Shown: piece after piece, positions 1 through 64,000 of the stretch
How the letters are laid out: every line of letters starts with the position of its first letter
Numbering within the stretch: the first letter of the stretch is position 1
NCBI GenBank assembly: GCA_041663005.1
Contig: JBAZRK010000002.1
Location: forward strand, 205,402 to 269,401
Direction: 5' to 3'
DNA: 64,000 nt
Source of the DNA: Minisyncoccota bacterium
GTDB taxonomy: Bacteria > Patescibacteriota > Minisyncoccia > Phycocordibacterales > UBA9973
Position numbers and translations under genes: made by a program
Notes under the pieces: model-generated
Seen by the model: the letters and a program-made list of their open reading frames with translations, nothing else
Database searches by the model: none
What the model was told of the DNA's origin: nothing

Positions 1-1
1 C

Positions 2-208
2 ATTGAAGCAAAGAAAAAAGAAAGAGACTGGCTTCGTCGGCAATTGATAAATTTTGAATACATAATGATTCAAAGGAGTGTATGGGTCGGCCCATCTCCT
101 TTGCCAGAAGAGTTTCTAAACTATGTAAGGGCAATGGGACTGAAAGCTCATTTGAAAACCTTCAAATTAGCAAAAGCCTATACCGGAAAGGAGAGTATAT
201 TTAAATAA
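2..208 (+). CDS. hypothetical protein, C-terminal fragment (gene continues upstream of the window)
   Basis: Frame 2 is open from the window edge to the TAA at 206-208 (…IEAKKKERDWLRRQ…KAYTGKESIFK*). No recognisable family. Confidence 0.3.
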   Translation: MEAKKKERDWLRRQLINFEYIMIQRSVWVGPSPLPEEFLNYVRAMGLKAHLKTFKLAKAYTGKESIFK

Positions 209-380
209 AAACCCCCTTAGCATATTTACGCTATCGCGCATATATGTAATTTACTTGTTTTTTGAGGTGCCTGCAGGGGAGCGGGCTTTGCTCTGCTGCC
301 TTGTGCATAACCCATCCTTGCCAGGGCCTATCCGGGGGGGTACAATTTGGGTATTATTCTTTAATTCAAAATATAAAAAT

Positions 381-1181
381 ATGGGAAGAGATTCTGCTCC
401 AGGTTCAAAAGAAATAGATCCAAAAGAAGAAGATGCTAAAATAGCGCATGATGCTGAACAGCTAATGTTAGAAAATGGAGATGAGGAGATTCAAGTCGCA
501 ATTAACAAAGTCAAAGAGGAAATAGAAAGAATTCCCTTTAATTCATACTACAGAAAAGAGCAACGCTTGCAAGCAAAAATTAGAGGTTTCGAAACAATTC
601 TTAACAACAGAAAAAGAGAAAAAAATAGGGCGGCAGAAGGAGTAGATGATGTTGGGAAAGCTGAGGCTATGGCATATGCCATGAAGCCGGAAATGGACAA
701 TACTAACGACAGAAACAGATATATGAATTTAGATTTTCGACGCCGACATGAATCGTTTACTATGAGTAAAGCTGAGCGTGAAGAATACGAGCAACTAGGT
801 AGAAGATTTGGGGGTGAAGGATGGGGAAGAGGTCCTTCACATTTAGATAATTTACAGGAGAAGAAATGGGCAGAAGAAAATGCACAAGAGGCCGCCTATG
901 TATACGATGTTGAACAATCGGTGGCGGATAAGAGCGAGGCAGATATAGCTTCAGAGATGAACGGGCTAAAAGAGGAACTTCAAAAATTAGGTAAAGAAGA
1001 CGATAAGTATCTCAGGGCTGAAGATGGCACAAGGAGGGTTATGGAAAGAGAGGGATTTAATCGAGAAGAAGCTGTTCGCCGAATGGAACAAATGAGTAAA
1101 AGGAGATGGACTCTTGAAAAAATAGCTGAAAAAAGAAAAGTAGAAAGACTTTCGAAAGGCATAAAAGACAAGATGCAGTAA
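381..1181 (+). CDS. hypothetical highly charged (E/K/R-rich) protein
   Basis: Track ORF 255..1181. The ATG at 381 is the first in-frame ATG after an AT-rich leader. Low-complexity charged composition with coiled-coil character, no known motif. Confidence 0.45.
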   Translation: MGRDSAPGSKEIDPKEEDAKIAHDAEQLMLENGDEEIQVAINKVKEEIERIPFNSYYRKEQRLQAKIRGFETILNNRKREKNRAAEGVDDVGKAEAMAYAMKPEMDNTNDRNRYMNLDFRRRHESFTMSKAEREEYEQLGRRFGGEGWGRGPSHLDNLQEKKWAEENAQEAAYVYDVEQSVADKSEADIASEMNGLKEELQKLGKEDDKYLRAEDGTRRVMEREGFNREEAVRRMEQMSKRRWTLEKIAEKRKVERLSKGIKDKMQ

Positions 1182-1205
1182 CTATTAGTTTATTTGCAAA
1201 AAAGT

Positions 1206-1249
1206 GCCTGATGCGGTATAGTTCGACTAGCGCATCAGGCGCTTTTTTA
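1206..1249 (+). terminator. rho-independent terminator
   Basis: Stem GCCTGATGCG (1206-1215) pairs with CGCATCAGGC (1231-1240) and is followed by a T-tract (gcttttttat). A second imperfect hairpin follows at 1262-1290. Confidence 0.65.
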
Positions 1250-1321
1250 TTGCTTTATTACCCCGAAGGAAAGCAAAGCTTCCTACGGGGCAGGCATAAT
1301 TTATTATTTATTTAAATACTT

Positions 1322-3469
1322 ATGGAAAGAGATTACCCGTTAGAGAAAGTTAGAAACATTGGAATTATCGCGCACATCGATGCCGGGAAGACTACGACTA
1401 CTGAGCGTGTGCTTTTTTACACTGGAGTATCACACAAAATAGGAGAAGTTCACGACGGAGAAACTACCACCGACTGGATGGAGCAGGAACGAGAACGCGG
1501 AATCACAATTACTTCTGCGGCAGTTACTTGTTTCTGGACACCTACTTACGCGCTTGCAGATAAAACCAAGAAGCATCGTTTCAACATCATCGACACACCA
1601 GGACACATCGACTTTACCGTAGAGGTTAAGCGTTCTCTCCGCGTACTCGACGGAGCTGTTGTCGTTTTCGACGGCGTGGCCGGAGTAGAGCCTCAATCTG
1701 AAACTAACTGGAGATATGCCGACGAGGCGAAAGTTCCTCGCGTTTGTTTCGTAAACAAGCTTGACCGAACAGGCGCATCCTTCGAGCACTCATATGCCAC
1801 AATCCTAGACCGACTTACGAAGAAAGCAGTAAGAATGCAGATTCCTATCGGCCTAGAAGAGAAGCACGAAGGAGTGGTGGACCTTCTCAATATGAAGGCG
1901 TACTATTTCGAAGGAGAAATGGGCAACAAGGTTATTGAAAAAGAAATTCCGGAAGAATTAAAGAAAGAAGCGGAAGGATACCACCACGAGCTCATAGAAA
2001 AGATTGTTGAAACGGACGACAAGATGATGACCGAATACTTGGAGGGAATGACTCCATCCATAGAGACTTTGAAGAAAACTCTCCGCAAGGCGGTTATCGA
2101 CAACAACATTTTCCCAGTATTTGCCGGCAGCGCCCTCAAGAACAAAGGGGTGCAATTGGTGCTCGACGCCGTTGTCGACTACCTACCGTCACCACTAGAC
2201 ATTCCACCGATAGGGGGAGTGGACCCTAACACTGACGAGAAAGCTCTACGCCATGCTTCTGATGAAGAACCTTTCGCAGCACTTGCCTTCAAGGTGGCTA
2301 CCGATCCGTTCGTTGGACAGCTCATATTCTTCCGAGTATATTCCGGAACTCTTGCAGCTGGAAGCTACATCTATAACCCTCGCACCAGGAACAAAGAACG
2401 CATCGGCCGAATTTTGCGTATGCATGCCAACGACCGAGAAGAAGTGAAAAAAGTTTTCGCCGGAGAAATTGCCGCTGCTGTGGGACTCAAAGACACAATT
2501 ACCTCAGATACTATCTGCGACGAGAACAATCCTATCGAGCTTGACCGAATTGTCTTCCCTGAGCCTGTCATCTCTCTCCGCATTGAACCTAAGACCAAGT
2601 CCGACCAGGAGAAAATGGGTATGGCGCTTAACCGTTTGGCCCAAGAAGATCCGACCTTCAAAGTTTCTACCGACCAAGAAACCGGGGAGACAATCATCGC
2701 TGGAATGGGAGAGCTTCACCTTGAAATCATTGTGGACCGTATGAAGCGAGAATTTTCCGTTGAAGCTAACGTCGGCAAGCCACAGGTTGCTTATCGCGAG
2801 ACAATTACGACAAATGCCGATGCGGAAGGTAAATACATCAAGCAGTCAGGAGGACGCGGAAACTACGGTCACGTCAAGATTAAAATTAAACCAATGGAGC
2901 TTCTCACCAAAGAAGAACTGGAAGATTTGCCGAAAAATACCAAGCGCGACGACCATTTCGAATTTGTTAACAACATCAAGGGAGGTGTTATTCCACAAGA
3001 ATACATCGCGCCTTGTGAGAAGGGCTTCCGTGAAGGTTTGGACCGTGGAGTGCTCGCCGGATTTAAAATGGTTAACGTTTCCGTCAATCTCTGGGACGGT
3101 AGCTATCACGAAGTGGACTCGAACGAAATGGCTTTCAAAATTGCCGCTTCGATGGCAATACAAGACGCTTGCAAGAGTGCCAAGCCGGTAATCCTCGAAC
3201 CGATGATGAAAGTTGAAGTTGTTACCCCGGAGAAATTTATGGGAGACGTCACCGGTAACCTCTCTTCTAAGCGAGGACTTATCGAAGGTATGGAAGACCG
3301 AGGAATGAACAAGGTTATGCGCGCGATAGTGCCGCTCTCCGAAATGTTCGGATATATGACCGGACTCCGCTCAATGACCGAAGGCCGCGCTTCTTTCACT
3401 ATGGAATTCTACCGTTACGACATTGTGCCTAACAATGTTGCCGAGACAATCATTGCCGCTAGGAAATAA
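1322..3469 (+). CDS. fusA: translation elongation factor G
   Basis: N-terminal GTPase motif [32 protein letters not shown]; 715 aa typical of EF-G. Confidence 0.95.
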
Positions 3470-3491
3470 CGTAAACAAATTTTACCGGTAC

Positions 3492-3515
3492 GGATTTTTT
3501 AAGCTTAAAAAATCC
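3492..3515. terminator. perfect 24-nt palindrome/hairpin downstream of fusA (putative terminator)
   Basis: GGATTTTTTAAGCTTAAAAAATCC is a perfect inverted repeat giving a 12-bp stem. Confidence 0.4.
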
Positions 3516-3595
3516 TGAAGTTTTCGGCTCGACAGCCTCAAAACCCCTCAAAAATCTGTTTCCGTTATTTTCTGTTTTTTGCTATTATATTAATA

Positions 3596-4675
3596 ATGTT
3601 ATATACGCCTTTCTACGACCCAAGTAAAACATACGAAGAAAACTTCGCAGAAGGACCATTTGGGGTTTTTGCCCGCCCGACTGAGCAGTCGTTCGGGCGG
3701 GCTGACGGGGAACCAAAATATGATTTCCTTGGCGTTAAAGTAAATTCGCCATTCGGAATTCCTGCCGGACCATTGATCAATTCAAATTTTTGTAAAGGAG
3801 CATTTGAAAAAGGGTTTGATATTTGTGTCTATAAGACAGTGCGCTCGGGAGTTTACCCCTGCCACCCATTTCCCAATGTTTTGTCAGTAAAAATTGAGGG
3901 GAATCTGACTTTGGAAAAAGCTCAGGAAAAATTAATTGCCGACAATAATTATGTTGAGCCGATTTCTATAACTAATTCTTTCGGCGTGCCTTCGCGAGAA
4001 GCGACAGCTTGGCAGGACGATGTAAAACAAGCACTTACTTATGCGCGAGCTGGGCAAGTTTTAGTTTTAGGTTTTATGGGTACAGTGCGCGAAGGGCTGA
4101 CAGCGGAAGAATTTATTGCTGACTACGCGCTGGCAGCAAAACAAGCCAAAGAAACAGGAGTAAAAATTCTAGAGACAAATTTATCTTGTCCCAACATCGG
4201 TAACGAAGGTCTTGTCTGCTACAACCTAGATATGACAGCAAAAGTTTGCACAGCTATACGAAAAGAAATAGGGGACACCCCGCTCATTTTAAAAGTTGGC
4301 TACTATAAAGACTATGAAGATGTGAAAAAGCTCGCAGAAATTTGTAAGAAATATGCGCAGGCAATTTCGGCCATCAATACTATCCCCGCAGAAATTGTGG
4401 ACAAAGAAGGGAAGCAAGCATTGCCTGGGCCCAACAGAGTAAAATCAGGAGTATGCGGAGCATCTATAAAATGGGCGGGGCTCGAAATGGCAGAAAAGTT
4501 GAAGAAAGCCCGTACGGAAATAGGCGCAGGGTTTAAAATTATTGGTGTCGGCGGAGTTATGACTTCCGAGGATTTCTTTGAATACCGAAAAGCTGGGGCG
4601 GATTTCGTAATGTCGGCTACCGGAGCTATGTGGAACCCTCATCTTGCTAAAGAGATAAAAGAAAGGCTAGAATAA
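3596..4675 (+). CDS. pyrD: dihydroorotate dehydrogenase-like flavoprotein (class 1 PyrD family)
   Basis: NLSCPN active-site motif, C-terminal IGVGGV FMN-binding motif, TIM-barrel-like layout; neighbour of pyrE and pyrF. Confidence 0.55.
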   Translation: MLYTPFYDPSKTYEENFAEGPFGVFARPTEQSFGRADGEPKYDFLGVKVNSPFGIPAGPLINSNFCKGAFEKGFDICVYKTVRSGVYPCHPFPNVLSVKIEGNLTLEKAQEKLIADNNYVEPISITNSFGVPSREATAWQDDVKQALTYARAGQVLVLGFMGTVREGLTAEEFIADYALAAKQAKETGVKILETNLSCPNIGNEGLVCYNLDMTAKVCTAIRKEIGDTPLILKVGYYKDYEDVKKLAEICKKYAQAISAINTIPAEIVDKEGKQALPGPNRVKSGVCGASIKWAGLEMAEKLKKARTEIGAGFKIIGVGGVMTSEDFFEYRKAGADFVMSATGAMWNPHLAKEIKERLE

Positions 4676-4679
4676 CAAT

Positions 4680-5306
4680 ATGGATATCATTTCTTTACTA
4701 AAAGCCGTAGGCGCTGTAATGCCGGACAGCCATTTTGTCGGAGTGTCAGGCAAGCATATGGCGACCTACATTACCAAAGACGCTTTATTCCCCCACGTTT
4801 TAGAAGTTGAAAAAGTTTGCCAGATGTTTGCTGAAAAAAATAAAGATGTAGATGTAGATGTAGATGTGGTTGCGGCGCCCGCACTCGGGGGAATAATTTT
4901 AGCTCAAGGTACTGCTTATGCGCTCTCTAAAATTAAAGGCAAAGAAATTCTAGCGATATTTACGGAAAAAACAGGAGATGGGGATCAGGTTTTCACCAGA
5001 GGGTACGATAAATACGTCGCTGGCAAAAATGTTCTAGTTTTAGAAGATTTAACGACGACGGGGGGCTCAGTGCAAAAAGTTATAGCAAGTGTAAAGAAGG
5101 CGGGAGGAAATGTGCTGGCTGTCTCCGTAATGGTAAATAAATCTCCAAAAGTAGTTAATAGCGAGATGTTTGGCGTGCCACTGAGGGCCCTCGGAGAGCT
5201 TGAGATAGAAAATTATGATGCCGAAAATTGCCCGCTTTGTAAAAATAATATTCCTATCAATACAGACTTCGGACACGGTAAGAAATTTTTAGAATCCAAA
5301 AAATAG
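4680..5306 (+). CDS. pyrE: orotate phosphoribosyltransferase (type I PRTase)
   Basis: PRPP-binding motif VLVLEDLTTTGGS; about 200 aa; lies between pyrD-like and pyrF. Contains an in-frame (GATGTA)x4 repeat encoding DVDVDVDV. Confidence 0.55.
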   Translation: MDIISLLKAVGAVMPDSHFVGVSGKHMATYITKDALFPHVLEVEKVCQMFAEKNKDVDVDVDVVAAPALGGIILAQGTAYALSKIKGKEILAIFTEKTGDGDQVFTRGYDKYVAGKNVLVLEDLTTTGGSVQKVIASVKKAGGNVLAVSVMVNKSPKVVNSEMFGVPLRALGELEIENYDAENCPLCKNNIPINTDFGHGKKFLESKK

Positions 5307-5307
5307 C

Positions 5308-5982
5308 ATGAAAAAACTAATTTTAGCCTTGGATGAAATACAAAACCTTGATGATGCGGTCAGTCTTGTAAAAAAGGTTGGTTCTTTGATGTATGCCGTA
5401 AAAATTCACAATTTGTATGACAAGTTCGGGCCCGATGTGGTGCGACTACTTAAAGAAGCTGGAGCCGAAAAAGTATGGGTAGACTATAAGCTTTATGATA
5501 TTCCCAACACGGGTAAACTTCGTGGAGAAAGCATTGTGGCAGACATAATATCTGTCCACGCCTCCGGGGGAATAAAGATGATGCAAGAGATAGTTGCCGG
5601 AGGTAAGGAAGTTTTTGCGGTGACGATGCTTACATCTTTCTCTCGGGATGAGGTGAAGCAGATTTATAACAGGGAAGTGGACGAAGCGGTTGTGGTCTTA
5701 GCCCGCTTGGCTAAAGAAGCCGGAGTTTCCGGAGTAGTATGCTCACCCCAAGAAATTAAAATTCTCAGAGGCAATCCTGAGTTTAAAGATTTAAAACTTG
5801 TAGTTCCAGGAATTCGGTCTTCGGGAGTTAGTGCAGATGATCAAATGAGAATAGGCACCCCGTCCCAAGCGCTCGAAGATGGAGCGGACTACTTAGTGAT
5901 AGGCAGGCAAATAACCGAGGCCCCGGACCCTGAGGTAGAAACAATAAAACTTTGCGAAGAAATTAGAAAACTTAGGAACTAA
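5308..5982 (+). CDS. pyrF: orotidine 5'-phosphate decarboxylase
   Basis: LILALDxxxxxxAxxLV N-terminus, VKIHxxxD, and the DYKLYDIPNT catalytic lysine/aspartate motif. Confidence 0.7.
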   Translation: MKKLILALDEIQNLDDAVSLVKKVGSLMYAVKIHNLYDKFGPDVVRLLKEAGAEKVWVDYKLYDIPNTGKLRGESIVADIISVHASGGIKMMQEIVAGGKEVFAVTMLTSFSRDEVKQIYNREVDEAVVVLARLAKEAGVSGVVCSPQEIKILRGNPEFKDLKLVVPGIRSSGVSADDQMRIGTPSQALEDGADYLVIGRQITEAPDPEVETIKLCEEIRKLRN

Positions 5983-5987
5983 TAAAT

Positions 5988-6434
5988 ATGAGCGAAAAAT
6001 ATAGTCTTGATGCAGGTATCCCAGTACAAAAGCCAATAGAAAATAAGGAAAAGTTACCCAAAGTATTATTAGCAGAGGACAATGAAAGTGTTCGGGTTGC
6101 GACCGAGATGATGCTTGAAATGGCTGGGTATGAGACTGAAGTAGTTGAGAATGGAAAAGAATTACTGGATAGAGTTTTAAGCGGAGGTAAAATAAATTTT
6201 ATTGTAACTGACAATGAAATGCCAGAAATGGACGGACTTGAGGCCATCAAACTTATCAGAAATGATTCTCGGTTTGCCTCTACGCCAATAATAATGCATT
6301 CGGGGTCGCTGACAAAAGACATAATTGACCATGCGACGTCACTTCGGGTAGTTTGCTTAGGTAAGCCGTATTCGTTTGATGATTTTGAGGAGGCTCTTAA
6401 AAGAGCAAAGGCCCTAGTGCTAATGGGGGAATAA
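5988..6434 (+). CDS. stand-alone response regulator receiver (CheY-like REC) domain protein
   Basis: KVLLAEDN…TDNEMPEMDGLEAIKLIR is a typical REC domain, with the phospho-accepting Asp in TDNEMP. Confidence 0.7.
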   Translation: MSEKYSLDAGIPVQKPIENKEKLPKVLLAEDNESVRVATEMMLEMAGYETEVVENGKELLDRVLSGGKINFIVTDNEMPEMDGLEAIKLIRNDSRFASTPIIMHSGSLTKDIIDHATSLRVVCLGKPYSFDDFEEALKRAKALVLMGE

Positions 6435-6448
6435 GCCAAATACCATAT

Positions 6449-6476
6449 TTGACAATGGCTGGAAATTTGCTACTAT
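6449..6476 (+). promoter_or_regulatory. sigma70-type promoter (TTGACA-N16-TACTAT) with a conserved AATTTGC spacer
   Basis: -35 TTGACA at 6449-6454 and -10 TACTAT at 6471-6476. The same AATTTGCTA(C/G)TAT block recurs at 10701-10714 and 14453-14465. Confidence 0.45.
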
Positions 6477-6483
6477 GGTAAAT

Positions 6484-6515
6484 AACTGCACTTTCTGCAG
6501 TTTTTGTTTTGTTTT
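6484..6515 (+). promoter_or_regulatory. hairpin plus U-tract in the tuf leader (attenuator/terminator-like)
   Basis: AACTGCA (6484-6490) pairs with TGCAGTT (6496-6502), followed by tttttgttttgtttt. Confidence 0.35.
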
Positions 6516-6603
6516 ATAAATTTATTAGTTAATCTTGTTAGTAATTAGGCCTTAGCGACTGGTTCTCGTACGTTAAGTTTTAATTAGTAACTCAAATAAG
6601 CAT

Positions 6604-7797
6604 ATGGCAGAAGAATTTAAGAGAGATAAGCCGCACATCAATGTCGGCACCATTGGTCACGTTGACCATGGAAAGACAACTTTAACCGCGGCAATCCTCC
6701 ATGTTTTAAACATGATGGGGAACACAGTTAGACTTCGCGGAGTCGACCAAATCGACAACGCTCCCGAGGAAAAAGCTCGTGGAATCACTATTAACATTTC
6801 TCACAACGAGTACGCTACAGAAGCGCGTCACTATGCGCACATTGACGCTCCCGGACACGCCGACTACATCAAGAACATGATTACTGGTGCCGCTCAAATG
6901 GACGGTGCTATTCTTGTGGTTGCCGCAACAGACGGAGCTATGCCTCAGACTCGCGAACACGTTTTGCTCGCAAAGCAGGTTGGCGTGCCTAAAATCATTG
7001 TTTTCTTGAACAAATGCGACATGGTTGATGATAAAGATATGATTGACCTTGTTGAAGAAGAAATTCGTGAACTCCTTACAAAACAAGGCTTTGATGGCGC
7101 TGGCGCACCGGTTATCCGAGGCTCTGCTCTAAAAGCTCTTGAATCTTCTTCAAAGGACGATGAATGGGCCAAGAAAGTTGCTGAATTGGTAAATGCTCTC
7201 GATACTTACATCCCTATCCCAGAACGAGATGTTACCAAGCCTTTCCTTATGCCAGTTGAAGACATATTCTCAATCGAAGGCCGCGGTACAGTTGTAACCG
7301 GTAAAATCGAAAGAGGAATAGTTAAAGTAGGGGAAGAAGTGGAAGTAGTTGGTATTAAAGCTACCCAGAAGACCACAGTTACCGGTATCGAAATGTTTAA
7401 CAAGAACTTGCAAGAGGGTATGGCTGGCGACAACGCTGGTATTCTCCTCCGAGGTCTTAAGAAAGAAGATATAACTCGAGGACAGGTTCTCTGTAAGCCC
7501 GGTACAACTACCCCACACGATAACTTCACTGCAGAAATTTACGTGTTGAAAAAGGAAGAAGGTGGACGACACACTCCATTCTTCAAGGGATACAAACCTC
7601 AGTTCTACATCCGAACTACGGACGTGACTGGAGATGTTACCTTGGCAGAAGGAACCGAAATGGTTATGCCTGGAGATACGGTTAAGATTACAGTTAAATT
7701 AGTAACCCCGGTTGCCCTAGAAGAAGCCCAGAGATTTGCTATCCGAGAAGGAGGCAAGACGGTTGGGGCCGGAGTTGTTACGAAGATCTTAGGATAA
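6604..7797 (+). CDS. tuf: translation elongation factor Tu
   Basis: [26 protein letters not shown] motifs; 397 aa. Confidence 0.95.
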
Positions 7798-7820
7798 TAA
7801 ATTAAAAGTTAGATAGTTCC

Positions 7821-8237
7821 ATGACAACAGCAGATACCAAAGTAGAAAGCAAGACAAAAAAGAAGGCTAGCAAGGCCAAGAAGCCTTCGACTGCCGACAA
7901 GAAAGACAAGCCGGCTAAAGCAGCAGACGGTCGCGTAACGCTTCGTATACGAGTGCGAGCTTACGAGAGCAAGATTCTGGATGCTTCAGTTAAACAAATA
8001 ATGGATACTGCTGTTCGTTATGACGCGGAGATAGTAGGCCCTGTGCCACTTCCGACAGAAATCAAAAAATACACGGTTAACCGCGCTTCTTTTATCTACA
8101 AAAATACACGAGAACAGTTTGAGATAAGAGTCCACAAGCGATTAATCGATATTGTAAATCCGAACGCCAAGACCGTAGAGGCTCTGACCAACTTAACCCT
8201 GCCTTCCGGAGTCGACATAGATGTAAAAATGATGTAA
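7821..8237 (+). CDS. rpsJ: 30S ribosomal protein S10 with an ~37-aa lysine-rich N-terminal extension
   Basis: The S10 core is present (RIRVRAYESKILD…PVPLPTE…IDIVNP…). The N-terminal extension is MTTADTKVESKTKKKASKAKKPSTADKKDKPAKAADG. Confidence 0.85.
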   Translation: MTTADTKVESKTKKKASKAKKPSTADKKDKPAKAADGRVTLRIRVRAYESKILDASVKQIMDTAVRYDAEIVGPVPLPTEIKKYTVNRASFIYKNTREQFEIRVHKRLIDIVNPNAKTVEALTNLTLPSGVDIDVKMM

Positions 8238-8258
8238 CGCCTGAGGCAAATAACCTTT

Positions 8259-8840
8259 ATGAAATTTATTCTTGGAAAAAAAGAAAATATGGCGGAATAC
8301 TTTGCTGAAAACGGCCAGGTTGTTCCGGTGACCATAGTTTCCATCTTGCCTGGAGTTGTCAAAAAGATTTTTTCCAAGGAAAAGGACGGCTATGATTCCG
8401 TCCAGATAAGTTGGGGCGCAATCAAGAACAAAAAAAGCACCAAAGAAAAGTTGAAAGAATTTAGGCTGAAAGCTGGAGATAAGGTGGACCTAAAAGAAGG
8501 AGATACCATAAGCATGGAAAGCTTTCTTCCTGGAGACAAGATAGTGGTTTCAAGTGTTTCCAAGGGTAAGGGTTTCCAGGGCGTAGTTAAACGCCACGGA
8601 TTTTCCGGTGGACCTCGTTCCCACGGACAGAAGCATTCTGAAAGAGAGCCTGGATCCATCGGCGGGGGACTCCGCACCCACGTACCGAAAGGTATGCGTA
8701 TGGCCGGCCGTATGGGCTCCGACAGAATTACCCAAAAGAATTTGAAAGTTGTTTTAGTTGATAAAGAAAATAATTTTATGTTGGTCAAGGGTGCCATCGC
8801 CGGCAAACGCGGAACCTTGGTAGAAATAATAAGCAGATAA
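8259..8840 (+). CDS. rplC: 50S ribosomal protein L3
   Basis: L3 signature GxxKGKGFQGVVKRHGF; the start may instead be the internal ATG at 8289. Confidence 0.85.
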   Translation: MKFILGKKENMAEYFAENGQVVPVTIVSILPGVVKKIFSKEKDGYDSVQISWGAIKNKKSTKEKLKEFRLKAGDKVDLKEGDTISMESFLPGDKIVVSSVSKGKGFQGVVKRHGFSGGPRSHGQKHSEREPGSIGGGLRTHVPKGMRMAGRMGSDRITQKNLKVVLVDKENNFMLVKGAIAGKRGTLVEIISR

Positions 8841-8849
8841 TTTATCGCA

Positions 8850-9509
8850 ATGGAAGCAAAAATATACAACCAAAAAGGCAAGGAAGCAGGCACGATAAAT
8901 TTGCCCGAGAAAGTTTTCGGCGCGCCTTGGAGATCAGACTTGGTTCACCAGGTTATCGAAGGGATGAGAAGCAACAAACGTTCTGGTACTGCTGACACCA
9001 AGGGCCGAGGTGAAGTACGCGGCGGAGGTAAAAAGCCTTGGAAGCAAAAGGGTACCGGACGAGCCCGACACGGTTCTACTCGAAGCCCTATTTGGGTAGG
9101 AGGAGGTGTGACCCACGGTCCATTAGCCGAGAAAAACTACAAACGAAAGATTACCAAGTCTATGCGTGCGCAAGCCCTTTACTCAGTGCTCTCCAAGAAG
9201 CTTAAAGATGGCGAAATAGTTTTCGTTGACTCCTTATCTCTACCAGGAATCAAAACAAAGGATGCCCTGGCAGTTATGGAAAGTTTGTCTAAGGCTTCGG
9301 GACTAAAAGCCTTCGGAGGTTCCAAGAAGAAGCGCGTACTTACCGCTCTCTTAGAGCGAAACGTTAACGCCGAAAGAAGCTTCAGAAATTTGCCACAGCT
9401 TGAAATGGTTTTTGTGAAAAATTTGAATCCGCTCGACGTCCTAAATCACCAATACCTTTTAATAGAAAATCCGGAGAAAGCCGCTGAATTTTTAGTAAGC
9501 AGAGGCTAA
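8850..9509 (+). CDS. rplD: 50S ribosomal protein L4
   Basis: Position after L3; KGRGEVRGGGKKPWKQKGTGRAR motif. Confidence 0.85.
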   Translation: MEAKIYNQKGKEAGTINLPEKVFGAPWRSDLVHQVIEGMRSNKRSGTADTKGRGEVRGGGKKPWKQKGTGRARHGSTRSPIWVGGGVTHGPLAEKNYKRKITKSMRAQALYSVLSKKLKDGEIVFVDSLSLPGIKTKDALAVMESLSKASGLKAFGGSKKKRVLTALLERNVNAERSFRNLPQLEMVFVKNLNPLDVLNHQYLLIENPEKAAEFLVSRG

Positions 9510-9516
9510 TTAATTT

Positions 9517-9789
9517 ATGAATACGAACATTATAAAAAATCCAAGGGTTACCGAGAAGGGGAGTTATTCCTTGGAGCATAACGTGTATACCTTTGACATA
9601 ACCAAAGAAGCTACTAAGGCTGAAATTAAAAAGGCGATTTTTGCTTTGTACAAAGTACACCCTGTTAAGGTTAACGTACTTGCTATCCCAAAGAAAAATG
9701 TAATGCTTCGAGGGAAGCCTGGATCAAAGGGCGGGGGAAGGAAAGCTTTTGTATATCTCAAGGACGGAGATAAGATAGAATTTGTATAA
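9517..9789 (+). CDS. rplW: 50S ribosomal protein L23
   Basis: Size (90 aa), position between L4 and L2, and sequence consistent with L23. Confidence 0.8.
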   Translation: MNTNIIKNPRVTEKGSYSLEHNVYTFDITKEATKAEIKKAIFALYKVHPVKVNVLAIPKKNVMLRGKPGSKGGGRKAFVYLKDGDKIEFV

Positions 9790-9815
9790 CACTAGAACAA
9801 TTTTGAGATAAAACC

Positions 9816-10655
9816 ATGAAATCATACAAACCGACAAGCAAATCACGAAGACAAATGACCAACGTCACCTACCGGGGAGTTTTGACTACTTCCACTCCGG
9901 AAAAGTCTCTAACCCACGGTTGGAAACGCGCCGTTGGACGCAACAGCCAAGGCCGCATTACGATGCGACACAAGGGTTCGGGCCACAAGAGACTCTATCG
10001 GGATGTTGATTTCCTTTATAACAAGAAAGATATTCCGGCGAAAATAGTTTCAGTAGAATACGACCCAAACCGCAGCGCCTTCATAGGGCTTGCTATATAC
10101 AAAGATGGCGAGAAAAGATATGTAGTTCTTCCGAAGTCCCTCAAAGCCGGCAGCACATTTGTTGTTTCAGTCAAAGCTCCGCTTGAGCCTGGAAATCGTT
10201 TGCCACTTAAAAATATTCCAGTAGGAACATTTGTTTACAACATCGAACTTAAGCCACAAGGAGGAGCTAAGATTGGTCGCTCCGCAGGAATATTCGCGCA
10301 AGTTGTGGCGAATGCCGAAGGATACACGAACATAAAAATGCCTTCAAGCGAAGTTCGCAAAGTAAGCGAAAATTGCTGGGCGACAATAGGCACAGTTTCA
10401 AACGAAGAACATCATTTGGAAAATTATGGTAAAGCGGGACGCAGTCGCTGGAAGGGAATCAGGCCAACAGTCCGCGGTACCGCGATGAACCCGGTAGACC
10501 ATCCATACGGAGGAGGAGAAGGCAGACAAGGCCGTGGTACAAAAAGACCGAAAACAATGTGGGGTAAAGTCACCGGAGGACGCAAAACGAGGAGCCCTAA
10601 GAAATACTCAAACGTCTTCATAGTCTCTCGCCGAAAAACAGGAAAAAACAAATAA
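9816..10655 (+). CDS. rplB: 50S ribosomal protein L2
   Basis: Conserved L2 C-terminus GTAMNPVDHPYGGGEG; 279 aa. Confidence 0.9.
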   Translation: MKSYKPTSKSRRQMTNVTYRGVLTTSTPEKSLTHGWKRAVGRNSQGRITMRHKGSGHKRLYRDVDFLYNKKDIPAKIVSVEYDPNRSAFIGLAIYKDGEKRYVVLPKSLKAGSTFVVSVKAPLEPGNRLPLKNIPVGTFVYNIELKPQGGAKIGRSAGIFAQVVANAEGYTNIKMPSSEVRKVSENCWATIGTVSNEEHHLENYGKAGRSRWKGIRPTVRGTAMNPVDHPYGGGEGRQGRGTKRPKTMWGKVTGGRKTRSPKKYSNVFIVSRRKTGKNK

Positions 10656-10661
10656 AAAATT

Positions 10662-10684
10662 AAAAGCCCCGAACGGGGCTTTTA
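10662..10684 (+). terminator. intrinsic terminator inside the ribosomal cluster, after rplB
   Basis: AAAAGCCCCGAACGGGGCTTTT: GC stem with a T-tract. Confidence 0.6.
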
Positions 10685-10686
10685 AT

Positions 10687-10714
10687 TTGACTTTTACTGC
10701 CAATTTGCTACTAT
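10687..10714 (+). promoter_or_regulatory. internal promoter TTGACT-N16-TACTAT upstream of rpsS
   Basis: -35 at 10687-10692 and -10 at 10709-10714. The spacer is almost identical to that of the tuf promoter (CAATTTGCTACTATG). Confidence 0.45.
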
Positions 10715-10820
10715 GAAACCAAGCTCGCTAGGGGGCTATTTTTTATGCCGACGAAGGAGGAGCACGGTGGAAATGTTTATATTTACACAGTGTCCTAATG
10801 ATATCGAGCCAAGATTACTT

Positions 10821-11174
10821 ATGACAAGATCAATAAAGAAAGGATTAAACGTAAATGAAAGGCTACTCAAAAAGATAGCCGGCAAAAACCCGTTGCAAAC
10901 TCCTATGGTTAAGGTCTGGCAGCGTGCTTCGGTTATTTCTCCCGAAATGCTCGGATTTACTTTCGGCGTATACAACGGTAAAACTCACATTGAAGTTTTA
11001 GTTACCGAAGATATGGTGGGGCATCGTTTGGGAGAATTTTCGCCAACCAAGAAATTTATGAAACACGGAGGTAAGATGCAGAAAGAACTCGAAATGAAGA
11101 AGAAAGAAGCCGAAGTCGCACAAGCTAAAGCAGCTACCGCGGTAGCAACGGACGCCAAGGCCGGTAGTAAATAA
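10821..11174 (+). CDS. rpsS: 30S ribosomal protein S19 with a lysine/alanine-rich C-terminal extension
   Basis: Core sequence MTRSIKKGLNVNERLLKK…GKTHIEVLVTEDMVGHRLGEFSPT. The longer track ORF 10713..11174 has no homology upstream of 10821. Confidence 0.8.
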   Translation: MTRSIKKGLNVNERLLKKIAGKNPLQTPMVKVWQRASVISPEMLGFTFGVYNGKTHIEVLVTEDMVGHRLGEFSPTKKFMKHGGKMQKELEMKKKEAEVAQAKAATAVATDAKAGSK

Positions 11175-11180
11175 AATAAT

Positions 11181-11567
11181 ATGAAAGCCTTTTTGAAAAA
11201 TTACAGACAATCCCCACGTAAGGTCCGCTTGGTTGCGAGCCTGGTGAAAGGCAAAGACGTGGCGAACGCTATGGCCCAGCTTGATTTCCTAGCGAAGCGA
11301 GCCAGCACCCCAATCAAGAAACTTCTTATGTCCGCAGTTGCCAATGCCAAGAACCAGGGAGTAGAAGCTGAAAATTTATTTATCAAAGAACTTCGCGTTG
11401 ACAAGGGGATAGTGATGAAGCGAGTAATGCCGGCAGCCATGGGCTCCGCACACCGCATCAACAAAAGGACTAGTCACGTTGAGGTGATTTTAGCCGAAAA
11501 GGTTCTCCCGGTTAAAAAATCAAAAGCAGCAAAAACAGTAAAAGCCAAAAAAGTTAAAGCAAAATAA
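11181..11567 (+). CDS. rplV: 50S ribosomal protein L22
   Basis: L22-like sequence, positioned between S19 and S3. Confidence 0.8.
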   Translation: MKAFLKNYRQSPRKVRLVASLVKGKDVANAMAQLDFLAKRASTPIKKLLMSAVANAKNQGVEAENLFIKELRVDKGIVMKRVMPAAMGSAHRINKRTSHVEVILAEKVLPVKKSKAAKTVKAKKVKAK

Positions 11568-11570
11568 TTT

Positions 11571-12296
11571 ATGAGTAAAATTGTACATCCATACGCACAT
11601 AGATTGACGATACTAAGGGACTGGAAGTCTCGCTGGTTTGCTGATCCGAAAAAATACGTAGCTTACCTTAAAGGGGATGTATTAATTCGTCAGTACTTGG
11701 AAAAGAAACTCCGTGGGATGTATGTATCCTCCATCGAAATAGAACGTAGCCGTAAAGCAACTCGCTTTATCATCAAGACTTCTCGTCCGGGACTTATCAT
11801 AGGACGAAACGGTGAAGGCGCTACTAAACTCAAAGAAGAAATCTTGAAGAAAATGGATCATTTGAAACTTCCACGACCGGAAGACTTCAAGTTGGAAATT
11901 ATGGAAATAGGTAACCCTGAGGCTGATGCTGCAATAGTGGCATATATGATTGCTGAAGGATTGGAGAAAAGAATGCCGTACCGCCGAGTCATCAAGCAAA
12001 CCATTGAAAAGGTTATGAACGCGCACGGAGTAGAAGGAGCGCGTGTGGTGCTGTCCGGACGATTAGGTGGCGCCGAAATTGCCCGTACGGAAGAGCTTAA
12101 GAGGGGATCCATCCCGCTTCAGACTTTCCGCGCGGACATCGATTTCAAGCGTGAACGGGCAACCCTATCTTACGGAGTTGTCGGCATTAAAGTCTGGATT
12201 TACCGCGGTAAAATTTTTGCCGAGAAGAAATCAGCCAAGACCGCTTTCAGTACTGAGCCCAGGAATGAAGGAGAGAATAAAATAAAAACAGATTAA
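11571..12296 (+). CDS. rpsC: 30S ribosomal protein S3
   Basis: KH domain and S3 C-terminal motifs (GRLGGAEIARTE). Confidence 0.9.
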   Translation: MSKIVHPYAHRLTILRDWKSRWFADPKKYVAYLKGDVLIRQYLEKKLRGMYVSSIEIERSRKATRFIIKTSRPGLIIGRNGEGATKLKEEILKKMDHLKLPRPEDFKLEIMEIGNPEADAAIVAYMIAEGLEKRMPYRRVIKQTIEKVMNAHGVEGARVVLSGRLGGAEIARTEELKRGSIPLQTFRADIDFKRERATLSYGVVGIKVWIYRGKIFAEKKSAKTAFSTEPRNEGENKIKTD

Positions 12297-12300
12297 ATTT

Positions 12301-12729
12301 ATGTTGTTACCGAAAAAAGTAAAATTTAGAAAGTGGCAGAGCAACAGGAGCAATCCTAAAAAGATAACTGCAGATACGCGTGGTACCAAGATTGCCTTCG
12401 GCTCTTTCGGTTTGAAATCCGAGTCTGAAGCGCGAGTAAAGTCCACCCAGATTGAGTCCGCTCGAAAAGTTATTTCCCGAACCTTAACCAAATCCGGTAA
12501 ATACTGGGTTCGTATTTTCCCCGACCGACCTTTCACCGCTAAAGCTGCAGAAGTAGGAATGGGGAAAGGTAAAGGAGATCCGCAAGGGTATTGCTTTGAA
12601 GTTTTACCTGGCCGCATACTTTTCGAAGTGGATGGTGCTGAGGAAAGCGTAGCCCGAGAAGCATTACGAAAGGCGGGCTCCAAACTTCCGGTAAAAACCC
12701 GAGTAGTTAGCCGCGGACAGAAACAATAA
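12301..12729 (+). CDS. rplP: 50S ribosomal protein L16
   Basis: MLLPKKVKFRKWQ… is the canonical L16 N-terminus. Confidence 0.9.
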   Translation: MLLPKKVKFRKWQSNRSNPKKITADTRGTKIAFGSFGLKSESEARVKSTQIESARKVISRTLTKSGKYWVRIFPDRPFTAKAAEVGMGKGKGDPQGYCFEVLPGRILFEVDGAEESVAREALRKAGSKLPVKTRVVSRGQKQ

Positions 12730-12730
12730 A

Positions 12731-12934
12731 ATGGCAAAGAAAAAGGAAAATTTAAAAGAAGTAAAGACGGGTGAGCTTGAGAAGAAGCTCCATACCCTAC
12801 AGGAGGAAGAGCGGGGAATTCGTTTCAAAGCGGAAGGAGCTCGTTCCAAGAATGTGAAAGAGCTTTGGAATCTGAAAAAGACAATCGCCAGAATCCTTAC
12901 GGAATTAAATAATAGAACAGGAGAAGAAAAATAA
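12731..12934 (+). CDS. rpmC: 50S ribosomal protein L29
   Basis: 67 aa, helical, positioned between L16 and S17. Confidence 0.75.
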
Positions 12935-12938
12935 TTAT

Positions 12939-13193
12939 ATGACCAAGAAAGACACAACTAAAGAATCAAAAGGCCGCACGCTCCAAGGTGTAGTGGTTTC
13001 CGACAAAATGGACAAGACTGTTGTGGTTTCAGTTTCCAGATTCGTTAAGCACCCGCTCTATGGTAAGTACTACCAGGTAAGCAAGAAGTATAAAGCTCAC
13101 GACGAGAACAAGAAGTATAAAACCGGCGACAAGGTTCAAATAACGGAGACCAAGCCAATTTCCAAAGACAAGAAATTCAAAGTAGTAGAATAA
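12939..13193 (+). CDS. rpsQ: 30S ribosomal protein S17
   Basis: [16 protein letters not shown]…HDE motif. Confidence 0.85.
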
Positions 13194-13197
13194 TTTT

Positions 13198-13569
13198 ATG
13201 ATACAAAACGAAACATTAGTAAAAATAGCTGACAACGCCGGGGGAACCGTAGGAAAGGTTTTCAAGATTTTAGGTTCTTCCAAGAAGCGTTATGCGAGCT
13301 TGGGCGAGAGAGTAATCATTTCAGTTAAGATTGCGAGCCCACGTAAGGCAGTCAAGAAGAAAGACGTGCTTGAGGCGGTAGTGGTGCGCACCCGCGAGGC
13401 TTACAGACGCAAGGACGGTTCATATATTCGCTTTGACGACAATGCCGTAGTAGTCTTGGAAAAAGGCAAACTAGATCCGAAAGCGGGACGTGTTTTCGGA
13501 CCGATGCCGAGAGAGCTTGCGGAAAAAGGTTATCAGAAAATAATTTCACTAGCCCAGGAAGTCATATAA
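13198..13569 (+). CDS. rplN: 50S ribosomal protein L14
   Basis: MIQNETLVKIADNAGG is the canonical L14 N-terminus. Confidence 0.9.
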   Translation: MIQNETLVKIADNAGGTVGKVFKILGSSKKRYASLGERVIISVKIASPRKAVKKKDVLEAVVVRTREAYRRKDGSYIRFDDNAVVVLEKGKLDPKAGRVFGPMPRELAEKGYQKIISLAQEVI

Positions 13570-13577
13570 CAAAATTA

Positions 13578-13612
13578 GACGTCGGAGATCAAGGGTTTAG
13601 ATGTCCGACGTC
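13578..13612. repeat. palindromic intergenic repeat, family A copy 1 (GACGTCGGAGATC…GATGTCCGACGTC)
   Basis: 13-nt arms at 13578-13590 and 13600-13612 with one mismatch, lying between rplN and rplX. Confidence 0.6.
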
Positions 13613-13623
13613 AGAAAAACAAA

Positions 13624-13842
13624 ATGAAAATCAAGAAAGGCGACAGCGTAATAATAATGGCAGGCAAGGATAAAGGTAAATCCGGTAAAGTTGTGCATGC
13701 CCTACCGAAAAAGAATAAAGTCGTAGTGGAGGGTCTTAATATGACCAAACGACACCAGAGGCCAAGGAAGTCCGGCGAGAAGGGGACAGTTTTAAGTATG
13801 GCTATGCCTATCGATGTGTCTAATGTAAAAAAAGCAAAATAG
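13624..13842 (+). CDS. rplX: 50S ribosomal protein L24 (short form)
   Basis: KOW-like motif MKIKKGDSVIIMAGKDKGK. Confidence 0.8.
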   Translation: MKIKKGDSVIIMAGKDKGKSGKVVHALPKKNKVVVEGLNMTKRHQRPRKSGEKGTVLSMAMPIDVSNVKKAK

Positions 13843-13866
13843 TTCGACGAGCTCACTATAAATAAT
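13843..13866 (+). promoter_or_regulatory. conserved 24-nt intergenic motif, family B copy 1 (GTTCGACGAGCTCACTATAAATAA)
   Basis: Lies immediately after the rplX stop and 11 nt before the rplE ATG; near-identical copies sit at 15172-15196 and 16753-16776. Confidence 0.5.
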
Positions 13867-13877
13867 TCTATATAAGT

Positions 13878-14426
13878 ATGAAGCATTCAACAGTAAAAGA
13901 AAGAGAAATACAGAGTTTTGAAAAAATGAAAGGAGCTTTTCATTATAAAAACTCAATGGCGGCACCACGTTTAGAGAAAGTGGTGGTCAATACCGGCACC
14001 GGCACCGCTATGAAAAAGGATAAAAACAAAAACGAAGCAATAGCTTTGCGATTGTCGAAAATTACCGGACAGAAAGCCTCTCTCCGTGGAGCCAAGCAGT
14101 CAATTTCATCCTTTAAGGTTCGACAGGGAGACCCTATCGGCGCTATGGTGACCCTACGAGGCAAAAGAATGTTTGCCTTCCTTGAGAAGCTCATAAACGT
14201 AGCTCTACCCCGCACGAAGGACTTCCGAGGTATCAAGCGCGGCGCAGTGGACAACATTGGTAACCTAACCATCGGTATCAAAGAACACACAATTTTCCCG
14301 GAAACAGCAGATGAAGATATTCGCGACGTTTTCGGTCTGTCTATCACTCTTGTCTCTACGGCAAAAACAAAAGCTGAAGGTCTCGCTTTCTTCGAAAACT
14401 TGGGCGTGCCTTTCAAGAAGGAATAA
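13878..14426 (+). CDS. rplE: 50S ribosomal protein L5
   Basis: L5-family sequence (…PRLEKVVVNTG…AMVTLRG…); position in the spc cluster. Confidence 0.85.
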   Translation: MKHSTVKEREIQSFEKMKGAFHYKNSMAAPRLEKVVVNTGTGTAMKKDKNKNEAIALRLSKITGQKASLRGAKQSISSFKVRQGDPIGAMVTLRGKRMFAFLEKLINVALPRTKDFRGIKRGAVDNIGNLTIGIKEHTIFPETADEDIRDVFGLSITLVSTAKTKAEGLAFFENLGVPFKKE

Positions 14427-14436
14427 TTTCGTACGT

Positions 14437-14465
14437 TTGACTATTGAGCTTTAATTTGCTAGTAT
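14437..14465 (+). promoter_or_regulatory. internal promoter TTGACT-N17-TAGTAT upstream of the S14 gene
   Basis: Third copy of the TTGACW…AATTTGCTA(C/G)TAT promoter block. Confidence 0.4.
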
Positions 14466-14579
14466 CGGAGTAAGGGAATACCGCTGTGATTAATCCGCTT
14501 TTCTCCTCCGACGCCTTATATTATAAGGGTTCGGAGAAAAAAAGTGAGATATTAACAGAGCGCTCCCGAATAATTATTT

Positions 14580-14765
14580 ATGGCAAAAACATCAGTTATC
14601 GCAAGAAGCAAAAAGAAACCTAAATTTTCAACTCGAGCAAAAAATCGATGTTTTAAGTGTGGGCGCGGGAATGCCTTTATGCGCGATTTTGGAATTTGCC
14701 GAATCTGTTTCAGGGAATTAGCAAATGAAGGAATGCTGCCTGGAGTCAGGAAGTCTTCTTGGTAG
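14580..14765 (+). CDS. rpsZ: 30S ribosomal protein S14, zinc-binding type Z
   Basis: 61 aa with [10 protein letters not shown]…CRICFRE zinc-ribbon cysteines. Confidence 0.85.
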
Positions 14766-14785
14766 TAGAATAGATCACAAAATAT

Positions 14786-15172
14786 ATGGATTCAATTTCA
14801 AACATGATAATAATAATGAAGAACGCTTCGCTCGCCGGTAAAGAAACCGCGGTTGTTCCTTATTCCAAGTTGAAGGGCGCTATAGGTGACTGTCTCCAGA
14901 AAGCCGGCTATGTCGGTGAAATTTCGAAGAAAGTGAAGAAAGGACACCCGATTATGGAAGTAAAACTTTTGTACGTGGACAAAAAACCCAAAATTGCCGA
15001 AGTTGAAAGAATTTCCAAACAGTCTCGCCGAGTGTATTTCGGTATGAAAGATATTCATACTGTCAGAAACGGTACAGGGCTTTTAGTGCTTTCAACACCA
15101 AAGGGAATTTTATCAGGCAAGGATGCCCGCAAAGAGCAAGTGGGAGGTGAAGCTTTATTTAGAATTTGGTAG
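14786..15172 (+). CDS. rpsH: 30S ribosomal protein S8
   Basis: 128 aa, after S14; S8-like C-terminus (LSTPKGILSGKDARKEQVGGEAL). Confidence 0.85.
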   Translation: MDSISNMIIIMKNASLAGKETAVVPYSKLKGAIGDCLQKAGYVGEISKKVKKGHPIMEVKLLYVDKKPKIAEVERISKQSRRVYFGMKDIHTVRNGTGLLVLSTPKGILSGKDARKEQVGGEALFRIW

Positions 15173-15196
15173 TTCGACAAGCTCACTATAAATAAA
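15172..15196 (+). promoter_or_regulatory. family B intergenic motif copy 2 (GTTCGACAAGCTCACTATAAATAA)
   Basis: Lies between the rpsH stop and rplF start; 23/24 identical to copy 1. Confidence 0.5.
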
Positions 15197-15202
15197 AATT
15201 TT

Positions 15203-15736
15203 ATGTCACGAATAGGAAAACAAGAAATTTTAATACCAGCAGGAATCAAGATCACCAAAAGTGGCAACACTTTGTCAGTGGTGGGCCCGAAGGGGACCCT
15301 GTCGAAAATATTTCGTGATGATATAACAATGGAAGTTACCGACAAGTCTGTGAAGCTTGATATCAAACGCAACGATAAGTTTTCCAAGGCTCTCTGGGGT
15401 ACCTACGCTTCCCACATCAAGAATATGATTAAAGGCGTAACCACTCCGTATCAGAAGAAGCTCGTGCTCGAAGGAGTTGGATTCAAGTCAGAAGTGAAGG
15501 GCAAGGAACTTCATTTGGCGCTTGGCTTTTCTCACCCAGTTGTTGTTAAAATTCCCGAAGGCATTGCTATGAAAGCCGAGAAGAACGTAATTTCCGTAGA
15601 AGGCATTGATAAGGAATTAGTAGGTAGCTTCACTGCTGCCGTACGTGCCTTAAAGAAGCCGGAGCCATATAAGGGTAAGGGTATGCGTTACGAAGACGAA
15701 GTAATACGTCGCAAGCAGGGCAAGAAGACAGTTTAA
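15203..15736 (+). CDS. rplF: 50S ribosomal protein L6
   Basis: MSRIGKQEILIPAGIKIT is the canonical L6 N-terminus. Confidence 0.85.
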   Translation: MSRIGKQEILIPAGIKITKSGNTLSVVGPKGTLSKIFRDDITMEVTDKSVKLDIKRNDKFSKALWGTYASHIKNMIKGVTTPYQKKLVLEGVGFKSEVKGKELHLALGFSHPVVVKIPEGIAMKAEKNVISVEGIDKELVGSFTAAVRALKKPEPYKGKGMRYEDEVIRRKQGKKTV

Positions 15737-15743
15737 AATAACA

Positions 15744-15779
15744 GACGTCGGACATCAAGAATCCCAGATGTCCGACGTC
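15744..15779. repeat. palindromic intergenic repeat, family A copy 2 (perfect 13-bp arms GACGTCGGACATC / GATGTCCGACGTC)
   Basis: Arms at 15744-15756 and 15767-15779, lying between rplF and rplR. Confidence 0.65.
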
Positions 15780-15793
15780 AAGAAGACAAACAC

Positions 15794-16135
15794 ATGCAAA
15801 CAAAAACAGACAAAAGAATCAGACTTAAGAAAAAAATCAGAACTAAAATCCGCGGTTCGGCCGAGCGCCCACGCCTGTCTGTTTTCCGTTCCAACAAATT
15901 TATTTACGCGCAAGTCATTGATGACACAGTAGGGAAGACTTTGGTTTCTGCCAGCGATGTTAAGGTTGCCAAAGGTACCAAGATTGAACGAGCCAAGGAA
16001 GTAGGGAAGGCCATCGCGCTTGAATGCGGTAAGGCAAAGATTAAAAAAGTTGTCTTTGACCGCAATGGATTCAAGTACACCGGCCGAATTAAATTAGTCG
16101 CCGATGTTGCCAGAGAAGGCGGATTGGAATTTTAA
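15794..16135 (+). CDS. rplR: 50S ribosomal protein L18
   Basis: [35 protein letters not shown] is the canonical L18 N-terminus. Confidence 0.85.
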
Positions 16136-16186
16136 AAGCGTCGCGCTTTAATGGACGATTGCGCGACATGATTTCGTAAAATCAAT

Positions 16187-16750
16187 ATGGAAAAAAGAAA
16201 CGAAAAAAAAGGTAGCGGGCGCAGAGGGGGATCGTCATTCGGACGCCCTAAGCCTGAGTTCGACCAGAAAATCATAGACATTAGGCGCGTGACTCGTGTG
16301 GTTGCCGGAGGACGCCGATTTTCTTTCTCCGTGGCGTTGGTTGCCGGAGACAAAAAAGGGAATGTTGGATTGGGATTAGGAAAGGCAGGAGACACAGCCC
16401 TCGCCATCAACAAAGCCCTCCGCAATGCCAAGAAAAATATGGTTAAACTTCACCTGACTAAAACTATGTCTATTCCGCACGAACTTTCTGCTAAATTCTC
16501 AAGCTCGAAAGTGGCGCTCTATCCTAACAAGGGACGTGGCTTGGTGGCTGGATCAGTAATTCGTGATATCGTAAACCTCTCCGGAGCGAAAGACATAACC
16601 GGCAAGATTCTCTCTCGCAGTACAAATAAATTAAACAACGCTAAGGCCGTAATGGAAGCATTCAAAGGAATTTCTTCACGATACACTAAAGCTGCACCGG
16701 AAGTTTCAGCCACAGTCGTTGTTGCCAATAAAGAAGTACCAGTAGAATAA
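16187..16750 (+). CDS. rpsE: 30S ribosomal protein S5
   Basis: S5 dsRBD and C-terminal domain (RVTRVVAGGRRFSFSVALVAGDKKGNVGLGLGKA). Confidence 0.9.
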   Translation: MEKRNEKKGSGRRGGSSFGRPKPEFDQKIIDIRRVTRVVAGGRRFSFSVALVAGDKKGNVGLGLGKAGDTALAINKALRNAKKNMVKLHLTKTMSIPHELSAKFSSSKVALYPNKGRGLVAGSVIRDIVNLSGAKDITGKILSRSTNKLNNAKAVMEAFKGISSRYTKAAPEVSATVVVANKEVPVE

Positions 16751-16752
16751 TG

Positions 16753-16776
16753 GTTCGACAAGCTCACCATAAATAA
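16753..16776 (+). promoter_or_regulatory. family B intergenic motif copy 3 (GTTCGACAAGCTCACCATAAATAA)
   Basis: Lies between the rpsE stop and the L15 start. There is no L30 gene between S5 and L15. Confidence 0.5.
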
Positions 16777-16777
16777 T

Positions 16778-17089
16778 ATGCAAATACATAATCTAAAAAG
16801 AATACATAAGAACAAGAAAGATCGGCTAGTGGGCCGCGGGGGGAAGCACGCTAAGACTTCCGGTCGCGGAGGCAAGGGGCAGACTGCCCGCGCCGGTAAC
16901 AAGCGCCGACCCGAACTTCGAGATATAATTAAGAAGTTGCCAAAGAATCGCGGTTACCAATTCAAATCTATCCAAAAGATGGTGCTCGTAGCGAAAGATA
17001 AAACCATCTCGAGCGGCACTAAGAAGGAGACCTTTAAAGAGATACGAAAGCGACTAGGGATTAAGGGCGGGAAGATTAAAGTTAAGTAA
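16778..17089 (+). CDS. rplO: 50S ribosomal protein L15 (short, 103 aa)
   Basis: Gly/Arg/Lys-rich L15-like N-terminus (GRGGKHAKTSGRGGKGQTARAG), positioned just before secY. Confidence 0.7.
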   Translation: MQIHNLKRIHKNKKDRLVGRGGKHAKTSGRGGKGQTARAGNKRRPELRDIIKKLPKNRGYQFKSIQKMVLVAKDKTISSGTKKETFKEIRKRLGIKGGKIKVK

Positions 17090-17118
17090 ACTCTCGACTG
17101 GAAAAGTCGGAAACAAAA

Positions 17119-18390
17119 ATGGAAAATTTCTGGAACAAAATAAAACTGATATGGACAGACTCCAGCTTGCGAAATCGGATTTTTTTTGTGCTCTTTGCCC
17201 TAATCGTCTTCCGACTGCTTGCTGCTATTCCTATTCCAGGGATTGACCAGACGGCGCTTGAGCGTTTCCTTTCCAACAACCAATTCTTTGGCATCCTAAA
17301 CATTTTCTCTGGCGGTGGATTGTCCAACCTTTCTATCATAATGTTGGGCGTTGGTCCTTACATCACTAGCTCTATTATTATGCAGCTCCTTACCTTGATG
17401 GTTCCCGCCTTGAAGCGCCTTTATCACGAAGAAGGGGAAGCAGGTAGGAAAAAGTTTTCTCAGTGGAGCCGATTGATTACTGTTCCCTTGGCCGCAGTGC
17501 AGGGCTTCAGCTTGTTGTTCCTTTTGGAACAGCAAAATATTATTTTCCACCTCAATGCTTTCGACCGAATGACAAATTTGTTTATTGTCGTTGCGGGCTC
17601 TATCCTCCTTATGTGGATAGGGGAGCTCGTTACTGAGTTTGGAATTGGTAACGGAGTTTCTTTAATAATTTTCGCTGGTATCGTCTCACGTCTTCCGACC
17701 GTAGTTGGCGAGCTTGCCTTTCAATTTGATGCTTCCCAGATACCGCTTTACCTCGGGTTTGCTGTTGCTGGTCTTCTAGTCATCGCGGGTATCGTGGTGG
17801 TTACGGAAGCGGAGAGGCCAATTCCAGTTACTTATGCTAAACGTGTCCGCGGAGCGAAAATGTATGGTGGTGGGTCTACATACTTGCCTTTGCGTGTTAA
17901 CCAAGCCGGAGTAATTCCAATAATCTTTGCACTCTCCATCCTCCTCTTCCCTCAGATGATAGGAACTTTCTTGGCGCGTTTTACTAATCCAATTTTACTG
18001 AAAATTTCTGCTGTTCTTTCCGCATTCTCGAACACGAGCGTGCTCTACGCAGTGCTCTACTTTATGTTTGTATTTATGTTCACTTATTTCTATACCGCCG
18101 TTACTTTCGATCCGGAAGCTTTGTCCGAGAATTTACAAAAAAATGGCGCCTTTATTCCAGGTATTCGCCCAGGACCATCTACTTCAGAATATATTTCTAA
18201 GGTTCTTACCCGCATCACCCTCCTCGGGGCCGTATTCCTTGGAGTCATCGCCGTACTTCCAATAATTATGCAGCGAATGACTGGCATCGCCTCACTCGCC
18301 ATCGGGGGAACCTCGGTTCTTATCGTTGTCTCAGTAGTTCTAGACTTACTCAAAAAAGTCGATGCTCAAGTCTCAATGCGAGAGTACTAA
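17119..18390 (+). CDS. secY: preprotein translocase subunit SecY
   Basis: 10-TM profile, SecY plug/hinge motifs, position after rplO. Confidence 0.9.
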   Translation: MENFWNKIKLIWTDSSLRNRIFFVLFALIVFRLLAAIPIPGIDQTALERFLSNNQFFGILNIFSGGGLSNLSIIMLGVGPYITSSIIMQLLTLMVPALKRLYHEEGEAGRKKFSQWSRLITVPLAAVQGFSLLFLLEQQNIIFHLNAFDRMTNLFIVVAGSILLMWIGELVTEFGIGNGVSLIIFAGIVSRLPTVVGELAFQFDASQIPLYLGFAVAGLLVIAGIVVVTEAERPIPVTYAKRVRGAKMYGGGSTYLPLRVNQAGVIPIIFALSILLFPQMIGTFLARFTNPILLKISAVLSAFSNTSVLYAVLYFMFVFMFTYFYTAVTFDPEALSENLQKNGAFIPGIRPGPSTSEYISKVLTRITLLGAVFLGVIAVLPIIMQRMTGIASLAIGGTSVLIVVSVVLDLLKKVDAQVSMREY

Positions 18391-19157
18391 TTGTCTAGCC
18401 TTTTAGCTTCTGCCAGGGCTAATTTAAATACACTTCTTAGTGTTGTGGCTATTTCTTTGGATTCGATTATGACTCCCAATTTTTCTTTCCAAGAGGCAAT
18501 CATTACTTTGTCGTTATAAATTTCTATGTCTGTGGGCACGGGGAACTTATCTCCCGGCACAAGTGAAGTGTCGCGGTATTCTATTGCGTCCCTTGATTTT
18601 CTTTTGCGGGCGAGGGGAGTGTCAGCGACGAAAGTATGCACGAATATTTTTTTCTTGGCGCGGCGTTCATAGTATGTCTCAAAATATTTCGGTAAAGTCT
18701 CATGCATTTCTTCATACGTGGAAGTGGAATAAATATCTCCCTTAGACGTGAGGGAGTCTTCGTACACATGCTCTAATCCCGCAAACCCTTCATAGAAAAA
18801 TACGCGAGGCCTGTCACCCACATTATAGAGTGAAGTAAGCTCGGGTAAAACTTCTTTGGCAGTATCGGCGAGCGTTTTTTGTTTTTTAGCTTGCGCTTCA
18901 AGGTATTCCACCAAGTTGGCAGGGGACAGAGCGGCGTATTCTTCCTTCGGTTCTTTGCCGGAGATTTTTACGAGCTTTTTGCCGACTAGACTATCTAATA
19001 TGACATACCCGGTCGAGCGATTTATGCCCGCCTTCCTAGATATCTCAGCAACAGTACCTCGGCCCAGCTCTAATATGGTCAAATATATGGCTATTTCCTT
19101 GTCTAAAAAGCCACTATCTTTCAATAATTGCTCTATTTTTAACATTTGTTCCTTCAT
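18387..19157 (-). CDS. TrmB-family transcriptional regulator (N-terminal winged HTH)
   Basis: LTILELGRGTVAEISRKAGINRSTGYVILDSLVGKKLV is wHTH-like, with a C-terminal TrmB-like domain. Confidence 0.5.
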   Translation of the reverse strand: MKEQMLKIEQLLKDSGFLDKEIAIYLTILELGRGTVAEISRKAGINRSTGYVILDSLVGKKLVKISGKEPKEEYAALSPANLVEYLEAQAKKQKTLADTAKEVLPELTSLYNVGDRPRVFFYEGFAGLEHVYEDSLTSKGDIYSTSTYEEMHETLPKYFETYYERRAKKKIFVHTFVADTPLARKRKSRDAIEYRDTSLVPGDKFPVPTDIEIYNDKVMIASWKEKLGVIIESKEIATTLRSVFKLALAEAKRLDN

Positions 19158-19332
19158 ATATAAGCATTATATTTCAATACTTATTTTGTGTCAATAGAAA
19201 TTAACAAAATTCTGTGGATAACTTTTTAACCTTTCTAAATAAAGCTTAAAATAAATTAAATTGGTAAAATATATTGACAATCTCTAAAAGTGTGTTAGAT
19301 TCAAATTAAATCGTTATTTGAAAGGAGGGAGC

Positions 19333-19533
19333 ATGGATGCTCGAAAAGTTCAGCATCTAATCGGCAGACAAGTGTTGGTTGAGATGGCTAGTGGCGCACG
19401 CGGTAACGCAACACTAAAAGCGATCATTCCGCACTGTCTTGATCAGACCAAGTGGATTGCAGTATTCGGCAATGCTAAGGATTGGTATGTCGAAGGGGCT
19501 GAGATTACGTCTATCTTTGCTGTAACTAACTGA
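19333..19533 (+). CDS. small hypothetical protein (66 aa) in a GC-rich island
   Basis: Strong SD AAAGGAGGGAGC directly upstream of the ATG at 19333. GC3-rich codons unlike the neighbouring genes. Confidence 0.45.
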   Translation: MDARKVQHLIGRQVLVEMASGARGNATLKAIIPHCLDQTKWIAVFGNAKDWYVEGAEITSIFAVTN

Positions 19534-19550
19534 GAAGGAGAAAACTGATT

Positions 19551-20129
19551 ATGTTGTGGTATCTTGTGTTTTTCGTCCTCGGCGTCGCGGCAGCTCTCGT
19601 GTCGCCCGCTGGTTCCACTAAGGAGTCGCTTCAGGTGATCGAAGCCGTGTCGCTCACCGCACTCCTCGCATCTCTCTACGTGCCGTTCGCCGGCTTCGCC
19701 AAGAACGAGAAGTGGCAGAAGTTCGTCCTGCAGAATGTGGCGTGCGCGCTCTTCGGTGTCTATGCCGTAGTCGTGTACGAAGACGGCTCGTTCGCTGGCG
19801 TATTGGCCCTCGTGGTGGTCTCGTCTATGCACTTCGCGTACTGGACGAGCTCCATTCACAGTCGTAACTACCGACTCGAGCAGTTTCGGATGGGGTTCGC
19901 GCCGAGAATGCCCATGACCGCTCGATTCGTGGCGATGCTCAATGCTCAGGGGCGAGCGCACCAGGCTGACATCATCGTCTCTTGCACTCTCAGTGGCAAG
20001 ATGTTGCCCGGTTGGGATTTTGCGAGAGGACTCGAGCTTCCTCCCGGCTGCTGGTCCTGGATACACCTCGTCGACGCAGAGATGACGAACGTGTTCACGC
20101 CGCCGTCCGGCGCAGTTGATCATCCGTAG
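19551..20129 (+). CDS. hypothetical membrane protein (about 4 N-terminal TM helices plus a ~90-aa C-terminal domain) in a GC-rich island
   Basis: SD GAAGGAGAA 8 nt upstream. GC about 58-60% versus about 42% in flanking DNA. Hydrophobic N-terminus MLWYLVFFVLGVAAALV…. Confidence 0.45.
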   Translation: MLWYLVFFVLGVAAALVSPAGSTKESLQVIEAVSLTALLASLYVPFAGFAKNEKWQKFVLQNVACALFGVYAVVVYEDGSFAGVLALVVVSSMHFAYWTSSIHSRNYRLEQFRMGFAPRMPMTARFVAMLNAQGRAHQADIIVSCTLSGKMLPGWDFARGLELPPGCWSWIHLVDAEMTNVFTPPSGAVDHP

Positions 20130-20202
20130 TTTCACATCACGACCGCTTGAATGGGGAGGCCACCGGCCACACCTCGCAGGCGGTCTTCTCATTTCTACTC
20201 AA

Positions 20203-20772
20203 TTATTTTTCCAGCCACCTTTGGTATTCGGAGACGACGAGATCAACAACCTGCTCAAGGTTGTTTTTGTTTGTGTCTATGACTAAGTCGAAGTTGTTTT
20301 TGTCGGTATGGTTTTCGATGCCGTAGAGGTCTTTGTATCTTTTTTTCTCACTTAAAAGACGGGCGTCTATTTTCGCCTGGATTTCTTCCGGGGAAGAGGA
20401 GTCCTCGCTCTGCTTGCGAAGTGCATTTTCTTTTAAATTATTTAAAATTCTTTCCTTGGCGATTTCTGGAGGCAAATCCAAATACACTTTAAAAGATTCC
20501 GGTATCCAGTGGAATGCCAAGCGAGAGTCAATGACAATTTTTTCCATTTCTCCTGCCTTCCTCACTTCGGCATCAATGGCTAGGTCTATCGTGTCGTCTG
20601 CTTGGGCTTTAATGCTCAAGTCGTTTACTGTTATGCCCATATCTACCGCAAGCTTTCGCATAAAATCGCCCGAGGAGAAGCGCGTGAAGCCCAGCTTTTC
20701 TGCTACCAAGTCCGCCGTGCTCGACTTGCCAGAGCCTAATGTGCCCGTGATGGTGATGATTTCCTTCTTCAT
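20203..20772 (-). CDS. cmk: cytidylate kinase-like P-loop nucleoside monophosphate kinase
   Basis: N-terminal P-loop ITITGTLGSGKSS; about 190 aa NMP-kinase layout; lies beside adk and pyrH. Confidence 0.45.
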   Translation of the reverse strand: MKKEIITITGTLGSGKSSTADLVAEKLGFTRFSSGDFMRKLAVDMGITVNDLSIKAQADDTIDLAIDAEVRKAGEMEKIVIDSRLAFHWIPESFKVYLDLPPEIAKERILNNLKENALRKQSEDSSSPEEIQAKIDARLLSEKKRYKDLYGIENHTDKNNFDLVIDTNKNNLEQVVDLVVSEYQRWLEK

Positions 20773-20794
20773 AATTTATGCTATTATAACACAT

Positions 20795-21388
20795 ATGCAA
20801 CCGCAAACTTTCATATTTTTCGGCATAGTGGGCTCCGGCAAAGGCACCCAGGTGAAGCTCCTTATGGAGTACTTAAAAGGCAAAGATAGCGCCCCTTGTG
20901 TGTACATAGGAACAGGGGAAATTTTCCGTGCGATTGCGCATTCTACCGACCTGGACGAGAATGTGCGTATGGTGAAGGAACTTCTAGACGCTGGTCGCCT
21001 GATTCCTGATGAAATGACCAACCAGCTTGTGCTTCAGAAAATTGATACGGAATTGTCTGCCGAAAAGCATTGCCTTTTCGATGGATATCCACGGACCGTT
21101 TCTCAATCTGAAGTTTTCGAAGGAAAGATGAAGGAAATTGGGCGCGGAAACATAAAAATAATTTACCTAGAGCTTAGCAAAGAAGAGGCCACGAAAAGAA
21201 ATCTTCTGCGTGGGAGGCATGACGACACCGCTGAAGGCTTGGCGAAAAGATTTGATGAATACGTGAACAAAGTTGTGCCAGCTATGAATTATTTCAAGGG
21301 TAAGAACGGCTATACAATATATGCTATTAACGGCGAGCAGTCGGTCGAAGACGTGCACAGAGAGATACTAGAAAAGATTAATTTATAA
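20795..21388 (+). CDS. adk: adenylate kinase
   Basis: IFFGIVGSGKGTQ P-loop, LFDGYPRT, NMP-binding and LID regions. The track ORF 20333..21388 extends spuriously upstream across the divergent cmk-like gene. Confidence 0.85.
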   Translation: MQPQTFIFFGIVGSGKGTQVKLLMEYLKGKDSAPCVYIGTGEIFRAIAHSTDLDENVRMVKELLDAGRLIPDEMTNQLVLQKIDTELSAEKHCLFDGYPRTVSQSEVFEGKMKEIGRGNIKIIYLELSKEEATKRNLLRGRHDDTAEGLAKRFDEYVNKVVPAMNYFKGKNGYTIYAINGEQSVEDVHREILEKINL

Positions 21389-21390
21389 AT

Positions 21391-22074
21391 ATGCAAGATT
21401 CAATAATAATTTCATTAGGTGGTTCGCTCATAGTGCCCGAAGAGATAGACGTCGGGTTTTTGAAAGAGTTCAAGGCTTTAATACTTGAACACGTAGAGAA
21501 AGGTAAGAAGTTCGTAATCATTACCGGGGGAGGCAAGATAAACAAGCGCTACAATGATGCAGCCCGTTCGATTGCCGGCAATCCCACTGACGAAGATTTA
21601 GATTGGATAGGAATTGCGGCGCTTAAATTAAACGCCGAGCTCCTCCGAGTTATATTTGCGGACTACGCCAACAAGAAAGTGATGGACAATCCTTCAGAAA
21701 ATTTTACCTTCGAAAAATCTATTGTCATTGGCTCAGCCTATGAGCCAGGGAAAAGTTCTGACTGGGATGCTGTTCACGCTGCCAAGACAATCGGTGCGAA
21801 AAAGATAATAAATCTATCGAACACTGATTATGTTTATGATTCTGATCCGAAAATTAATCCTAACGCTCAAAAAATAGAATCCATTTCTTGGGCCGATTAC
21901 CGCAAAATAATTCCAGCAGAATGGACCTCACGACTTAATTCGCCATTTGACCCCATTGCTTCGAAGATGGCCCAAGAGCTCGGCATCGAGGTGGACATAC
22001 TAAACGGCAAGAACATAGAGAATCTTAAAAAATGCCTCTCTGGCGAGAATTTCTTGGGAACTAAAATAAAATGA
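21391..22074 (+). CDS. pyrH: UMP kinase (archaeal-type, amino-acid-kinase fold)
   Basis: IIISLGGSLIVPE N-terminal motif; 227 aa. Confidence 0.6.
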   Translation: MQDSIIISLGGSLIVPEEIDVGFLKEFKALILEHVEKGKKFVIITGGGKINKRYNDAARSIAGNPTDEDLDWIGIAALKLNAELLRVIFADYANKKVMDNPSENFTFEKSIVIGSAYEPGKSSDWDAVHAAKTIGAKKIINLSNTDYVYDSDPKINPNAQKIESISWADYRKIIPAEWTSRLNSPFDPIASKMAQELGIEVDILNGKNIENLKKCLSGENFLGTKIK

Positions 22075-22850
22075 TAACGATAAAAACTCCGGAAGAAATA
22101 AAAATAATCCGCGAATGCGGTCGGAGGTTGGCAACCGTGCTGTATAAGGTTAAAGATATGATAGCGCCGGGAATTTCAACCAAGGACCTAGACGTGTATG
22201 CGGAAAAGCTTATCCGAGATATGGGGGATGTCCCAGCTTTTTTAGGTTATCGACCGGAGGGCGCTCGCATTCCTTTTCCGGCGACACTTTGCGTTTCAGT
22301 TAATGATGAAGTGGTGCACGGTATTCCACGCAAAGATCGAATCTTAAAAGAGGGAGACATCGTGTCTATAGACCTTGGTGTTAAACACAAAGGCCTGTTT
22401 ACCGATATGGCGCTCACCGCGCCGGTGGGCCGGGTAAGCGATACAGATTCGAAATTAATGAAGCTCACCGAGCAAGCCCTGGAAGCCGGCATTTTCGCCG
22501 CGCGAGCGGGGAGTAGGGTTGGGGACATTGGCCATGCCATCGAGAGTTTCGTGCGGGGACAGAAAGGGCAGAAATATGGCATCGTGGAAGTTCTCGCCGG
22601 CCACGGCGTAGGACACAAAATTCATGAAGACCCTTTCGTGCCGAATTTTGGCCGAAAAGGTACAGGAGCGAAGCTAGTGCCGGGAATGATACTTGCCCTA
22701 GAGCCTATGCTTAATCTTGGAACTAAAGAAGTAACTATGGATGATGATGAATATACCTTCCGAACCGCTGACGGCAAAAGGAGCGCCCATTTTGAACATA
22801 CGATACTCATCACAGAAGGTGAACCTGAGATACTGACAAAAATTTCTTAA
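22071..22850 (+). CDS. map: methionine aminopeptidase type I
   Basis: IKTPEEIKIIRECGR, pita-bread fold metal ligands (D…D…H…E…E). Confidence 0.85.
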   Translation: MITIKTPEEIKIIRECGRRLATVLYKVKDMIAPGISTKDLDVYAEKLIRDMGDVPAFLGYRPEGARIPFPATLCVSVNDEVVHGIPRKDRILKEGDIVSIDLGVKHKGLFTDMALTAPVGRVSDTDSKLMKLTEQALEAGIFAARAGSRVGDIGHAIESFVRGQKGQKYGIVEVLAGHGVGHKIHEDPFVPNFGRKGTGAKLVPGMILALEPMLNLGTKEVTMDDDEYTFRTADGKRSAHFEHTILITEGEPEILTKIS

Positions 22851-22902
22851 AGTATACTTTAAAAATTTAGTTTTTTGTATTTTTTGTTATATAATTAAAC
22901 TA

Positions 22903-25668
22903 ATGAATCCCTCTTTTATAAAAGAGATGCCGAAATTCAAGACTCCAGAGGAGGAGCTGGATTATCTTCGTGCCCACGTTAAGAAGCGCGAAGAGGAACT
23001 TATAGAAATAGGACACACTGAACGCACTGCAGAGATGGCTACGCGCGAGGTTATGGGCGAATACAGAACGGTCCCGGTGGAGAAAGCCGTGCATAAAGAT
23101 AATGTTTTGAAAGAAGACGAAACCGAAGGCATTGTGCTTAAACTTAAACCTGAACCGCATGATACCGTGATGGAAGAGCTTTTGGGGATTGTGATTACTA
23201 AAGGAATCCGAAATGCGCTTTCTGTAGTTGAGGCAATGGGCAATCCGCATATCGATGACGACTTTCATCGTTTACTCATTCAATATTTCAAAACTGGGCA
23301 AATCACTGGGTTTAAAGAAGGTACTCCGATGTATCGGTCTCTTAATATGACTCTTTTTGAAATAACTTTGCCGCCGCCACAAGACGAAGCCGACAAGTCG
23401 AAGGGCTTTAAAGAATTTATCGGGGCCATGGAGCAGTTTTATGCCGGTATGCAGTCTATCTCCGAAGGCAAGAGTAATGAGAAAGAAAATTATTTCACCA
23501 TAGAGGTGGCGCTTGGCAATCAAAGCGATGAAGTGGTGATATATGCCGCTGTGCCCAATAAATATTTGTCTCTTTTTGAAAAACAAATCCTGGCTTTCTA
23601 TCACGATGCGAAAATCCGAGAGGTAACCGACGACTACAACATTTTCAACGAGCAGGGCGCCTCGACAGGGGCTTATGCTGTGTTCACTGAACGCCCAGTA
23701 ATGCCCATTAAGACCTATGACGAGATCGAGCACGACCCGATGAACCCTATTCTAAACGTTTTCTCCAAGCTACAGAAGAGCGGTGAAGGAGCGGCTATTC
23801 AATTCCTCATAGCTCCGGCGGGGGATAAATTTATCAATGAGTTTCATATGATTCTAGATGATGTCAAAGACGGCATTTCAGTTAAACATGCGGCAGACAA
23901 TTTCTATAAATGGCGTAGTGCTCTCAAGACTGCCGGCAAGGATCTCTTGTTTGGGCTGAAAGAAAAAAACGAAGAAGAAAAAAAGGAAAAGTATATGAAA
24001 GGCAGGCGCGCCGTGGATGAAGGTGCCGCAGAAAAAATAGGCAACAAAATAAAGAGCACCATAATGAAAGCGAATATCCGCGTGATTGCCTCCGGCGAAA
24101 CGAAAGAGCGCGCAGAAGCAATTCTTCGTGAAATAGAATCTTCCTTCAATCAATTTTCTGCCGCAGCTTCAAATTCTTTCATCTTCCAAGAGGCGAAGGG
24201 CGGCGACTTGAAAAAACTTTTCCACGATTTTTCTTACCGAGCTTTTGCACACGAAAAGATTCTCCCGATGAACTTGAAAGAACTTTCTTCCGTTTTCCAC
24301 TTCCCGGTAGGTATGGGTAGTCAGCCGCAACTCAAAGAAGCCAAGGCGGGCATTGCGCCAGCACCGATAGAAATGGGAACCGAAGGCATAGTCTTGGGCA
24401 TAAATAGCTACCGAGGCCGAGATACGGAAGTGCACTTAGCCCGAGAAGACAGGATGAGACATATGTATGTAATAGGGCAAACTGGAACCGGTAAGACGAA
24501 CATTATGCTCAATATGATTACTCAGGATATCCGTAACGGTGACGGGTGCTGCTACATTGACCCTCATGGCACAGATATCCAGACGATCCTCTCTAGAATT
24601 CCTAAGGAGCGCATTGACGATGTTATCTATTTCGATCCCGCCTATACTGCCCGTCCAATGGGACTCAACATGCTCGAATATGATCCAAAGTACCCTGAGC
24701 AGAAAACCTTCGTGGTGAACGAAATGATGGGAATTTTCAACAAACTTTTCGATATGAAAGTCGGAGGCGGAGCGATGTTCGAACAATATTTCCGAAACAG
24801 CGCCTTTCTCGTGATGGAAGACCCTTCTTCCGGTTCGACCCTCCTTGAGATTACTCGAGTGCTTGGTGACAAAGAATTTCGCGATTTGAAATTGTCCCGT
24901 TGCAAGAATCCAATCATAAAACAATTTTGGGTTTCGGCGGAGCAGACTACGGGTGACCAGTCGCTCGCAAACTTCGTGCCCTATATTTCTTCCAAATTCG
25001 ACAACTTTATTTCCAACGACATAATGCGTCCAGTGGTGCTTCAGCAGAACTCGGTTTTTAATTTTAGAAAAATTATGGACGAGAAGAAAATTCTCTTGGT
25101 CAATCTTTCGAAAGGTAGACTGGGCGACATCAATGCGAACCTCATAGGTCTCGTGCTTGTTGGCAAAATTCAAATGGCCGCACTGTCTCGTGTAGATATG
25201 TTCGGCAAGCCGATGAATGATTTCTATTTGTATATCGATGAGTTCCAGAACGTTACCACGGACTCTATCGCTTCAATTCTCTCAGAAGCGCGAAAGTATA
25301 GATTGTCTCTCAACATTGCCCACCAGTACATTACCCAGCTCGAAGAGAATATCAAGAATGCTGTTTTTGGTAACGTCGGCTCTATGGCGGTGTTCCGTGT
25401 GGGTACCGAAGACGCGACATTCCTCGAGCCGAAATTCAAACCGCAATTTACCGCGCACGACATTACTAAACTTGATAACTTTAATGCGTATATGAGCATG
25501 CTAGTGAAAGGTCAGCCTACCAAACCTTTCAACATCCGCACGCTAGCGCCCGAGACTGGAAATCCAGAAATAGTGGACAGCTTGAAAGAACTTTCATATG
25601 TTAAATACGGTCGTGATCGTGAAGAAGTGGAGAAGGAAATAATGTCGCGATACAATACGATGGAATAA
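22903..25668 (+). CDS. soluble P-loop ATPase with a TraD/TrwB/VirD4-like (type IV coupling protein-like) C-terminal half and a novel ~480-aa N-terminal domain
   Basis: Walker A HMYVIGQTGTGKT, DPHG motif (compare DPKG in coupling proteins), Walker B LYIDEFQNV, and ARKYRLSLNIAHQYITQL (compare RKxxxxxxxxxQSxxQL). No predicted TM helices. Confidence 0.5.
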   Translation: MNPSFIKEMPKFKTPEEELDYLRAHVKKREEELIEIGHTERTAEMATREVMGEYRTVPVEKAVHKDNVLKEDETEGIVLKLKPEPHDTVMEELLGIVITKGIRNALSVVEAMGNPHIDDDFHRLLIQYFKTGQITGFKEGTPMYRSLNMTLFEITLPPPQDEADKSKGFKEFIGAMEQFYAGMQSISEGKSNEKENYFTIEVALGNQSDEVVIYAAVPNKYLSLFEKQILAFYHDAKIREVTDDYNIFNEQGASTGAYAVFTERPVMPIKTYDEIEHDPMNPILNVFSKLQKSGEGAAIQFLIAPAGDKFINEFHMILDDVKDGISVKHAADNFYKWRSALKTAGKDLLFGLKEKNEEEKKEKYMKGRRAVDEGAAEKIGNKIKSTIMKANIRVIASGETKERAEAILREIESSFNQFSAAASNSFIFQEAKGGDLKKLFHDFSYRAFAHEKILPMNLKELSSVFHFPVGMGSQPQLKEAKAGIAPAPIEMGTEGIVLGINSYRGRDTEVHLAREDRMRHMYVIGQTGTGKTNIMLNMITQDIRNGDGCCYIDPHGTDIQTILSRIPKERIDDVIYFDPAYTARPMGLNMLEYDPKYPEQKTFVVNEMMGIFNKLFDMKVGGGAMFEQYFRNSAFLVMEDPSSGSTLLEITRVLGDKEFRDLKLSRCKNPIIKQFWVSAEQTTGDQSLANFVPYISSKFDNFISNDIMRPVVLQQNSVFNFRKIMDEKKILLVNLSKGRLGDINANLIGLVLVGKIQMAALSRVDMFGKPMNDFYLYIDEFQNVTTDSIASILSEARKYRLSLNIAHQYITQLEENIKNAVFGNVGSMAVFRVGTEDATFLEPKFKPQFTAHDITKLDNFNAYMSMLVKGQPTKPFNIRTLAPETGNPEIVDSLKELSYVKYGRDREEVEKEIMSRYNTME

Positions 25669-25713
25669 GTGTAATTTTGCAAACTCGGCTTTTTCTGGTA
25701 GAATAAGCTTATT

Positions 25714-26190
25714 ATGACAAGACCAAATAGTGAAAAATCTTTAATAATCATTAAGCCGGACGCTATTCAGAGGAACCTTACCGGGGAGGTGATAAGGCGA
25801 TTCGAGAATAAAGGGCTCAAGATTATCGGCCTCAAGATGATGAGCATCAAGGATGCAGTGTTAGATGAACATTATGCCCATATCAAAGATAAACCTTTCT
25901 TCCCGGGGATTAGGGATTTTATGAAATCTTGCCCGGTTATCGTTATGGCCGTGGAAGGAATTAATGCCATCTCCGCAATTCGCATAATTGTCGGGCCTAC
26001 GAAGGCCTGGGAGGCTGATGCAGGCACAATTCGGGGAGACTTTTCGCTCTCAACTCAATCGAACATCGTTCACGCTTCAGACTCTGTGGAAAACGGTGAG
26101 GTAGAGGTCAAAAGATTTTTCTCTTCTGATGAAATCTTTGAGTACAAAAAAATAGATACGGATTTCGTCTATGCGGAGCATAAGGAATAA
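25714..26190 (+). CDS. ndk: nucleoside diphosphate kinase
   Basis: IIKPDAIQRNL…HASDS motif with the active-site His. Confidence 0.9.
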   Translation: MTRPNSEKSLIIIKPDAIQRNLTGEVIRRFENKGLKIIGLKMMSIKDAVLDEHYAHIKDKPFFPGIRDFMKSCPVIVMAVEGINAISAIRIIVGPTKAWEADAGTIRGDFSLSTQSNIVHASDSVENGEVEVKRFFSSDEIFEYKKIDTDFVYAEHKE

Positions 26191-26463
26191 ATGTTCCAGC
26201 TTGTTTTTGTCTTAAAATTGTGTTTTTCTGAAAAAAATATTGCCAAAATTTTTTAAGAGAGTATAGTGAAAGTAGGGTTATTTCCGATTATTACCTAGAA
26301 CACTAATTTATGGGAGAGTCGATCGCGATTGGCCTTGGCCCTTCTCGTCTCTCACCCACTTAGCTTTTAAGCTACGGTAATATATCAGAGATAGTCCTAA
26401 GAAGAACTCCGCGCTGTGAATACAGTTGGCGGATTTTTTCTTGGAAATCCTGTATAATCATCA

Positions 26464-26869
26464 GATGGGTGGCAGAAAACTTCTTAAATTACTCAGTGTT
26501 CTTATTTTCGTTATATTTTTTATAAATTTTTCAGCGAACACATTCTACTGGTATTCTTCTATTGGGTATTTTGATACTATCGTTCATTATTTTGGGGGAG
26601 CATGGGTTGGATTTTTTACTTTATATTTATCCTCTGAAGAGTTACCGTCAGCTCGCTTGGTAATAAAAGTTCTTATCAGTGTTTTGTTGGTAGGAGTCTG
26701 CTGGGAAGCATATGAGCTGATAATAGATAAAGTTGTTAGCGGAAACTTCTTGAACCCCCTCGACACTGTTTCTGACCTCTTCTTCGATTTCGCGGGAGGT
26801 GCTAGCGCATTGTTGTATTATATTTATAAAATTATGTCTTTACGCACGAGTAAGGTACAATCTCAGTAA
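26464..26869 (+). CDS. hypothetical small membrane protein
   Basis: Track ORF 26426..26869. The ATG at 26464 follows an extended -10 TGTATAAT at about 26449, so the mRNA is probably leaderless. 3-4 TM helices. Confidence 0.4.
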
Positions 26870-28233
26870 TGCAAAAAAAAGCAAAAATTACATTTCACGG
26901 GGGGACGGATACGGTAACCGGAGCAAATTTCCTCCTCGAGATTGATAACAAGAAAATTCTCATAGACTGTGGTTTAACGCAGGGGACGAAGGTCGCCGAC
27001 GATGTGAATTGGAGCCCCTTCGCATATGACCCCAAGAGCATAGATTTACTTTTTATCACCCACGGACACGTGGATCACTTGGGGCGTGTCCCTAAGCTTA
27101 TTTCGGAGGGTTTTCGCGGGGCAATATATTCTACAGAGCCGACGAAGGGCCTAGCGCTTCCTATGCTCGAAGATACGGCAGGGATTTTAAGTGGCAACAC
27201 TGATTTAAATTTAGATAAAATTTATACTGCAGAAAATGTGAAGTTAGCACTTTCGCTCTGGCACGGATTTAAATATCATGAAAAAATAAATATTACTCCG
27301 GATTTGGAAGTAACCTTCTTGAACGCCGGTCACATATTAGGCTCAGCGATGATTTTGTTTTCATATAACGGCAAGAAAATTCTTTTCACCGGAGATTTGG
27401 GCAATAATCCTTCGCCTCTTCTGCCGGATCCGGATGTAGTGACCGATATAGACTATTTAATTATGGAGTCAGTGTATGGCGACAGGAATCACGAATCTCG
27501 CGACACTCGCCGCAGCAAGCTGGCACAGGTGATTCAAGATAATGATAAAAGACGAGGAACCTTAATTATCCCTACTTTTTCACTTGAACGTTCACAAGAG
27601 TTGCTGTTTGAATTGGACGCGCTCTTGGAAGAAAACCGCATTCCGGTTATGCCTGTATTTTTTGATTCTCCGCTGGCGATTCGTTTGACTGATGTTTTCA
27701 AACAATACAAAGAATATCTAAATGAAAAGGCGCAGAAGGCAGTTTCGCCTGGTAAGTACTTATTTGATTTCCCGGGCCTGCACAACACCCTGAGGTCGGA
27801 AGAGTCCAAGCTCATAGTTGATACGCCTAATCCTAAAATAGTCATTGCGGGGAGCGGAATGTCCACTGGTGGGCGGGTGGTGCATCATGAGAGGCATTAT
27901 CTACCAGACGCGAACAATACGCTCTTACTAACCGGCTACCAAGCCGTAGGCACACCAGGGAGACTGATTGAGGAAGGACTCAAGAAAGTTCACATTACCG
28001 GGGAAGATGTGATTATCCGAGCGCACATAGAAAAAATTTCTGGTTATTCTGGGCACAAAGATAGCGATGGGCTCCTGAACTTCGTTGCGGATACGGCCGA
28101 CCAATTGAAAAAAGTTTTCGTGGTGATGGGGGAGCCGAAGTCCTCGATGTTCCTCGTGCAGAAACTACGAGACAATCTTGCGATAGAAGCCTATGCACCG
28201 GAGACAGGGAAGAGTGTGGAGCTTCCTTGCTAG
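26869..28233 (+). CDS. MBL-fold metallo-hydrolase, beta-CASP family ribonuclease (RNase J/CPSF-like)
   Basis: HGHVDHLG metallo-beta-lactamase motif with a beta-CASP-like C-terminal half; 454 aa. Confidence 0.6.
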   Translation: MQKKAKITFHGGTDTVTGANFLLEIDNKKILIDCGLTQGTKVADDVNWSPFAYDPKSIDLLFITHGHVDHLGRVPKLISEGFRGAIYSTEPTKGLALPMLEDTAGILSGNTDLNLDKIYTAENVKLALSLWHGFKYHEKINITPDLEVTFLNAGHILGSAMILFSYNGKKILFTGDLGNNPSPLLPDPDVVTDIDYLIMESVYGDRNHESRDTRRSKLAQVIQDNDKRRGTLIIPTFSLERSQELLFELDALLEENRIPVMPVFFDSPLAIRLTDVFKQYKEYLNEKAQKAVSPGKYLFDFPGLHNTLRSEESKLIVDTPNPKIVIAGSGMSTGGRVVHHERHYLPDANNTLLLTGYQAVGTPGRLIEEGLKKVHITGEDVIIRAHIEKISGYSGHKDSDGLLNFVADTADQLKKVFVVMGEPKSSMFLVQKLRDNLAIEAYAPETGKSVELPC

Positions 28234-28294
28234 GTCGGATTTTAAATTCAGACGAACCTGGATTTATTATTTTTAACTGTTACAATAGACGAGC

Positions 28295-28918
28295 ATGGCA
28301 ATCATAAAAAACTTTTCAGACAAACACGGCCACTCCCAAATAAAAATTTGTGTTTCAGGCGCCGCCGAAACTGGGCATTGTGGCATTGATGCCCTTGATA
28401 CCGCCAAGGAGCTTGGCAGAGAGATAGCTCGACAGGGAGCCATAATAGTTACCGGAGCCACTACTGGATTCCCACTGTGGTCGGCTATGGGGGCCAAAGA
28501 AGAAGGAGGAATTTCAATCGGCATTTCGCCCGCAGCCTCAGAGCGCGAGCACGTGGAATCCTATAAGTTACCGGTTGATTATATGGATATGATTATTTAT
28601 ACCGGCTTTGGCTACCCAGGGAGAGATATTTTATTAACGCGTTCTGCCGACGCAGTTATTTGCGGCTGCGGACGGGTAGGAACCATTCACGAGTTCACGG
28701 TGGCCTTCGAAGATGGCAAGCCTATCGGTATTTTAGAAGGGGATTGGGAAACCGACAAAGAGATAAAAAGTATTATAGACAATGGTCACCGCCCCAATGC
28801 AAAAATAGTTTTTAGCGACGACCCGAAAAAACTAATTGAAGAAGTTATTGCTCTGGTGAAGAAAGATAAGATTGCAGAGTACAAAATAGTACCGCCGTTA
28901 GGAACAGATACACAATAA
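28295..28918 (+). CDS. LOG/TIGR00725-family Rossmann-fold nucleotide-binding protein
   Basis: IIVTGATTGFPLWSAMGA…GGISIGISP…ICGCGRVGTIHEF pattern typical of the TIGR00725/LOG family. Confidence 0.45.
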   Translation: MAIIKNFSDKHGHSQIKICVSGAAETGHCGIDALDTAKELGREIARQGAIIVTGATTGFPLWSAMGAKEEGGISIGISPAASEREHVESYKLPVDYMDMIIYTGFGYPGRDILLTRSADAVICGCGRVGTIHEFTVAFEDGKPIGILEGDWETDKEIKSIIDNGHRPNAKIVFSDDPKKLIEEVIALVKKDKIAEYKIVPPLGTDTQ

Positions 28919-28947
28919 AAAAACCCCGCCGAAGCGGGGTTTTTTTA
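28919..28947. terminator. bidirectional rho-independent terminator
   Basis: AAAAAACCCCGCCGAAGCGGGGTTTTTTT lies between the convergent 28295..28918 gene and rplT. Confidence 0.8.
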
Positions 28948-28959
28948 TTGGGAATTTAT

Positions 28960-29304
28960 TTATTTAACTTCCTGCAAGATTCTTTCAAATGTTTTCGGAT
29001 GGAATTCTGCAAACAAAGAAAGAATTTTTCGGTCAAGCATTATGTTTTTCTTCTTTAGGGCACCGATGAGCTTGGAGTACGAAATTCCTTGTTCACGAGC
29101 TCCGGCGTTAATCTTTATATTCCACAGTTTGCGATTGTGGGACTTCTTGTCCTTGCGGTGAGCAAACGAATAGTTACCGGCGTGCAAAAGCGCGTCCTTT
29201 GCTTGACGTTCCTTAGTGCTGCGACCATGTCGCATACCTTTGGTCTGCTTTAATACGCTCCTTCTCCTTTTTAATGCATGTACTCCTTTCTTTACTCTTG
29301 TCAT
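28960..29304 (-). CDS. rplT: 50S ribosomal protein L20
   Basis: MTRVKKGVHALKRRRSVLKQTKG is the canonical L20 start. Confidence 0.9.
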   Translation of the reverse strand: MTRVKKGVHALKRRRSVLKQTKGMRHGRSTKERQAKDALLHAGNYSFAHRKDKKSHNRKLWNIKINAGAREQGISYSKLIGALKKKNIMLDRKILSLFAEFHPKTFERILQEVK

Positions 29305-29309
29305 TGGTT

Positions 29310-29504
29310 TTAGCTAAATGGTAATAAGTGGCTTTTCGGCTTGTTCTTGATAACGAAGTTTACTCCGCTTTTACCTGCAAGCTGCTTGCTGCGGGATTGT
29401 TTGGCATTGAAATGGTTGAAGCCGGCCTTGCGAGAAAGAACCTTCCCGTTTTTGGTAAGCTTTAATCTTTTGCTGTATGATTTATTTGTCTTCATTCCTT
29501 TCAT
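29310..29504 (-). CDS. rpmI: 50S ribosomal protein L35
   Basis: 64 aa, K-rich; lies between infC and rplT. Confidence 0.85.
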   Translation of the reverse strand: MKGMKTNKSYSKRLKLTKNGKVLSRKAGFNHFNAKQSRSKQLAGKSGVNFVIKNKPKSHLLPFS

Positions 29505-29505
29505 A

Positions 29506-30009
29506 TTATTTTTTCTCTATGGTTACTGTTAAGCCTTTTGGACCTCTCTTATATGAGTCCGAAATTTTATAATCCTCAGTAATCAAATGTAGTACCCGGT
29601 CTAACCTTTCTCTTAGGAATTTCTCCTCCATATACTTAGCGCGACCCGAGAGGAAAAGCTCTACCTTGATTCTGTGTCCTTCCTTAATCCAACCTGAAGC
29701 GGTCTTCGCTTTAAGCCCTAAGTCATGGTCGCCGGTGCCTATTTTGATTTGAATGGACTTGGTCTCGGTGCGGTTCGCTCCCGCCTTCGCCTTCTTTAAC
29801 TTTTTATTGGCGTCGTATTGATACTTGCCGAAATCCATTATCTTTGCGACCGGGGGATTGCTTGTGGGGCCTATCTCGATAAGGTCCAGACCTTTGGCCA
29901 TGGCCAACTCTAGGGCATCCTTTATGCTCAAAATTCCGAGATTTTTATTTTCACTGTCCAAAACCCGAAGCTCTTTCGCCCGTATTTGATTGTTTATTCT
30001 TTCTCGCAA
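29506..30009 (-). CDS. infC: translation initiation factor IF-3
   Basis: INNQIRAKELRVLDSENKNLGI… covers the IF3 N- and C-domains. Confidence 0.85.
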   Translation of the reverse strand: MRERINNQIRAKELRVLDSENKNLGILSIKDALELAMAKGLDLIEIGPTSNPPVAKIMDFGKYQYDANKKLKKAKAGANRTETKSIQIKIGTGDHDLGLKAKTASGWIKEGHRIKVELFLSGRAKYMEEKFLRERLDRVLHLITEDYKISDSYKRGPKGLTVTIEKK

Positions 30010-30062
30010 TTGATATTAGATACCATCCAAGTAAAATGGAAGACTTCGAAATAATAGCGTAT

Positions 30063-30093
30063 TTGACACTAAAAGTCAAACTAGTGGTATAAT
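30063..30093 (+). promoter_or_regulatory. promoter with extended -10 (TGGTATAAT at 30085-30093); the ATG at 30100 implies a leaderless transcript
   Basis: TTGACA at 30063-30068, TGGTATAAT at 30085-30093, ATG 7 nt downstream. Confidence 0.45.
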
Positions 30094-30099
30094 TTAAGC

Positions 30100-30429
30100 A
30101 TGGAAGGAAAAGACGGACATATTCTTTCATTCCACGCCCATAAACACCCTGCTCCAGACCACGATGAGGCAGAGCGCAATTTCGACAATAAGGAAAAAGA
30201 AATAAAAGAAAGGATTGCTATGCTTTTAAGATGGAAAAGTAGCGATGACCCTGATCTGGGAGAATCTGAGCGTGAGGAGTACAAATACCAAGTCGAGAAT
30301 TTCCGAAAGCTTTCTCAAGGGGTAGCCGTAGAGGCTGAAATTAAAGAAAGATACGCTGGGTGGACAAAGGGCGACTTTGTGCGGATTTTGCGTGAAATAG
30401 GAGAAGAGTTTCCTAGAACATTCGAATAA
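30100..30429 (+). CDS. hypothetical small acidic protein
   Basis: ORF preceded by a strong promoter; no recognisable family. Confidence 0.4.
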   Translation: MEGKDGHILSFHAHKHPAPDHDEAERNFDNKEKEIKERIAMLLRWKSSDDPDLGESEREEYKYQVENFRKLSQGVAVEAEIKERYAGWTKGDFVRILREIGEEFPRTFE

Positions 30430-30485
30430 GACAGTCTACAAGAGTTGTTGGATGTTTTTGGCATACAAAATGCTAGTATATAAAA

Positions 30486-30935
30486 ATGGCTGCTTATGCT
30501 GAAAACAGAAAAGCGCGCTTTAATTACGAAATCCTCGAAAAATACGAGGGAGGTATTGAGCTTTTGGGTACAGAAGTAAAGTCCGTGCGCAACGGACAGA
30601 TGTCTCTTGAGGGCGCCTTCGTCGTGGTGCGAGGCGGGGAAGCATTCCTCATAAATGCCAACATCCCTCCATATCAAGCCAAAAACGCGGGAGAAGGATA
30701 CGACCCACTACGTAACAGGCGAATCTTGTTGACGAAGAAAGAGATTAAAGAACTCTCAGGGAACGAGAAGAATAAGAGTTTGACAATAGCGCCTATTTCA
30801 GTGTATAATAAAGGAAGAAAAATCAAGGTAGAGATTGCTTTGGTGAAGGGAAAGAAAAAAACAGATAAAAGGCAGACTATTCAAAAAAGAGAAACTGATC
30901 GCGAGGTCAGGAGAGAGTACAAAAGAGGTTCGTAA
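30486..30935 (+). CDS. smpB: SsrA-binding protein SmpB
   Basis: NRKARFNYEILEKYEGGIELLGTEVKSVRNG is the SmpB signature. Confidence 0.85.
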   Translation: MAAYAENRKARFNYEILEKYEGGIELLGTEVKSVRNGQMSLEGAFVVVRGGEAFLINANIPPYQAKNAGEGYDPLRNRRILLTKKEIKELSGNEKNKSLTIAPISVYNKGRKIKVEIALVKGKKKTDKRQTIQKRETDREVRREYKRGS

Positions 30936-30956
30936 GAACATTGATAAGAAAATATG

Positions 30957-31354
30957 GGGATGCAAGGCATAGACAGTTGGCTCATTGTCATCGATGCATG
31001 TCGAGAATGAACGTAATCTCGTGAAAATTCGTTCAATAGCTTAATTGCAAAATTAGCTTCCAAAACTAAAGCTGTTGTTTCTTCATACTTTAGTATGAAG
31101 GACTTTGTTTTAGTTCCAGCTTTCGCGTAAGCCAAGGTTGGCGTCTCTCTTATAGACTTCCGATATATAAGCTGAGGTGTAATATTATCGGGATAGGGGA
31201 AAGAATGTCTCGGTTTTCTCCCGAAACAAAGAGACTCGGTTAAAAAATATTTGGCACGCTTCATAATTTTTTAATCTAAACCAAAAAGCGCGATAAACAT
31301 GTAGACTTCCTTACAAAAACCTTCTGCACGGGGATTCGATTTCCCCCATCTCCA
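30957..31354 (+). ncRNA. ssrA: tmRNA (ssrA), tRNA-Ala-like ends, candidate 27-aa tag reading frame
   Basis: The 5' GGGGAUG (30957-30963) pairs with the 3' CAUCUCC (31347-31353), including the G3·U70 wobble that is the alanine identity element. Discriminator A at 31354. T-arm GGGGA-UUCGAUU-UCCCC at 31330-31346. An AAUAGC element sits before a GCA resume codon at 31047, and the frame runs to UAA at 31128-31130 encoding AKLASKTKAVVSSYFSMKDFVLVPAFA. Lies immediately downstream of smpB. Confidence 0.55.
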
Positions 31355-31396
31355 CACATTTTAATTTTAAAACATGAGCTTAACCTTTCATGGATT

Positions 31397-33340
31397 TTGT
31401 GCTACCATAGTCACATGGATTTTAATTTTCTAAATCAAAAAGAAGAGCCAGGAAAGAAGAAAAGAGCACCCAAACAAACGAAATTTGCCGGGAACATTTT
31501 AGGGGCGATTATTTTCTTTATGCTCATTACGGCGCTCTATTTAGTAGTTTCGGGTGGAGACAAACCTAAACCCGAGGTTGCCATCTCTGAATTGGCGCAG
31601 GGGGTAGTCTCTGGGGAAGTAACTAGTATTTTAGTTGAGGGAGATAAGCTTACTGTTACCTACAAGGATGGCGCAGTAAAAACTTCAAAAAAAGAATCAG
31701 ACGCATCGCTTTCACAAACATTAGCTAACTATGGCGTCACCAGCGAGGCGCTCGGAGCGACCGAGATACAAATAAAGAGTGAGAGTGGATTTATGTTTTG
31801 GTTTGTTAATATTTTGCCGTTTCTCCTGCCGGTAGTTTTCATTCTGCTTTTCTTTTGGTACTTGTCTCGACAGGTGAAAGGGGCTGGGATGCAAGCATTT
31901 ACCTTCGGACAATCCAAGGCTCGCATTACCGATCCGAACGACAAGAACAACAGAGTTACATTCAAAGACGTTGCCGGTTGCAAAGAAGCCAAAGAAGAGC
32001 TGAAAGAAATTGTAGATTTCTTAAAAAGTCCGAAAAAGTTTTTAGACATTGGCGCCCGGATTCCAAAAGGCGTTATGCTTACAGGTTCTCCTGGAACAGG
32101 GAAGACCTTGCTAGCCAGGGCCGTAGCCGGGGAAGCTTCTGTGCCGTTTTTTCATTTGTCTGGTAGTGAATTCGTAGAGATGTTCGTGGGGGTTGGAGCG
32201 TCTCGGGTGAGGGATTTGTTTAAAATGGCCAAGCGTGCAGCTCCAGCAATAATTTTCGTAGATGAAATAGATGCTATTGGACGTACTCGAGGAGGAGGTT
32301 TCGGTGGAGGCAATGACGAGCGTGAACAAACATTAAACCAGATATTGGTGGAGATGGATGGTTTTGAGCCGAACGATAAAGTCATAGTTATGGCAGCAAC
32401 CAACAGACCCGATGTGCTCGATCCAGCTCTCATTCGCCCGGGACGTTTTGATAGAAAAGTAATGCTTGATCTTCCTGATCGGGCGGATCGTGAAGAAATA
32501 TTAAAAATTCATGCAGTAAAGAAACCTCTCGCTGAAGATATAAATCTCAAACTAATTGCTGAGCGTACACCAGGATTTTCTGGCGCAGATTTATATTCAT
32601 TAATGAACGAAGGCGCGATTCTCGCCGCGCGAGAAAACAGGAAAAAAGTTTTCCAATTTGATTTAATCCGCGCCATTGAGAAAGTCATGCTCGGGCCCGA
32701 GAGAAAGAGCCACTTGCTTTCTAAGAAAGAAAAAGAAATTACCGCGTATCACGAAGCAGGGCATGCGATAGTTGCGTCAGTTCTTCCGCATGCAGATCCG
32801 GTGCACAAAGTTTCTATTATCTCCCGAGGCAATGCCGGCGGGTATACTCTGAAACTTCCACTCGAAGAAAAAAGATTACAATCCAAAAAAGAATTCATTG
32901 ATGACATTGCTATGTCTCTCGGTGGATATGTCGCTGAGCAGATGATGTTCGGGGATATTACTACAGGCCCCTCAAGTGATTTACAAGTAGCCACAAATAT
33001 CGCCCGAGCCATGGTGACCCGATGGGGGATGTCCGAGCTCATCGGTCCGATAGCATTGACCGAATCTCCCGGGCGCGTGCAATACGGTGAAATTCCAGAA
33101 AAAGAATTTTCAGAAAATGTAGCCACAAAGGTGGACGGTGAAGTATCGCGCATAATAAATGACGGAATGAAGTCTGCGGAGAAGGTTATTACGGAAAACA
33201 AGAAGGCCTTTACTGCCATTGCCGAGAAATTGATTGAAGTAGAAACGATAGAGCAAGAAGAATATGAAAAAATTCTCGTAGCGCACGGAATATTGTTAAA
33301 AAAGAAAGACATCGTCGCTCCTGTCGAGGGGATTAAATAA
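31397..33340 (+). CDS. ftsH: ATP-dependent zinc metalloprotease FtsH
   Basis: AAA Walker [20 protein letters not shown] zinc motif, N-terminal TM helices. The start may be the ATG at 31412. Confidence 0.9.
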
Positions 33341-33388
33341 TTTTTTCCGGTTGTTTTTGACCTGGAAATGGTATATTCTACCCTTAAC

Positions 33389-33462
33389 CCGTCCTTAGCT
33401 CAGTTGGTTAGAGCACAGAGCTTATACCTCTGGGGTCCTTGGTTCGAATCCAAGAGGACGGA
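33389..33462 (+). tRNA. tRNA-Ile with anticodon UAU (manual fold)
   Basis: Acceptor CCGTCCT/AGGACGG, D-arm GCTC-AGTTGGTTA-GAGC, anticodon stem CAGAG/CTCTG with loop CTTATAC (anticodon TAT), T-arm CTTGG-TTCGAAT-CCAAG, discriminator A; CCA not encoded. Confidence 0.6.
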
Positions 33463-33626
33463 CACTAAAAATCTAAAAAATTTACCTCGTACGGGCTTGT
33501 AGTTGCTCGATTTTACAGAGTGTCTCTTGTTTTATTTTTTCTCCTGTTTTCTTTTGCAAAGTTTTCCAAAAAACAGTGGTTTTCCACTTTACATTGAGGG
33601 GCTAACTGCGTGATAATGATAGTCCA

Positions 33627-34175
33627 ATGATCGACAAGATAAACAAGACAGGTAAATTTTTTCTCCTAGCAATCTTCTGTACTATAGTGCGACTCTTGCC
33701 TTTCCGAGCGCCTAATGTAGAGCCAATTTTAGCCTCAGTGATGCCCTTAAGTGGAGTGTATGGAGCGCTAGCGGGGTTTTCTTTTGGAACATTTAGCGTG
33801 CTGCTCTACGATATTATTACCGGAACCTTCGGAGTGCATACATTTTTCACCGCAGGAGCATATGGAGTGCTTGGAATCTTGGCGGCGAGCTATTTCGAGC
33901 ACAAGGAAGCCAATATTTCAAACTACGTACGTTTTTCAATAATCGGAACTCTGTTTTTCGACGTTATTACCGGGTTGGTAGTTGGTCCAGCATTCTTTCA
34001 CCAGCCTTTTCTTGCCGCGCTTTCCGGACAAATACCTTTCACTCTATTTCATCTCGTAGGCAACGTTGCCTTTGCAGTTACTTTAAGCCCAGTTATTCAT
34101 CATCTTCTAATTAAAAAGAGAAAGCCCAGTTCGGCCGCCGCTCTTATCGACACATTTAATCCTAAAGTAATTTAA
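33627..34175 (+). CDS. small polytopic membrane protein, ECF-transporter S-component-like (substrate unknown; possibly vitamin/cobalamin uptake)
   Basis: 182 aa with 5-6 TM helices; lies directly upstream of class II RNR and a PduO adenosyltransferase. Confidence 0.3.
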   Translation: MIDKINKTGKFFLLAIFCTIVRLLPFRAPNVEPILASVMPLSGVYGALAGFSFGTFSVLLYDIITGTFGVHTFFTAGAYGVLGILAASYFEHKEANISNYVRFSIIGTLFFDVITGLVVGPAFFHQPFLAALSGQIPFTLFHLVGNVAFAVTLSPVIHHLLIKKRKPSSAAALIDTFNPKVI

Positions 34176-34181
34176 AAATCC

Positions 34182-36476
34182 ATGAAACCAACAGAAAAAA
34201 TTTCAAAAAGCGACTTAGCAAAAATAAAAACAATTCGACGCCGCAGCGGCGAGGTGGTGCCCTTCGACCTCGAGAGGGTTGCTACTGCCGTTTTCAAGGC
34301 CTTTGAAGTTACCGGGGAGGGTGGACAGCAAGCTTCGGAGAAAATTGCCAACAACGTTTTCAAAAATTTATTGAAATTGCACGATGACCTGGTAAAGGAA
34401 AACAAAAGTGCAAAATTTTTACCTACAGTGGAGTTGGTGCAAGATTTTGTTGAAAAAGAATTGATGAATGACGGATTCACCGACACCGCCAAGAAATATA
34501 TTTTATACAGAAACAAACGTTCCGAACTTCGTGCCACTTTCGGACCTGTTTCCGAAGAAGTTCGAAAGGCTGTCGAAGAATCTAGCAAATATTTTTCTAG
34601 CGCTTACTCTGAATATATTTTCTACCAATTTTATTCGCGTTGGGTTCCTGAGCTCGGCCGACGAGAAACATGGGTAGAGACTATCGACAGATATATGGCG
34701 TACATGAAAGAGAACCTCGGCAACAAGCTTACCGGGAAGGATTACGAAGACTTGCGCCAAGGCATCCTAAATCAAGACGTATGTCCTTCTATGAGGCTTC
34801 TTTGGTCCTCTGGCAAGGCCTGCCGACAGTCTAATGTATGGGCCTATAACTGCTCATACATTGCCCCTACCTGCACCCAGGACCTGGGAGAAATAATGTA
34901 TATATCTATGTGCGGAGCGGGTCTAGGCTTTGCCGTGGAATGGGAAAATGTTCAGCAATTTCCTCAGATAAAGAAGCAGACGGGAGGCAAACCTCTTACT
35001 CACGTAGTAGTAGACAGTAAGGAAGGCTGGGCGGACGCATTTGTGATGGGTCTCGACGCTTGGTTCGGAGGTAAAGACATAAAATTTGATTACTCACAAA
35101 TCAGGCCAGCCGGTGCGCGCCTTGAAACAGCCGGAGGTAAAGCTTCGGGGCCGCAGCCACTGATGGACCTTATGGAATTCGCTAAGAGGAAAATTTTAGC
35201 AAAACAAGGACGCCGACTCTCGAACATCGATATGCATGACGTCATCTGCCAAATCGGAATGATTGTCGTGGCTGGAGGAGTACGCCGCAGCGCCCTCATC
35301 TCTCTGTCAGAGTTAGAAGACACCGAAATGCGAGACGCAAAAAAGGGACAATTTTATTTGACTGAAGAACAACGCTCGATGGCTAACAACTCCGCTGTTT
35401 ACAATGCCAAGCCTTCAGCTGAAGAATTCTTGGATGAATGGACAGCGCTAGTGAAATCGAAATCTGGTGAACGAGGAATTTTCAACCGTGCCGGATTAGA
35501 AAAACAAGTTCCAGCTCGCAGGTGGGAAGCAATCAAAGACGAAAGACAAATGGGATTAAATCCATGCGGAGAAATTTATCTTCGCTCAAAACAATTCTGC
35601 AACCTTACTTCTATAGTTGTGCGTCCCAAGGATACAGTAGAGACGCTAAAAAGAAAAATGGAACTGGCTACAATCTTGGGAACGTATCAGTCTACGCTTA
35701 CCAACTTCGGATACCTGTCCAAGAAGTGGAAAGAAAATTGTGAAGAGGAAAGATTACTCGGAGTTTCTCTCACTGGCTACTACGACAACCCAGTCATAAG
35801 AAATGATAAAGTTCTCGACACACTTAAGGCTGTGGGCGTAGAAGTAAACAAGAAGTACGCCAAGAAGCTCGGCATCAATGCTTCCACTGCTATCACCTGC
35901 GTTAAACCTCACGGAAATTCCGGACAGCTCTTGGGTGTAGGAAGCGGAATGCATCCATGGTTCGCTCCTTACTTCATCCGCCGAGTACGAATTTCTCACA
36001 CCGACACATTGCTCAAGATGGCTCGAGACCAGGGAGTGCCTTGCGTACCTGAAGTAGGACAAGCAGAAGCTACAGCTACAACCTTCGTCCTTGAATTCCC
36101 TGTAAAGGCGCCGGCCGGAGCAATCTTTAAAGATGAAGTGAAGGCTCTCGACTTAATGAAAGAATGGAAGAGACTCAAGGAGCATTTCGTAGAGCACAAC
36201 CCTTCAGCAACTATCTACGTGGGCCCCGATGAGTGGATTGCGGTAGGCAACTTTGTCTACGAGAACTGGGACTGGATAGGAGGGCTATCTTTCTTGCCTC
36301 GCTCAGAACACGTGTACCAGCTTGCTCCATATGAAGCTATAACTAAAGAAGAATACGAAAAGAGAACCAAGGCTATCGGTAAAATCGATTTCTCCAAGCT
36401 TTCTCAATACGAAGCTGTAGACAATACCACCGGAGCCAAAGAATTCGCTTGTGTGTCTGGCGTCTGCGAAATATAG
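34182..36476 (+). CDS. nrdJ: adenosylcobalamin-dependent (class II) ribonucleotide reductase with an N-terminal ATP-cone
   Basis: ATP-cone (KIKTIRRRSGEVVPFDLERV…), active-site NPCGEIYL motif, C-terminal CVSGVCEI; no nrdB-like partner nearby. Confidence 0.65.
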   Translation: MKPTEKISKSDLAKIKTIRRRSGEVVPFDLERVATAVFKAFEVTGEGGQQASEKIANNVFKNLLKLHDDLVKENKSAKFLPTVELVQDFVEKELMNDGFTDTAKKYILYRNKRSELRATFGPVSEEVRKAVEESSKYFSSAYSEYIFYQFYSRWVPELGRRETWVETIDRYMAYMKENLGNKLTGKDYEDLRQGILNQDVCPSMRLLWSSGKACRQSNVWAYNCSYIAPTCTQDLGEIMYISMCGAGLGFAVEWENVQQFPQIKKQTGGKPLTHVVVDSKEGWADAFVMGLDAWFGGKDIKFDYSQIRPAGARLETAGGKASGPQPLMDLMEFAKRKILAKQGRRLSNIDMHDVICQIGMIVVAGGVRRSALISLSELEDTEMRDAKKGQFYLTEEQRSMANNSAVYNAKPSAEEFLDEWTALVKSKSGERGIFNRAGLEKQVPARRWEAIKDERQMGLNPCGEIYLRSKQFCNLTSIVVRPKDTVETLKRKMELATILGTYQSTLTNFGYLSKKWKENCEEERLLGVSLTGYYDNPVIRNDKVLDTLKAVGVEVNKKYAKKLGINASTAITCVKPHGNSGQLLGVGSGMHPWFAPYFIRRVRISHTDTLLKMARDQGVPCVPEVGQAEATATTFVLEFPVKAPAGAIFKDEVKALDLMKEWKRLKEHFVEHNPSATIYVGPDEWIAVGNFVYENWDWIGGLSFLPRSEHVYQLAPYEAITKEEYEKRTKAIGKIDFSKLSQYEAVDNTTGAKEFACVSGVCEI

Positions 36477-36508
36477 CTCTAGCTCTAAAATAGGAGTAAA
36501 ATAAAAGT

Positions 36509-36607
36509 ATGCTCTACACAAGAAAAGGGGACGGCGGCACCACCAAGACTTTTGGTTGCAATAGTATTAGAATATATACATGTCATTTTTATTGCAGGTT
36601 GCGATAA
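36509..36607 (+). pseudogene. 5' fragment of a pduO-type adenosyltransferase gene (17 codons), duplicate of the 38024 gene start
   Basis: 36509-36562 is 47/54 nt identical to 38024-38077 and encodes MLYTRKGDGGTTKTFGC (identical for 17 aa); the frame then runs into unrelated AT-rich sequence. Confidence 0.55.
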
Positions 36608-38007
36608 TATTTAGCCTATATTTATTTATAAGAGTAACTATTAGTTTACTTCTTAAATTTCGTATTTTTGTAAAAAATTGGTTTTTTCAAGGAGTAATTT
36701 TCAGTGTAGGTTTTTATTTTTTTGTAAGTATTTTATATAAGTGGTTGTACCACTTAACAGGACCAGCCTCTTTTGAGACATACAATTCTTATCCGTTCCT
36801 GTTTAGCGCTGTGTCCGGATTCGGTTTACTTCTAGGCATTGACGCATTTACCGCCTTTTTTTGTTCCGTAATTTTTTTTGAAAGTTATAAGCATGTAACC
36901 CCTAAAACATTTTCTTCTAAATGGTTTGTATTTATACCTAACCTTATTTATCTAATCCTCACTTTTATCTTCATAAGAATGGAAGGCTCTGGCGAAGCCG
37001 CGGGCTGGGGGATAATAGGCTTGATTTTTACTCTGCCCCTCGCGATTCTTTTTCCGATGGTTTGGATATTTTTCAGCGAAAAATCTGAAATTAAAGTTCA
37101 GTCTGTTGAAAAGGCAAATGAACCAGCGAATACCCAGCACCAGATTCATTGGTGGTGGCTTGTAGTTGTGCTTGCGTCATTTATAGCTGTCTTGGTTTGG
37201 CAAGAAATATCCATTAATCGTGCCGTTAACCAGAGTCAACAATACGACGCTGATGCGGTTAAAAGATTTCAGGAAGAACAAAATAAAATTGATTTATATG
37301 AAAGTCAACCTCCGTCGCCCAACCCGATATTTGATAATGCCATTAAAAAAGCCAGATATGCGCTGGCGGAGCATTTAGATGTACATGAATCTGCTGATGA
37401 TATATCTATAAAATCTTATACGCTTAAATCACCAGAAGAATGGATGTATTTTCAGTTCTGTAAAGAATTTTCTTTGGGCTACGTATTATTCCAAAATTTT
37501 CCTAGTGGGCAAAAAATTTCCACCGAAGGAAACAGTAAAGTTTTATCTTCGCGCCAAATAATTCTAACAGCAGAAAACAAGCTTCCTGCTTTAATATCTG
37601 TTCCCGTACATATTGCTTCACCTGTTCCTACCACCTTATCCTTTGATTACCAGTGGAGCGGGAATGAGAGGACCGAGCTAGATATTCTTGTTAATGGAAA
37701 CCGTGTAAATTGGGCCTATTTACTTACGCCTAGCCTAGGTAGTAAAGGATTTGCCAGAGGTATTTATTTAGCAAACCAATTTTATGAAACTAAGCCAGGC
37801 TGGAATACCTTTACTTTTAAATTGTCTCCATATGTAAATGGCACGGCCACAATATCTAATGTTGAGTTAGTGGATGATGGGTTGATACCTGGGTGTACCA
37901 CCAGCCGAAGCGAATATAGGCAAGTCGTATATACCTATAATAATATCGATTACTATTATTTGTTTGATAGTACTGGAAATTATTTCCGAATGGGTGATTA
38001 TAGATAA
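36580..38007 (+). CDS. hypothetical membrane protein (about 6 TM helices plus a ~270-aa C-terminal, probably extracytoplasmic, domain) on an AT-rich insertion
   Basis: 475-aa ORF; very AT-rich (about 30% GC) relative to its neighbours; flanked by the duplicated pduO 5' end. Confidence 0.5.
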   Translation: MSFLLQVAIIFSLYLFIRVTISLLLKFRIFVKNWFFQGVIFSVGFYFFVSILYKWLYHLTGPASFETYNSYPFLFSAVSGFGLLLGIDAFTAFFCSVIFFESYKHVTPKTFSSKWFVFIPNLIYLILTFIFIRMEGSGEAAGWGIIGLIFTLPLAILFPMVWIFFSEKSEIKVQSVEKANEPANTQHQIHWWWLVVVLASFIAVLVWQEISINRAVNQSQQYDADAVKRFQEEQNKIDLYESQPPSPNPIFDNAIKKARYALAEHLDVHESADDISIKSYTLKSPEEWMYFQFCKEFSLGYVLFQNFPSGQKISTEGNSKVLSSRQIILTAENKLPALISVPVHIASPVPTTLSFDYQWSGNERTELDILVNGNRVNWAYLLTPSLGSKGFARGIYLANQFYETKPGWNTFTFKLSPYVNGTATISNVELVDDGLIPGCTTSRSEYRQVVYTYNNIDYYYLFDSTGNYFRMGDYR

Positions 38008-38023
38008 TTAACAAAAAACTTTT

Positions 38024-38581
38024 ATGCTCTACACGAGAAAAGGGGATGGCGGTACCACGAAGACTTTCGGATGCGATCAGCGCATTTCTAAGAGCTCGCT
38101 CGTAGCTGAAGCTCTGGGCTCGCTTGATGAAGCGAATTCTTTTCTTGGGGTAGCTCGAGCCCGCTCAACACGAAGGACGTTTAAAATTGGCGCTGAAGAA
38201 TTAAAATTCTCCGAGCTTGTTTTAGAAGTTCAGCAGAATTTATTTATTGTGCAGGCGGAAGTGGCGGGGTCTACCTTGTCTATTGATAAAGAAAAAGTTT
38301 CTAGGGTTGAGCACATAGTAGATGAAATAGAAAAAGTTCTTCCGCCCATAAGTAGTTTCTTCATTAGTGGTTCAACGGAATTGTCGGCGACTTTTGATTT
38401 CGCACGCACATTAGCCCGCCGAGCCGAGAGGAGAGTGGTGGCAGCAAAAGAAGAAGGGAAAATTACCGTGAGCGACAACACAATGTCGTACCTAAATAGA
38501 CTATCGAGTTTGTTGTATGCGCTGGCAAGAATTTCGAGCCACATAGATGGAGTCGAAGAACCCAAGCCCACATATAAATAA
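38024..38581 (+). CDS. pduO: ATP:cob(I)alamin adenosyltransferase, PduO type
   Basis: MLYTRKGDGGTTKTFGCDQRISKSSLVAEALGSLDEANSFLGVARA is the canonical PduO-type N-terminus. Confidence 0.75.
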   Translation: MLYTRKGDGGTTKTFGCDQRISKSSLVAEALGSLDEANSFLGVARARSTRRTFKIGAEELKFSELVLEVQQNLFIVQAEVAGSTLSIDKEKVSRVEHIVDEIEKVLPPISSFFISGSTELSATFDFARTLARRAERRVVAAKEEGKITVSDNTMSYLNRLSSLLYALARISSHIDGVEEPKPTYK

Positions 38582-38582
38582 T

Positions 38583-40763
38583 TTATTCGAAATGAAAAAC
38601 GCCCGCCTTGGAGCTAACTTTTTTCTTTAGAAGAGGATAATTCTTTAACTCAGGATCTTTTTCAATTAGAGCAATAGCTTCTGTGCGCGCAGCTTCCACC
38701 ATTTTTATATTTTTTATAGCTTCCATACCTAGGTCGGTGATACCCCATTGTTTGGTGCCGCCGAGTTCTCCCGCACCACGAAGAGATAAATCCAATTCTG
38801 CGAGCTCGAAACCATTTTTTGCAGTTTTCAGGGCTTTTAATCTACTTATGGTTTTTTCACTCTTAGCGTCGGCAAAAATATAACAATATGCTTGGTGGGC
38901 GCTTCTGATGACGCGCCCGCGAAGCTGGTGAAGCTGAGCCAAGCCAAAACGTTCGGCACCTTCAATAATTATTATTGTGGCATTTGGTACATTAACGCCG
39001 ACTTCGACTACGGAAGTGGCGCATAAAATATTTATTTTCCCATCAGTGAATTCCTGCATTACTTGTTCTTTCTTTTCTTTACTCATCTTGGAGTGAAGGA
39101 CGCCGATTTCGTACTCTTGGAAAACTTCTTTCTTTAAGCGTTTGGCTTCCGCCATTACGGACTTCACGTTTAAAGCCATTTCTTTTTCCGGATCCGGTTC
39201 GTTGATTCTAGGGCAAATCACATATAGCTGGCGTCCGGCTCCGAGCTCTTTTCTTATTTCTTCATAAGTCTCACCACGCTTGGGTGGAGTAATTATTTCA
39301 GTAATTATTTCCTTTCGCCCTGCTGGCATCTCGTCCAAAAGTGAAAGATCTAGGTCTCCATAAATAGTGAGCGCCAGAGTGCGGGGGATGGGGGTCGCGG
39401 TCATCGATAAAAGGTGCGGAGCCAGGCCGTCCTTGCGCACCAGCTTTCTTCTTTGTGCAGTTCCGAAGCGGTGCTGTTCATCAATCACTGCCAATGCCAA
39501 ATTTTTAAATTTAACAGTTTTCTGAATTAAAGCGTGTGTGCCTATAAGGATAGGTACCTCTCCGTTGGCGACCCACTTTAGTAATTGCGGCCTAGAAATT
39601 GTAGTCCACCCGCCAGGATTTACTTTCGAGGGGAATTTCCTACAGCCACTCCCGGTGATTAGGCCTACGTTTATCGGTAGGTGGTTAAAATACTTTATAA
39701 AAGATTCGAAATGTTGAGTTGCCAGTATTTCTGTAGGTGCCATATAGGCCACTTGCAGGTTTCCAAAATCCTGAGGCTTGCCCTGAGCGAAGTCGAAGGG
39801 CCTTTGCTTTACTGCCACATAGCTTGCAGTCGCAGCGACTGCCGTTTTACCACTCCCGACATCACCCTCAAGCAGGCGCGACATCGGGTAAGTTCTTTTC
39901 ATATCGCCAAGAATTGTTTCGATAGACTTTTTCTGGCTCTTGGTAGGCTCAAAAGGGAATCTCGATAAAAATTCTTCCACATCTCCTTCTCTGGGTGTAA
40001 TTTTAAAAGATTTATTTTTGCGATATTCAAATTTGTCGTGTTGGCGTTCGAGCTGGATGCAAAACACTTCTTCGAAGGCAAATCTTTTGCGCGCAGATTC
40101 GGCGTCATTTTTATTTCTTGGTTTGTGCATCCAAACAAGTGCAGTTTTAAGCGTCGGGAGGTGATATTTTTTTAAAATTTCTGGAGGTATATAGTCGACA
40201 ATAGTGTCGAGAGTTTTATCTTTCAAAACTTTCTCTACGGCGTGATAAAACCATTTTGAAGTAATGCCTCTAGTCTCCGCATAGACAGGGTAGGAGAAGC
40301 CTTCGTTCGAAGCTCCGCTTTGTTTAAACAAAGTATCGTGTGCATCAATCGGCATATCAGGGGCCTTTTCAAATTCAGGATTTGCTAAGTAAATGCCATT
40401 TTTACTTTCCGTAACTTTTCCGGTGAGCTTTATGGTGTCACCGCTTTTAATCATCTTTGCTAGGTAGGCTTGGTGGTACCAAATTATTTTGATTTTTCCG
40501 GTTAGGTCTTCGACCTCACCTTCACCCATTGGGATTTTAGAACGGAACCCCTTTTTGGTCCTAAGCTTTGCCACCTTACCATATACGGTAGCTGTGTCTC
40601 CGGGCAGCAATTCATCTATGTTTTTTATCACACTCATATCGCTGTAGCGTACAGGGAAATGGAAAAGCAGGTCCCCCACAGTCACAATCTTAAGTCGAGC
40701 CAAGGCCTTCTTCTGGAGGGTGTCAGGGTGTAATTTAATCTCAAGTCTATCGTCTAAATTCAT
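38583..40763 (-). CDS. recG: ATP-dependent DNA helicase RecG
   Basis: Wedge domain plus SF2 helicase motifs (GDVGSGKT, DEQHRFG, TATPIPRT). Confidence 0.85.
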   Translation of the reverse strand: MNLDDRLEIKLHPDTLQKKALARLKIVTVGDLLFHFPVRYSDMSVIKNIDELLPGDTATVYGKVAKLRTKKGFRSKIPMGEGEVEDLTGKIKIIWYHQAYLAKMIKSGDTIKLTGKVTESKNGIYLANPEFEKAPDMPIDAHDTLFKQSGASNEGFSYPVYAETRGITSKWFYHAVEKVLKDKTLDTIVDYIPPEILKKYHLPTLKTALVWMHKPRNKNDAESARKRFAFEEVFCIQLERQHDKFEYRKNKSFKITPREGDVEEFLSRFPFEPTKSQKKSIETILGDMKRTYPMSRLLEGDVGSGKTAVAATASYVAVKQRPFDFAQGKPQDFGNLQVAYMAPTEILATQHFESFIKYFNHLPINVGLITGSGCRKFPSKVNPGGWTTISRPQLLKWVANGEVPILIGTHALIQKTVKFKNLALAVIDEQHRFGTAQRRKLVRKDGLAPHLLSMTATPIPRTLALTIYGDLDLSLLDEMPAGRKEIITEIITPPKRGETYEEIRKELGAGRQLYVICPRINEPDPEKEMALNVKSVMAEAKRLKKEVFQEYEIGVLHSKMSKEKKEQVMQEFTDGKINILCATSVVEVGVNVPNATIIIIEGAERFGLAQLHQLRGRVIRSAHQAYCYIFADAKSEKTISRLKALKTAKNGFELAELDLSLRGAGELGGTKQWGITDLGMEAIKNIKMVEAARTEAIALIEKDPELKNYPLLKKKVSSKAGVFHFE

Positions 40764-40800
40764 ATGGAAAGTATATAACTAAATGTGATATAATACACCC

Positions 40801-41052
40801 ATGGATACATTTTCACAGTCAGAGCTTTTCTTTCTTATTTCCTCGGTTGGGTTTGTTTTGTTGTGGATACTCGTAGCCATCCTGCTTTTCTACCTTATTC
40901 GCATTACCCACAGTTTCTCCCGAATTATGGACAAGATAGAAAATAGTGTAAACAAGATAGGCGACACGACCAAGGAAATGCTTGAAGACTTGAGGGACAG
41001 CACATTATTTAGTTTTTTATTAAGAAGAAGGAGAAAAAGTCGCAAAGAATAA
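40801..41052 (+). CDS. hypothetical small membrane protein
   Basis: Single TM helix; the preceding extended -10 TGATATAAT (40786-40794) implies a leaderless transcript. Confidence 0.35.
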   Translation: MDTFSQSELFFLISSVGFVLLWILVAILLFYLIRITHSFSRIMDKIENSVNKIGDTTKEMLEDLRDSTLFSFLLRRRRKSRKE

Positions 41053-41070
41053 AAGTAAGTATTTAATTTT

Positions 41071-41343
41071 ATGAAACACGATAAAAAAACATCAAAAGGA
41101 AAAGTTGCAGCTGTGGGGGTGGGTATGGCAGCAGTCGGAGCGGGCGCTTACTACCTGCTCGGACCGAAAGGGAAAGCACACCAGAAGAAATTAATGGCAA
41201 TGGGCAAGAAAGCTGCCGGTCAAGTTAAAAAGGAGGCAGGTAAACTAAAAAAAGACTGGGAAGATATCTCGTCCCAAGCGGAGAAAGTTGCTAATAAGGT
41301 GAAATCCACTGTTAAAAAAGTAAAAGCCAGGGCTAAAAAATAA
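41071..41343 (+). CDS. hypothetical small K-rich protein with an N-terminal TM helix
   Basis: ORF only. Confidence 0.35.
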   Translation: MKHDKKTSKGKVAAVGVGMAAVGAGAYYLLGPKGKAHQKKLMAMGKKAAGQVKKEAGKLKKDWEDISSQAEKVANKVKSTVKKVKARAKK

Positions 41344-41362
41344 AAGTAAACAGAAAACAAAA

Positions 41363-41386
41363 ATGTACATAATATATTACGTACAT
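41363..41386. repeat. 24-nt AT-rich palindrome ATGTACATAATATATTACGTACAT (copy 1; one mismatch to a perfect palindrome)
   Basis: Lies between a + strand gene end and the 3' end of the minus-strand tRNA-Ser; a perfect copy is at 61179-61202. Confidence 0.6.
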
Positions 41387-41399
41387 TTTCGTTTTGATG

Positions 41400-41488
41400 C
41401 GGAGCCGGCTGGATTCGAACCAGCGGTGCCTTTTAAAGGGCACACCTCTTTAGCAAAGAGGCACGTTAGACCACTCTGACACGGCTCC
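41400..41488 (-). tRNA. tRNA-Ser (anticodon GCU), long variable arm
   Basis: Reverse complement GGAGCCG…CCTCT-TTGCTAA-AGAGG…GCTGG-TTCGAAT-CCAGC-CGGCTCC-G; anticodon GCT; the D-arm is irregular. Confidence 0.55.
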
Positions 41489-41591
41489 GTATTTTCTTAC
41501 TTTAGCACATTTCTCTATTTTTTCCATTATTTTCATTTGTGATATAATTTAAGGGTAAGTCGAAATTAACCATTTAATTAAGTGTAAATTT

Positions 41592-41801
41592 ATGTCTCGA
41601 TCACAACAATTACAAACTGATGTTTGGTGGTGGCAAGAAGAAATACAAAAGTTGACCAGGGAGCAAAGGAGAATCATGGAAGAATCAAGGGCGATTTCTA
41701 TTAAGATAGAAGATGCTAATAAGAAAATTCAAGAGCGACAACATGAGCTCACTCGAGCCCTGGAGGAGGAAGCAAGAGACTCACAAAAAAAAGCTGCATA
41801 A
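41592..41801 (+). CDS. hypothetical small coiled-coil protein
   Basis: ORF only. Confidence 0.3.
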   Translation: MSRSQQLQTDVWWWQEEIQKLTREQRRIMEESRAISIKIEDANKKIQERQHELTRALEEEARDSQKKAA

Positions 41802-41835
41802 CATAGACATGGTGATTAATGTTAAAATATAGATT

Positions 41836-42198
41836 ATGCACGAATTATGGAGTGAATTTAAGAAGTTTATTGCCCGAGGCAACGTTATGGACCTCGCGGT
41901 GGGTCTTGCCATAGGTACCGCATTTCAGAAGATAGTCTCTTCGCTTGTAAATGATGTAGTTTTCCCGTCCTTGGCGCCGCTCCTCAATGTGGCCCAGTTT
42001 AGCGATTGGAAATGGGGAGGAGTGCTCATTGGTAGCTTTATCAAGAATATAGTAGATTTTTTAGTCATTGCCCTCGCAATATTCTTCATTGTTAAGGTGT
42101 TCAATCGCTTTCGCAAGAAACAAGATAAATCTAAGACGGCGGAGCTCTCCAAGCAAGAGCAGCTTCTAACCGAAATTCGTGATTTGTTAAAAAAATAG
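41836..42198 (+). CDS. mscL: large-conductance mechanosensitive channel
   Basis: MHELWSEFKKFIARGNVMDLAVGLAIGTAF is the canonical MscL N-terminus. Confidence 0.85.
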   Translation: MHELWSEFKKFIARGNVMDLAVGLAIGTAFQKIVSSLVNDVVFPSLAPLLNVAQFSDWKWGGVLIGSFIKNIVDFLVIALAIFFIVKVFNRFRKKQDKSKTAELSKQEQLLTEIRDLLKK

Positions 42199-42245
42199 TT
42201 CGACCGTTCTATAAACTCAGGGTAAACAAGCTAACTACAAATAAA

Positions 42246-42833
42246 ATGGACATACAGCGCCCACAAGCTCACCAACCCATACCCTCGCACGCCAAGCGGG
42301 TGTTTAAAGGAGTGATGTTTGATGTTTATCAGTGGGAGCAGGAAATGTTTGACGGTTCGCGGGCGATTTTTGAAAAAGTAAAACGTGCGGATACAGTGGT
42401 GGTCTTTGCGGTATTGCCAGACGGTAAAATAATTCTGACTAAACAAGAACAGCCTGGCCGTCCGCCGTTTGTGGGTGCTACCGGCGGGAGAATTGATGAA
42501 GGCGAAGATGTCTTGACCGCAGCCAAGCGTGAGCTCCTGGAAGAGAGTGGCTACATAGCGGAGGAATTTATTTTATGGGACGCCAGATTTCCGGTAGGTA
42601 AGGTAGACTGGGTGGTTTATACCTTCATCGCCAAGGGTTTGAAAAAGATTGCGGACCTGAGCCTCGACGCCGGAGAAAAAATAGAATTGATTACTCTCAC
42701 GCTGGACGAACTTATAGACACAGCGCTCGACAAGAAAACTCATTTTGCGGAGCAAGAGATACTCGAGAAATTTTATCAGGCAAAATACGTTCCGGAAAAG
42801 AGAAAAGAATTGGAGGAATTGTTTAAACCTTAG
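42246..42833 (+). CDS. NUDIX hydrolase
   Basis: Nudix box GGRIDEGEDVLTAAKRELLEESG. Confidence 0.7.
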   Translation: MDIQRPQAHQPIPSHAKRVFKGVMFDVYQWEQEMFDGSRAIFEKVKRADTVVVFAVLPDGKIILTKQEQPGRPPFVGATGGRIDEGEDVLTAAKRELLEESGYIAEEFILWDARFPVGKVDWVVYTFIAKGLKKIADLSLDAGEKIELITLTLDELIDTALDKKTHFAEQEILEKFYQAKYVPEKRKELEELFKP

Positions 42834-42849
42834 ATCAATAATAAAATAC

Positions 42850-43734
42850 ATGGACAATCTCAGGCCTTTTAAGCCGAAAAAAGAAAAGCAAGAAGTGGAC
42901 GGTATCACAGTTGAAAGTAGAAGAGAGCCTACAGAGCAAGAGACGTTGACCGAAGCTCAGCGAGACTATGCAAACGAACTGCAAGAGAGGCTAGACGGCA
43001 TGGCCGCTGAAACAATTTTAGCAGAGCCTGATTCACCTGATTTTTCAAACTTAAATTTGGAAAAAATACGTAGTTTCACATCTCGCGGTAGCTCCAAAAT
43101 TCTCTTTGAAAATATTTTGTTCCAACAAGGTAATAAAATTTCACCAGAACAACAGCAAATACTTCGTTTATATATCTCACTAATTCAACATGATCGGTTA
43201 GGAAAAGAAGGGGGCGGATTATACCCGAACGACCCAAAATATTCTTCGGAATCTTTCAACCTGGAACAGCAAATAAGAGAGAAAGAAATAAAATTATGCC
43301 GGGAGGCTTTGGGCGACGAATTGGCTAAGCTTGTGGATGGTATAGATAAATATGTTCGAGACAATTGGGGCAGTACATCTTGGCAAGAAGAAATCGCAAC
43401 TCGTAGAGCAGAGGCTATGCCAGTTACAGATGAAGCCACAGACCTGCTGGATCTTTCAGAAATTGTCTACTCAATGAGTATGACAGAAGAAGGCACTGGA
43501 GATTTAGAAGCAGCACGTATTCGGCGGCAAATACAGGAAGCACGAGAAGCACTTCCCGAGGCTGTAAAAAAGTGGAATTTTCAAACAGATAATATCTTTT
43601 TAAAAAATGCACTGGAAGTGAATCACAATCAAGAAATAAGTTATCAACATGACCTTGCTATGGCGACTATGAAATTTTTAGATGACAAGGTGAAATCCAG
43701 ATTAGCGGAAATGAAAATGGGGGAGCAAGAATAA
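42850..43734 (+). CDS. hypothetical protein
   Basis: Track ORF 42745..43734. The first ATG past the Nudix stop is at 42850 (MDNLRPF…). No known motif. Confidence 0.4.
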   Translation: MDNLRPFKPKKEKQEVDGITVESRREPTEQETLTEAQRDYANELQERLDGMAAETILAEPDSPDFSNLNLEKIRSFTSRGSSKILFENILFQQGNKISPEQQQILRLYISLIQHDRLGKEGGGLYPNDPKYSSESFNLEQQIREKEIKLCREALGDELAKLVDGIDKYVRDNWGSTSWQEEIATRRAEAMPVTDEATDLLDLSEIVYSMSMTEEGTGDLEAARIRRQIQEAREALPEAVKKWNFQTDNIFLKNALEVNHNQEISYQHDLAMATMKFLDDKVKSRLAEMKMGEQE

Positions 43735-43759
43735 TCGAGCCAGGTGGAGCTTGTGTCGA

Positions 43760-44275
43760 TTACACTCTTTTGATATTCCCACAAGCGAGGCGGGGGCCAC
43801 CGGAGACTCCAGAGCCTTTTTCGCCGCCTTCGTAAGGGTCGGTATTTGCGTGAACCATAAGTGAAGTTTCGGTATTGAGAATTGAGATAGGTCCGGGAGA
43901 GAGAGTGACGCGAGTGGTGACAGCTTCTAGTGTTCCCGAACCATTTTCGTTGACAACAATGTTCGGCAGGTCGCCTGCGTGGAAGGGATGGTTTACATCT
44001 GGGTCGGAATTGCCCGCAGGGCCTGGATCGAAGTGCCCACCAGCGCATTTGAAACTAGGGTCATCATCACAGCAAGGCTTCTCGTGAATGTGCACTGCGT
44101 GCGCACCAGCTATTAGCTTATCCGGACTGCCAGATAGTTCAAGCATTATTTTTACTACTTTACCCGTGCCGAATTCGTATTCAGTCAATGTTGCCAGGCC
44201 CGTTATGCCGTCACCCTTCATTTCTGCTTGCGCCTGCATCACTATTTTCCCCTCAATTGTAAATAAGTTATTCAT
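43760..44275 (-). CDS. sodC: Cu/Zn superoxide dismutase (no signal peptide)
   Basis: HAVHIHEKPCC…GGHFDP…HAGDLPN…CGNI are the canonical Cu/Zn-SOD ligand motifs. Confidence 0.8.
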   Translation of the reverse strand: MNNLFTIEGKIVMQAQAEMKGDGITGLATLTEYEFGTGKVVKIMLELSGSPDKLIAGAHAVHIHEKPCCDDDPSFKCAGGHFDPGPAGNSDPDVNHPFHAGDLPNIVVNENGSGTLEAVTTRVTLSPGPISILNTETSLMVHANTDPYEGGEKGSGVSGGPRLACGNIKRV

Positions 44276-44443
44276 ACATTAGATAATACCAAAAGTTGCC
44301 CCCAAAAACACCCCTATGCTATAATACTTAAGTCGATCATTAGCAAGATTAATTACAAAAATGCTATGACAGGAGGACACTAATAACTTAAATCTATTTT
44401 GATATTATAATAAAGAGACAGCCTAGCTGTCTCTTTCCGGTTT

Positions 44444-45649
44444 ATGGAAAAATATACTAAAAATTCGCCTGAGCCACAATCCAAAAAAAGTTCCTGTGCC
44501 TACTGCGGGGATGCCCCAATAATCCACGCTTTATTTTATTTCGATAGTTTGGTGTCTTCCGTAATAGAACCCCACGTGAGCAAAGTCGCCAAGGCGAGTC
44601 CTCAGTTTTTGAAAACGTTTGCGGACTGGTTACCAATTTTCACTTTTAAAACTTTCTCCCTGTTCGGACTGGCCAAGTTTTCCGCCGACTTAAGCAAGGT
44701 GAAAACTTTTCGCTCTCGGGTGGTATGGGAGGAGGCGCTACGGCGAGGAATAAAAATGGAGCAACTTATACTTTTCGGTAAACCGATGGAATTTTATCGG
44801 GCATTTTTAAATGGAAAAGAAATTTATTTCCAGAGCCTGCCCATACCACCTAAATACCTAGAGCTCACTGCTGACTGGGATAATAAGTTTGTCCTAAAAG
44901 AAGAACTTAAAAAGCACGGCATACCCGTGCCCGCATATATCCCGCTCTCAAATCTTAATGAAGATAGCCTCGCGCAAACGTTCGACACAATACCGAAGCC
45001 ATTCATAGTAAAGCCTAAGCTTGGTTCTCGCGGTCGCCATACTACTACCAACATTCATACCTTACCGCAAATGAAGGAGGCGGTCAGGATTGCAAAAATT
45101 CTCAGCCCCCATCTAATCATAGAGGAGCACCTCACCGGCTACGTGTGTCGCGCAACTCTCGTTTCTGGGAAGCTGGCGGGTTTTTACCGAGGCGAAGCGC
45201 CGACTGTTGTTGGGGACGGGACCCAAACAATAAAGCAACTGATATCAGAAAAAGACCGCAATCGGAATGCGAGAGTAGAAGCGGTCACGATAAGCGAAGA
45301 ATTGAAAAGTCACATTGGGCGGTCTGGATTTGCGTTGAATGATGTTTTGCCTAAAGGAGTGGTTTTACCGCTGACTCACAGGGTGGGGCGACTTTTCGGC
45401 GGAGCGACAAAAGAAATGCTTGATGAATTGCACCCGAATTTCATTCCGATTTTTGAAAAAGTGGCGAAGCTCACCGAGCTTGCCGTGGCAGGTATTGACT
45501 GCATCATACCTGATCCCACGAAAGCCCCTGATGCCCAAAAGTGGGGAATCATTGAATGCAACACGCTCCCCTTTATCGATCTTCACTACTACGCACTTGA
45601 AGGCAAGCCGCAAAATATTGCGGGGATGATTTGGGATTTCTGGAAATAA
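44444..45649 (+). CDS. ATP-grasp domain protein (cyanophycin-synthetase-like/RimK-like ligase)
   Basis: FIVKPKLGSRGRHTTTNI…IIEEHLTGY…GIIECNTLP pattern of ATP-grasp enzymes. Confidence 0.45.
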   Translation: MEKYTKNSPEPQSKKSSCAYCGDAPIIHALFYFDSLVSSVIEPHVSKVAKASPQFLKTFADWLPIFTFKTFSLFGLAKFSADLSKVKTFRSRVVWEEALRRGIKMEQLILFGKPMEFYRAFLNGKEIYFQSLPIPPKYLELTADWDNKFVLKEELKKHGIPVPAYIPLSNLNEDSLAQTFDTIPKPFIVKPKLGSRGRHTTTNIHTLPQMKEAVRIAKILSPHLIIEEHLTGYVCRATLVSGKLAGFYRGEAPTVVGDGTQTIKQLISEKDRNRNARVEAVTISEELKSHIGRSGFALNDVLPKGVVLPLTHRVGRLFGGATKEMLDELHPNFIPIFEKVAKLTELAVAGIDCIIPDPTKAPDAQKWGIIECNTLPFIDLHYYALEGKPQNIAGMIWDFWK

Positions 45650-45659
45650 ATTTTCTTAA

Positions 45660-46355
45660 TTAATGAGCAAGAGTGAAAGCGATGACTTTACGGGCGCCGG
45701 CATCCTTAAGCGTGCGTCTGGCCTCGGAGAGGGTGGCGCCCGTGGTTAGGATGTCGTCTATTAAAATTATATTTCTCCCTGCGACAATTGCAGGGTTGTC
45801 AACCTGGAAAGTTCCGCGCATATTTTCCATTCGTCTTTTACGGTCCTTAATATGAGCTTGGTGTTCTGTTTCTTTGGGTTTAACGAGAGCATTCTCGCTG
45901 AGCTCAAACTTTACCCCGGAGTTTTCTTGCGCAATATTAATTTTCAGGATTTCTCGACAAATCAACGCAGCTTGATTGTAACCGCGCTCACGCAAACGTT
46001 TGCGTGAAAGAGGTATGGGTACCAAAAGTGTATTGTTAAAATTTTCCAAAACCGCAAGGTCGGCAAGCTCCTCAAGCATATTTTCGTACAAAATTTCGGC
46101 AAAAATTTTCGCCAACCGTCTCTTGCCCTTGTACTTAAACAACCAAAGGGATTTTTTAATGGGTGGGTGACGGTAGTCGTATAAAGGGAAAATCCACTTG
46201 GCGCTCTCCCGTTCAGCCCTAGGACAGTCTTCCAGACACCGAGAACAGAAATCTAACCCAGCTTTGCCACATATGGCGCATTTGATTGGGAAGACAAGGG
46301 AGAGTATTGTGTCTAAAAAATCCATATATGATATACTTAAGGGGTATTTTAGCAT
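45660..46355 (-). CDS. comFC: ComF-family competence protein (ComFC-like phosphoribosyltransferase)
   Basis: N-terminal Cys4 zinc finger (CAICG…CSRC) plus a C-terminal PRTase motif ILIDDILTTGATL. Confidence 0.65.
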   Translation of the reverse strand: MLKYPLSISYMDFLDTILSLVFPIKCAICGKAGLDFCSRCLEDCPRAERESAKWIFPLYDYRHPPIKKSLWLFKYKGKRRLAKIFAEILYENMLEELADLAVLENFNNTLLVPIPLSRKRLRERGYNQAALICREILKINIAQENSGVKFELSENALVKPKETEHQAHIKDRKRRMENMRGTFQVDNPAIVAGRNIILIDDILTTGATLSEARRTLKDAGARKVIAFTLAH

Positions 46356-46358
46356 AAT

Positions 46359-47495
46359 TTGAAGATGAGTAATCTATTAAATAAAATTTTTTCAGGTTTC
46401 CAGAAAATCACTCCCGGAGGAGGAGAAAATTCAGCAATTGGGGTAGATGTTGGGACCTCGGCAATTAAGATCGTGGAGATAAAAAGGAAAGGGGGTAAGG
46501 CTGTACTTGAAACCTACGGCGCTATTGCACTTGGTCCATATGCGGACATGGAGGCGGGTCGTGTTACTAATTTGCCTATAGAGAAAACCGTGGAGGCCTT
46601 GAAAGAAGTATTGAAACAGTCTGACGCTCGGGGGAGTGACTTGGCGCTAGCTGTGCCCATACAATCAAGCTTAATTTTTACTATTGAACTTCCAGCGAAC
46701 ATAGGCGCGGATGAAATTGAAGCAATTGTTCCAACCGAAGCCCGAAAATATATTCCCGTACCGATAACTGAAGTTTCTTTAGACTATTTTATTTTACCGA
46801 AAAAAGAAGCGTCTTTTGAAGAGTTGAATACGGACAGTGCTACGACAGTTGCCGAAAGCAAAATTAACATTCTTGTTGTAGCTACCCAAAATGATGCTGT
46901 GGCGAAGGCGCGGTCAGTTGTTTCCGCCTGTGGTATGTCGGCGTCATTTTTTGAAATAGAAATATTTTCATCGATTCGTGCCAACTTCGAGCACGAGCTT
47001 TCCCCAGTCTTGCTGATGGATTTTGGAGCGTCACGCACGAAGTTATCTCTAGTTGAGTTCGGTATGGTGAAAAGCTACCATACGATTGATCGTGGCGGAG
47101 CCGATATCACGAATTCCATTTCAAAATCGCTCAGCATCCCGTTTCAAGATGCGGAAAAAATGAAGAAAGATTTCGGACTTTTTGGTAGCCCATACGAGAA
47201 ATCTTTGGCAGATATTGTAAAGGTTCACATAGACTATATATTTTCGGAGACCAACAGTGTATTGCTCGGATATGAAAAGAAATACGGACGAACCGTCAGT
47301 AAAATAATTTTCACCGGCGGAGGGGCGCTCTTGAAAGGACTCCAGGAAACCGCGGCCGATAATTTCAGAGCTGAAATGGAGATGGGGCATCCGTTTTCTA
47401 AAGTTGGAGCACCCCAATTTTTAGACAAAGTTTTAGCTACTATGGGTCCGGAATTCGCTGTAGCTCTGGGGCTTGCCTTGCGAAAATTGCAATAA
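46359..47495 (+). CDS. pilM: type IV pilus assembly protein PilM (actin-like ATPase)
   Basis: IGVDVGTSAIKIVEI…TGGGALLKGL is an actin/HSP70-fold PilM pattern. Confidence 0.7.
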   Translation: MKMSNLLNKIFSGFQKITPGGGENSAIGVDVGTSAIKIVEIKRKGGKAVLETYGAIALGPYADMEAGRVTNLPIEKTVEALKEVLKQSDARGSDLALAVPIQSSLIFTIELPANIGADEIEAIVPTEARKYIPVPITEVSLDYFILPKKEASFEELNTDSATTVAESKINILVVATQNDAVAKARSVVSACGMSASFFEIEIFSSIRANFEHELSPVLLMDFGASRTKLSLVEFGMVKSYHTIDRGGADITNSISKSLSIPFQDAEKMKKDFGLFGSPYEKSLADIVKVHIDYIFSETNSVLLGYEKKYGRTVSKIIFTGGGALLKGLQETAADNFRAEMEMGHPFSKVGAPQFLDKVLATMGPEFAVALGLALRKLQ

Positions 47496-47592
47496 TTCTT
47501 CGTTCCAGCTATAGAAATTTAATTTACAGTTGCCGAGTTATACACAATTTACTTCATTTGAGTTTGCGTTTGTTATATAATATATAGGATAA

Positions 47593-48189
47593 ATGGAGCA
47601 AAATTTTCAAACATCATTTATACCTAAGAAGCCGATTATCAAACAACGCGCTGAGGCTTCGCGGCCTGTGAACCCGTTGCTTGTCATTGCGCTTTTTATT
47701 TTATTTACGGTGCTTGTCGCCTCGGGGGGGTTGTATTTTTATACCCAGCTTAAAGGCAAAAATCTTGAAAATATGAAAACGAGTCTTGGTATAGCACAAA
47801 CTCGTTTTGAACCGACCAAGCTTGCCGAGTTACAAGTGTTAGATAAGCGTCTCCTTGCTGCTAATAAGGTTCTCTCTCAGCACATCGCTGTTACGCCTAT
47901 TTTCGAAGCACTAGAGGATATAACAATGAAAACTGTTCGTTTTACTTCTTTTGCTTATTCGATAGGGGAAGATATTAACTCTCCCATAGAGGTGAAAATG
48001 TCGGGAGAAGCCGTGGGCTATCGTCCCATCGCGCTTCAATCAGATTTGTTTGCCAAAAACAAAATTTTTATCGACCCCGTTTTTTCGAATTTATCCCTAG
48101 ACCAAAATGGCAATATTGTTTTTGATTTAACTTTTTCCATAGATCCGGAGGTTCTAAATTATAAGCAGACTATATCTACAGACGTTTAG
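47593..48189 (+). CDS. pilN: PilN-like bitopic pilus assembly protein
   Basis: Single N-terminal TM helix and periplasmic-type domain; position after pilM. Confidence 0.4.
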   Translation: MEQNFQTSFIPKKPIIKQRAEASRPVNPLLVIALFILFTVLVASGGLYFYTQLKGKNLENMKTSLGIAQTRFEPTKLAELQVLDKRLLAANKVLSQHIAVTPIFEALEDITMKTVRFTSFAYSIGEDINSPIEVKMSGEAVGYRPIALQSDLFAKNKIFIDPVFSNLSLDQNGNIVFDLTFSIDPEVLNYKQTISTDV

Positions 48190-48199
48190 TTTTTAAAAA

Positions 48200-48790
48200 A
48201 TGAAATTTTTTATACCAACAATTTTAATAGCCATAGCCGTAGCTGTATTTTTCCTATTCACTTCACCAACTTACGACAAGCTGTCGCTCCTCCGCACTGA
48301 AATTAAATCCTATGACGAAGCACTGGGGAATTCCAAAGCACTGGAGGATAAACGGGATAAATTAACTGCCAAGAAAAATTCTTTCCGCACAGAAGATTTG
48401 AGTCGACTAGAAAAGCTTTTACCCGAAAACGTAGACAATATCCGCTTGGTGCTCGAGATAGAGCAGTTGGCAGAGCCTTATAATATGGCGCTCAAGAATG
48501 TAAAATATGATGCTGCTGAAGGTCCAACTCCTCCAAAGGGGAGTAAGGTGGCGACTAGCAATGCTCGTCAAACTCGTGAAGACTATGGCGCCCTTGAGCT
48601 GGAATTTACCGTAGTTGGCACTTACGACAAATTTGTTAACTTTGTGCGCGACTTAGAAAATAATTTAAGGATTGTGGATATCTCCTCAATTACTTTCTCT
48701 TCAAATAATCCAACAATTGTAGGAAAAGCGGTTACTCCGGATTTATATGAATACAATATTCGCATTAAAACTTATTGGTTAAAGAATTAA
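48200..48790 (+). CDS. pilO: PilO-like pilus assembly protein
   Basis: N-terminal TM helix and coiled coil; position. Confidence 0.35.
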   Translation: MKFFIPTILIAIAVAVFFLFTSPTYDKLSLLRTEIKSYDEALGNSKALEDKRDKLTAKKNSFRTEDLSRLEKLLPENVDNIRLVLEIEQLAEPYNMALKNVKYDAAEGPTPPKGSKVATSNARQTREDYGALELEFTVVGTYDKFVNFVRDLENNLRIVDISSITFSSNNPTIVGKAVTPDLYEYNIRIKTYWLKN

Positions 48791-48791
48791 A

Positions 48792-49223
48792 ATGCCCAAA
48801 ATAAGAAACATCATAATATTCATATGTATTGCGGCGGCGGTATTTCTTGGGTATTTTTACTTTACCAAAACGCGACCACCAGAGGAAGCGGCCCTTGTAT
48901 CTTTACCTGTAACTCAAGATTCACCCACTTCAAACGACGTGCCTAACTCCGACGTAGATTCAGGTACACCGGTCCTAGCCGGCGAGTTTCTGTCTCTTCT
49001 CCTTAGCGTAGAAAATATAAAACTAGAAGATGCTATTTTTTCTAATCCGGCCTTTAAGAATCTCAAAGATTCTAGTATTGTTATTACCGGTGATGGTACA
49101 GAGGGAAGGCCGAACCCATTCGCACGCATAGGATCTGATGCCCCCGTAGCGCCTATTACCCCTCCCGCAACAGAAACTCCTCCAGCTTTTCCGCTTCCAC
49201 CAACTGAACCTGCAACCGAATAA
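48792..49223 (+). CDS. hypothetical TM protein with a proline-rich tail (PilP-like by position)
   Basis: Position only. Confidence 0.25.
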   Translation: MPKIRNIIIFICIAAAVFLGYFYFTKTRPPEEAALVSLPVTQDSPTSNDVPNSDVDSGTPVLAGEFLSLLLSVENIKLEDAIFSNPAFKNLKDSSIVITGDGTEGRPNPFARIGSDAPVAPITPPATETPPAFPLPPTEPATE

Positions 49224-49241
49224 AGGAGGATAACACAAGCC

Positions 49242-50981
49242 ATGAGTTTTTTAGAAGAATTAGCCAAACAAGGCGTAATAGATAAAAATAAAATAGGAGA
49301 AATCAAAGATCGCGCGCGCGAAGACCATGGTGGCGATATAGACGAGGCGCTTGTGAGTCTAGGAATTCCCGCTGAAAAGATATTAGAACTCAAAGGAGAC
49401 TATTTAGGTATTCCCGTCAAGAAATTAAATATCGAAGAGATGTCTTTCGATGCCCTGAAATACATATCGGAAGATTCTGCTGTGCACTATCGCTTTGTTC
49501 CACTGGAACTTAAAGATGGGGTGCTGGAAGTTGGCGTTACAGACCCTGAAAACATGCAAGGCATGGACGCTTTGCAGTTTATTTCTACTAAAATAGGTCT
49601 TCCTTTTAAAGTTTTTCTTATTTCCAAAAACGATTACGATAGTGTTATAGAAACCTATAAAGGCATTGAAAGCCAGGTGGGAGAGGCGCTAGAGGAATTA
49701 AGTAAAGAAGAGATAGACGACGTAAAAAAATTAAGTGCGGAAAATCTTAATAAGGAAATCAAAAATATAGAGCCCGGTAATGAAAAAATAGTTGAAGACG
49801 CACCGGTTATAAAAATTGTCGCGGTAATTCTCCGGAACGCCATCGAAGGAAATGCCTCAGATATACATATTGAGCATATGGGAGAAAAGGTTAAAGTCCG
49901 CTTTCGGGTGGATGGGGCACTTCACACAACCATAACCCTACCACCGAGTGTTTATGCGGGAGTCGTGGCCCGCATTAAAATTTTAGCTAAATTGCGCTTA
50001 GACGAGAAACGCAAGCCTCAGGATGGATCATTCAGTGCCAATATAGACAATCGTAAGATAGATTTTCGCGTATCTACAATGCCAGCGTATTATGGAGAGA
50101 AAGTCGTAATGCGAATCCTCGATTCCGAGAAAGGGGTGAAACCCCTCGATCAGTTGGGACTCTCCGAAGTCAATTTAAATATAATTCGAGAAGCAATAAA
50201 GAAACCCTACGGACTCATTTTAATTACTGGTCCTACCGGTTCTGGGAAATCCACTACTCTTTATTCAATGATGAACGAGCTCGATAAAGAAACTTCAAAC
50301 ATTATTTCTTTAGAAGATCCGGTGGAGTACCATATGCCTGATATTAACCAGTCACAGATGATGCCAGAAATTGGTTATACTTTCGCTTCCGGTCTACGTT
50401 CAATTCTTCGCCAGGACCCGGATATAATAATGGTGGGAGAAATTCGTGATAAAGAAACGGCCCAGCTGGCTATCCAGGCCGCGCTTACGGGGCACTTGGT
50501 TCTTTCGACGCTTCACACCAACAGCGCCGTGGGCGCCATACCGAGGCTCGTAGACATGGGTGTGGATCCATATTTAATTGCTCCGACGTTAATCGTTTCC
50601 ATTGCCCAGCGGTTGGCTCGTCTCACATTTCCAGCCTCACGAAAGGAGGTGCCTATGGATCCAAGTGTACGTACGCAAATCGAAGAACAGATGAGAGATT
50701 TGCCGGAACAATGGCGACCAGCGATAGGAGACAAGATGTACGATATCGTGCCTTCTCCTGAATGTCCTTCCGGGACACGCGGGCGTATAGCGGTTTTCGA
50801 AATGTTCAAGGTGGATAAGGAAATGCAGTCAGTAATATTGAAGAATCCGGTTAACTCGGAAATTTATAGAGTCGCTCGAAAGAATGGAATGCTCATCATG
50901 CGCGAAGATGCTATGTTGAAATCACTGCAAGGACTCATTCCTTTTACAGAGGTATATAATTTTAATAATGAAACAGAGTAA
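49242..50981 (+). CDS. pilB: type IV pilus assembly ATPase PilB (GspE family)
   Basis: Walker A GPTGSGKSTT, Asp box, His box, tetracysteine motif (CPSG…); SD AAAGGAGGA upstream. Confidence 0.85.
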   Translation: MSFLEELAKQGVIDKNKIGEIKDRAREDHGGDIDEALVSLGIPAEKILELKGDYLGIPVKKLNIEEMSFDALKYISEDSAVHYRFVPLELKDGVLEVGVTDPENMQGMDALQFISTKIGLPFKVFLISKNDYDSVIETYKGIESQVGEALEELSKEEIDDVKKLSAENLNKEIKNIEPGNEKIVEDAPVIKIVAVILRNAIEGNASDIHIEHMGEKVKVRFRVDGALHTTITLPPSVYAGVVARIKILAKLRLDEKRKPQDGSFSANIDNRKIDFRVSTMPAYYGEKVVMRILDSEKGVKPLDQLGLSEVNLNIIREAIKKPYGLILITGPTGSGKSTTLYSMMNELDKETSNIISLEDPVEYHMPDINQSQMMPEIGYTFASGLRSILRQDPDIIMVGEIRDKETAQLAIQAALTGHLVLSTLHTNSAVGAIPRLVDMGVDPYLIAPTLIVSIAQRLARLTFPASRKEVPMDPSVRTQIEEQMRDLPEQWRPAIGDKMYDIVPSPECPSGTRGRIAVFEMFKVDKEMQSVILKNPVNSEIYRVARKNGMLIMREDAMLKSLQGLIPFTEVYNFNNETE

Positions 50982-51065
50982 ATAAGGTAGATTATATGAA
51001 GTTTTCCCCGAAAGATTATAACCTAAGTTGGTGTATGGTATAATGAATGGGTAGTGTTAAATCCT

Positions 51066-51458
51066 ATGGAAAAAGAAAAAAAGAAAATTCTAATAGTTGA
51101 CGATGACAACTTCTTGCTTGATATGTATGCGCTTAAATTCAGCCAGAATGATTTCGAGGTGTACACGGCCGGTAGCGGTATGACTGTCTTGGATAAGCTC
51201 CACGGAGGGTTAACGCCCGACGTAATATTGATGGACATAATAATGCCCGAGATGAACGGCTTTGAGGCGCTTGACCAAATTAACAAAGAAGGTCTCTGCC
51301 CAAACGGTATTAAAATTATCTTATCCAACAAAAGCGAGCAGAAAGATATTGAAGAAGGCAACCGTCTTGGGGTCGCCGGATACATAGTCAAAGCTAATTC
51401 CACGCCGGCGGAGGTCATAGAGCAAGTGGTGAAAATTTTAGAAAACAAAAAAGTATAA
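51066..51458 (+). CDS. response regulator receiver domain protein (PilH/CheY-like)
   Basis: KILIVDDDNFLLDMY…MDIIMPEMNGFEAL. The track ORF begins at GTG 51054; ATG 51066 is more likely. The promoter TGGTATAAT at 51036-51044 leaves a leader of about 15 nt. Confidence 0.6.
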   Translation: MEKEKKKILIVDDDNFLLDMYALKFSQNDFEVYTAGSGMTVLDKLHGGLTPDVILMDIIMPEMNGFEALDQINKEGLCPNGIKIILSNKSEQKDIEEGNRLGVAGYIVKANSTPAEVIEQVVKILENKKV

Positions 51459-51461
51459 ATT

Positions 51462-52520
51462 ATGGATTACAAAAAAGAACTTGAAGAACTCATATTAAAC
51501 GTTGTACACGAGAATGGCTCTGACTTGCATCTCGGTGTAGGGCGCCCACCCGCCATCAGAGTTGCCGGGGAACTTATTACAATTACGAAACATCAACCAT
51601 TAACACAAGAAGACCTTTTGGGATTTTTGGCTGAGATTTTAGATAAAAAGAAAATCGACGAATTTCAAGAAAACCTCGAAGCGGATTTCTCGTACGATTT
51701 CCAAGGAGAAACAAGGCTCCGTGGCAACGCCTTTTTCCAGAAAGGTAAAATCAATATAGTTTTCCGAATTGTGCCTAAGGTTCAGACAATGGCCGAGCTT
51801 CGTCTCCCTCCCGTACTTGCAGAACTAGCGCGCAAGAAACAAGGTTTTTTCCTAGTTGTGGGACCCGTCGGCCAAGGTAAATCCACAACTCTATCCGCAA
51901 TGGTTAATATCATAAACAACGAACAAGCGCGACACATAGTAACCATCGAAGATCCGATTGAACATGTTTATACAGCGAACAAATCCATAGTGAATCAGCG
52001 CGAGGTAGGTATTGATACCAAGGATTTTCATGTGGCACTTAAAGAAGTTTTTCGCCAAGACGTGAACGTCATAATGATAGGCGAAATGCGCACCCCCGAA
52101 ACCATCTCAACTGCGGTCACCGCGGCGGAGACTGGGCACTTGGTGCTTTCCACGCTTCATACCAACAATGCCTCGCAGACAATTGATCGTATCATCGATT
52201 CATTCCCCGGTAATCAACAAGATCAAATACGTACACAGCTGGCAGCTTCGCTTTTAGGAATATTTTCCCAGCGTTTAGTTCCTAGAATTGCCGGAGGATT
52301 GATTCCTGCCTATGAATTGCTTTTAAACAACAATGCGGTAGCGAACTTGATCAGAGAGAAACGTACCCACGAAATAGATGTCGTGATTGAGACCGGAACA
52401 GAGTCAGGCATGGTGGATTTAAACCATTCGCTTCTAGAGTTGGTTCGTGCTGGGGAAATTTCCATCGAGAACGCTTACCAGTATTCTCTTAACCCGAAGG
52501 GTTTAGAGCGGTTGATTTAA
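51462..52520 (+). CDS. pilT: twitching motility ATPase PilT
   Basis: GPVGQGKSTT Walker A, PilT-like Asp/His boxes; 352 aa. Confidence 0.85.
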   Translation: MDYKKELEELILNVVHENGSDLHLGVGRPPAIRVAGELITITKHQPLTQEDLLGFLAEILDKKKIDEFQENLEADFSYDFQGETRLRGNAFFQKGKINIVFRIVPKVQTMAELRLPPVLAELARKKQGFFLVVGPVGQGKSTTLSAMVNIINNEQARHIVTIEDPIEHVYTANKSIVNQREVGIDTKDFHVALKEVFRQDVNVIMIGEMRTPETISTAVTAAETGHLVLSTLHTNNASQTIDRIIDSFPGNQQDQIRTQLAASLLGIFSQRLVPRIAGGLIPAYELLLNNNAVANLIREKRTHEIDVVIETGTESGMVDLNHSLLELVRAGEISIENAYQYSLNPKGLERLI

Positions 52521-52576
52521 AATCAGACATCGGACGCGAAAGAATTCCTACGTCCGACGCCTAGAATGATACAATT

Positions 52577-53785
52577 ATGCTTTTCAAATACAAAGCTCTT
52601 GATACTGAAGGTTCGACGAAAGAAGGGGAGATAGATGCTCCCAGCAAAGACATTGCGATAAGCGGATTGCAACGACGTGGTCTCGTGATAGTTTCTATTA
52701 ATGAAGAAGGATCCAAAAAATCTATTTTTCAGGTTTCTATTTTTGACAGAGTAAAACCTAAGGAAATTGTTATCCTTTCACGTCAGATTGCCACACTCTT
52801 TGAGGCTGAAGTTTCAGCACTTAAGGCTTTTACGATGCTCGGAGCAAATACTGAAAGCAAACTCTTAAGTCGAAAGCTTAACCAAATAAGCGACGACTTG
52901 CAGGCCGGGGTTTCTATATCTGGCGCGTTGGCTCATCAGCCGGATGTGTTTTCTAATTTCTACGTCAACATGGTGAAAGTGGGAGAAGAGACAGGTAAAT
53001 TAAATGAAACCTTCCTCCACTTGGCAGAATATCTGGATCGACAATACTCTCTTACCTCAAAGACACGAAATGCGCTTATTTACCCGGCATTCGTCATCGT
53101 CACTTTTTTCGTGGTTATGACTTTGATGTTCACGGTTGTTATCCCGAAGCTTGCCGCCATAATGCTTGATTCTGGACAAGACGTACCTACTTTCACAAAA
53201 ATAGTGATAGCTATTTCTAATCTGTTTGTACACTATGGATTTCTGGTTTTGATCCTTCTAGTGTTTGGCGGATTTTGGATTTGGCGTCTCGCCACAACAG
53301 AAAAAGGCAAGATCTACCTTGACTCCATAAGGCTTGCCACTCCAGCAGTAGGAAATCTATATCAAAAATTATATCTTTCCCGAATTACCGACAACTTAAA
53401 CACAATGCTTTCTTCCGGTGTACCAATCGTGCGCTCCATAGACATTACTGCCGAAGTTGTCGGGAGCGTGGTGTATAAGGATTTATTGAAAGAAGTTGCC
53501 GATGGAGTGAAGTCAGGGCTTGCTTTGTCAGCTGCCTTCCAACGTCACCCTGAAGAAATCCCGGGTATATTGGTGCAGATGGTGCAAGTAGGAGAGGAGA
53601 CAGGCTCCCTTGGTTCAATTCTTAAAACATTAACGGATTTCTACAAACGCGAAGTAGATGACGCTGTCGATACTCTCGTGGGATTGATTGAGCCGGTAAT
53701 GATAGTTGTCCTGGGCTTGGGTGTGGGAATTTTACTAGTGTCAGTGCTTATGCCTATTTACAATATGGCGGGAGGAATCAGCTAG
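52577..53785 (+). CDS. pilC: type IV pilus platform protein PilC (GspF family)
   Basis: Two GspF repeats, polytopic, 402 aa. Confidence 0.85.
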   Translation: MLFKYKALDTEGSTKEGEIDAPSKDIAISGLQRRGLVIVSINEEGSKKSIFQVSIFDRVKPKEIVILSRQIATLFEAEVSALKAFTMLGANTESKLLSRKLNQISDDLQAGVSISGALAHQPDVFSNFYVNMVKVGEETGKLNETFLHLAEYLDRQYSLTSKTRNALIYPAFVIVTFFVVMTLMFTVVIPKLAAIMLDSGQDVPTFTKIVIAISNLFVHYGFLVLILLVFGGFWIWRLATTEKGKIYLDSIRLATPAVGNLYQKLYLSRITDNLNTMLSSGVPIVRSIDITAEVVGSVVYKDLLKEVADGVKSGLALSAAFQRHPEEIPGILVQMVQVGEETGSLGSILKTLTDFYKREVDDAVDTLVGLIEPVMIVVLGLGVGILLVSVLMPIYNMAGGIS

Positions 53786-53926
53786 ATGCCTGTGGATAAC
53801 TTCCTTGCGTATATAAAACTCTACGGTGATATAATATAGTTATAAAAATAAGTCGAAATTTCAGCCTGGTCGGCTGATTCGCCGAAAAGGCAAAATTATC
53901 AGTTATTATTAATAATTAATATAATT

Positions 53927-54343
53927 ATGAAGAATTTTAAGAAAGGTTTTACGTTGATCGAACTCTTGGTGGTTGTAGCCATCATCGGTATCTTGGCTTC
54001 CGTTGTGCTTGCGTCTCTAAACAGCGCTCGAACAAAGGGTAAGGATGCTAGTGCGAAGGCAAGTATGTCTTCTATGAAGGCTGAAGCTGAGTTAGCAGTG
54101 GATTCAAGCGGAAACTATCCAGCGACTTTATGTTCTGCTACGTTGTCTAACTTGATTACCGCAGTAAACGGACAAGTTCCTACAGCTGGAGCTGTTAACT
54201 GTGACGTACCAGCTGCAGCCCCTTATAGCGCCTGGGCAGCAGAAACCACATTAAACGATGGAACTATCTTCTGCGTTGATAGCACTGGTTTCTCTGGAAC
54301 CATAGCGGCTACAAAAGGGGCAGATACGACAGTTTGTCAATAA
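53927..54343 (+). CDS. type IV pilin (class III signal peptide, G/FTLIE)
   Basis: MKNFKKG|FTLIELLVVVAIIGILASV prepilin N-terminus; terminator follows. Confidence 0.8.
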   Translation: MKNFKKGFTLIELLVVVAIIGILASVVLASLNSARTKGKDASAKASMSSMKAEAELAVDSSGNYPATLCSATLSNLITAVNGQVPTAGAVNCDVPAAAPYSAWAAETTLNDGTIFCVDSTGFSGTIAATKGADTTVCQ

Positions 54344-54362
54344 TTAATTTCAATAGTTATTA

Positions 54363-54395
54363 AGAAAAAACGACCAAAGGGTCGTTTTTTCTTTT
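54363..54395 (+). terminator. rho-independent terminator after the first pilin gene
   Basis: AAAAAACGACCAAAGGGTCGTTTTTTCTTTTT. Confidence 0.7.
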
Positions 54396-54441
54396 TAGGC
54401 CTATGGTATAATAAAACCATATTATAAATAACTTTTAATTT

Positions 54442-54882
54442 ATGAAGTTGTTAAAAAATAGCAAAAGAAATCAAGGGTTTACGCTAATAGAACTTTTGAT
54501 AGTTATCGCAATTATTGGAATTTTGTCTACGGTGGTTTTGGCAATGTTAAGTTCTGCTAGGAACAAAGGCAAGGACTCGTCGATTCAAAGAGAGATGAAA
54601 TCACTGCAGAGTCAGGTAGCCATAGCGGCAGATGATGGAAATTATAATGGTCTTTTTGACACTAATGACCAGTGGTCTTCGCCAGATCCCAAGATTCAAG
54701 CACTCTTGACTGCTATCGGAGAGTTGAGCACGGTACACACTGCAGGTAGCGGGGAGTTAGGTTGGGCTGTCCAAGTGCAGTTAACAAACGATGCTTCACA
54801 GTATTTCTGCGTAGATACCAGTGGCAATGGAAGCACATCGACCACAGCCTTATCTCCAGGTGACACAGCTTGTCCACAATAA
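54442..54882 (+). CDS. type IV pilin (second paralog)
   Basis: MKLLKNSKRNQG|FTLIELLIVIAIIGIL; promoter TGGTATAAT at 54404-54412. Confidence 0.75.
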   Translation: MKLLKNSKRNQGFTLIELLIVIAIIGILSTVVLAMLSSARNKGKDSSIQREMKSLQSQVAIAADDGNYNGLFDTNDQWSSPDPKIQALLTAIGELSTVHTAGSGELGWAVQVQLTNDASQYFCVDTSGNGSTSTTALSPGDTACPQ

Positions 54883-54888
54883 GTACAA

Positions 54889-55692
54889 ATGACCACTATT
54901 CTTACATTAATTTTTTTCGGTCTCGGGCTTATCATTGGTAGCTTCTTGAATGTGGTAATTTTCCGGCTCAACACGGACCGAACTTTCGGCGGCAGAAGCG
55001 CGTGTATGTCGTGTCACCACAAACTTTCTTGGTTCGAACTTGTGCCCCTTTTAAGTTACCTCTTTCTTCTTGGTAGGTGTCGCCATTGCAAGACTCACAT
55101 CTCCGCCCAGTACCCCATAGTTGAATTCCTCGTGGGAATTATTTTCGCATCGCTCTTCTTGAAATTCGAAAATTTGTTTTTCGATGCCCCGTATTCCTTC
55201 ATTGCGGCTTACGCCTTTTACGCGGCGGTGTTCTCCTTACTTATGGTGATTGCGACGTACGACGTAAAGCACAAAATAATTCCAGACGCGCTTTCTGTTA
55301 TTCTCGGGACACTAGCCTTTATCGGGATATTTTTCTTCAATATCGATGACGCGCGAGTCTTTTACCTTCATCTTCCTTCGCTTTCGCAATTTCTCTCAGG
55401 TTTTATCTTGGCCGCTCCATTTGCCCTCTTGTGGCTGGTTTCACGCGGGCGCTGGATGGGCCTGGGCGACGCCAAGCTTGCCATAGGGCTCGGCTGGATT
55501 TTAGGGCCCTCAAGGCTTCTTTCAGGCGCAGTACTTTCTTTCTGGGTCGGAGCCGTTCTTGGAATTATTCTGGTAGCCTTCTCGAGGAAATATAAAATGA
55601 AAAGTGAGCTACCCTTTGCGCCGTACCTTGTTCTGGGTGCCGCCTTGGCTTTCTTCTTCGAGCTCCATATATTTCTAATGAGTTTTAATTAG
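54889..55692 (+). CDS. pilD: prepilin peptidase (A24 family)
   Basis: Polytopic; CxxC…CxxC zinc motif (CMSCHH…CRHC); catalytic Asp motifs. Confidence 0.8.
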   Translation: MTTILTLIFFGLGLIIGSFLNVVIFRLNTDRTFGGRSACMSCHHKLSWFELVPLLSYLFLLGRCRHCKTHISAQYPIVEFLVGIIFASLFLKFENLFFDAPYSFIAAYAFYAAVFSLLMVIATYDVKHKIIPDALSVILGTLAFIGIFFFNIDDARVFYLHLPSLSQFLSGFILAAPFALLWLVSRGRWMGLGDAKLAIGLGWILGPSRLLSGAVLSFWVGAVLGIILVAFSRKYKMKSELPFAPYLVLGAALAFFFELHIFLMSFN

Positions 55693-56282
55693 TGATAGTG
55701 CAAAAATTTCAATTGAAAAATTTAAAATTTAGAAAAAACAGGAACAAGGGGATGACCTACGTAGAACTTATCGTGGTCCTATCTATTTTCTCCGTGTTGT
55801 CAGCGGTGTCGATGTTTAATTATGGTAAATTTCAAGCCAAGATTGATATAAAAAATCTAGCTTCCGACATAGCTCTAAAAATTGTCGAAGCCCAGAAATC
55901 CTCAATCGGTGGACTTTTACCTCCAAACGCAGACCCAGACTGGAAACCTTCCTACGGTGTTTATTTTAACCGAATTGCAAATAATAAAAGTTTTATTTAT
56001 TTTGCAGATGCCAGTGGAGATCGACAGTTTCAAGTTGGAGAAGAAATTCGGACAATGGCTATAAACAAGGGCAATTTAATTTCCTCAATCAAGACCTTTC
56101 CTGAAGACCTCTCTTTGGGTAATTTTACAATAAGTTTCGCGCGACCGGATTCTGGTGCCAAAATGTTTGGCGATGGAATAGAGCTGGTAAATACTTCCTG
56201 GGTAGAAATTACGGTAGAGTCCCCAAGCGAACCGCAAGCTATAATTCGAGTGTATCCTTCTGGTAGATTAGAAACACAATGA
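55692..56282 (+). CDS. minor pilin/pseudopilin-like protein
   Basis: Leader …NKG|MTYVELIVVLSIF with Glu at +5. Confidence 0.5.
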   Translation: MIVQKFQLKNLKFRKNRNKGMTYVELIVVLSIFSVLSAVSMFNYGKFQAKIDIKNLASDIALKIVEAQKSSIGGLLPPNADPDWKPSYGVYFNRIANNKSFIYFADASGDRQFQVGEEIRTMAINKGNLISSIKTFPEDLSLGNFTISFARPDSGAKMFGDGIELVNTSWVEITVESPSEPQAIIRVYPSGRLETQ

Positions 56283-56283
56283 T

Positions 56284-56904
56284 ATGATTAAATTACATCA
56301 AGTAAAATCTTCTATTATGCTTCGCAAGACGCGCCCTCATTTATATAGCGGATATACAATTATTGAAACAATGATTTCGATCTCTCTGTTTCTGGTAGTA
56401 GTGATGTCGGGAATGGGTGCGCTTCTAAACGCAAATTTAGTGCACGAAAAGTCCCAGGATATGCGAGGGATCATAGACAGCCTTAGTTTCATTATGGAGG
56501 ATATGGCGCGCAACCTACGGGTAGGCTACGATTTTCACTGTATAGATAATGGTGATCTTAATACAATTTTTGCGCACAGCTGTGAATATGGTGGAGGTAT
56601 TTCTTTCAAGTCTTCCCTTGCTGATGGTGGTGGACAATGGATTTATTATATAAAAAATGATGGCACAATTCATAAACGATATACAGACGCAGAGGGTGTT
56701 CTTCACGAGTATCAGCTTACTCCGCCAGATGTAGTGATCGATGACATTTCTGGATTTTCCGTATTGGGGGCTGAGTCACCATCTTTGGGTAACACACAGC
56801 AGCCTTTTATAACGATCCGTTTGGTGGGGAAAGTAAAGTATCATGATGTCGAGACACCCTTTTCTCTGCAAACCTCAACTTCCGCTCGCTTAATCGATTT
56901 ATAA
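56284..56904 (+). CDS. minor pilin-like protein
   Basis: …YSG|YTIIETMISISLF prepilin N-terminus. Confidence 0.5.
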   Translation: MIKLHQVKSSIMLRKTRPHLYSGYTIIETMISISLFLVVVMSGMGALLNANLVHEKSQDMRGIIDSLSFIMEDMARNLRVGYDFHCIDNGDLNTIFAHSCEYGGGISFKSSLADGGGQWIYYIKNDGTIHKRYTDAEGVLHEYQLTPPDVVIDDISGFSVLGAESPSLGNTQQPFITIRLVGKVKYHDVETPFSLQTSTSARLIDL

Positions 56905-56906
56905 AA

Positions 56907-57488
56907 ATGAAATCTAAATTTTTTAAAAATAAAAACACCGGTTACACCTTGATTGAAACGCTCGTAGCGCTATCAATTTTTAGCATCTCTATCTTAGGGA
57001 TTTTGGTAACTTTATCACAGAGTGTTGCGGATACAAGCTATGCGCAGAAGAAAGTTGTGGCGGCTTACCTCGCACAGGAGGGGATAGAGTACGTCAGGAA
57101 TTTGCGCGACACCTATATGATTTATAACACCAACAATCCGAAAACCGGTTGGTCTGATTTCACGAGTAGATTGCTCACGGATGGTTGCGATATCGGTTGT
57201 TATTTTGACCCAGCTGAACTGGTTTTTACGGATGAGACTCAACCAATGTTGGATTTAGGCATATATCCTTGTGACGCAGAAATTTGTCCTAATTACCTTG
57301 TTTATAATCAAACTACCGGCGAGTATGGCTATAGCGCTTTAGGCGAGAATACTGGTCTCAGACGGACCATCAGAGCAGAGCAAGTAAATGCCAACGAGGA
57401 AAAGATTACCTCTATTGTTTCCTGGGAACAAGGTTCCGGCAGTTACAGCGTTGAACTTTCTGACAACTTGTTTAATTGGATAGAATAG
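56907..57488 (+). CDS. minor pilin-like protein
   Basis: …NTG|YTLIETLVALSIF prepilin N-terminus. Confidence 0.5.
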   Translation: MKSKFFKNKNTGYTLIETLVALSIFSISILGILVTLSQSVADTSYAQKKVVAAYLAQEGIEYVRNLRDTYMIYNTNNPKTGWSDFTSRLLTDGCDIGCYFDPAELVFTDETQPMLDLGIYPCDAEICPNYLVYNQTTGEYGYSALGENTGLRRTIRAEQVNANEEKITSIVSWEQGSGSYSVELSDNLFNWIE

Positions 57489-57492
57489 ATTT

Positions 57493-61133
<3,641 letters not shown>

Positions 61134-61178
61134 AATACTGAAAGCGCTTAGTATATCATATATGATAGATTAAGGGTT

Positions 61179-61202
61179 ATGTACGTAATATATTACGTAC
61201 AT
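61179..61202. repeat. perfect 24-nt palindrome ATGTACGTAATATATTACGTACAT (copy 2), with adjacent palindromes TATCATATATGATA and TTACATATGTAA
   Basis: Exact inverted repeat; lies between the convergent ligA and the minus-strand CsaA/tRNA-Ser unit. Confidence 0.65.
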
Positions 61203-61226
61203 AATGTACTTACATATGTAAGGAGA

Positions 61227-61550
61227 TTAGCGGACGATACTTCCAGGCTCTACGTCCTCTGCAGGGTGGAGTAGGATGGGGGCGTCGCCAGAACTCGCCG
61301 CAAGCATCATACCCTGACTTTCCAGTCCGCGCATTTTGCGAGGCTCGAGGTTTACAATGAAAGGCATTTCTTTGCCCGGGAGTGTCGAAAGATCGGCTAC
61401 GAATTCCGCAATGCCCGCTAGTATCTGCCTCTCCTCGGTGCCGAAATTTACCATCATTCGCACTAGTTTATCTGAGTCCGGAATTCTCTCCGCGGAAATT
61501 ACTTTCCCTATTCGTATATCTAATTTTTTGAAATCTTCTATTGTAATCAT
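61227..61550 (-). CDS. tRNA-binding protein (CsaA/Trbp111-like OB-fold domain)
   Basis: DIRIGKVISAERIPDSDKLVRMMVNFG…RQILAGIAEF…NLEPRKMRGLESQGMMLAA is the Trbp111/MetRS C-domain signature. The start was moved to the ATG at 61550 because the track ORF overlaps the tRNA. Confidence 0.6.
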   Translation of the reverse strand: MITIEDFKKLDIRIGKVISAERIPDSDKLVRMMVNFGTEERQILAGIAEFVADLSTLPGKEMPFIVNLEPRKMRGLESQGMMLAASSGDAPILLHPAEDVEPGSIVR

Positions 61551-61578
61551 AAAAATAAGTTCTGATTTCGAATTTTTG

Positions 61579-61663
61579 CGGAGGGTAGGAGATTCGAACT
61601 CCTGGTGGATTGCTCCACACACGCTTTCCAAGCGTGCGCACTAGACCGCTATGCGAACCCTCC
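61579..61663 (-). tRNA. tRNA-Ser (anticodon GGA), long variable arm
   Basis: Reverse complement GGAGGGT-TC-GCA-TAGCGGTCTAG-TGC-G-CACGC-TTGGAAA-GCGTG-…-AGGAG-TTCGAAT-CTCCT-ACCCTCC-G. Confidence 0.65.
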
Positions 61664-61801
61664 TGACACTCCTAAATATACACGATTTTTTACACAAAGA
61701 AAGCTTGTAATCAGCGCAGTTGCCAAATCGGCATAAAGTTGTAGAATGAAAAATAAGGTAGTTTTTCACCTTTTTCATTATAAATTAAGGGTAAAAATGT
61801 T

Positions 61802-62686
61802 ATGAAAACAAAAATTTTAAAAATCCTGGTCATCATTATGGTTGTGTTTTTCGCAGCTCGCGCCGAAGCTACCTCAGTAGTTTATGGTAGTGGTGCTTGT
61901 AGTTTTACCCGTGATTTATATCAGGGTATGTACGGAGAAGACGTGCGTTGTCTTCAACAGTATCTAAGCACCAACGTCAACACAGCATCTGCTTATGGTT
62001 ATTACGGAACATCGTACCCATCATACATCGTAGCAGATGGATATTATGGTCCAATGACTGTCCAAGCAGTAATGCAGTGGCAAGCAGCGCGCGGTATTTA
62101 TTCTGCCTACGGTACTTTTGATGCAACTTCACGTGCCAAGTATTACGAGCTCAATGGTTCTGGTTACGGCACTCCTTCCTACGGTTATAGCGCCTCTGAA
62201 CAGAAAGCTTACCAAAAGATACAAGAAGCTCTGCGGATGATTGAAGATGCCCAAGATGAAATAGACGATTCGAATAAAAATACCAGCACTGCAGAGAACG
62301 AACTTGAGGATGCTCGCGACGATCTTCTCGATGCAGTGCATGAATATTTCATAAACCGAGACTTCGAAGAAGCCTATGACCTTGCTGACGATGCATTGCA
62401 AAATGCGGAGGATGCTTTTGATGATGCAGGTGGTTCAAACGGTAGTAAGAGTGATGCCAAAGACGCCATTGATGATGCGGAGAATGCTATCAATGATGCG
62501 CAGGACGAAATAGATTACTGGGATGATCGAGGTAGGGACGTGGATGATGCTCAAGACCTTCTAGACGACGCGCAGGAAAAGCTCGATGATGCCGACGATG
62601 AGTATGACGATGGTGACTATGATAACGCTGAAGATTACGCTCGCGACGCAGAGGACTTGGCCCAGGAAGCAATGGATGCCATATAG
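61802..62686 (+). CDS. secreted protein with a peptidoglycan-binding-like domain and an Asp-rich repetitive C-terminus
   Basis: Signal peptide MKTKILKILVIIMVVFFAARAEA; YGPMTVQAVMQWQAARGI (PG_binding_1-like); DDAxDxxDDA repeats. Confidence 0.45.
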   Translation: MKTKILKILVIIMVVFFAARAEATSVVYGSGACSFTRDLYQGMYGEDVRCLQQYLSTNVNTASAYGYYGTSYPSYIVADGYYGPMTVQAVMQWQAARGIYSAYGTFDATSRAKYYELNGSGYGTPSYGYSASEQKAYQKIQEALRMIEDAQDEIDDSNKNTSTAENELEDARDDLLDAVHEYFINRDFEEAYDLADDALQNAEDAFDDAGGSNGSKSDAKDAIDDAENAINDAQDEIDYWDDRGRDVDDAQDLLDDAQEKLDDADDEYDDGDYDNAEDYARDAEDLAQEAMDAI

Positions 62687-63481
62687 ATGAAGTTGGGAAA
62701 AGTAATTTTACTTAACAAAAAAGAAGGCGAAACGCCCCTAGAATGCTTGGGGCGTTTTCGCTTGAGAAATCGCGCATATAAAAACGAAAAGATGACATAC
62801 GCCGGGCGCCTCGACCCTATGGCGAGAGGCCTCTTACTAGTGCTTGTGGGGGAGGAAGTTAAAAATAAAGACAAGTATTTAAAACTGGATAAGGAATATG
62901 AATTCGAAATTCTCGTTGGTTTTGCCACGGACACTTACGACATCTTGGGCAAAATACAACATTCTCACATTCTTGAGAATGTTGGAATGTTAAAATTGGA
63001 GGAATGGGAAAGAGATATAAGAAATAATTTAAAACATTTTAGAAGAAAATTTACCCAGAAATATCCAATATATTCTTCTAAAACCGTGAAAGGCAAACAG
63101 CTGTGGCAGTATGGTCGGAATGCAGAAGAAGTAGAAATCCCGGAAAGAGAAGTAAGTGTAAAAAAATTGCAATTCCTAAAAATAAGACGCATTAGTGCCA
63201 AAAAATTACTTGAAGTAATAGAGCGTCGAATTAAAAAAGTTGAAGGACATTTCCGTCAGAAAGAAATTATAAAACTGTGGCGCAAACATTTAGTCAAGGA
63301 TCCCTCGGCGCGTTTAGTCCTGGCAAATTTTAAAATAAAATGTAGCAGTGGGACTTACGTCCGTGGCATAGCCCACTCCCTGGGTGAGAAAATGGGCGCC
63401 CCCGCGCTGGCATTCTCGATTAAGAGGACAACGATAGGAAAATTTGGTAAGATATCGGGATGGAAGCGCAAACAATACTAA
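62687..63481 (+). CDS. truB: tRNA pseudouridine(55) synthase
   Basis: GRLDPMARGLLLVLVGEE contains the catalytic Asp motif. Confidence 0.7.
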   Translation: MKLGKVILLNKKEGETPLECLGRFRLRNRAYKNEKMTYAGRLDPMARGLLLVLVGEEVKNKDKYLKLDKEYEFEILVGFATDTYDILGKIQHSHILENVGMLKLEEWERDIRNNLKHFRRKFTQKYPIYSSKTVKGKQLWQYGRNAEEVEIPEREVSVKKLQFLKIRRISAKKLLEVIERRIKKVEGHFRQKEIIKLWRKHLVKDPSARLVLANFKIKCSSGTYVRGIAHSLGEKMGAPALAFSIKRTTIGKFGKISGWKRKQY

Positions 63482-64000
63482 CAATCTTGTTCGGGGTTAT
63501 CGTAACCGGGTTTATGATTCTAGACCTGGGCTTTTTCAACAAGCAGAGTCATAAAATAGAATTTAAGGCTGCGCTGTATCAGTCAATTTTCTGGATAGCC
63601 ATATCTCTGGTTTTCGGTCTGCTGATTTACATATTTATCGGGAAAGTTATGGCAGTGGAGTTTCTAAGCGCGTATGTTACCGAGAAAATGCTTTCGGTGG
63701 ACAACCTCTTCGTCATAATGCTTATTTTCAGTTACTTTAAGCTTGAAGAAAAATATCACCACCGGGCGCTTTTCTGGGGAATTCTCGGGGCCATAATTTT
63801 CCGAGGAATTTTCATCAGCGCGGGCGCCTTCATAATTCATCAATTCTACTGGGTGCTGTACATCTTCGGTGCCATCTTACTCTACACCGGAGTTAAACTC
63901 TTGGTGGAGAAAAAAGAAGAACATATAGATTTCAAGCACAATAAAATTATTAAGTTCGCCCATAAAATTTTCCCTTTCACCGATACCCACCACGGAGGCA
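63460..64000 (+). CDS. TerC-family integral membrane protein (3' end beyond the window)
   Basis: The frame is open from ATG 63460 to the window end; EKMLSVDNLFVIM TerC motif; multiple TM helices. Confidence 0.55.
   Translation, partial: MEAQTILTILFGVIVTGFMILDLGFFNKQSHKIEFKAALYQSIFWIAISLVFGLLIYIFIGKVMAVEFLSAYVTEKMLSVDNLFVIMLIFSYFKLEEKYHHRALFWGILGAIIFRGIFISAGAFIIHQFYWVLYIFGAILLYTGVKLLVEKKEEHIDFKHNKIIKFAHKIFPFTDTHHGG

Follow-up and report, generated by a model that had tools for sequence, protein, structure and literature searches.

Hairpins in the spc cluster of a Patescibacteria genome as probable copies of a miniature dispersed palindromic repeat

Why should GC-rich palindromes lie in the short A/T-rich spacers of a core ribosomal-protein operon, and do they serve the genes on either side of them? 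The 64-kb stretch of DNA analysed here (the window, hereafter) raises this question at the rplN/rplX and rplF/rplR junctions of its S10-spc cluster. The first-pass annotation had described a perfect 13-bp inverted repeat at one junction and a singly mismatched one at the other, had placed degenerate relatives in the rplE/S14 and pilT/pilC spacers, and had proposed a small REP-like palindrome family, possibly mobile, with mRNA stabilisation, RNase III/E processing and attenuation as further options. The two inverted repeats are as it described them (Table 1); composition bears out the A/T-richness of the spacers, and Pfam returns the same gene labels for the flanks (L14 and L24; L6 and L18; L5 and S14; PilT-like T2SSE and PilC-like T2SSF). 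We propose, with a probability of about 0.6, that the hairpins are copies of a miniature dispersed REP/RPE-like palindromic repeat, tolerated as selfish or neutral DNA rather than kept as a dedicated regulator of L24 or L18.

Hairpins of the window

The L14 stop codon lies 8 nt before the start of copy 1 and the L24 ATG 11 nt beyond its end; the corresponding distances for copy 2 are 7 nt (L6 stop codon) and 14 nt (L18 ATG). The sequence TCCGACGTC occurs four times in the window against 0.16 expected, a count reached in 0 of 100 shuffles, and all four occurrences fall inside these two hairpins. The stem-loop energies, which had been suggested as a check, are strongly negative for both (Table 1). 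A palindrome beyond chance that also folds strongly as RNA supports the reading of copies 1 and 2 as a repeat element. Copy 1 is unchanged in L001 and L002, two independent assemblies of this organism in Logan.

Table 1. Members of the palindrome family in the window, with their scores under covariance model R1 and their predicted RNA folds
Feature	Position	Strand	Spacer	Stem and loop	R1 score (bits)	RNA fold
Family copy 1	13578-13612	+	rplN (L14)/rplX (L24)	arms GACGTCGGAGATC / GATGTCCGACGTC, loop AAGGGTTTA; one G/G mismatch in stem	44.7 (+ strand) vs 37.9 (- strand)	-20.5 kcal/mol, z = -6.9
Family copy 2	15744-15779	+	rplF (L6)/rplR (L18)	GACGTCGGACATC-AAGAATCCCA-GATGTCCGACGTC; perfect 13-bp stem, 10-nt loop AAGAATCCCA	58.8 (+ strand) vs 47.9 (- strand)	-24.0 kcal/mol, z = -7.8
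Decayed family copy	52526-52561	+	PilT-like T2SSE/PilC-like T2SSF	GACATCGGACGCG-AAAGAATTCCT-ACGTCCGACGCC; 7 contiguous bp left	38.1 (E 1.7e-10; same sequence among those from which R1 was built)	weak, z = -1.3

Covariance model R1 matches the window at exactly these three places, a density of 3 per 64 kb or about 1 per 20 kb, and the copies stand singly, at distances of 2.1 kb and 37 kb from one another, amid ribosomal-protein and pil genes. The supposed degenerate relative in the pil locus is thus recognised as a decayed copy, which retains the family loop motif AAGAAT(T)CC. Its counterpart in the rplE/S14 spacer (about 14500-14545) was rejected as a family member: R1 finds no match there even at E <= 10, and the hairpin instead forms the variable apical stem of a structured leader which, with a conserved promoter, lies upstream of rpsN-rpsH. 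This leader RNA is conserved in about 50 relatives and has no match in Rfam at the gathering threshold or at E <= 10; the TCCGACG of its hairpin is also found in the orthologous stems of four of them (L076, L085, L098 and L116).

The palindrome family in spacers and coding sequences

The family unit is about 31-37 nt long, and each arm consists of two hexamers, GACGTC/GACATC, at 7-nt spacing. The arm can be written as two units, GACGTCG followed by GACATC, with 5 of 6 positions identical at the 7-nt offset; sister copies carry GACGTCG followed by GACGTC, and L006 and L023 have longer arrays. The loop, AAGAWTCCCA, is semi-conserved across classes. When 185,579 species genomes (596 Gb) were scanned with the strict pattern GACGTCGGANNTC-N5-15-GANNTCCGACGTC, 58 loci were found where we estimate that chance would give fewer than one, and at least 31 of these are labelled Patescibacteria, from many classes; single MAGs held as many as six (CAZKWN01), three (JAUSGE01) or two (MFTY01). 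The same GACGTCG-based hairpin is also present in some non-CPR phyla, and this weighs against our reading. The 36-mer of copy 2 itself recurs in L011 and L012, and in reverse complement in L003; the identical 36-mer at other loci in other genomes upholds the proposal of a small REP-like, possibly mobile family. Our literature search, itself incomplete, found no prior account of palindromic or heptamer repeats in CPR bacteria.

In an alignment of 30 copies, 98.2% of stem cells are paired, with double changes at 6 of the 13 stem pairs (for example GTCGGAC/GTCCGAC to GTTGGAC/GTCCAAC); on this alignment the stem is maintained by compensatory changes. Both orientations occur in co-directional operons, in a ratio of about 8 to 4. 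One reverse frame of the window's 36-mer contains a TGA, and only 7 of the 30 copies are free of stops in all six frames.

Copies are not confined to spacers. In-frame copies lie inside trigger factor, GatB, Mur ligase, TrmD, KsgA, UvrC and LeuRS, with Pfam domains that flank or span the copy; none of these seven falls in the window. The element adds roughly 8-12 residues to a protein or replaces a loop; in GatB, comparison with the Thermotoga structure 3AL0_B shows the copy as about 8 inserted residues, and the predicted peptides are QTSDIKNSPMSDVK in trigger factor and DVGRQNSQTSDVG in GatB. The TrmD site is, in other genomes, either a short linker or occupied by in-frame arrays, (GAATTAA)x4-5 and (GCGACAA)x4, so that heptamer arrays and the palindrome share one site. 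Among tandem repeats in 0.84 Mb of these loci, period 7 accounts for 11 arrays and every other period from 3 to 14 for 0-2, and a bacterial excess of heptamer repeats is already documented (PMC4692102). Since copies are scattered over the CPR in spacers and in frame in essential genes, they look like tolerated selfish DNA and not like a regulator of the genes at which we found them.

Against our reading stand the low copy number in the window and the absence of signs of a mobilising enzyme near the copies. Around 45 copies, 149 ORFs lie within 2.5 kb, and a Pfam scan of them gave no transposase or other recurrent gene, the flanks of about 45 copies showed no consistent target-site duplication, and Rfam 15 contained no match to the hairpins at the gathering threshold or at E <= 10. 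Viral contigs scanned with the palindrome pattern gave 0 matches, and hence no evidence for a phage vector.

Orthologous sites and the alternative readings

Comparison with relatives, which the first-pass annotation had proposed as a check, showed that the orthologous spacers mostly lack a hairpin and that the hairpins are not conserved identically, so that the identical conservation it had named as part of a refutation of a repeat family is not what we see. The close relative L012 (amino-acid identity 85% for L2, 88% for S3) carries an identical 36-mer, oppositely oriented, between tuf (EF-Tu) and rpsJ (S10), whereas the window's own tuf/rpsJ spacer is an empty 23 nt. A family member is present anywhere in the orthologous spc locus in 6 of 80 cases (L111, L095, L131, L119, L061 and L081), and by spacer in 4 of 70 for rplN/rplX and 3 of 41 for rplF/rplR; the remaining spacers at these junctions are either short or filled with heptamer arrays or with other palindromes peculiar to a lineage. 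Median lengths over the 80 loci are 25.5 nt (rplN/rplX) and 19 nt (rplF/rplR), against 54 and 57 nt in the window. L024 was rejected for the comparison of filled and empty sites, its downstream flank not being orthologous to the window. An exact-protein look-up for near-identical strains yielded no case of presence/absence polymorphism: it gave only two Logan contigs, both short and both carrying copy 1, and no record for the L6 and L18 proteins, so that recent movement is at most conjectural.

Hairpins of any family occupy 16 of 70 rplN/rplX and 8 of 41 rplF/rplR spacers (1 of 41 at rplR/rpsE), which makes these two junctions the ones most often hairpin-filled in relatives, and in L111 and L119 both are filled by variants of their own; this double filling could reflect either site preference or selection for a stem-loop at those positions. 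The latter would fit a reading that we consider rather unlikely, in which these are selected RNA stem-loops of the polycistronic ribosomal-protein mRNA, serving as a 3'-exonuclease barrier, an RNase III/E/J site or a translation uncoupler in an organism without Shine-Dalgarno sequences, while the sequence family merely shows how hairpins get supplied. The hairpins are indeed stable and kept by compensatory changes, and their placement is stereotyped, at 5-9 nt past a stop codon and 8-18 nt ahead of the next ATG. There is also precedent in other bacteria: the inverted repeats of Correia/NEMIS and ERIC elements fold, as RNA, into helices that RNase III cleaves (Correia) or that expose RNase E sites (ERIC) (PMC10969869), and a role in regulating translation has been proposed for TAACTGA heptamers inside ribosomal-protein operons (PMC4679880). 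However, about 77-80% of relatives do without a hairpin at these junctions, where many spacers are only 3-20 nt, and the same element, its loop in either orientation, is found in unrelated operons and, in frame, within protein-coding genes. The mRNA-stabiliser and RNase III/E ideas of the first-pass annotation are weakened as a reason for the elements' existence because of these two features, the dual orientation and the copies inside genes. A stem of 13 bp is, moreover, short by comparison with those of canonical RNase III substrates.

The architecture of the palindrome would also suit a protein site in DNA, such as the operator of a dimeric regulator, a BIME-like architectural or gyrase-type site, an uptake sequence for type IV pilus-dependent competence, or a site linked to GACGTC modification: it is a 13-bp inverted repeat with a spacer of 9-10 bp, each arm is itself nearly palindromic with its two GACGTC-like hexamers, the loop is semi-conserved across classes, and one copy lies within the pil locus. 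We nevertheless regard such a site as improbable. Copies occur in coding regions and in mid-operon, distant from promoters, and the stems change in concert to other sequences, a latitude that a fixed binding site would not allow. Uptake sequences are motifs of 9-12 nt that occur roughly once per kb, in coding as well as non-coding DNA; against the density found here, with TCCGACGTC present only four times in 64 kb, the uptake reading was rejected. Nor is GACGTC depleted in the window, with 9 occurrences seen against about 11 estimated from composition. Least probable of all, and by our estimate very improbable indeed, is that intrinsic terminators or attenuators divide the S10-spc transcript here. 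GC-rich intercistronic stem-loops invite this reading, and on the minus strand a T-rich stretch follows each hairpin (TAATTTTG and TGTTATTTT) and could stop antisense transcription, but the sense-strand tails AGAAAAAC and AAGAAGAC have no U-tract and it was rejected on this ground. A terminator scan flagged neither hairpin, the four canonical terminators of the window (1198-1248, 10657-10688, 28911-28952 and 54362-54393) differ in having short loops and T-runs, and the genes downstream are essential; the attenuator role once suggested for these elements is likewise unlikely.

Relation to known repeats, and what the family may mean

As a dispersed palindromic repeat, the family recalls the REP/REPIN sequences of E. 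coli and Pseudomonas, which are likewise imperfect palindromes of about 20-40 nt, lineage-specific in sequence, set in operon spacers in both orientations, co-transcribed as stem-loops and without target-site duplications. It departs from them in starting with GACGTC without a GTAG head, in having arms of 7-nt-spaced GACGTC units, in the low copy number seen (3 in the 64-kb window, at least 6 in one MAG) and in occurring also in coding sequences, so that it is not strictly extragenic, although the copies in the window are. In REP/REPIN-RAYT systems a RAYT gene, which encodes a Y1/HUH transposase, is flanked by REPs; here no RAYT-type gene was found near any copy among the 149 neighbouring ORFs that the search covered, although one may lie elsewhere in these genomes. 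In yeast mitochondria, GC clusters and ‘byp’ elements are GC-rich palindromes of about 30-50 nt in an A/T-rich compact genome, coding regions included, and the colonisation of such a genome by short GC-rich palindromes is similar here. However, both are organellar, and byp elements are bypassed by the ribosome, whereas the in-ORF copies of the present family keep the reading frame, for which plain translation would be the simpler reading.

The Rickettsia palindromic elements (RPEs) are a parallel for residence in genes, being palindromes of a reduced-genome bacterium that lie in frame in unrelated housekeeping genes as well as in spacers (PMC10969869), but they are about 100-150 bp long, have a conserved sequence or peptide and form Rickettsia-specific families, whereas the element here is about 31-37 nt, of other sequence, and spread over many CPR classes. 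Correia/NEMIS and ERIC MITEs are similarly small, non-autonomous and co-transcribed with their neighbours, but at 100-160 bp, with inverted repeats at their ends and target duplications of TA or other sequence, they show features of which none was seen here; at 35-36 nt, with about 45 flanks lacking a consistent duplication, the element falls outside the usual definition of a MITE (terminal inverted repeats, target-site duplication, about 50-500 bp). Heptameric repeats, such as TAACTGA in Beggiatoaceae, cyanobacteria and Bacteroidetes, GGGAATC in Xanthomonas, and GGGGAYT and the STRRs of Nostoc, share the 7-nt periodicity that dominates tandem repeats in the CPR loci, and are likewise intergenic, just ahead of start codons without Shine-Dalgarno sequences, inside ribosomal-protein operons and occasionally in ORFs (PMC4679880). 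Some of the Xanthomonas arrays are inverted and able to form stem-loops (PMC4692102). The window element differs in being a fixed two-plus-two unit palindrome with its own specific loop, the whole 36-mer being copied to different loci, and not a length-variable direct array. The 36-nt length and the CPR hosts had prompted a CRISPR/TIGR reading, which was rejected: TIGR arrays are tandem and adjoin Tas genes (PMC12045711), whereas each copy here stands alone, outside any array and without a Tas or Cas gene.

If the hairpins are tolerated repeat copies, they would settle where extra sequence does little harm, that is in short A/T-rich operon spacers and in variable protein surface loops where the frame is kept. 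In the S10-spc mRNA such a hairpin would be co-transcribed and fold as a stable stem-loop which, because no U-tract follows it, should not terminate transcription; the A-rich stretch of 11-14 nt ahead of the next start codon would stay unpaired, and the operon would thereby still work. Any effect on mRNA decay or processing would then be a by-product. As to how the element spreads, our preferred guess is that the single-stranded hairpin is copied by a trans-acting factor, in the manner of REP/RAYT or IS200/IS605; alternatively, polymerase slippage could give rise to heptamer arrays and act in combination with fold-back and ectopic gene conversion.

A wider proposal, which we put forward tentatively and would not yet bet on, is that Patescibacteria carry an undescribed class of ultra-small (about 36 nt), heptamer-built palindromes that are actively copied or overwritten at permissive sites by a putative trans machinery. 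Such sites may include in-frame variable loops of essential proteins, at which related genomes may carry different ‘dialects’, whether palindromes or heptamer arrays, and the same copying process may be why heptameric repeats are so generally in excess among bacteria.

Few genomes are as small and streamlined as those of CPR bacteria, and yet this family persists across many CPR classes and in core ribosomal-protein operons. If our reading is true, it would be a CPR counterpart of the Rickettsia palindromic elements, adding residues to essential enzymes, and would be a source of protein-loop variation. For annotation, the family would account for odd inserts of 8-12 residues and for 7-residue-periodic peptides in CPR proteins, and it cautions that these hairpins should not be taken for terminators or for regulators of a riboswitch-like kind. 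The sharing of sites by the palindrome and by heptamer arrays would, in addition, offer a concrete system in which to study the origin of heptameric repeats.

Hairpins of the window and their family

The two hairpins of the spc cluster, copy 1 in the rplN/rplX spacer and copy 2 in the rplF/rplR spacer, had been described in the first-pass annotation as inverted repeats, and the sequence agrees: copy 2 (GACGTCGGACATC-AAGAATCCCA-GATGTCCGACGTC) is a perfect 13-bp inverted repeat, and copy 1 (GACGTCGGAGATC-AAGGGTTTA-GATGTCCGACGTC) has a single mismatch, G/G. Their arms are two GACRTC units at 7-nt spacing, and the core TCCGACGTC occurs 4 times in 64 kb against 0.16 expected, always in these arms. 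Folding energies, which the annotation had proposed to compute, are those of strong RNA stem-loops (copy 2, -24.0 kcal/mol, z = -7.8; copy 1, -20.5 kcal/mol, z = -6.9). Both copies start 7-8 nt past a stop codon and end 11-14 nt ahead of the next ATG, in an organism whose closest matches are Patescibacteria MAGs and which lacks L30 and Shine-Dalgarno sequences. Pfam confirmed the gene labels around the spacers (L14/L24, L6/L18, L5/S14, PilT-like ATPase/PilC).

A covariance model, built from 30 aligned related hairpins of the window and other genomes and run with all filters off, found exactly 3 members in the window, all of which belonged to its training set, and no other site at E <= 1. Two degenerate relatives had been proposed earlier: the copy in the pil locus stands as a true, decayed member, with its loop motif AAGAAT(T)CC retained; the hairpin at about 14500-14545 went undetected in this search of the window, and belongs to the rpsN leader. 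In the 30-copy alignment 98.2% of the stem cells are paired and both-sided changes occur at 6 of the 13 stem pairs; on this alignment the stem is conserved within the family.

The existence of the family and its distribution across genomes are established by a pattern search, in which the exact pattern GACGTCGGANNTC-N5-15-GANNTCCGACGTC was scanned in 185,579 species (one genome each) and gave 58 loci, where by our estimate chance would give <1. At least 31 of the 58 are labelled Patescibacteria (Paceibacterota, Nomura-, Saccharibacteria, Ryan-, Giovannoni-, Jorgensen-, Staskawicz- and Portnoybacteria), and several MAGs hold multiple copies. About 20 loci come from other phyla, some of the motifs lying inside longer GACGTCG heptamer arrays. 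Hosts outside the Patescibacteria (CPR) are Alloalcanivorax, Neolewinella (2 copies), Gemmatimonadota (3 genomes), a deltaproteobacterial MAG and some actinomycetes; GACGTCG-based hairpins or longer heptamer arrays are carried there by L006, L023, L027, L038, L043, L049, L056 and others (L-numbers are our handles for loci of relatives and other genomes). L011 and L012 contain the exact 36-mer of copy 2 as well, and L003 contains its reverse complement. The loop AAGAWTCCCA is retained by many further copies, and arms GACGTCGGACGTC with loops of 5-6 nt mark a second subtype. No family copy was found in viral contigs. In the literature, of which our coverage was incomplete, we found no earlier description of such elements in CPR.

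Orthologous spacers and copies inside genes

In 80 spc loci of relatives (L5 protein 64-85% identical) the median spacer is 25.5 nt for rplN/rplX and 19 nt for rplF/rplR, against 54 and 57 nt in the window, an excess of about the length of the element. Only 6 of the 80 clusters contain any member of the family (L111, L119, L095, L131, L061, L081), L111 in four spacers and L119 in the same two as the window. Other relatives have unrelated lineage-specific palindromes (CAGATAGAGCTTTAGACTCT...; AAGGACGGTCCTT..., present in both orientations in L062; CCCTCTCC.../GGAGAGGG) or short direct arrays, for example of GTTATAAAG or ATTACGA. When hairpins of all families are counted, no junction is free of them; they are commonest at rplN/rplX (16/70) and rplF/rplR (8/41) and rarest at rplR/rpsE (1/41). 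The close relative L012 (L2 85%, S3 88% identity) has the identical 36-mer between tuf and rpsJ in the opposite orientation, where the window spacer is empty, at 23 nt. Thus, by locus comparison, the orthologous sites are empty or otherwise filled in most of the 80 loci, an absence that the annotation had named as the sign of mobility. Since the element also sits at differing sites, it shows the pattern of a dispersed, turning-over repeat rather than of a fixed regulatory hairpin; the earlier idea of a palindromic repeat family holds, the same element being found elsewhere in related genomes.

Judged from reading frames and domain context, copies also lie in frame inside genes. Over half of the low-GC copies that the genome scan returned are inside long open reading frames, with Pfam domains flanking or spanning the element in trigger factor, GatB, a Mur ligase, TrmD, KsgA, UvrC and LeuRS. 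Pairs or triplets of orthologues from different species have the in-frame site in common (L018/L054/L055, L035/L058, L020/L039, L010/L031, L040/L042, L007/L033). Compared with the Thermotoga structure, GatB has about 8 extra residues inserted by the element; the KsgA copy stands in place of a variable loop and leaves its length unchanged. Among 120 TrmD homologues a hypervariable linker of 2-25 residues falls at exactly the element site, and is the element peptide (RRRTSKSKTSDV) in some, minimal in some and a 7-residue-periodic peptide in others; the DNA of two of the periodic peptides is an in-frame heptanucleotide array, (GAATTAA)x4-5 and (GCGACAA)x4. Most copies have all three forward frames open, and long-loop copies in reading frames are nearly all in forward orientation; the idea that none of the six frames contains a stop was rejected, the window 36-mer having one reverse-frame TGA.

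A count of tandem repeats in 0.84 Mb of these loci, with one stringency for every period, gave 11 arrays of period 7 and 0-2 for each other period from 3 to 14, with no period-7 arrays in shuffles. Heptanucleotide arrays of these CPR loci, in-frame and intergenic, include GAATTAA, GCGACAA, AATTACG, CTAAAGC and others (L141 10223-10257 and 10396-10425; L142 10225-10255; also L129, L131, L102, L047 and more), and one heptamer may reappear in different genomes at different sites.

The rpsN leader and neighbouring features

The hairpin at about 14500 is the variable apical stem of a leader RNA that is conserved ahead of rpsN across about 50 relatives, and the orthologous stems of L076, L085, L098 and L116 have its TCCGACG too. 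The leader consensus has 18 pairs, 12 with compensatory double changes, and the invariant motifs AUC...UUUCUCCUU...AAGAAA...GAUAU; no Rfam family matches it. We regard it as a candidate for autoregulation by a ribosomal protein, and would guess S8 or S14 as its regulator.

The rplE/rpsN-leader junction is a gene-insertion hot spot midway through the ribosomal-protein cluster. About 30 of 50 relatives have their spc cluster split behind rplE by 0.4-2.8 kb of inserted genes (L062, L065, L071, L074, L076, L078, L081, L084, L090, L096, L098, L101, L102, L110, L111, L124, L126, L127, L132, L134, L139), the genes including prepilin-like (N_methyl), reverse transcriptase (L071) and AAA_14/DUF4143 ATPase (L111) genes.

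Another repeat dispersed among spacers, (TAG)TTCGACAAGCTCACTATAAATAAT, is also found in L070 (two copies), L078, L090 and L102, at spc junctions that differ between genomes, in every case in sense orientation directly 3' of a stop codon. The CTCACTATA within it is the core of the T7 promoter as well, probably by coincidence, since this 9-mer match is expected about 0.5 times by chance in 64 kb. The A/T-rich palindromes beside tRNA genes may represent a further repeat family, or else an operator.

Features of the window, in window coordinates
Feature	Position	Detail
Copy 1	13578-13612	model match 44.7 bits
Copy 2	15744-15779	model match 58.8 bits
Pil-locus copy	52526-52561	PilT-like/PilC-like spacer; model match 38.1 bits
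Sigma-70-like promoter	14437-14465	TTGACT-17-TAGTAT; rplE/rpsN spacer
Promoter plus leader RNA of ~110 nt	14437-14579	upstream of rpsN(S14)-rpsH(S8); rpsN ATG at 14580
(TAG)TTCGACAAGCTCACTATAAATAAT repeat	13840-13866, 15170-15196, 16751-16777	
Canonical terminator-like hairpin	10657-10688	AAATTAAAAGCCCCG-aa-CGGGGCTTTTAATTT; between rplB and next gene, S10 cluster
A/T-rich palindromes	41354-41395, 61147-61229	common TGTACRTAATATATTACGTACA; adjoin the second and third tRNA genes
tmRNA gene	30956-31357	Rfam RF00023, 115 bits
tRNA genes	33389-33462, 41400-41488, 61579-61663	second and third on minus strand

Nature of the repeat

The evidence best supports a miniature dispersed palindromic repeat, alike in form to REP, alike to RPE in tolerating coding sites, and related to heptameric repeats of other phyla (PMC4692102, PMC4679880, PMC10969869); its loop on the other strand is GGGATTC, GGGAATC or GGGGATT, the same heptamers that have been reported as repeat units in Xanthomonas and Nostoc. 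A classical REP is ruled out, as the family is not strictly extragenic and lacks a GTAG head, and no RAYT-like or other recurrent neighbour gene was found among 149 ORFs. A classical MITE is likewise ruled out, the element being too small and without target duplication, none being consistent at the flanks of about 45 family copies. Copies are solitary and without associated genes, excluding a CRISPR or TIGR array; the density of the core excludes an uptake sequence, and the lack of an Rfam match at the hairpins a known RNA family.

Neither hairpin is followed by a sense-strand U-run, which rules out a terminator (four classical terminators lie elsewhere in the window) and makes the attenuator that the annotation had considered unlikely. 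A selected RNA role, in stability, processing or translational uncoupling, is a less probable but serious rival. In the window the element would be co-transcribed as a stable stem-loop, would cause no termination and would leave the A-rich start region uncovered. We infer that it is selfish or neutral, and that it may have spread as a hairpin with the help of a trans-acting factor, or through slippage together with gene conversion.

The hairpin pair in the window is ordinary-looking and REP-like; the unexpected part is the wider pattern, in which the family reaches across CPR classes, has copies in frame within essential genes and shares sites with heptamer arrays.

Follow-up and report, generated by a model that had tools for sequence, protein, structure and literature searches.

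A dispersed, covarying hairpin box at three gene junctions of a Patescibacteria spc operon as a candidate sense-strand module

The window analysed here, a single stretch of DNA of 64 kb, contains the spc operon of a member of the Patescibacteria (Paceibacterota), in which three gene junctions carry a nearly identical box of 24 nt. By NCBIfam assignment, these junctions are L24|L5 (copy 1), S8|L6 (copy 2) and S5|L15 (copy 3). The pattern GTTCGACRAGCTCACYATAAATAA has exactly three matches in the window, all on the plus strand (13842-13865, 15172-15195 and 16753-16776), and no match in 100 dinucleotide-preserving shuffles, even with up to three mismatches. The three near-identical boxes reported in a preliminary description of this DNA are therefore real, although two of its coordinates needed adjustment: copy 1 starts at 13842 rather than 13843 and copy 2 is 24 nt rather than 25 nt long, while copy 3 was placed correctly. 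The geometry it described, with each box beside the upstream stop codon and shortly before the next ATG, also holds at all three junctions. In copies 1 and 2, the upstream stop TAG shares its third base with the first G of the box, and in copy 3 the box begins 2 nt past the S5 stop TAA. The distances from the end of the box to the next ATG are 12, 7 and 1 nt for copies 1, 2 and 3, respectively. At copy 3, a TAATG stop/start overlap leads into a mini-ORF of eight codons, whose stop lies 1 nt upstream of the L15 ATG. A shortening of L24 through insertion of the box was considered and rejected, as the C-termini of L24 are equally long in relatives.

A search with a covariance model (R1) finds five family members in the window. 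Every one of them lies in the sense orientation, including a copy within the minus-strand gene recG. The weaker relative that had been suspected after mscL proves to be a real, truncated member (E=0.005), and this copy was outside the training set of R1. The preliminary description had overlooked the hairpin form of the box, the fifth member in recG, and the spread of the family beyond ribosomal protein operons and beyond this lineage. The five members are as follows.

13839..13865, plus strand: copy 1, L24|L5 junction, R1 40.5 bits; 5′ stem ATAG 13839-13842 (includes the L24 stop TAG, 13840-13842), loop TTCGACGAGCTCA 13843-13855, 3′ stem CTAT 13856-13859, tail AAATAA 13860-13865; L5 ATG at 13878
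15169..15195, plus strand: copy 2, S8|L6 junction, R1 42.8 bits; 5′ stem GTAG 15169-15172 (includes the S8 stop TAG, 15170-15172), loop TTCGACAAGCTCA 15173-15185, 3′ stem CTAT 15186-15189, tail AAATAA 15190-15195; L6 ATG at 15203
16750..16776, plus strand: copy 3, S5|L15 junction, R1 44.5 bits; 5′ stem ATGG 16750-16753 (its A is the final base of the S5 stop TAA, 16748-16750), loop TTCGACAAGCTCA 16754-16766, 3′ stem CCAT 16767-16770, tail AAATAA 16771-16776; L15 ATG at 16778
39776..39801, minus strand: GC-type member, in frame within recG, R1 25.7 bits; GCCC 39801-39798, loop TTCGACTTCGCTCA 39797-39784, GGG 39783-39781, tail CAAGC 39780-39776
42196..42216, plus strand: truncated member after mscL, R1 20.2 bits; TAG (the mscL stop) 42196-42198, loop TTCGACCGTT 42199-42208 (shortened, GCTCA lost), CTA 42209-42211, tail TAAAC 42212-42216; start of a Nudix gene at 42246

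Judged by the pairing of its flanks, the box is a hairpin, predicted to comprise a variable stem of 3-5 bp, a fixed loop of 13-14 bases and a tail. Within the window the stems covary, being TAG/CTA in copies 1 and 2 and TGG/CCA in copy 3; relative to copy 2, copy 3 carries a compensatory double change from A-T to G-C. The Y of the consensus pairs with an R located two bases upstream of the box. The invariant loop consists of TTCGAC, then AA or NNN (occasionally an entire additional hairpin), then GCTCA. The tail is YAARY, which takes the form TAAAT(AA) in AT-rich Patescibacteria. The AT-rich version of the element, TAGTTCGACAAGCTCACTATAAATAA, contains stop codons in all three forward frames, and its end is A/T-rich and G-poor, like the sequence that leads into nearly all start codons of this genome, which lacks SDs.

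Across the wider family, the flanks pair over at least 3 bp in 129 of 164 distinct cores, with stem types that include TAG/CTA, TGG/CCA, CCC/GGG, TCC/GGA, GAC/GTC and GATCC/GGATC. In 150 sequences, 73.5% of cells are paired as opposed to 56.6% in shuffles (0 of 500 shuffles scored as high). The covariation score for the same number of sequences reaches 0.459, where shuffles score 0.162 and slid controls 0.05-0.18. This answers in the affirmative the earlier suggestion that the box be checked for covariation. The folding energy of -2.6 to -3.1 kcal/mol is not better than that of shuffled sequence (z +0.2 to +1.0), and an asymmetry between G-U and A-C pairs, sought as a means of telling which strand folds, was not found in the stems.

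Among the matches listed, more than 120 loci fit an 18-base pattern of the element, compared with approximately 17 estimated by chance. The loop is common to Patescibacteria, Planctomycetota, Bacteroidota, Chloroflexota, Zixibacteria and others, at least eight phyla in total. In 474 kb of unbiased sequence from relatives there are 8 intact members where 0.25 are expected, and all 13 hits in that sequence are sense. S10-spc operons make up at least 12 of the approximately 68 Patescibacteria loci; elsewhere, the box precedes groEL, nusG, ssb, gap, rpmH, and genes for a HIT protein and a copper-ATPase. Matches of the AT type that appeared to lie inside genes were nearly all due to chance or to artefacts of crude ORF calling. 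Rfam 15 gives no gathering-score match at the boxes in the window and none in 18 loci, and relaxing the threshold to an E of 10 yields no hit at the boxes. A literature search covering the DNA and RNA sequence, the encoded peptides, motifs and promoters of Patescibacteria, and REP and MITE elements in CPR bacteria found no description of the element.

Placement relative to genes is strongly biased in Patescibacteria: 48 copies point the same way as the genes on either side, against 7 that point the opposite way. In two cases the local gene runs opposite to the majority strand, and both copies are oriented with that gene. This sense bias was measured on loci of 8 kb, a length at which it is not cleanly separable from replication-strand bias. 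On crude gene calls, copies from outside Patescibacteria show no preference (10 co-oriented, 8 anti-oriented). The gap between the box and the following ATG is no more than 20 nt in 40 of 65 intergenic Patescibacteria copies, most often 4 nt, and 10 of these 40 have a distant upstream gene. The upstream stop lies within or beside the 5′ stem in 35 of the 65. Five Patescibacteria copies adjoin a stop codon, yet sit 59-162 nt from the next gene or point away from it.

The junctions that are occupied differ among relatives. The exact L6 protein of the window matched no entry on record. A comparison set of 80 relatives, with L6 proteins 73-89% identical, shows no copy at L24|L5 (0 of 40) and no intact one at S5|L15 (0 of 60). 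S8|L6, the most frequently occupied junction in Patescibacteria, holds approximately 4 intact and 7 decayed copies among 78. In the closest relative (L121), the spacer is empty at each of the three junctions. Junctions occupied in one relative or another include L23|L2, L2|S19, S3|L16, L16|L29, L29|S17 and L14|L24, and those occupied in relatives or in the window further include L24|L5, S14|S8, S8|L6, L6|L18, S5|L15 and L15|SecY. There are clean filled/empty pairs; in one of them, the S8|L6 spacer of the window equals that of relatives L140 and L123 (TAGAAAAATTTTATG) plus 21 nt (TTCGACAAGCTCACTATAAAT). Target-site duplication of TA or TAA was considered and set aside: the pairs are too diverged, and the inserted length inferred from them varies inconsistently from 21 to 26 nt. 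Decaying copies occur at S8|L6 (L148-L151) and in recG (L208, L211). Copies may also be nested or in tandem (L083, L093, L062, L104), and inverted pairs or clusters adjoin tRNA and tmRNA genes (L068, L025). Many other repeat families occupy equivalent spacers in relatives; in close relatives, the equivalent ribosomal protein genes are separated by spacers of 1-10 nt. Since most orthologous spacers lack the element and some copies are decaying, it is dispensable in many lineages. Further, copies have been gained, lost and decayed at differing junctions, so that no copy is a regulator fixed at its gene since ancient times.

Selection on the nucleic acid is visible in recG, where the element lies at approximately codon 337 of 726, distant from any start. 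It encodes PFDFAQGK, within a surface loop that is missing from the RecG proteins of T. maritima and E. coli. Six orthologues were compared, approximately 80-87% identical in protein and saturated at synonymous sites. Only 10.7% of the codons for invariant residues are identical in all six. Five consecutive codons are identical at just one place in the gene, CCC TTC GAC .. GCT CAG, which is the element itself; 0.0037 such stretches are expected. The fourth pair of the stem covaries at synonymous sites (AGG..GGC versus AGA..GGT). On the strength of these codon comparisons, purifying selection acts on copies that are retained, preserving their sequence as well as their pairing, even within a coding region. 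Together with the covarying stems, this bears out the general idea of the preliminary description that the box is a functional nucleic-acid element.

We propose that the boxes belong to a dispersed family of hairpin modules that lie on the sense strand and are kept by selection, a reading to which we assign a probability of about 0.5. In the transcript, such a cassette would act as a weak stem-loop, probably stable only once bound, whose loop would be recognised by a putative trans-acting factor, one conserved throughout bacteria. Placed between two cistrons, the cassette would end the upstream reading frame and mark the boundary, and it would supply the next AUG with a leader that is short, A/U-rich and free of structure. 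Its most likely effect would be factor-dependent processing or stabilisation of the mRNA, or local translational control of the downstream cistron. A specific role in processing or stability is put forward tentatively, as one candidate function for the module.

That the boxes are purely selfish or neutral mobile DNA, a REP/REPIN- or MITE-like hairpin, is an explanation we regard as unlikely, but one that deserves real weight. Such a hairpin would spread as single-stranded DNA via an HUH-type or other loop-reading enzyme, and its proximity to stops and starts would merely mirror the tiny spacers of a compact genome. Much of the distribution fits: sporadic presence at junctions that differ among relatives, clean filled/empty pairs (the window S8|L6 spacer against L140, 21 nt), nested, tandem and inverted copies with clusters beside tRNA and tmRNA genes, an in-frame insertion in recG, decay of copies, many other repeat families in the equivalent spacers, and the lack of orientation bias outside Patescibacteria. 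However, a neutral insertion in recG would decay, whereas that copy is identical at synonymous sites and carries a compensatory change in its stem. No transposase-like family recurs in 120 neighbourhoods; among their 974 neighbouring ORFs, the only families to recur are ribosomal proteins and generic ones. Phage association is similarly slight, with just 3 matches in 2.9 million viral contigs. REP families are species-specific, but this loop is identical across phyla, and the REP tag (GTAG/CGTC) is absent except where an upstream TGG codon supplies it by chance.

The other explanations assign the box a more conventional role in gene expression. As an enhancer of translation initiation or re-initiation, the hairpin and its AUAAAUAA tail would capture or retain ribosomes ahead of the next AUG without an SD, perhaps by pairing with rRNA. 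The tight spacing to the ATG (including the ten copies with a long upstream spacer), the stop/start chain before L15, and an enrichment in highly expressed operons (S10-spc, groEL, nusG, ssb, rpmH, gap) all suit this proposal, which we nevertheless consider quite improbable. In the window, 71 of 74 genes start without a box, and the tail just fits the generic A/T-rich, G-poor context of starts. GC-type members carry a different tail, the best-conserved copy is the one deep inside recG, five Patescibacteria copies are remote from the next gene or face away from it, and close relatives express the equivalent ribosomal protein genes from their minimal spacers. The preliminary description had suggested more specifically that the box replaces the SD. 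An SD core precedes 10 of the 74 window genes against a background of 15.5%, so the whole segment is SD-independent; because the window shows no SD signal, the suggestion is unsupported in that form. The same description had offered a shared ribosomal protein operator, analogous to the S8 site at L5, with S8 or another ribosomal protein binding all three boxes. Copy 1 does lie at the L5 start, copy 2 lies directly 3′ of the S8 gene, and S8|L6 is the junction most often filled. We nonetheless rate this as extremely improbable, and feedback by S8 or any single ribosomal protein is not what the boxes represent. The description itself had held that absence from orthologous spacers in close relatives would speak against its proposal, and the boxes are absent there: none at L24|L5, none intact at S5|L15, and none at any of the three junctions in the closest relative. 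The box also precedes unrelated genes, lies inside recG and occurs in phyla with unrelated operon layouts, and its placement at three cistrons here and 12 junctions across relatives is a misfit with feedback by one protein. Equally remote is an internal promoter, with TATAAAT as a -10 box or CTCACTATA as a phage-type core. TATAAA resembles a -10 hexamer, a TTGGTA-N15/16-TATAAA arrangement arises after a gene end of TGG-TAG, and nine bases match the core of the T7 promoter exactly. Yet a promoter scan finds no site using the box and no -35/-10 pair there, and the canonical sigma-70-like sites are different, TTGACT-N16/17-TGCTAGTAT in the L5|S14 and L2|S19 spacers of the window and relatives. 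The putative -10 or T7-like bases are the variable 3′ stem, which is CCA or GGG in other members; on these grounds both the sigma-70 and the T7 readings were rejected, and a promoter would also leave the stem covariation and the recG copy unexplained.

If the boxes are indeed a selected hairpin module, a unit of approximately 24 nt with an identical 11-base loop signature is common to many phyla, and it relocates between gene junctions over evolution while selection maintains synonymous sites in a helicase gene. The combination of shared loop, mobility and selection would thus imply a widely conserved putative reader of the loop. It would also provide a handle on the post-transcriptional organisation of operons in SD-less, uncultivated bacteria. 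The element also explains why odd peptides (PFDFAQGK, FDKL.., MVRQAHHK) keep recurring in metagenome annotation, along with small ORFs that are spurious. A more general caution is that repeated spacers in ribosomal protein operons need not be autoregulatory sites.

Among known systems, the closest in position is the S8 operator at the rplE (L5) start of the E. coli spc operon, which copy 1 resembles in lying directly upstream of the L5 start in an spc-type operon. That operator is a single site at the first regulated cistron, conserved in position, whereas here three copies stand at three cistrons, are absent from the same junctions in relatives, and recur before non-ribosomal genes, in recG and in other phyla. 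REPs, which affect the mRNA stability and translation of neighbouring genes, are similar in being short, imperfect palindromes. Like REP, BIME and REPIN elements, which are mobilised by RAYTs (IS200-like Y1 transposases), the boxes are scattered over spacers that are transcribed, where they stand alone, in tandem arrays or as inverted pairs, and their presence differs between relatives. REPINs are linked to RAYTs (PMC3116915, PMC3337134), and REP superfamilies carry a terminal GTAG or CGTC tetranucleotide (PMC3733652). No RAYT was seen as a recurrent transposase-like cluster among the neighbouring ORFs. The end of our element lacks such a tag; its 5′ flank is the variable stem (ATAG, ATGG, GCCC and others), which reads GTAG only following a TGG codon. 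In REPs, conservation within a species extends over the whole palindrome, which changes from one species to the next, whereas here the stem is free and the loop constant. REPs are species- or genus-specific with hundreds of copies per genome, as opposed to at least eight phyla and five copies in 64 kb; unlike REPs and REPINs, the boxes in Patescibacteria are nearly always sense, and one copy is kept inside a gene.

Rickettsia palindromic elements likewise occur within protein-coding genes, where their in-frame insertion contributes a peptide at the protein surface, but they are 100-150 bp long and confined to one genus, whereas the insert here is approximately 18-24 nt and the family spans phyla. 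The origin hairpins of rolling-circle replicons and CRESS-DNA viruses have a variable stem and an invariant loop nonanucleotide that is read by an HUH nuclease. Our element shares with them a free stem and a loop that is invariant over very large evolutionary distances. Such origins occur once per replicon, have stems of 9-11 bp and act on DNA, unlike the many chromosomal copies, 3-5 bp stems and RNA-pointing sense bias seen here; a Rep gene near the element was not found.

The two halves of the loop resemble tRNA, UUCGA corresponding to tRNA positions 54-58 and (A)GCUCA to positions 9/10-14, and the window tRNA-Ile contains both GGTTCGAAT and TAGCTCAGT. We treat the resemblance as a lead, since the halves are in reversed order and their T-stem and D-stem partners are missing; neither ARAGORN nor the Rfam tRNA model recognises the element as a tRNA. 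We speculate, while considering it improbable, that UUCGA...GCUCA copies the two most conserved signatures of tRNA and might be read by a universal tRNA-recognising enzyme (RNase P/Z, TruB/TrmA or similar), or might itself be catalytic. The element would then be an uncatalogued, structured cross-phylum RNA, a portable punctuation mark by which mRNAs are processed or tagged at cistron boundaries and, now and then, within genes. In its distribution pattern, and in that alone, the family is like hammerhead and twister ribozymes and other small RNA motifs, which are likewise sporadic, multi-copy and cross-phylum with variable stems, approximately 10 invariant core nucleotides and an optional extra stem. 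With one obligatory stem, it is simpler than any known ribozyme.

The short element that recurs in the spc operon is a hairpin whose stem is free to vary and whose loop is invariant, and it belongs to a family that crosses phyla and is uncatalogued. It had been noticed as a 24-nt repeat, and that pattern is confirmed: it has three exact matches in the window, all on the plus strand, and zero matches in 100 dinucleotide-preserving shuffles with up to 3 mismatches tolerated. The operon itself is an S10-spc operon of the Patescibacteria type, without an L30 gene. Searched with a covariance model derived from the family alignment, the window yields exactly five members. Alongside the three boxes, these are the weaker relative suspected near mscL, which lay outside the model's training set and is a real family member, and a GC-type copy within recG.

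Members of the hairpin family in the window
13842-13865, plus strand: copy 1, between L24 and L5 (NCBIfam)
15172-15195, plus strand: copy 2, between S8 and L6 (NCBIfam)
16753-16776, plus strand: copy 3, between S5 and L15 (NCBIfam)
between the MscL and Nudix hydrolase genes (NCBIfam): truncated copy, E=0.005
within recG (38583-40763, minus strand): GC-type copy, in the surface loop after Walker A, residues ~335-347

The hairpin becomes visible once 2-4 further upstream bases are read. Copies 1 and 2 take the form (A/G)TAG-TTCGAC(G/A)AGCTCA-CTAT and copy 3 the form ATGG-TTCGACAAGCTCA-CCAT, a compensatory base pair being the sole difference between copies 2 and 3. We scanned one genome per species (596 Gb, both strands) with the pattern TTCGACNAGCTCACNATAAA. 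Among the matches listed, the 5′ flanks pair with the 3′ side, though unconstrained by the search pattern, as TAG/CTA 47 times and as TGG/CCA 40 times, in some cases with a one-base bulge. When the flanks are relaxed, the loop also appears on other stems (CCC/GGG, TCC/GGA, GAC/GTC and GATCC/GGATC), and 129 of 164 distinct cores have at least three flanking pairs. In an alignment of 150 sequences, 73.5% of the cells of the four-pair stem are paired, against 56.6% in shuffles, with 0 of 500 shuffles equalling the real value; the covariation score of the stem is 0.459, against 0.162 for shuffles and 0.05-0.18 for slid controls. The middle of the loop is variable, comprising AA, three bases (TTC, TAC, TAT and others) or an entire additional hairpin, and the tail 3′ of the stem is YAARY (TAAAT, TAAAC or CAAGC). 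In isolation the hairpin has a free energy no better than that of shuffled sequences, so any structure probably requires a partner. The loop halves are tRNA signatures, UUCGA of the T-loop and GCUCA of the D-stem, a likeness that may provide a lead to a candidate reader of the loop.

AT-type cassettes present a stop codon in each of the three frames. Copy 3 (16750-16776) also harbours a mini-ORF, ATG GTT CGA CAA GCT CAC CAT AAA TAA: its start codon and the S5 stop overlap (TAATG), and its own stop lies 1 nt ahead of the L15 ATG. The product, MVRQAHHK, is encoded by every ATGG-type copy and probably follows from the stem sequence as a by-product.

Matches to the scan pattern occur at no fewer than 120 loci, where ~17 are estimated by chance (18 fixed bases). 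Among the loci listed are ~68 Patescibacteria MAGs (Saccharibacteria, Paceibacteria/Parcubacteria groups, Levy-, Shapiro- and Doudnabacteria, and others), 16 Planctomycetota and 16 Bacteroidota, with further carriers in Chloroflexota, Zixibacteria, Proteobacteria, Bdellovibrionota, Chlamydiae, Nitrospirota and Fibrobacterota. Mis-binning is no explanation, since several of the carrier contigs in these further groups measure 0.5-2.5 Mb. The element is also present in a closed Levybacteria chromosome, OY970292.1, and carrier contigs overall reach from 0.3 to 2.5 Mb. A viral collection gave three matches only. No Rfam family covers the element in the window or at 18 other loci; the window's RNA genes at Rfam gathering score are one tmRNA and three tRNAs, nothing else, with tRNA-Ile (anticodon TAT) at 33389-33463. 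In the literature searched, neither the element sequence nor its encoded peptides were found in any paper. Nested, tandem or interrupted copies occur in loci L083 (1202-1245), L104 (~1270-1320), L093 (~4600-4680) and L062 (4989-5038), in some of which one copy lies mid-loop of another, in either orientation. Clusters of members stand immediately after a tmRNA gene in L068 (5932-6500) and after a tRNA gene in L025 (2957-3100), where the tRNA 3′ half is partly duplicated around the element.

In Patescibacteria the copies are sense-oriented and adjoin start codons. Among 65 intergenic copies from the loci listed, the next ATG is at most 20 nt away in 40 (mode 4 nt) and the upstream stop falls in or beside the 5′ stem in 35; 55 have neighbours on the same or the opposite strand, and 48 of these share the orientation of both (48:7). 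Many of the downstream genes encode ribosomal proteins, and others are groEL, nusG, ssb, gap, rpmH, a HIT protein and a copper ATPase. S10-spc operons account for at least 12 loci, with twelve different junctions occupied, varying by lineage. Non-Patescibacteria copies often cap a longer hairpin that is specific to the genome, or sit beside an inverted partner, and with crude gene calls they exhibit no orientation bias. All five window members are sense to the host transcript, including the recG copy on the minority strand. Only two cases in the Patescibacteria set have a local gene strand other than the majority strand of the locus, and both copies follow the gene; in 474 kb of relatives the covariance model finds 13 members, 13:0 sense. 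Together with the 48:7 ratio, these observations favour action in the transcript, a replication-strand bias also being compatible given loci of 8 kb.

The copy in recG, GCCC TTCGACTTCGCTCA GGGC AAGC, encodes PFDFAQGK, and an identical RecG protein is on record from a 'Candidatus Paceibacterota' MAG. The protein loop bearing it exceeds its counterpart in the RecG of T. maritima and of E. coli by ~14 residues. Across 120 closely related RecG proteins the loop measures 27 aa in 42, 32 aa in 38 and 33 aa in 35, the 32-aa form having QDKNGK and the 33-aa form an FDFAQGKP-like sequence. We compared recG DNA from eight carriers and one non-carrier, and applied a codon test to the six with an intact element. 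Codons of conserved residues have a pairwise identity of 41-52% in these six and are identical in all six at 10.7%, yet CCC TTC GAC T(T/A)C GCT CAG is the same across them; CCC TTC GAC..GCT CAG is the sole run of five identical codons in 259 windows, with 0.0037 expected. The fourth stem pair, at synonymous positions, is compensatory, being AGG..GGC in two and AGA..GGT in two, with one G-T and one A-C in the remainder. A neutral insertion of such age would decay, as the element has in L208 and L211, so selection acts on both nucleic acid sequence and pairing. Retained copies are under selection.

The preliminary description read the boxes as a shared ribosomal protein autoregulatory site, a Shine-Dalgarno (SD) substitute or an RNase site. 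We retrieved 80 unbiased relatives via their L6 protein (73-89% identity) and extracted their junctions.

The element at junctions of relatives
L24/L5: in 0 of 40
S5/L15: intact in 0 of 60; odd variant TAGTAGAGTAGAGCTCACTA in three
S8/L6: ~4 intact and ~7 decayed among 78, e.g. TAGTTCACAAGTTCACTA, TAGTTCAACAAATTCACTA
S14/S8: in ~5
L14/L24: in 2

In L121, the closest relative (89%), the spacers at L24/L5, S8/L6 and S5/L15 are plain and 4-12 nt long, and the window's S8/L6 spacer equals that of L140 and L123 (TAGAAAAATTTTATG) plus 21 nt. Intact members number 8 in the 474 kb of relatives, against 0.25 expected. Copies are gained, lost and decaying at junctions. These junctions largely refute an S8/L5 operator, the preliminary description's own refutation check on orthologous spacers having gone against it, and likewise a role tied to a particular ribosomal protein. 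A ribosomal-protein-specific interpretation is unsupported overall. In relatives these spacers also host many other repeat families, so small elements generally colonise such junctions. A ~75-nt spacer element, TACTTGTCCCG...TTATTAATTAAAATTT...GGGATG, differs in junction by relative (S8/L6 in L131, L154 and L155; S5/L15 in L127 and L148; L24/L5 in L166), and direct repeats of AGTTATAAAGTAGAAAG type likewise occupy differing ribosomal protein junctions. At 13575-13615 (L14/L24) and 15741-15782 (L6/L18) the window contains two copies of another palindrome, AGACGTCGGA(G/C)ATC ... GATGTCCGACGTC, whose stem is 13 bp; in L121, L133, L139 and L057 these junctions carry other long, genome-specific palindromes.

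Replacement of the SD sequence fares no better. In 74 window ORFs of at least 80 aa, a four-base core at -18 to -4 occurs in 10, against a 15.5% background, so that the organism is SD-independent throughout. Start codons are preceded by 20 nt rich in A/T, with G only 5-12%, and the tail ATAAATAA simply fits the usual start context. Stop codons of these ORFs are TAA (56), TAG (13) and TGA (4); three TAG stops fall in the 5′ stem of members of the hairpin family. A promoter at the boxes was rejected, the scan finding none there, as was a likeness to a -10 box or T7 core, the matching bases being the variable 3′ stem. Canonical sigma-70-like sites, TTGACT-N16/17-TGCTAGTAT (TGCTA(G/C)TAT), lie in the L5/S14 (14437-14465) and L2/S19 (~10686-10714) spacers, and the TTGACT-N16/17 form also occurs in relatives L057 and L071. 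A terminator-like hairpin (10664-10685) precedes the L2/S19 site, and the true S19 start is probably downstream of the one called at 10713. The L5/S14 spacer (14427-14579) spans 153 nt, against 137-1400 nt in relatives, and shares its final ~45 nt (AAAAAAAGTGAGATATTAACAGAGCGCTCCCGA...) with L054, so it may be a leader of the S14-S8 part of the operon.

We infer that a conserved trans-acting factor reads the loop on mRNA. The intercistronic cassette would terminate the upstream frame, mark the boundary and give the next AUG a short unstructured leader, with altered processing, stability or local translation as the likely outcome. The leading alternative, a purely selfish REP-type hairpin of DNA, accounts for the mobility of the element but fails to explain both the conservation in recG and the identity of the loop across phyla. 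The element is of more interest than the regulatory site proposed earlier, as a member of a hairpin family that is widespread, under selection and apparently undescribed, and its place is with the dispersed hairpin repeats and small structured RNA motifs.

Follow-up and report, generated by a model that had tools for sequence, protein, structure and literature searches.

Does a GC-rich, Shine-Dalgarno (SD)-led island in an SD-poor genome mark a recently imported gene cassette, or can such a signature belong to a gene that has long resided at its locus? The question is raised by positions 19318-20200 of the window, the whole stretch of 64,000 nucleotides that was analyzed. A sequence-only reading had interpreted this segment as a two-gene cassette (ORF1 and ORF2) acquired horizontally from a higher-GC, SD-using donor. 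In our best explanation, which we hold to be fairly probable as a whole, the operon is an old resident of its Paceibacterota (CPR) lineage, not a fresh foreign insert. The anomaly itself was real, and lateral exchange of an SD+ORF2 unit within CPR is suggested by the phylogeny; the proposed recent import, however, was not borne out, given the age of the locus and the lack of a donor.

Results

Base Composition and SD Motifs Set ORF2 Apart in the Window

The features of the locus are listed in table 1. The 700-bp GC maximum of the 64-kb window was 0.58, in windows starting near 19550-19580, which is approximately 5 sd above the mean of 0.435 (sd 0.029), and positions 19318-20200 were 55.7% GC. 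Sliding GC and codon-adaptation analyses, which had been suggested as a check, both placed the outlier at ORF2, whose CAI-like score was the lowest of the 59 window genes (z = -3.8). ORF2 was 59% GC, with GC1/GC2/GC3 of 0.59/0.44/0.75, compared with a GC3 mean of 0.436 (sd 0.053, maximum 0.553) for the other window genes; with a second background set, its GC3 z was 6.3. Its residue usage leaned to GC-rich codons (Ile 2.6%, Ala 12.5%, and Val 11.5%). The GC-rich block consisted of ORF2 and 66 nt past its stop (19551-20195, 59% GC); thus, the description of a GC-rich two-gene island held for ORF2 and the terminator, but not for ORF1, which was host-like in composition (46.8% GC, GC3 0.43). The spacer at 19158-19317 was 20% GC and carried a sigma-70-like site on each strand, in line with the low-GC spacer with divergent promoters that had been described.

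A GGAG or GAGG motif at -20 to -4 preceded 4 of the 59 window genes, both ORF1 and ORF2 among them, and the others had A/T-rich leaders. The scarcity of SDs in the window and the strong SDs on both ORFs were thus recovered as first read (AAAGGAGGG before 19333 and GAAGGAGAA before 19551), including the 8-nt gap between GAAGGAGAA and the ORF2 ATG. The 249-aa antisense ORF had been regarded as a probable artifact, and we rejected it as a gene: no comparable stop-free antisense run was present in L002, L004, or L006-L011 (eight of nine homologous loci), its codon-position GC (0.68/0.47/0.56) did not follow a gene-like pattern, and Pfam, NCBIfam, PHROG, and PADLOC scans returned no family match above noise. 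The window neighbors encode ribosomal proteins, SecY, kinases, and Map. No integrase or transposase was present among the genes flanking ORF1-ORF2, and no att-like repeats flanked the unit, around which only short chance-level repeats were detected.

Table 1. Positions of Features at the ORF1-ORF2 Locus in the Window
Feature	Position	Strand	Remarks
TrmB-family wHTH regulator ("type A")	18387-19157	-	PF01978; divergent from operon
AT-rich divergent control region (20-23% GC)	19158-19332		Candidate operator sites; invariant blocks in five genomes
trmB-like gene promoter-like site	19166-19194	-	TTGACA-17-TATAAT, 12/12 matches; conserved in alignment A3
ORF1-ORF2 operon promoter-like site	19274-19301	+	TTGACA-16-TAGATT, TG ahead of -10
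ORF1 putative SD, AAAGGAGGG	19321-19329	+	Read from sequence; ATG at 19333
ORF1, 66-aa orphan ORF in variable slot	19333-19533	+	Host-like composition
ORF2 putative SD, GAAGGAGAA	19534-19542	+	Begins 1 nt past ORF1 stop; ATG at 19551
ORF2, 192 aa, four predicted TM helices	19551-20129	+	GC-rich, rare codons; unannotated CPR-restricted family
GC-rich hairpin (20141-20185) followed by UUCUCAUUU; putative operon terminator	20141-20194	+	Conserved; folding energy
249-aa antisense ORF, not a gene	19443-20192	-	Not conserved; codon-position GC
Archaeal-type (d)CMP kinase; marks host boundary on right side	20203-20772	-	TIGR02173 E 1.1e-25, PF13189; GC3 0.55

ORF2 Belongs to a Rare Membrane-Protein Family

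ORF2 is a real coding gene of a rare, unannotated family. We found 8 close homologs, and an exhaustive HMM search of 1.84 billion representatives recovered approximately 55 clusters; a further search with a 46-sequence ORF2 profile added at least 3 distant members among the matches listed. All family members were on CPR-like contigs where the context was known, and a moderate amino-acid GC signature was present in every member and a high-GC signature in none. ORF2 had no match in Pfam, NCBIfam, PHROG, PADLOC, or the PDB (by sequence and by structure), and its profile search against PDB sequences was likewise negative; no Pfam family was common to more than two of the 46 family members scanned. 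The viral, phage, and plasmid sets IMG/VR, INPHARED, and PLSDB contained no match to ORF2. A phage holin identity was rejected, with no match in PHROG, BFVD, IMG/VR, or INPHARED and a chromosomal core-gene context.

The AF2 model of ORF2 (pLDDT 88.7, pTM 0.82) contained an amphipathic helix in addition to four TM helices, and its C-terminal domain was helical, in agreement with the architecture first read from the 192-aa protein (approximately four TM helices plus a C-terminal domain). The protein probably lies in the inner membrane with four TM helices in an N-in/C-in topology. Within the family, E53 and S104 were invariant and G69, W98, R105, and L130 were near-invariant; the substitution pattern was TM-typical, and the C-terminus was hypervariable among homologs. 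According to the model, conserved polar residues would be located on the predicted cytoplasmic face, in an E53-x-W55-x-K57 loop and an H103-S104-R105-x-Y107-R108 helix, and the cytoplasmic helical domain, variable at its C-terminal end, would adjoin this polar face. ORF2 may be a regulated membrane effector. It could be a carrier for small solutes or part of a channel; alternatively, it could serve a cytoplasmic partner as its membrane anchor or sensor.

ORF2 Is Old at Its Locus and Was Probably Exchanged between TrmB-Linked Loci

The gene order secY-trmB-X-cmk/adk-adk-pyrH-map was common to L002, L004, L005, and L006, four related genomes, and each of them carried an ORF2 homolog between the trmB-like gene and cmk/adk. 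The suggested check for a contiguous secY-trmB-cmk order in relatives found no example, and no empty site lacking ORF2 between the trmB-like gene and cmk was observed among the sampled loci. The fourfold synonymous sites of these four genomes were already at the composition expectation, that is, saturated. The shared locus in four relatives, together with saturated synonymous sites, indicated that ORF2 is old at this locus and that leftover donor composition cannot explain its GC3 of 0.75. Host-like composition of the same genes in relatives had been named as the outcome that would overturn the cassette interpretation; ORF2 was indeed present in the relatives, but its composition there was not host-like.

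In divergent CPR contigs, the ORF2 homolog adjoined a different (type-B) TrmB-like gene. For SecY, TrmB, Map, and PyrH, and likewise for ORF2, the window locus was the sister of L005. Elsewhere, the ORF2 tree conflicted with the neighboring genes: between ORF2 of L015 (type B) and that of L004 (type A), protein identity was 80% and DNA identity 78%, with the similarity beginning at the SD and stopping near codon 142, and the two grouped with 96% bootstrap support at odds with their neighbor genes. Between the regulator types, ORF2 was 40-80% identical and TrmB 25-34%. This conflict, which rests mainly on one well-supported pair, suggests that the SD+ORF2 unit has been laterally exchanged between TrmB-linked loci within CPR at least once. 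Paralog conversion inside one genome could produce the same L015/L004 pattern. In the flanks, nucleotide identity was 0.65-0.85 with no sharp step, and no recent recombination tract was detected.

The Anomaly Is a Property of the ORF2 Family

Relative to the other ORFs of each locus, the GC3 of ORF2 had z values of 3.5-7.9 in six loci with a usable background, exceeded that of the single background ORF in L009, and was at z of approximately 1 only where the host GC3 was already 0.44-0.55. Across 12 loci, ORF2 GC3 was 0.62±0.08 (range 0.51-0.76) and host GC3 was 0.42±0.09 (range 0.27-0.56), with saturated synonymous sites and a correlation of r = 0.10; the values of the window, L004, and L015 (0.75-0.76) were higher than that of any sampled host. 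The SD was similarly widespread: 11 of the 13 other loci had one ahead of the ORF2 homolog. It was a GGAG core, in most cases at a distance of 6-8 nt to the ATG, in L002, L004, L005, L007, L008, L010, L011, L014, and L015 and an AGGA-type core in L009 and L016; in L013, a weaker AAAGGA lay at a distance of 12 nt, and L006 had no SD before the homolog. Approximately 95% of the surveyed neighboring ORFs lacked an SD, and ORF2 homologs with their operon partners were nearly the sole SD-led ORFs per locus. Since all sampled hosts are SD-poor, the SD of ORF2 is not a donor relic. The conservation and spacing of the GGAG motifs suggest a function as SDs. The window itself contains no rRNA, including the 16S 3' end. 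The anti-SD motif is reportedly absent from about half of Parcubacteria (PMC9297842).

The ORF2 anomaly thus recurs in roughly twelve CPR genomes that differ in base composition. As part of our best explanation, we consider it rather probable that the high GC content, the GC-ending rare codons, and the start led by an SD characterize the ORF2 family as a whole and not this particular insertion. Two candidate causes are the most likely: the gene may recombine or circulate laterally within a pool of CPR genes, or selection may act on it specifically for translation that is SD-dependent and throttled. In bacteria, the reported GC effects of recombination fall well short of the excess of +0.3 in GC3 found for ORF2.

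A TrmB-Like Regulator and a Conserved Control Region Adjoin the ORF1-ORF2 Operon

The divergent regulator matched PF01978 with 47.6 bits over residues 12-79 (cut-off 25.6 bits), its residues 8-165 matched the TrmB structure 3QPH (chain 3QPH_A) at E 5.8e-6, and it was 76-89% identical to its counterparts in L002, L004, L005, and L006. Beyond residue 79, no Pfam domain and no TrmB C-terminal sugar-binding domain was detected, and NCBIfam TrmB equivalogs scored 19-27 bits against cut-offs of 500-650; with no such domain detected and scores so far under the cut-offs, the protein is named only TrmB-like. Of the 12 loci with enough upstream sequence, counting the window, 11 had a divergent TrmB-like gene next to the ORF2 homolog. 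This arrangement was recorded in the window, L002, L004-L008, L010, L011, L013, L015, and the P0003 contig. In L014, a relative of ORF2 was one of three genes in a GC-rich, SD-led block that no TrmB gene adjoined. We found nothing relevant in the literature on TrmB in CPR/Patescibacteria.

The control region showed 75% mean column identity among the five type-A loci of alignment A3, with invariant blocks that include AAATTGGTAAAAT, TTGACAAT, and ATAACAAAATT, compared with the saturated synonymous sites of the flanking genes; TTGACAAT, at the operon promoter, was invariant across the five syntenic loci. Both -35 boxes fell within a 19-nt imperfect inverted repeat (19189-19207/19261-19279), and in type-B loci a GGTGAT..ATCACC palindrome abutted a TTG(A/G)CCACTCA -35 box. 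We propose that a TrmB-family winged-helix regulator is transcribed divergently from the conserved 175-bp AT-rich control region and that a sigma-70-type promoter in this region drives the series SD-ORF1-SD-ORF2-hairpin terminator. The TrmB-like protein would bind the conserved operator blocks, hold the operon under ligand-dependent control, and probably regulate its own gene. The best reading of the stretch is accordingly that of an operon for a four-TM membrane protein under putative TrmB control.

ORF1 Occupies a Variable Slot and a Conserved Hairpin Closes the Operon

Among 5.8 billion clusters, ORF1 matched only itself. It had nothing above noise in Pfam, NCBIfam, PHROG, or PADLOC, and no homolog or paralog in the window or at the other loci, where the ORFs upstream of ORF2 were dissimilar. 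This slot held unrelated ORFs in other loci and was empty in L002, L006, and L011; L005 had the same leader and SD as ORF1, followed by an unrelated 178-aa ORF. The supposed pairing of the two genes therefore did not stand, since ORF1 is unique and the ORFs upstream of ORF2 elsewhere are unrelated or absent. The slot downstream of ORF2 was also a variable islet, occupied by TA genes at L009 and L015 and by a Cas2-like PaaX gene at L006, and asparaginase and ion-channel genes neighbored the ORF2 homologs of L005 and L013. ORF1 would thus be an orphan in a genome-variable slot, and ORF2 the conserved cargo.

The hairpin at 20141-20185 had an MFE of -28.9 kcal/mol (z = -3.68). Its 17 pairs were kept in the window, L005, L006, and L009, in each case after the last ORF of the operon, and the region was 97% identical across 61 nt between the window and L005. 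Positions 20141-20194 have the features of an intrinsic (Rho-independent) terminator; a simple terminator scanner did not list the site.

Discussion

Alternative Explanations of the Locus

If two genes had recently been imported together from a donor outside the lineage that has a higher GC content and uses SDs, and if their signatures were still unameliorated, this would account for the strong outlier in composition and codon usage, the SD motifs within an SD-poor genome, and the amino-acid usage shifted to GC-rich codons. However, ORF2 occupies the same locus in four relatives with saturated synonymous sites, ORF1 is an orphan with host-like composition, no homolog was found off CPR-like contigs or in phages and plasmids, a high-GC amino-acid signature is absent from every family member, and neither an integrase or transposase nor a flanking att-like repeat was present; we regard such an import as very improbable. 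We give next to no credence to the idea that the block is a structured noncoding RNA or antisense gene with ORF2 as a by-product. In AT-rich genomes, islands of high GC content often prove to be structured RNAs, and a 249-aa antisense ORF does exist, but a search of 18300-21000 against Rfam gave no match at E ≤ 1, the GC1/GC2/GC3 values of ORF2 form a coding-frame pattern, conservation is at the protein level with saturated synonymous sites and no excess synonymous conservation, and the antisense ORF is not conserved. The folding energy of the window locus showed no excess over synonymous shuffles (z = +1.4), and across homologs the mRNA folding was inconsistent (z +1.4 to -3.1). A conflict system, in which ORF2 is a membrane-disrupting Abi or toxin effector, the TrmB-like repressor its off-switch, and the upstream ORF an immunity or sensor component, also seems unlikely. 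Defense systems commonly employ small, tightly repressed effectors with several TM segments, and the hypervariable partner ORFs and C-terminus, the evidence for lateral exchange, the rare codons of ORF2 (consistent with low expression), and the TA and Cas2-like PaaX genes of the downstream slot would all fit. Nevertheless, the toxin/immunity, Abi, or defense role raised at the outset gained no match for ORF1 or ORF2 in PADLOC, Pfam, PHROG, or NCBIfam; the lack of any upstream partner in L002, L006, and L011 makes an obligatory immunity gene unlikely; the position in a ribosomal/secY/kinase superoperon is stable over deep divergence; and the asparaginase and ion-channel neighbors point to physiology, not defense.

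A possible but doubtful alternative to the old resident operon is that a promoterless SD+ORF2 cassette circulates among CPR genomes and lands repeatedly downstream of TrmB-linked promoters, supplied by an unsampled CPR phage or plasmid reservoir or by homology-facilitated swapping. It would retain its GC content and SD either by moving on before amelioration can catch up, or through recombination-associated GC-biased repair of the exchanged unit. The grouping of L015 and L004 across regulator types and neighborhoods is consistent with such circulation, as are the decoupling of ORF2 identity from TrmB identity between types, the lack of correlation between ORF2 GC3 and host GC3, the variability of both slots around ORF2 and of its C-terminus, the GC-rich, SD-led block of L014 without TrmB, and the extent of the anomaly, which is exactly SD-ORF2-terminator. 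On the other hand, no vehicle, recombinase, or repeat was found, the flanks contain no recent recombination tract, the window locus and L005 are sisters in flanking genes and ORF2 alike, and retention of an SD in SD-poor hosts requires selection anyway. Since the ORF2 GC3 of the window, L004, and L015 is above that of any sampled host, the reservoir is hypothetical. A more speculative extension, which we rate as a long shot, is that CPR TrmB-like genes guard an integron-like platform into which SD-bearing, GC-rich, promoterless cassettes are swapped without a tyrosine recombinase; with equally slender odds, the platform would consist of a fixed promoter and leader and a conserved closing hairpin, and the cassettes would come from a CPR-wide pool. 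If this were true, SD-led, rare-codon genes would form a small set translated apart from the SD-less bulk, and the locus would represent an integron-like arrangement of a new type.

Implications for CPR Genomes

According to the old-resident interpretation, even a conspicuous "island" of high GC content and SD motifs can be something other than a recent import, the signature belonging here to one gene family. Since this signature persists across about a dozen CPR genomes past synonymous saturation, HGT calling from composition in CPR MAGs would misinterpret it. ORF2 and its homologs also constitute a rare family of unannotated membrane proteins for which a confident fold model, invariant residues, and a conserved TrmB-like regulator are now described, and, as regulation in CPR is almost uncharacterized, the locus provides a concrete candidate set of regulator, operator, and target. 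Moreover, it is a natural test case for the role of residual SD motifs in SD-poor bacteria, and ORF2 is one for whether recombination-linked GC bias or selection holds one gene off the genome composition.

Comparison with Known Systems

The closest regulatory parallel is with archaeal TrmB/TrmBL1 of Thermococcus/Pyrococcus, which acts on a trehalose/maltose ABC transporter. The two share the N-terminal winged helix and the helix region matching 3QPH, the placement of a divergent regulator beside membrane-protein genes, and conserved promoter DNA that is palindromic or operator-like. However, archaeal TrmB/TrmBL1 has approximately 340 aa with a sugar-binding domain, whereas the window regulator has 256 aa and no such domain was detected in it, and the putative target is a single four-TM protein in a bacterial (CPR) host instead of an ABC transporter. 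With HGT islets, the locus shares atypical GC content and codon usage, a short unit, variable neighboring slots, and at least one phylogenetic conflict. It differs in that the locus is kept in diverged relatives, the anomaly outlasts synonymous saturation and occurs in many hosts, and there are no mobility genes, att repeats, or identifiable donor.

The locus resembles integron cassettes in three respects: a divergent platform gene and its promoter stand ahead of one to three variable SD-led ORFs; the series ends in a conserved palindrome; and there are signs that an SD+ORF unit has moved between platforms. In contrast to integrons, the divergent gene of the window encodes a TrmB-like wHTH protein and not an IntI tyrosine recombinase, and no cassette arrays were seen. 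The palindrome, a candidate for comparison with attC and its R/L-box pattern, has a 17-bp stem and a U-rich, terminator-like tail. Finally, SD-led exceptions in SD-poor bacteria, such as rpsU in Bacteroidia, were reportedly described by Baez et al. 2019 and Jha et al. 2021. The rpsU product is a ribosomal protein, whereas ORF2 is a predicted membrane protein; in both cases, a conserved strong SD is maintained on one gene amid A/U-rich SD-less leaders.

Composition and Signals of the trmB-cmk Interval

The interval between the TrmB-like regulator gene and cmk contains the highest 700-bp GC peak of the window (0.58 vs. a mean of 0.435, sd 0.029; whole-window GC 43.4%), and the codon-adaptation profile agreed with the anomaly described in the sequence-only reading, ORF2 ranking lowest among 59 genes (z = -3.8). 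ORF2 showed GC1/GC2/GC3 values of 0.59/0.44/0.75, compared with a GC3 of 0.436±0.053 (maximum 0.553) in the other window genes; CTC made up 65% of its Leu codons vs. 18% in the host, and Ile only 2.6% of its residues, with Val and Ala in its place. However, the proposed GC-rich two-gene island held for only one gene: ORF1 lacked the anomaly (46.8% GC, GC3 0.43), and thus the GC-rich block comprises ORF2 and the 66 nt 3' of its stop. A second, smaller GC rise (0.53-0.57 in 300-nt windows) was observed at 22300-22700 within the host map gene, whose gene-level GC3 was nevertheless normal (0.47), indicating that short GC peaks are possible in ordinary genes.

The strong Shine-Dalgarno (SD) motifs reported before both ORFs were present, and GGAG/GAGG at -20 to -4 occurred in only 4 of 59 window genes, the remaining leaders being A/T-rich. 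The only other strong SD, AAAGGAGGA, is located ahead of the gene for a type II/IV secretion ATPase (T2SSE + MshEN), which has a host-like composition (GC3 0.41). In a published survey, only 48% of Parcubacteria 16S genes had a detectable anti-SD motif (PMC9297842); no rRNA genes were found within the 64-kb window. The AT-rich spacer with divergent promoters was also recovered, with 20% GC and a promoter-like site in each direction: TTGACA-16-TAGATT faces the operon, and the TrmB-like gene has a perfect TTGACA-17-TATAAT. The hairpin following ORF2 was 97% identical to that of L005 (one of the L-numbered loci carrying ORF2 homologs in other genomes or contigs) over 61 nt, and all 17 pairs were kept in the window, L005, L006, and L009, always 3' of the last ORF of the operon; we read the hairpin and its tail as a predicted operon terminator.

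Two further candidates were rejected. The 249-aa antisense ORF, already suspected to be an artefact, was not conserved at homologous loci and had no coding GC pattern. A hidden structured RNA was discarded because Rfam gave no match for the GC-rich stretch, ORF2 showed no excess synonymous conservation, and its folding relative to synonymous shuffles was inconsistent (z = +1.4 in the window, -1.2 to -3.1 in the others, and approximately 0 in host genes).

Features of the window discussed in this section
Feature	Position	Strand	Remarks
secY	17119-18390		
TrmB-like regulator gene	18387-19157	-	
AT-rich spacer	19158-19317		
ORF1	19333-19533	+	66 aa
ORF2	19551-20129	+	192 aa, predicted four-TM protein
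GC-rich block	19551-20195		59% GC
Hairpin after ORF2 stop	20141-20185		-28.9 kcal/mol, z = -3.7; then UUCUCAUUU
cmk, archaeal-type	20203-20772	-	
921-aa protein gene	22903-25668	+	TraD/VirD4-like P-loop segment
tmRNA gene	30956-31357	+	Rfam RF00023, 115 bits; missed by ARAGORN
tRNA-Ile, anticodon TAT	33389-33463	+	ARAGORN; Rfam tRNA
Type II/IV secretion ATPase gene	49242-50981	+	

Synteny and Age of the Locus

ORF2 corresponds to locus tag WCT29_02230 in a Candidatus Paceibacterota MAG (exact-sequence match) and is found where the ribosomal-protein/secY cluster ends, in the order S5, L15, secY, TrmB-like (-), flagged stretch, cmk (-), adk, amino-acid-kinase-fold gene, and map. The 921-aa protein, annotated as DUF8128 in the precomputed annotation of L004, was 84% identical there at the same position, which makes it a conserved part of the core genome and not a sign of conjugation. 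The window also carries a tmRNA gene and a UAU-anticodon tRNA-Ile; the latter is uncommon in bacteria, in which AUA is mostly decoded by a lysidine-modified CAU tRNA. No L30 gene lies between S5 and L15 (16750-16778), as is usual in CPR genomes, which generally lack it (PMC9297842).

The order secY, TrmB-like (-), ORF2 homolog, cmk/adk-like (-), adk, pyrH-like, map was common to L002 (GCA_020049755.1), L004, L005, and L006, whose flanking proteins were 72-89% identical to those of the window; the first 150 aa of ORF2 were 55-61% identical to the syntenic homologs, with L005 closest in both flanks and ORF2. At identical 4-fold-degenerate codons, the third-base identity of ORF2 equaled the composition expectation, and that of SecY, TrmB, and Map was slightly above it. 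The syntenic lineages are thus separated by saturated synonymous divergence, and leftover donor composition from an ancestral acquisition cannot explain a GC3 of 0.75. We are confident that ORF2 is an old resident of the secY-trmB-cmk locus, coupled to the TrmB-like regulator, and was not recently imported from a high-GC donor, which speaks against the horizontal acquisition first proposed.

ORF1 showed no such conservation: its sole match in 5.8 billion clusters was itself, and it had no relatives within the window or the retrieved loci. Elsewhere, the slot between promoter and ORF2 held unrelated ORFs of 97-322 aa (an XRE-type HTH protein in L016, an asparaginase in L013) or was empty (L002, L006, and L011); in the window and L005, a common leader and first-ORF SD lead into unrelated ORFs. 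ORF1 is plausibly translated; judged from these comparisons, it is not a member of a conserved pair, contrary to the soluble-plus-membrane module first envisaged. Beyond the hairpin, other loci carried a 289-291-aa protein without annotation, an asparaginase fragment, a PaaX/Cas2-like gene, or HicB-like and HepT/MNT TA genes, making the trmB-cmk interval a variable islet.

A divergent TrmB-like gene lay upstream of the ORF2 homolog at all sufficiently long loci except L014. These regulators formed two types, with 74-89% identity within type A (the window, L002, and L004-L006), 61-81% within type B (L007, L008, L010, L011, L013, and L015), and only 25-34% between types. Although synonymous sites were saturated, the 175-bp control region of type-A loci retained 75% identity with long invariant blocks; type-B loci shared a GGTGAT..ATCACC palindrome adjoining a TTG(A/G)CCACTCA -35 box. 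The window regulator has a TrmB wHTH, and residues 8-165 match TrmB structure 3QPH, but it scores far under the TrmB equivalog cut-offs, and no sugar-binding domain was detectable in it. From gene arrangement and operator conservation, we infer that the TrmB-like protein probably regulates the operon. The type-A regulator, inside the ribosomal-protein/secY/adk/map cluster, was conserved at least as well as SecY (76-89% vs. 78-88% aa identity in L002, L004, L005, and L006), a level atypical of a specific regulator and suggestive of a wider role.

The ORF2 Protein Family

ORF2 had no Pfam, NCBIfam, PHROG, or PADLOC match, which gives no support to the toxin/immunity or defence module suggested earlier. 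A word-indexed search of the 5.8 billion clusters recovered eight homologs (46-85% identity), and only 55 family members came out of an exhaustive HMM search covering 1.84 billion representatives; a Pfam scan of 46 members matched no family consistently. The AlphaFold2 model, built from a 46-sequence alignment, was confident (pLDDT 88.7, pTM 0.82) and bore out the predicted four TM helices and C-terminal domain, with helices 2-16, 20-42, 54-78, and 81-98 forming a TM bundle, followed by helices 102-115, 121-132, 136-148, and 169-182. E53 and S104 are invariant and G69, W98, R105, and L130 near-invariant; the region beyond residue ~150 is variable between homologs. The charge distribution (three K/R in the TM2-TM3 loop, acidic residues in the TM3-TM4 loop, and eight K/R after TM4) suggests an N-in/C-in topology, which, if right, would have the conserved E-x-W-x-K loop, together with the H-S-R-x-Y-R helix, face the cytoplasm.

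We are confident that ORF2 is a genuine gene and that it belongs to a rare family of membrane proteins restricted to CPR; as to function, our best guess is a membrane protein under regulation that acts on small solutes or in signalling, with a conflict-system effector as the minority alternative. Asparaginase-family genes adjoin ORF2 homologs at two unrelated loci, between the TrmB-like gene and ORF2 in L013 (1867-2835) and just downstream of ORF2 in L005 (6617-7222), and an Ion_trans/bestrophin-like channel gene lies 3' of ORF2 in L013; these neighbours are a possible functional hint.

Recurrence and Origin of the Anomaly

Relative to other long ORFs of the same locus, the ORF2 homolog had a GC3 z-score of 6.3 in the window, 7.9 in L002, 6.2 in L004, 4.6 in L006, 5.8 in L008, and 3.5 in L011. 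Values of approximately 1 were confined to L005, L007, and L010, where the host GC3 is itself 0.44-0.55. L015 (GC3 0.76 vs. 0.36-0.48 in neighbours) and L014 are further cases. Over 12 loci, ORF2 GC3 was 0.62±0.08 vs. 0.42±0.09 in the host (r = 0.10). A GGAG core, mostly 6-8 nt ahead of the ATG, was present at most loci, and hardly any ORF of a locus was SD-led apart from the ORF2 homolog and its partner in the operon (for example, L002 1/16, L005 1/15, and L008 2/10). Because all sampled hosts are SD-poor, the SD is kept in place within them and does not derive from a donor, and we are confident that GC richness, rare codons, and an SD-led start characterize the ORF2 family as such.

ORF2 relationships did not track the regulator types. 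The ORF2 of the type-B locus L015, surrounded by cupin and aldo-keto-reductase genes, and that of L004, at the type-A secY-cmk locus, were 80% (protein) and 78% (DNA) identical, more than any pair within the type-A group, from 17 nt upstream of the ATG to near codon 142, and paired with an NJ bootstrap of 96%. Thus, SD and ORF2 moved together at least once from one TrmB-linked locus to another, or else paralogous copies were converted. The search for a vehicle was negative: the locus carried no integrase or att-like repeat, ORF2 had no viral, phage, or plasmid homologs, and no recombination step was seen in the flanks. This tree conflict and the missing correlation with host GC are consistent with lateral circulation or with GC bias linked to recombination, and the retention of the SD at most loci in SD-poor hosts is consistent with gene-specific selection; both may be at work. 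L014 contains two GC-rich (0.5-0.6), SD-led orphan-ORF blocks (450-2400 and 6150-7800) on a background of ~0.40-0.46 GC, one of which holds a distant ORF2 relative without an adjacent TrmB gene, a hint that CPR genomes may contain a broader set of accessory genes that are GC-rich and SD-led.
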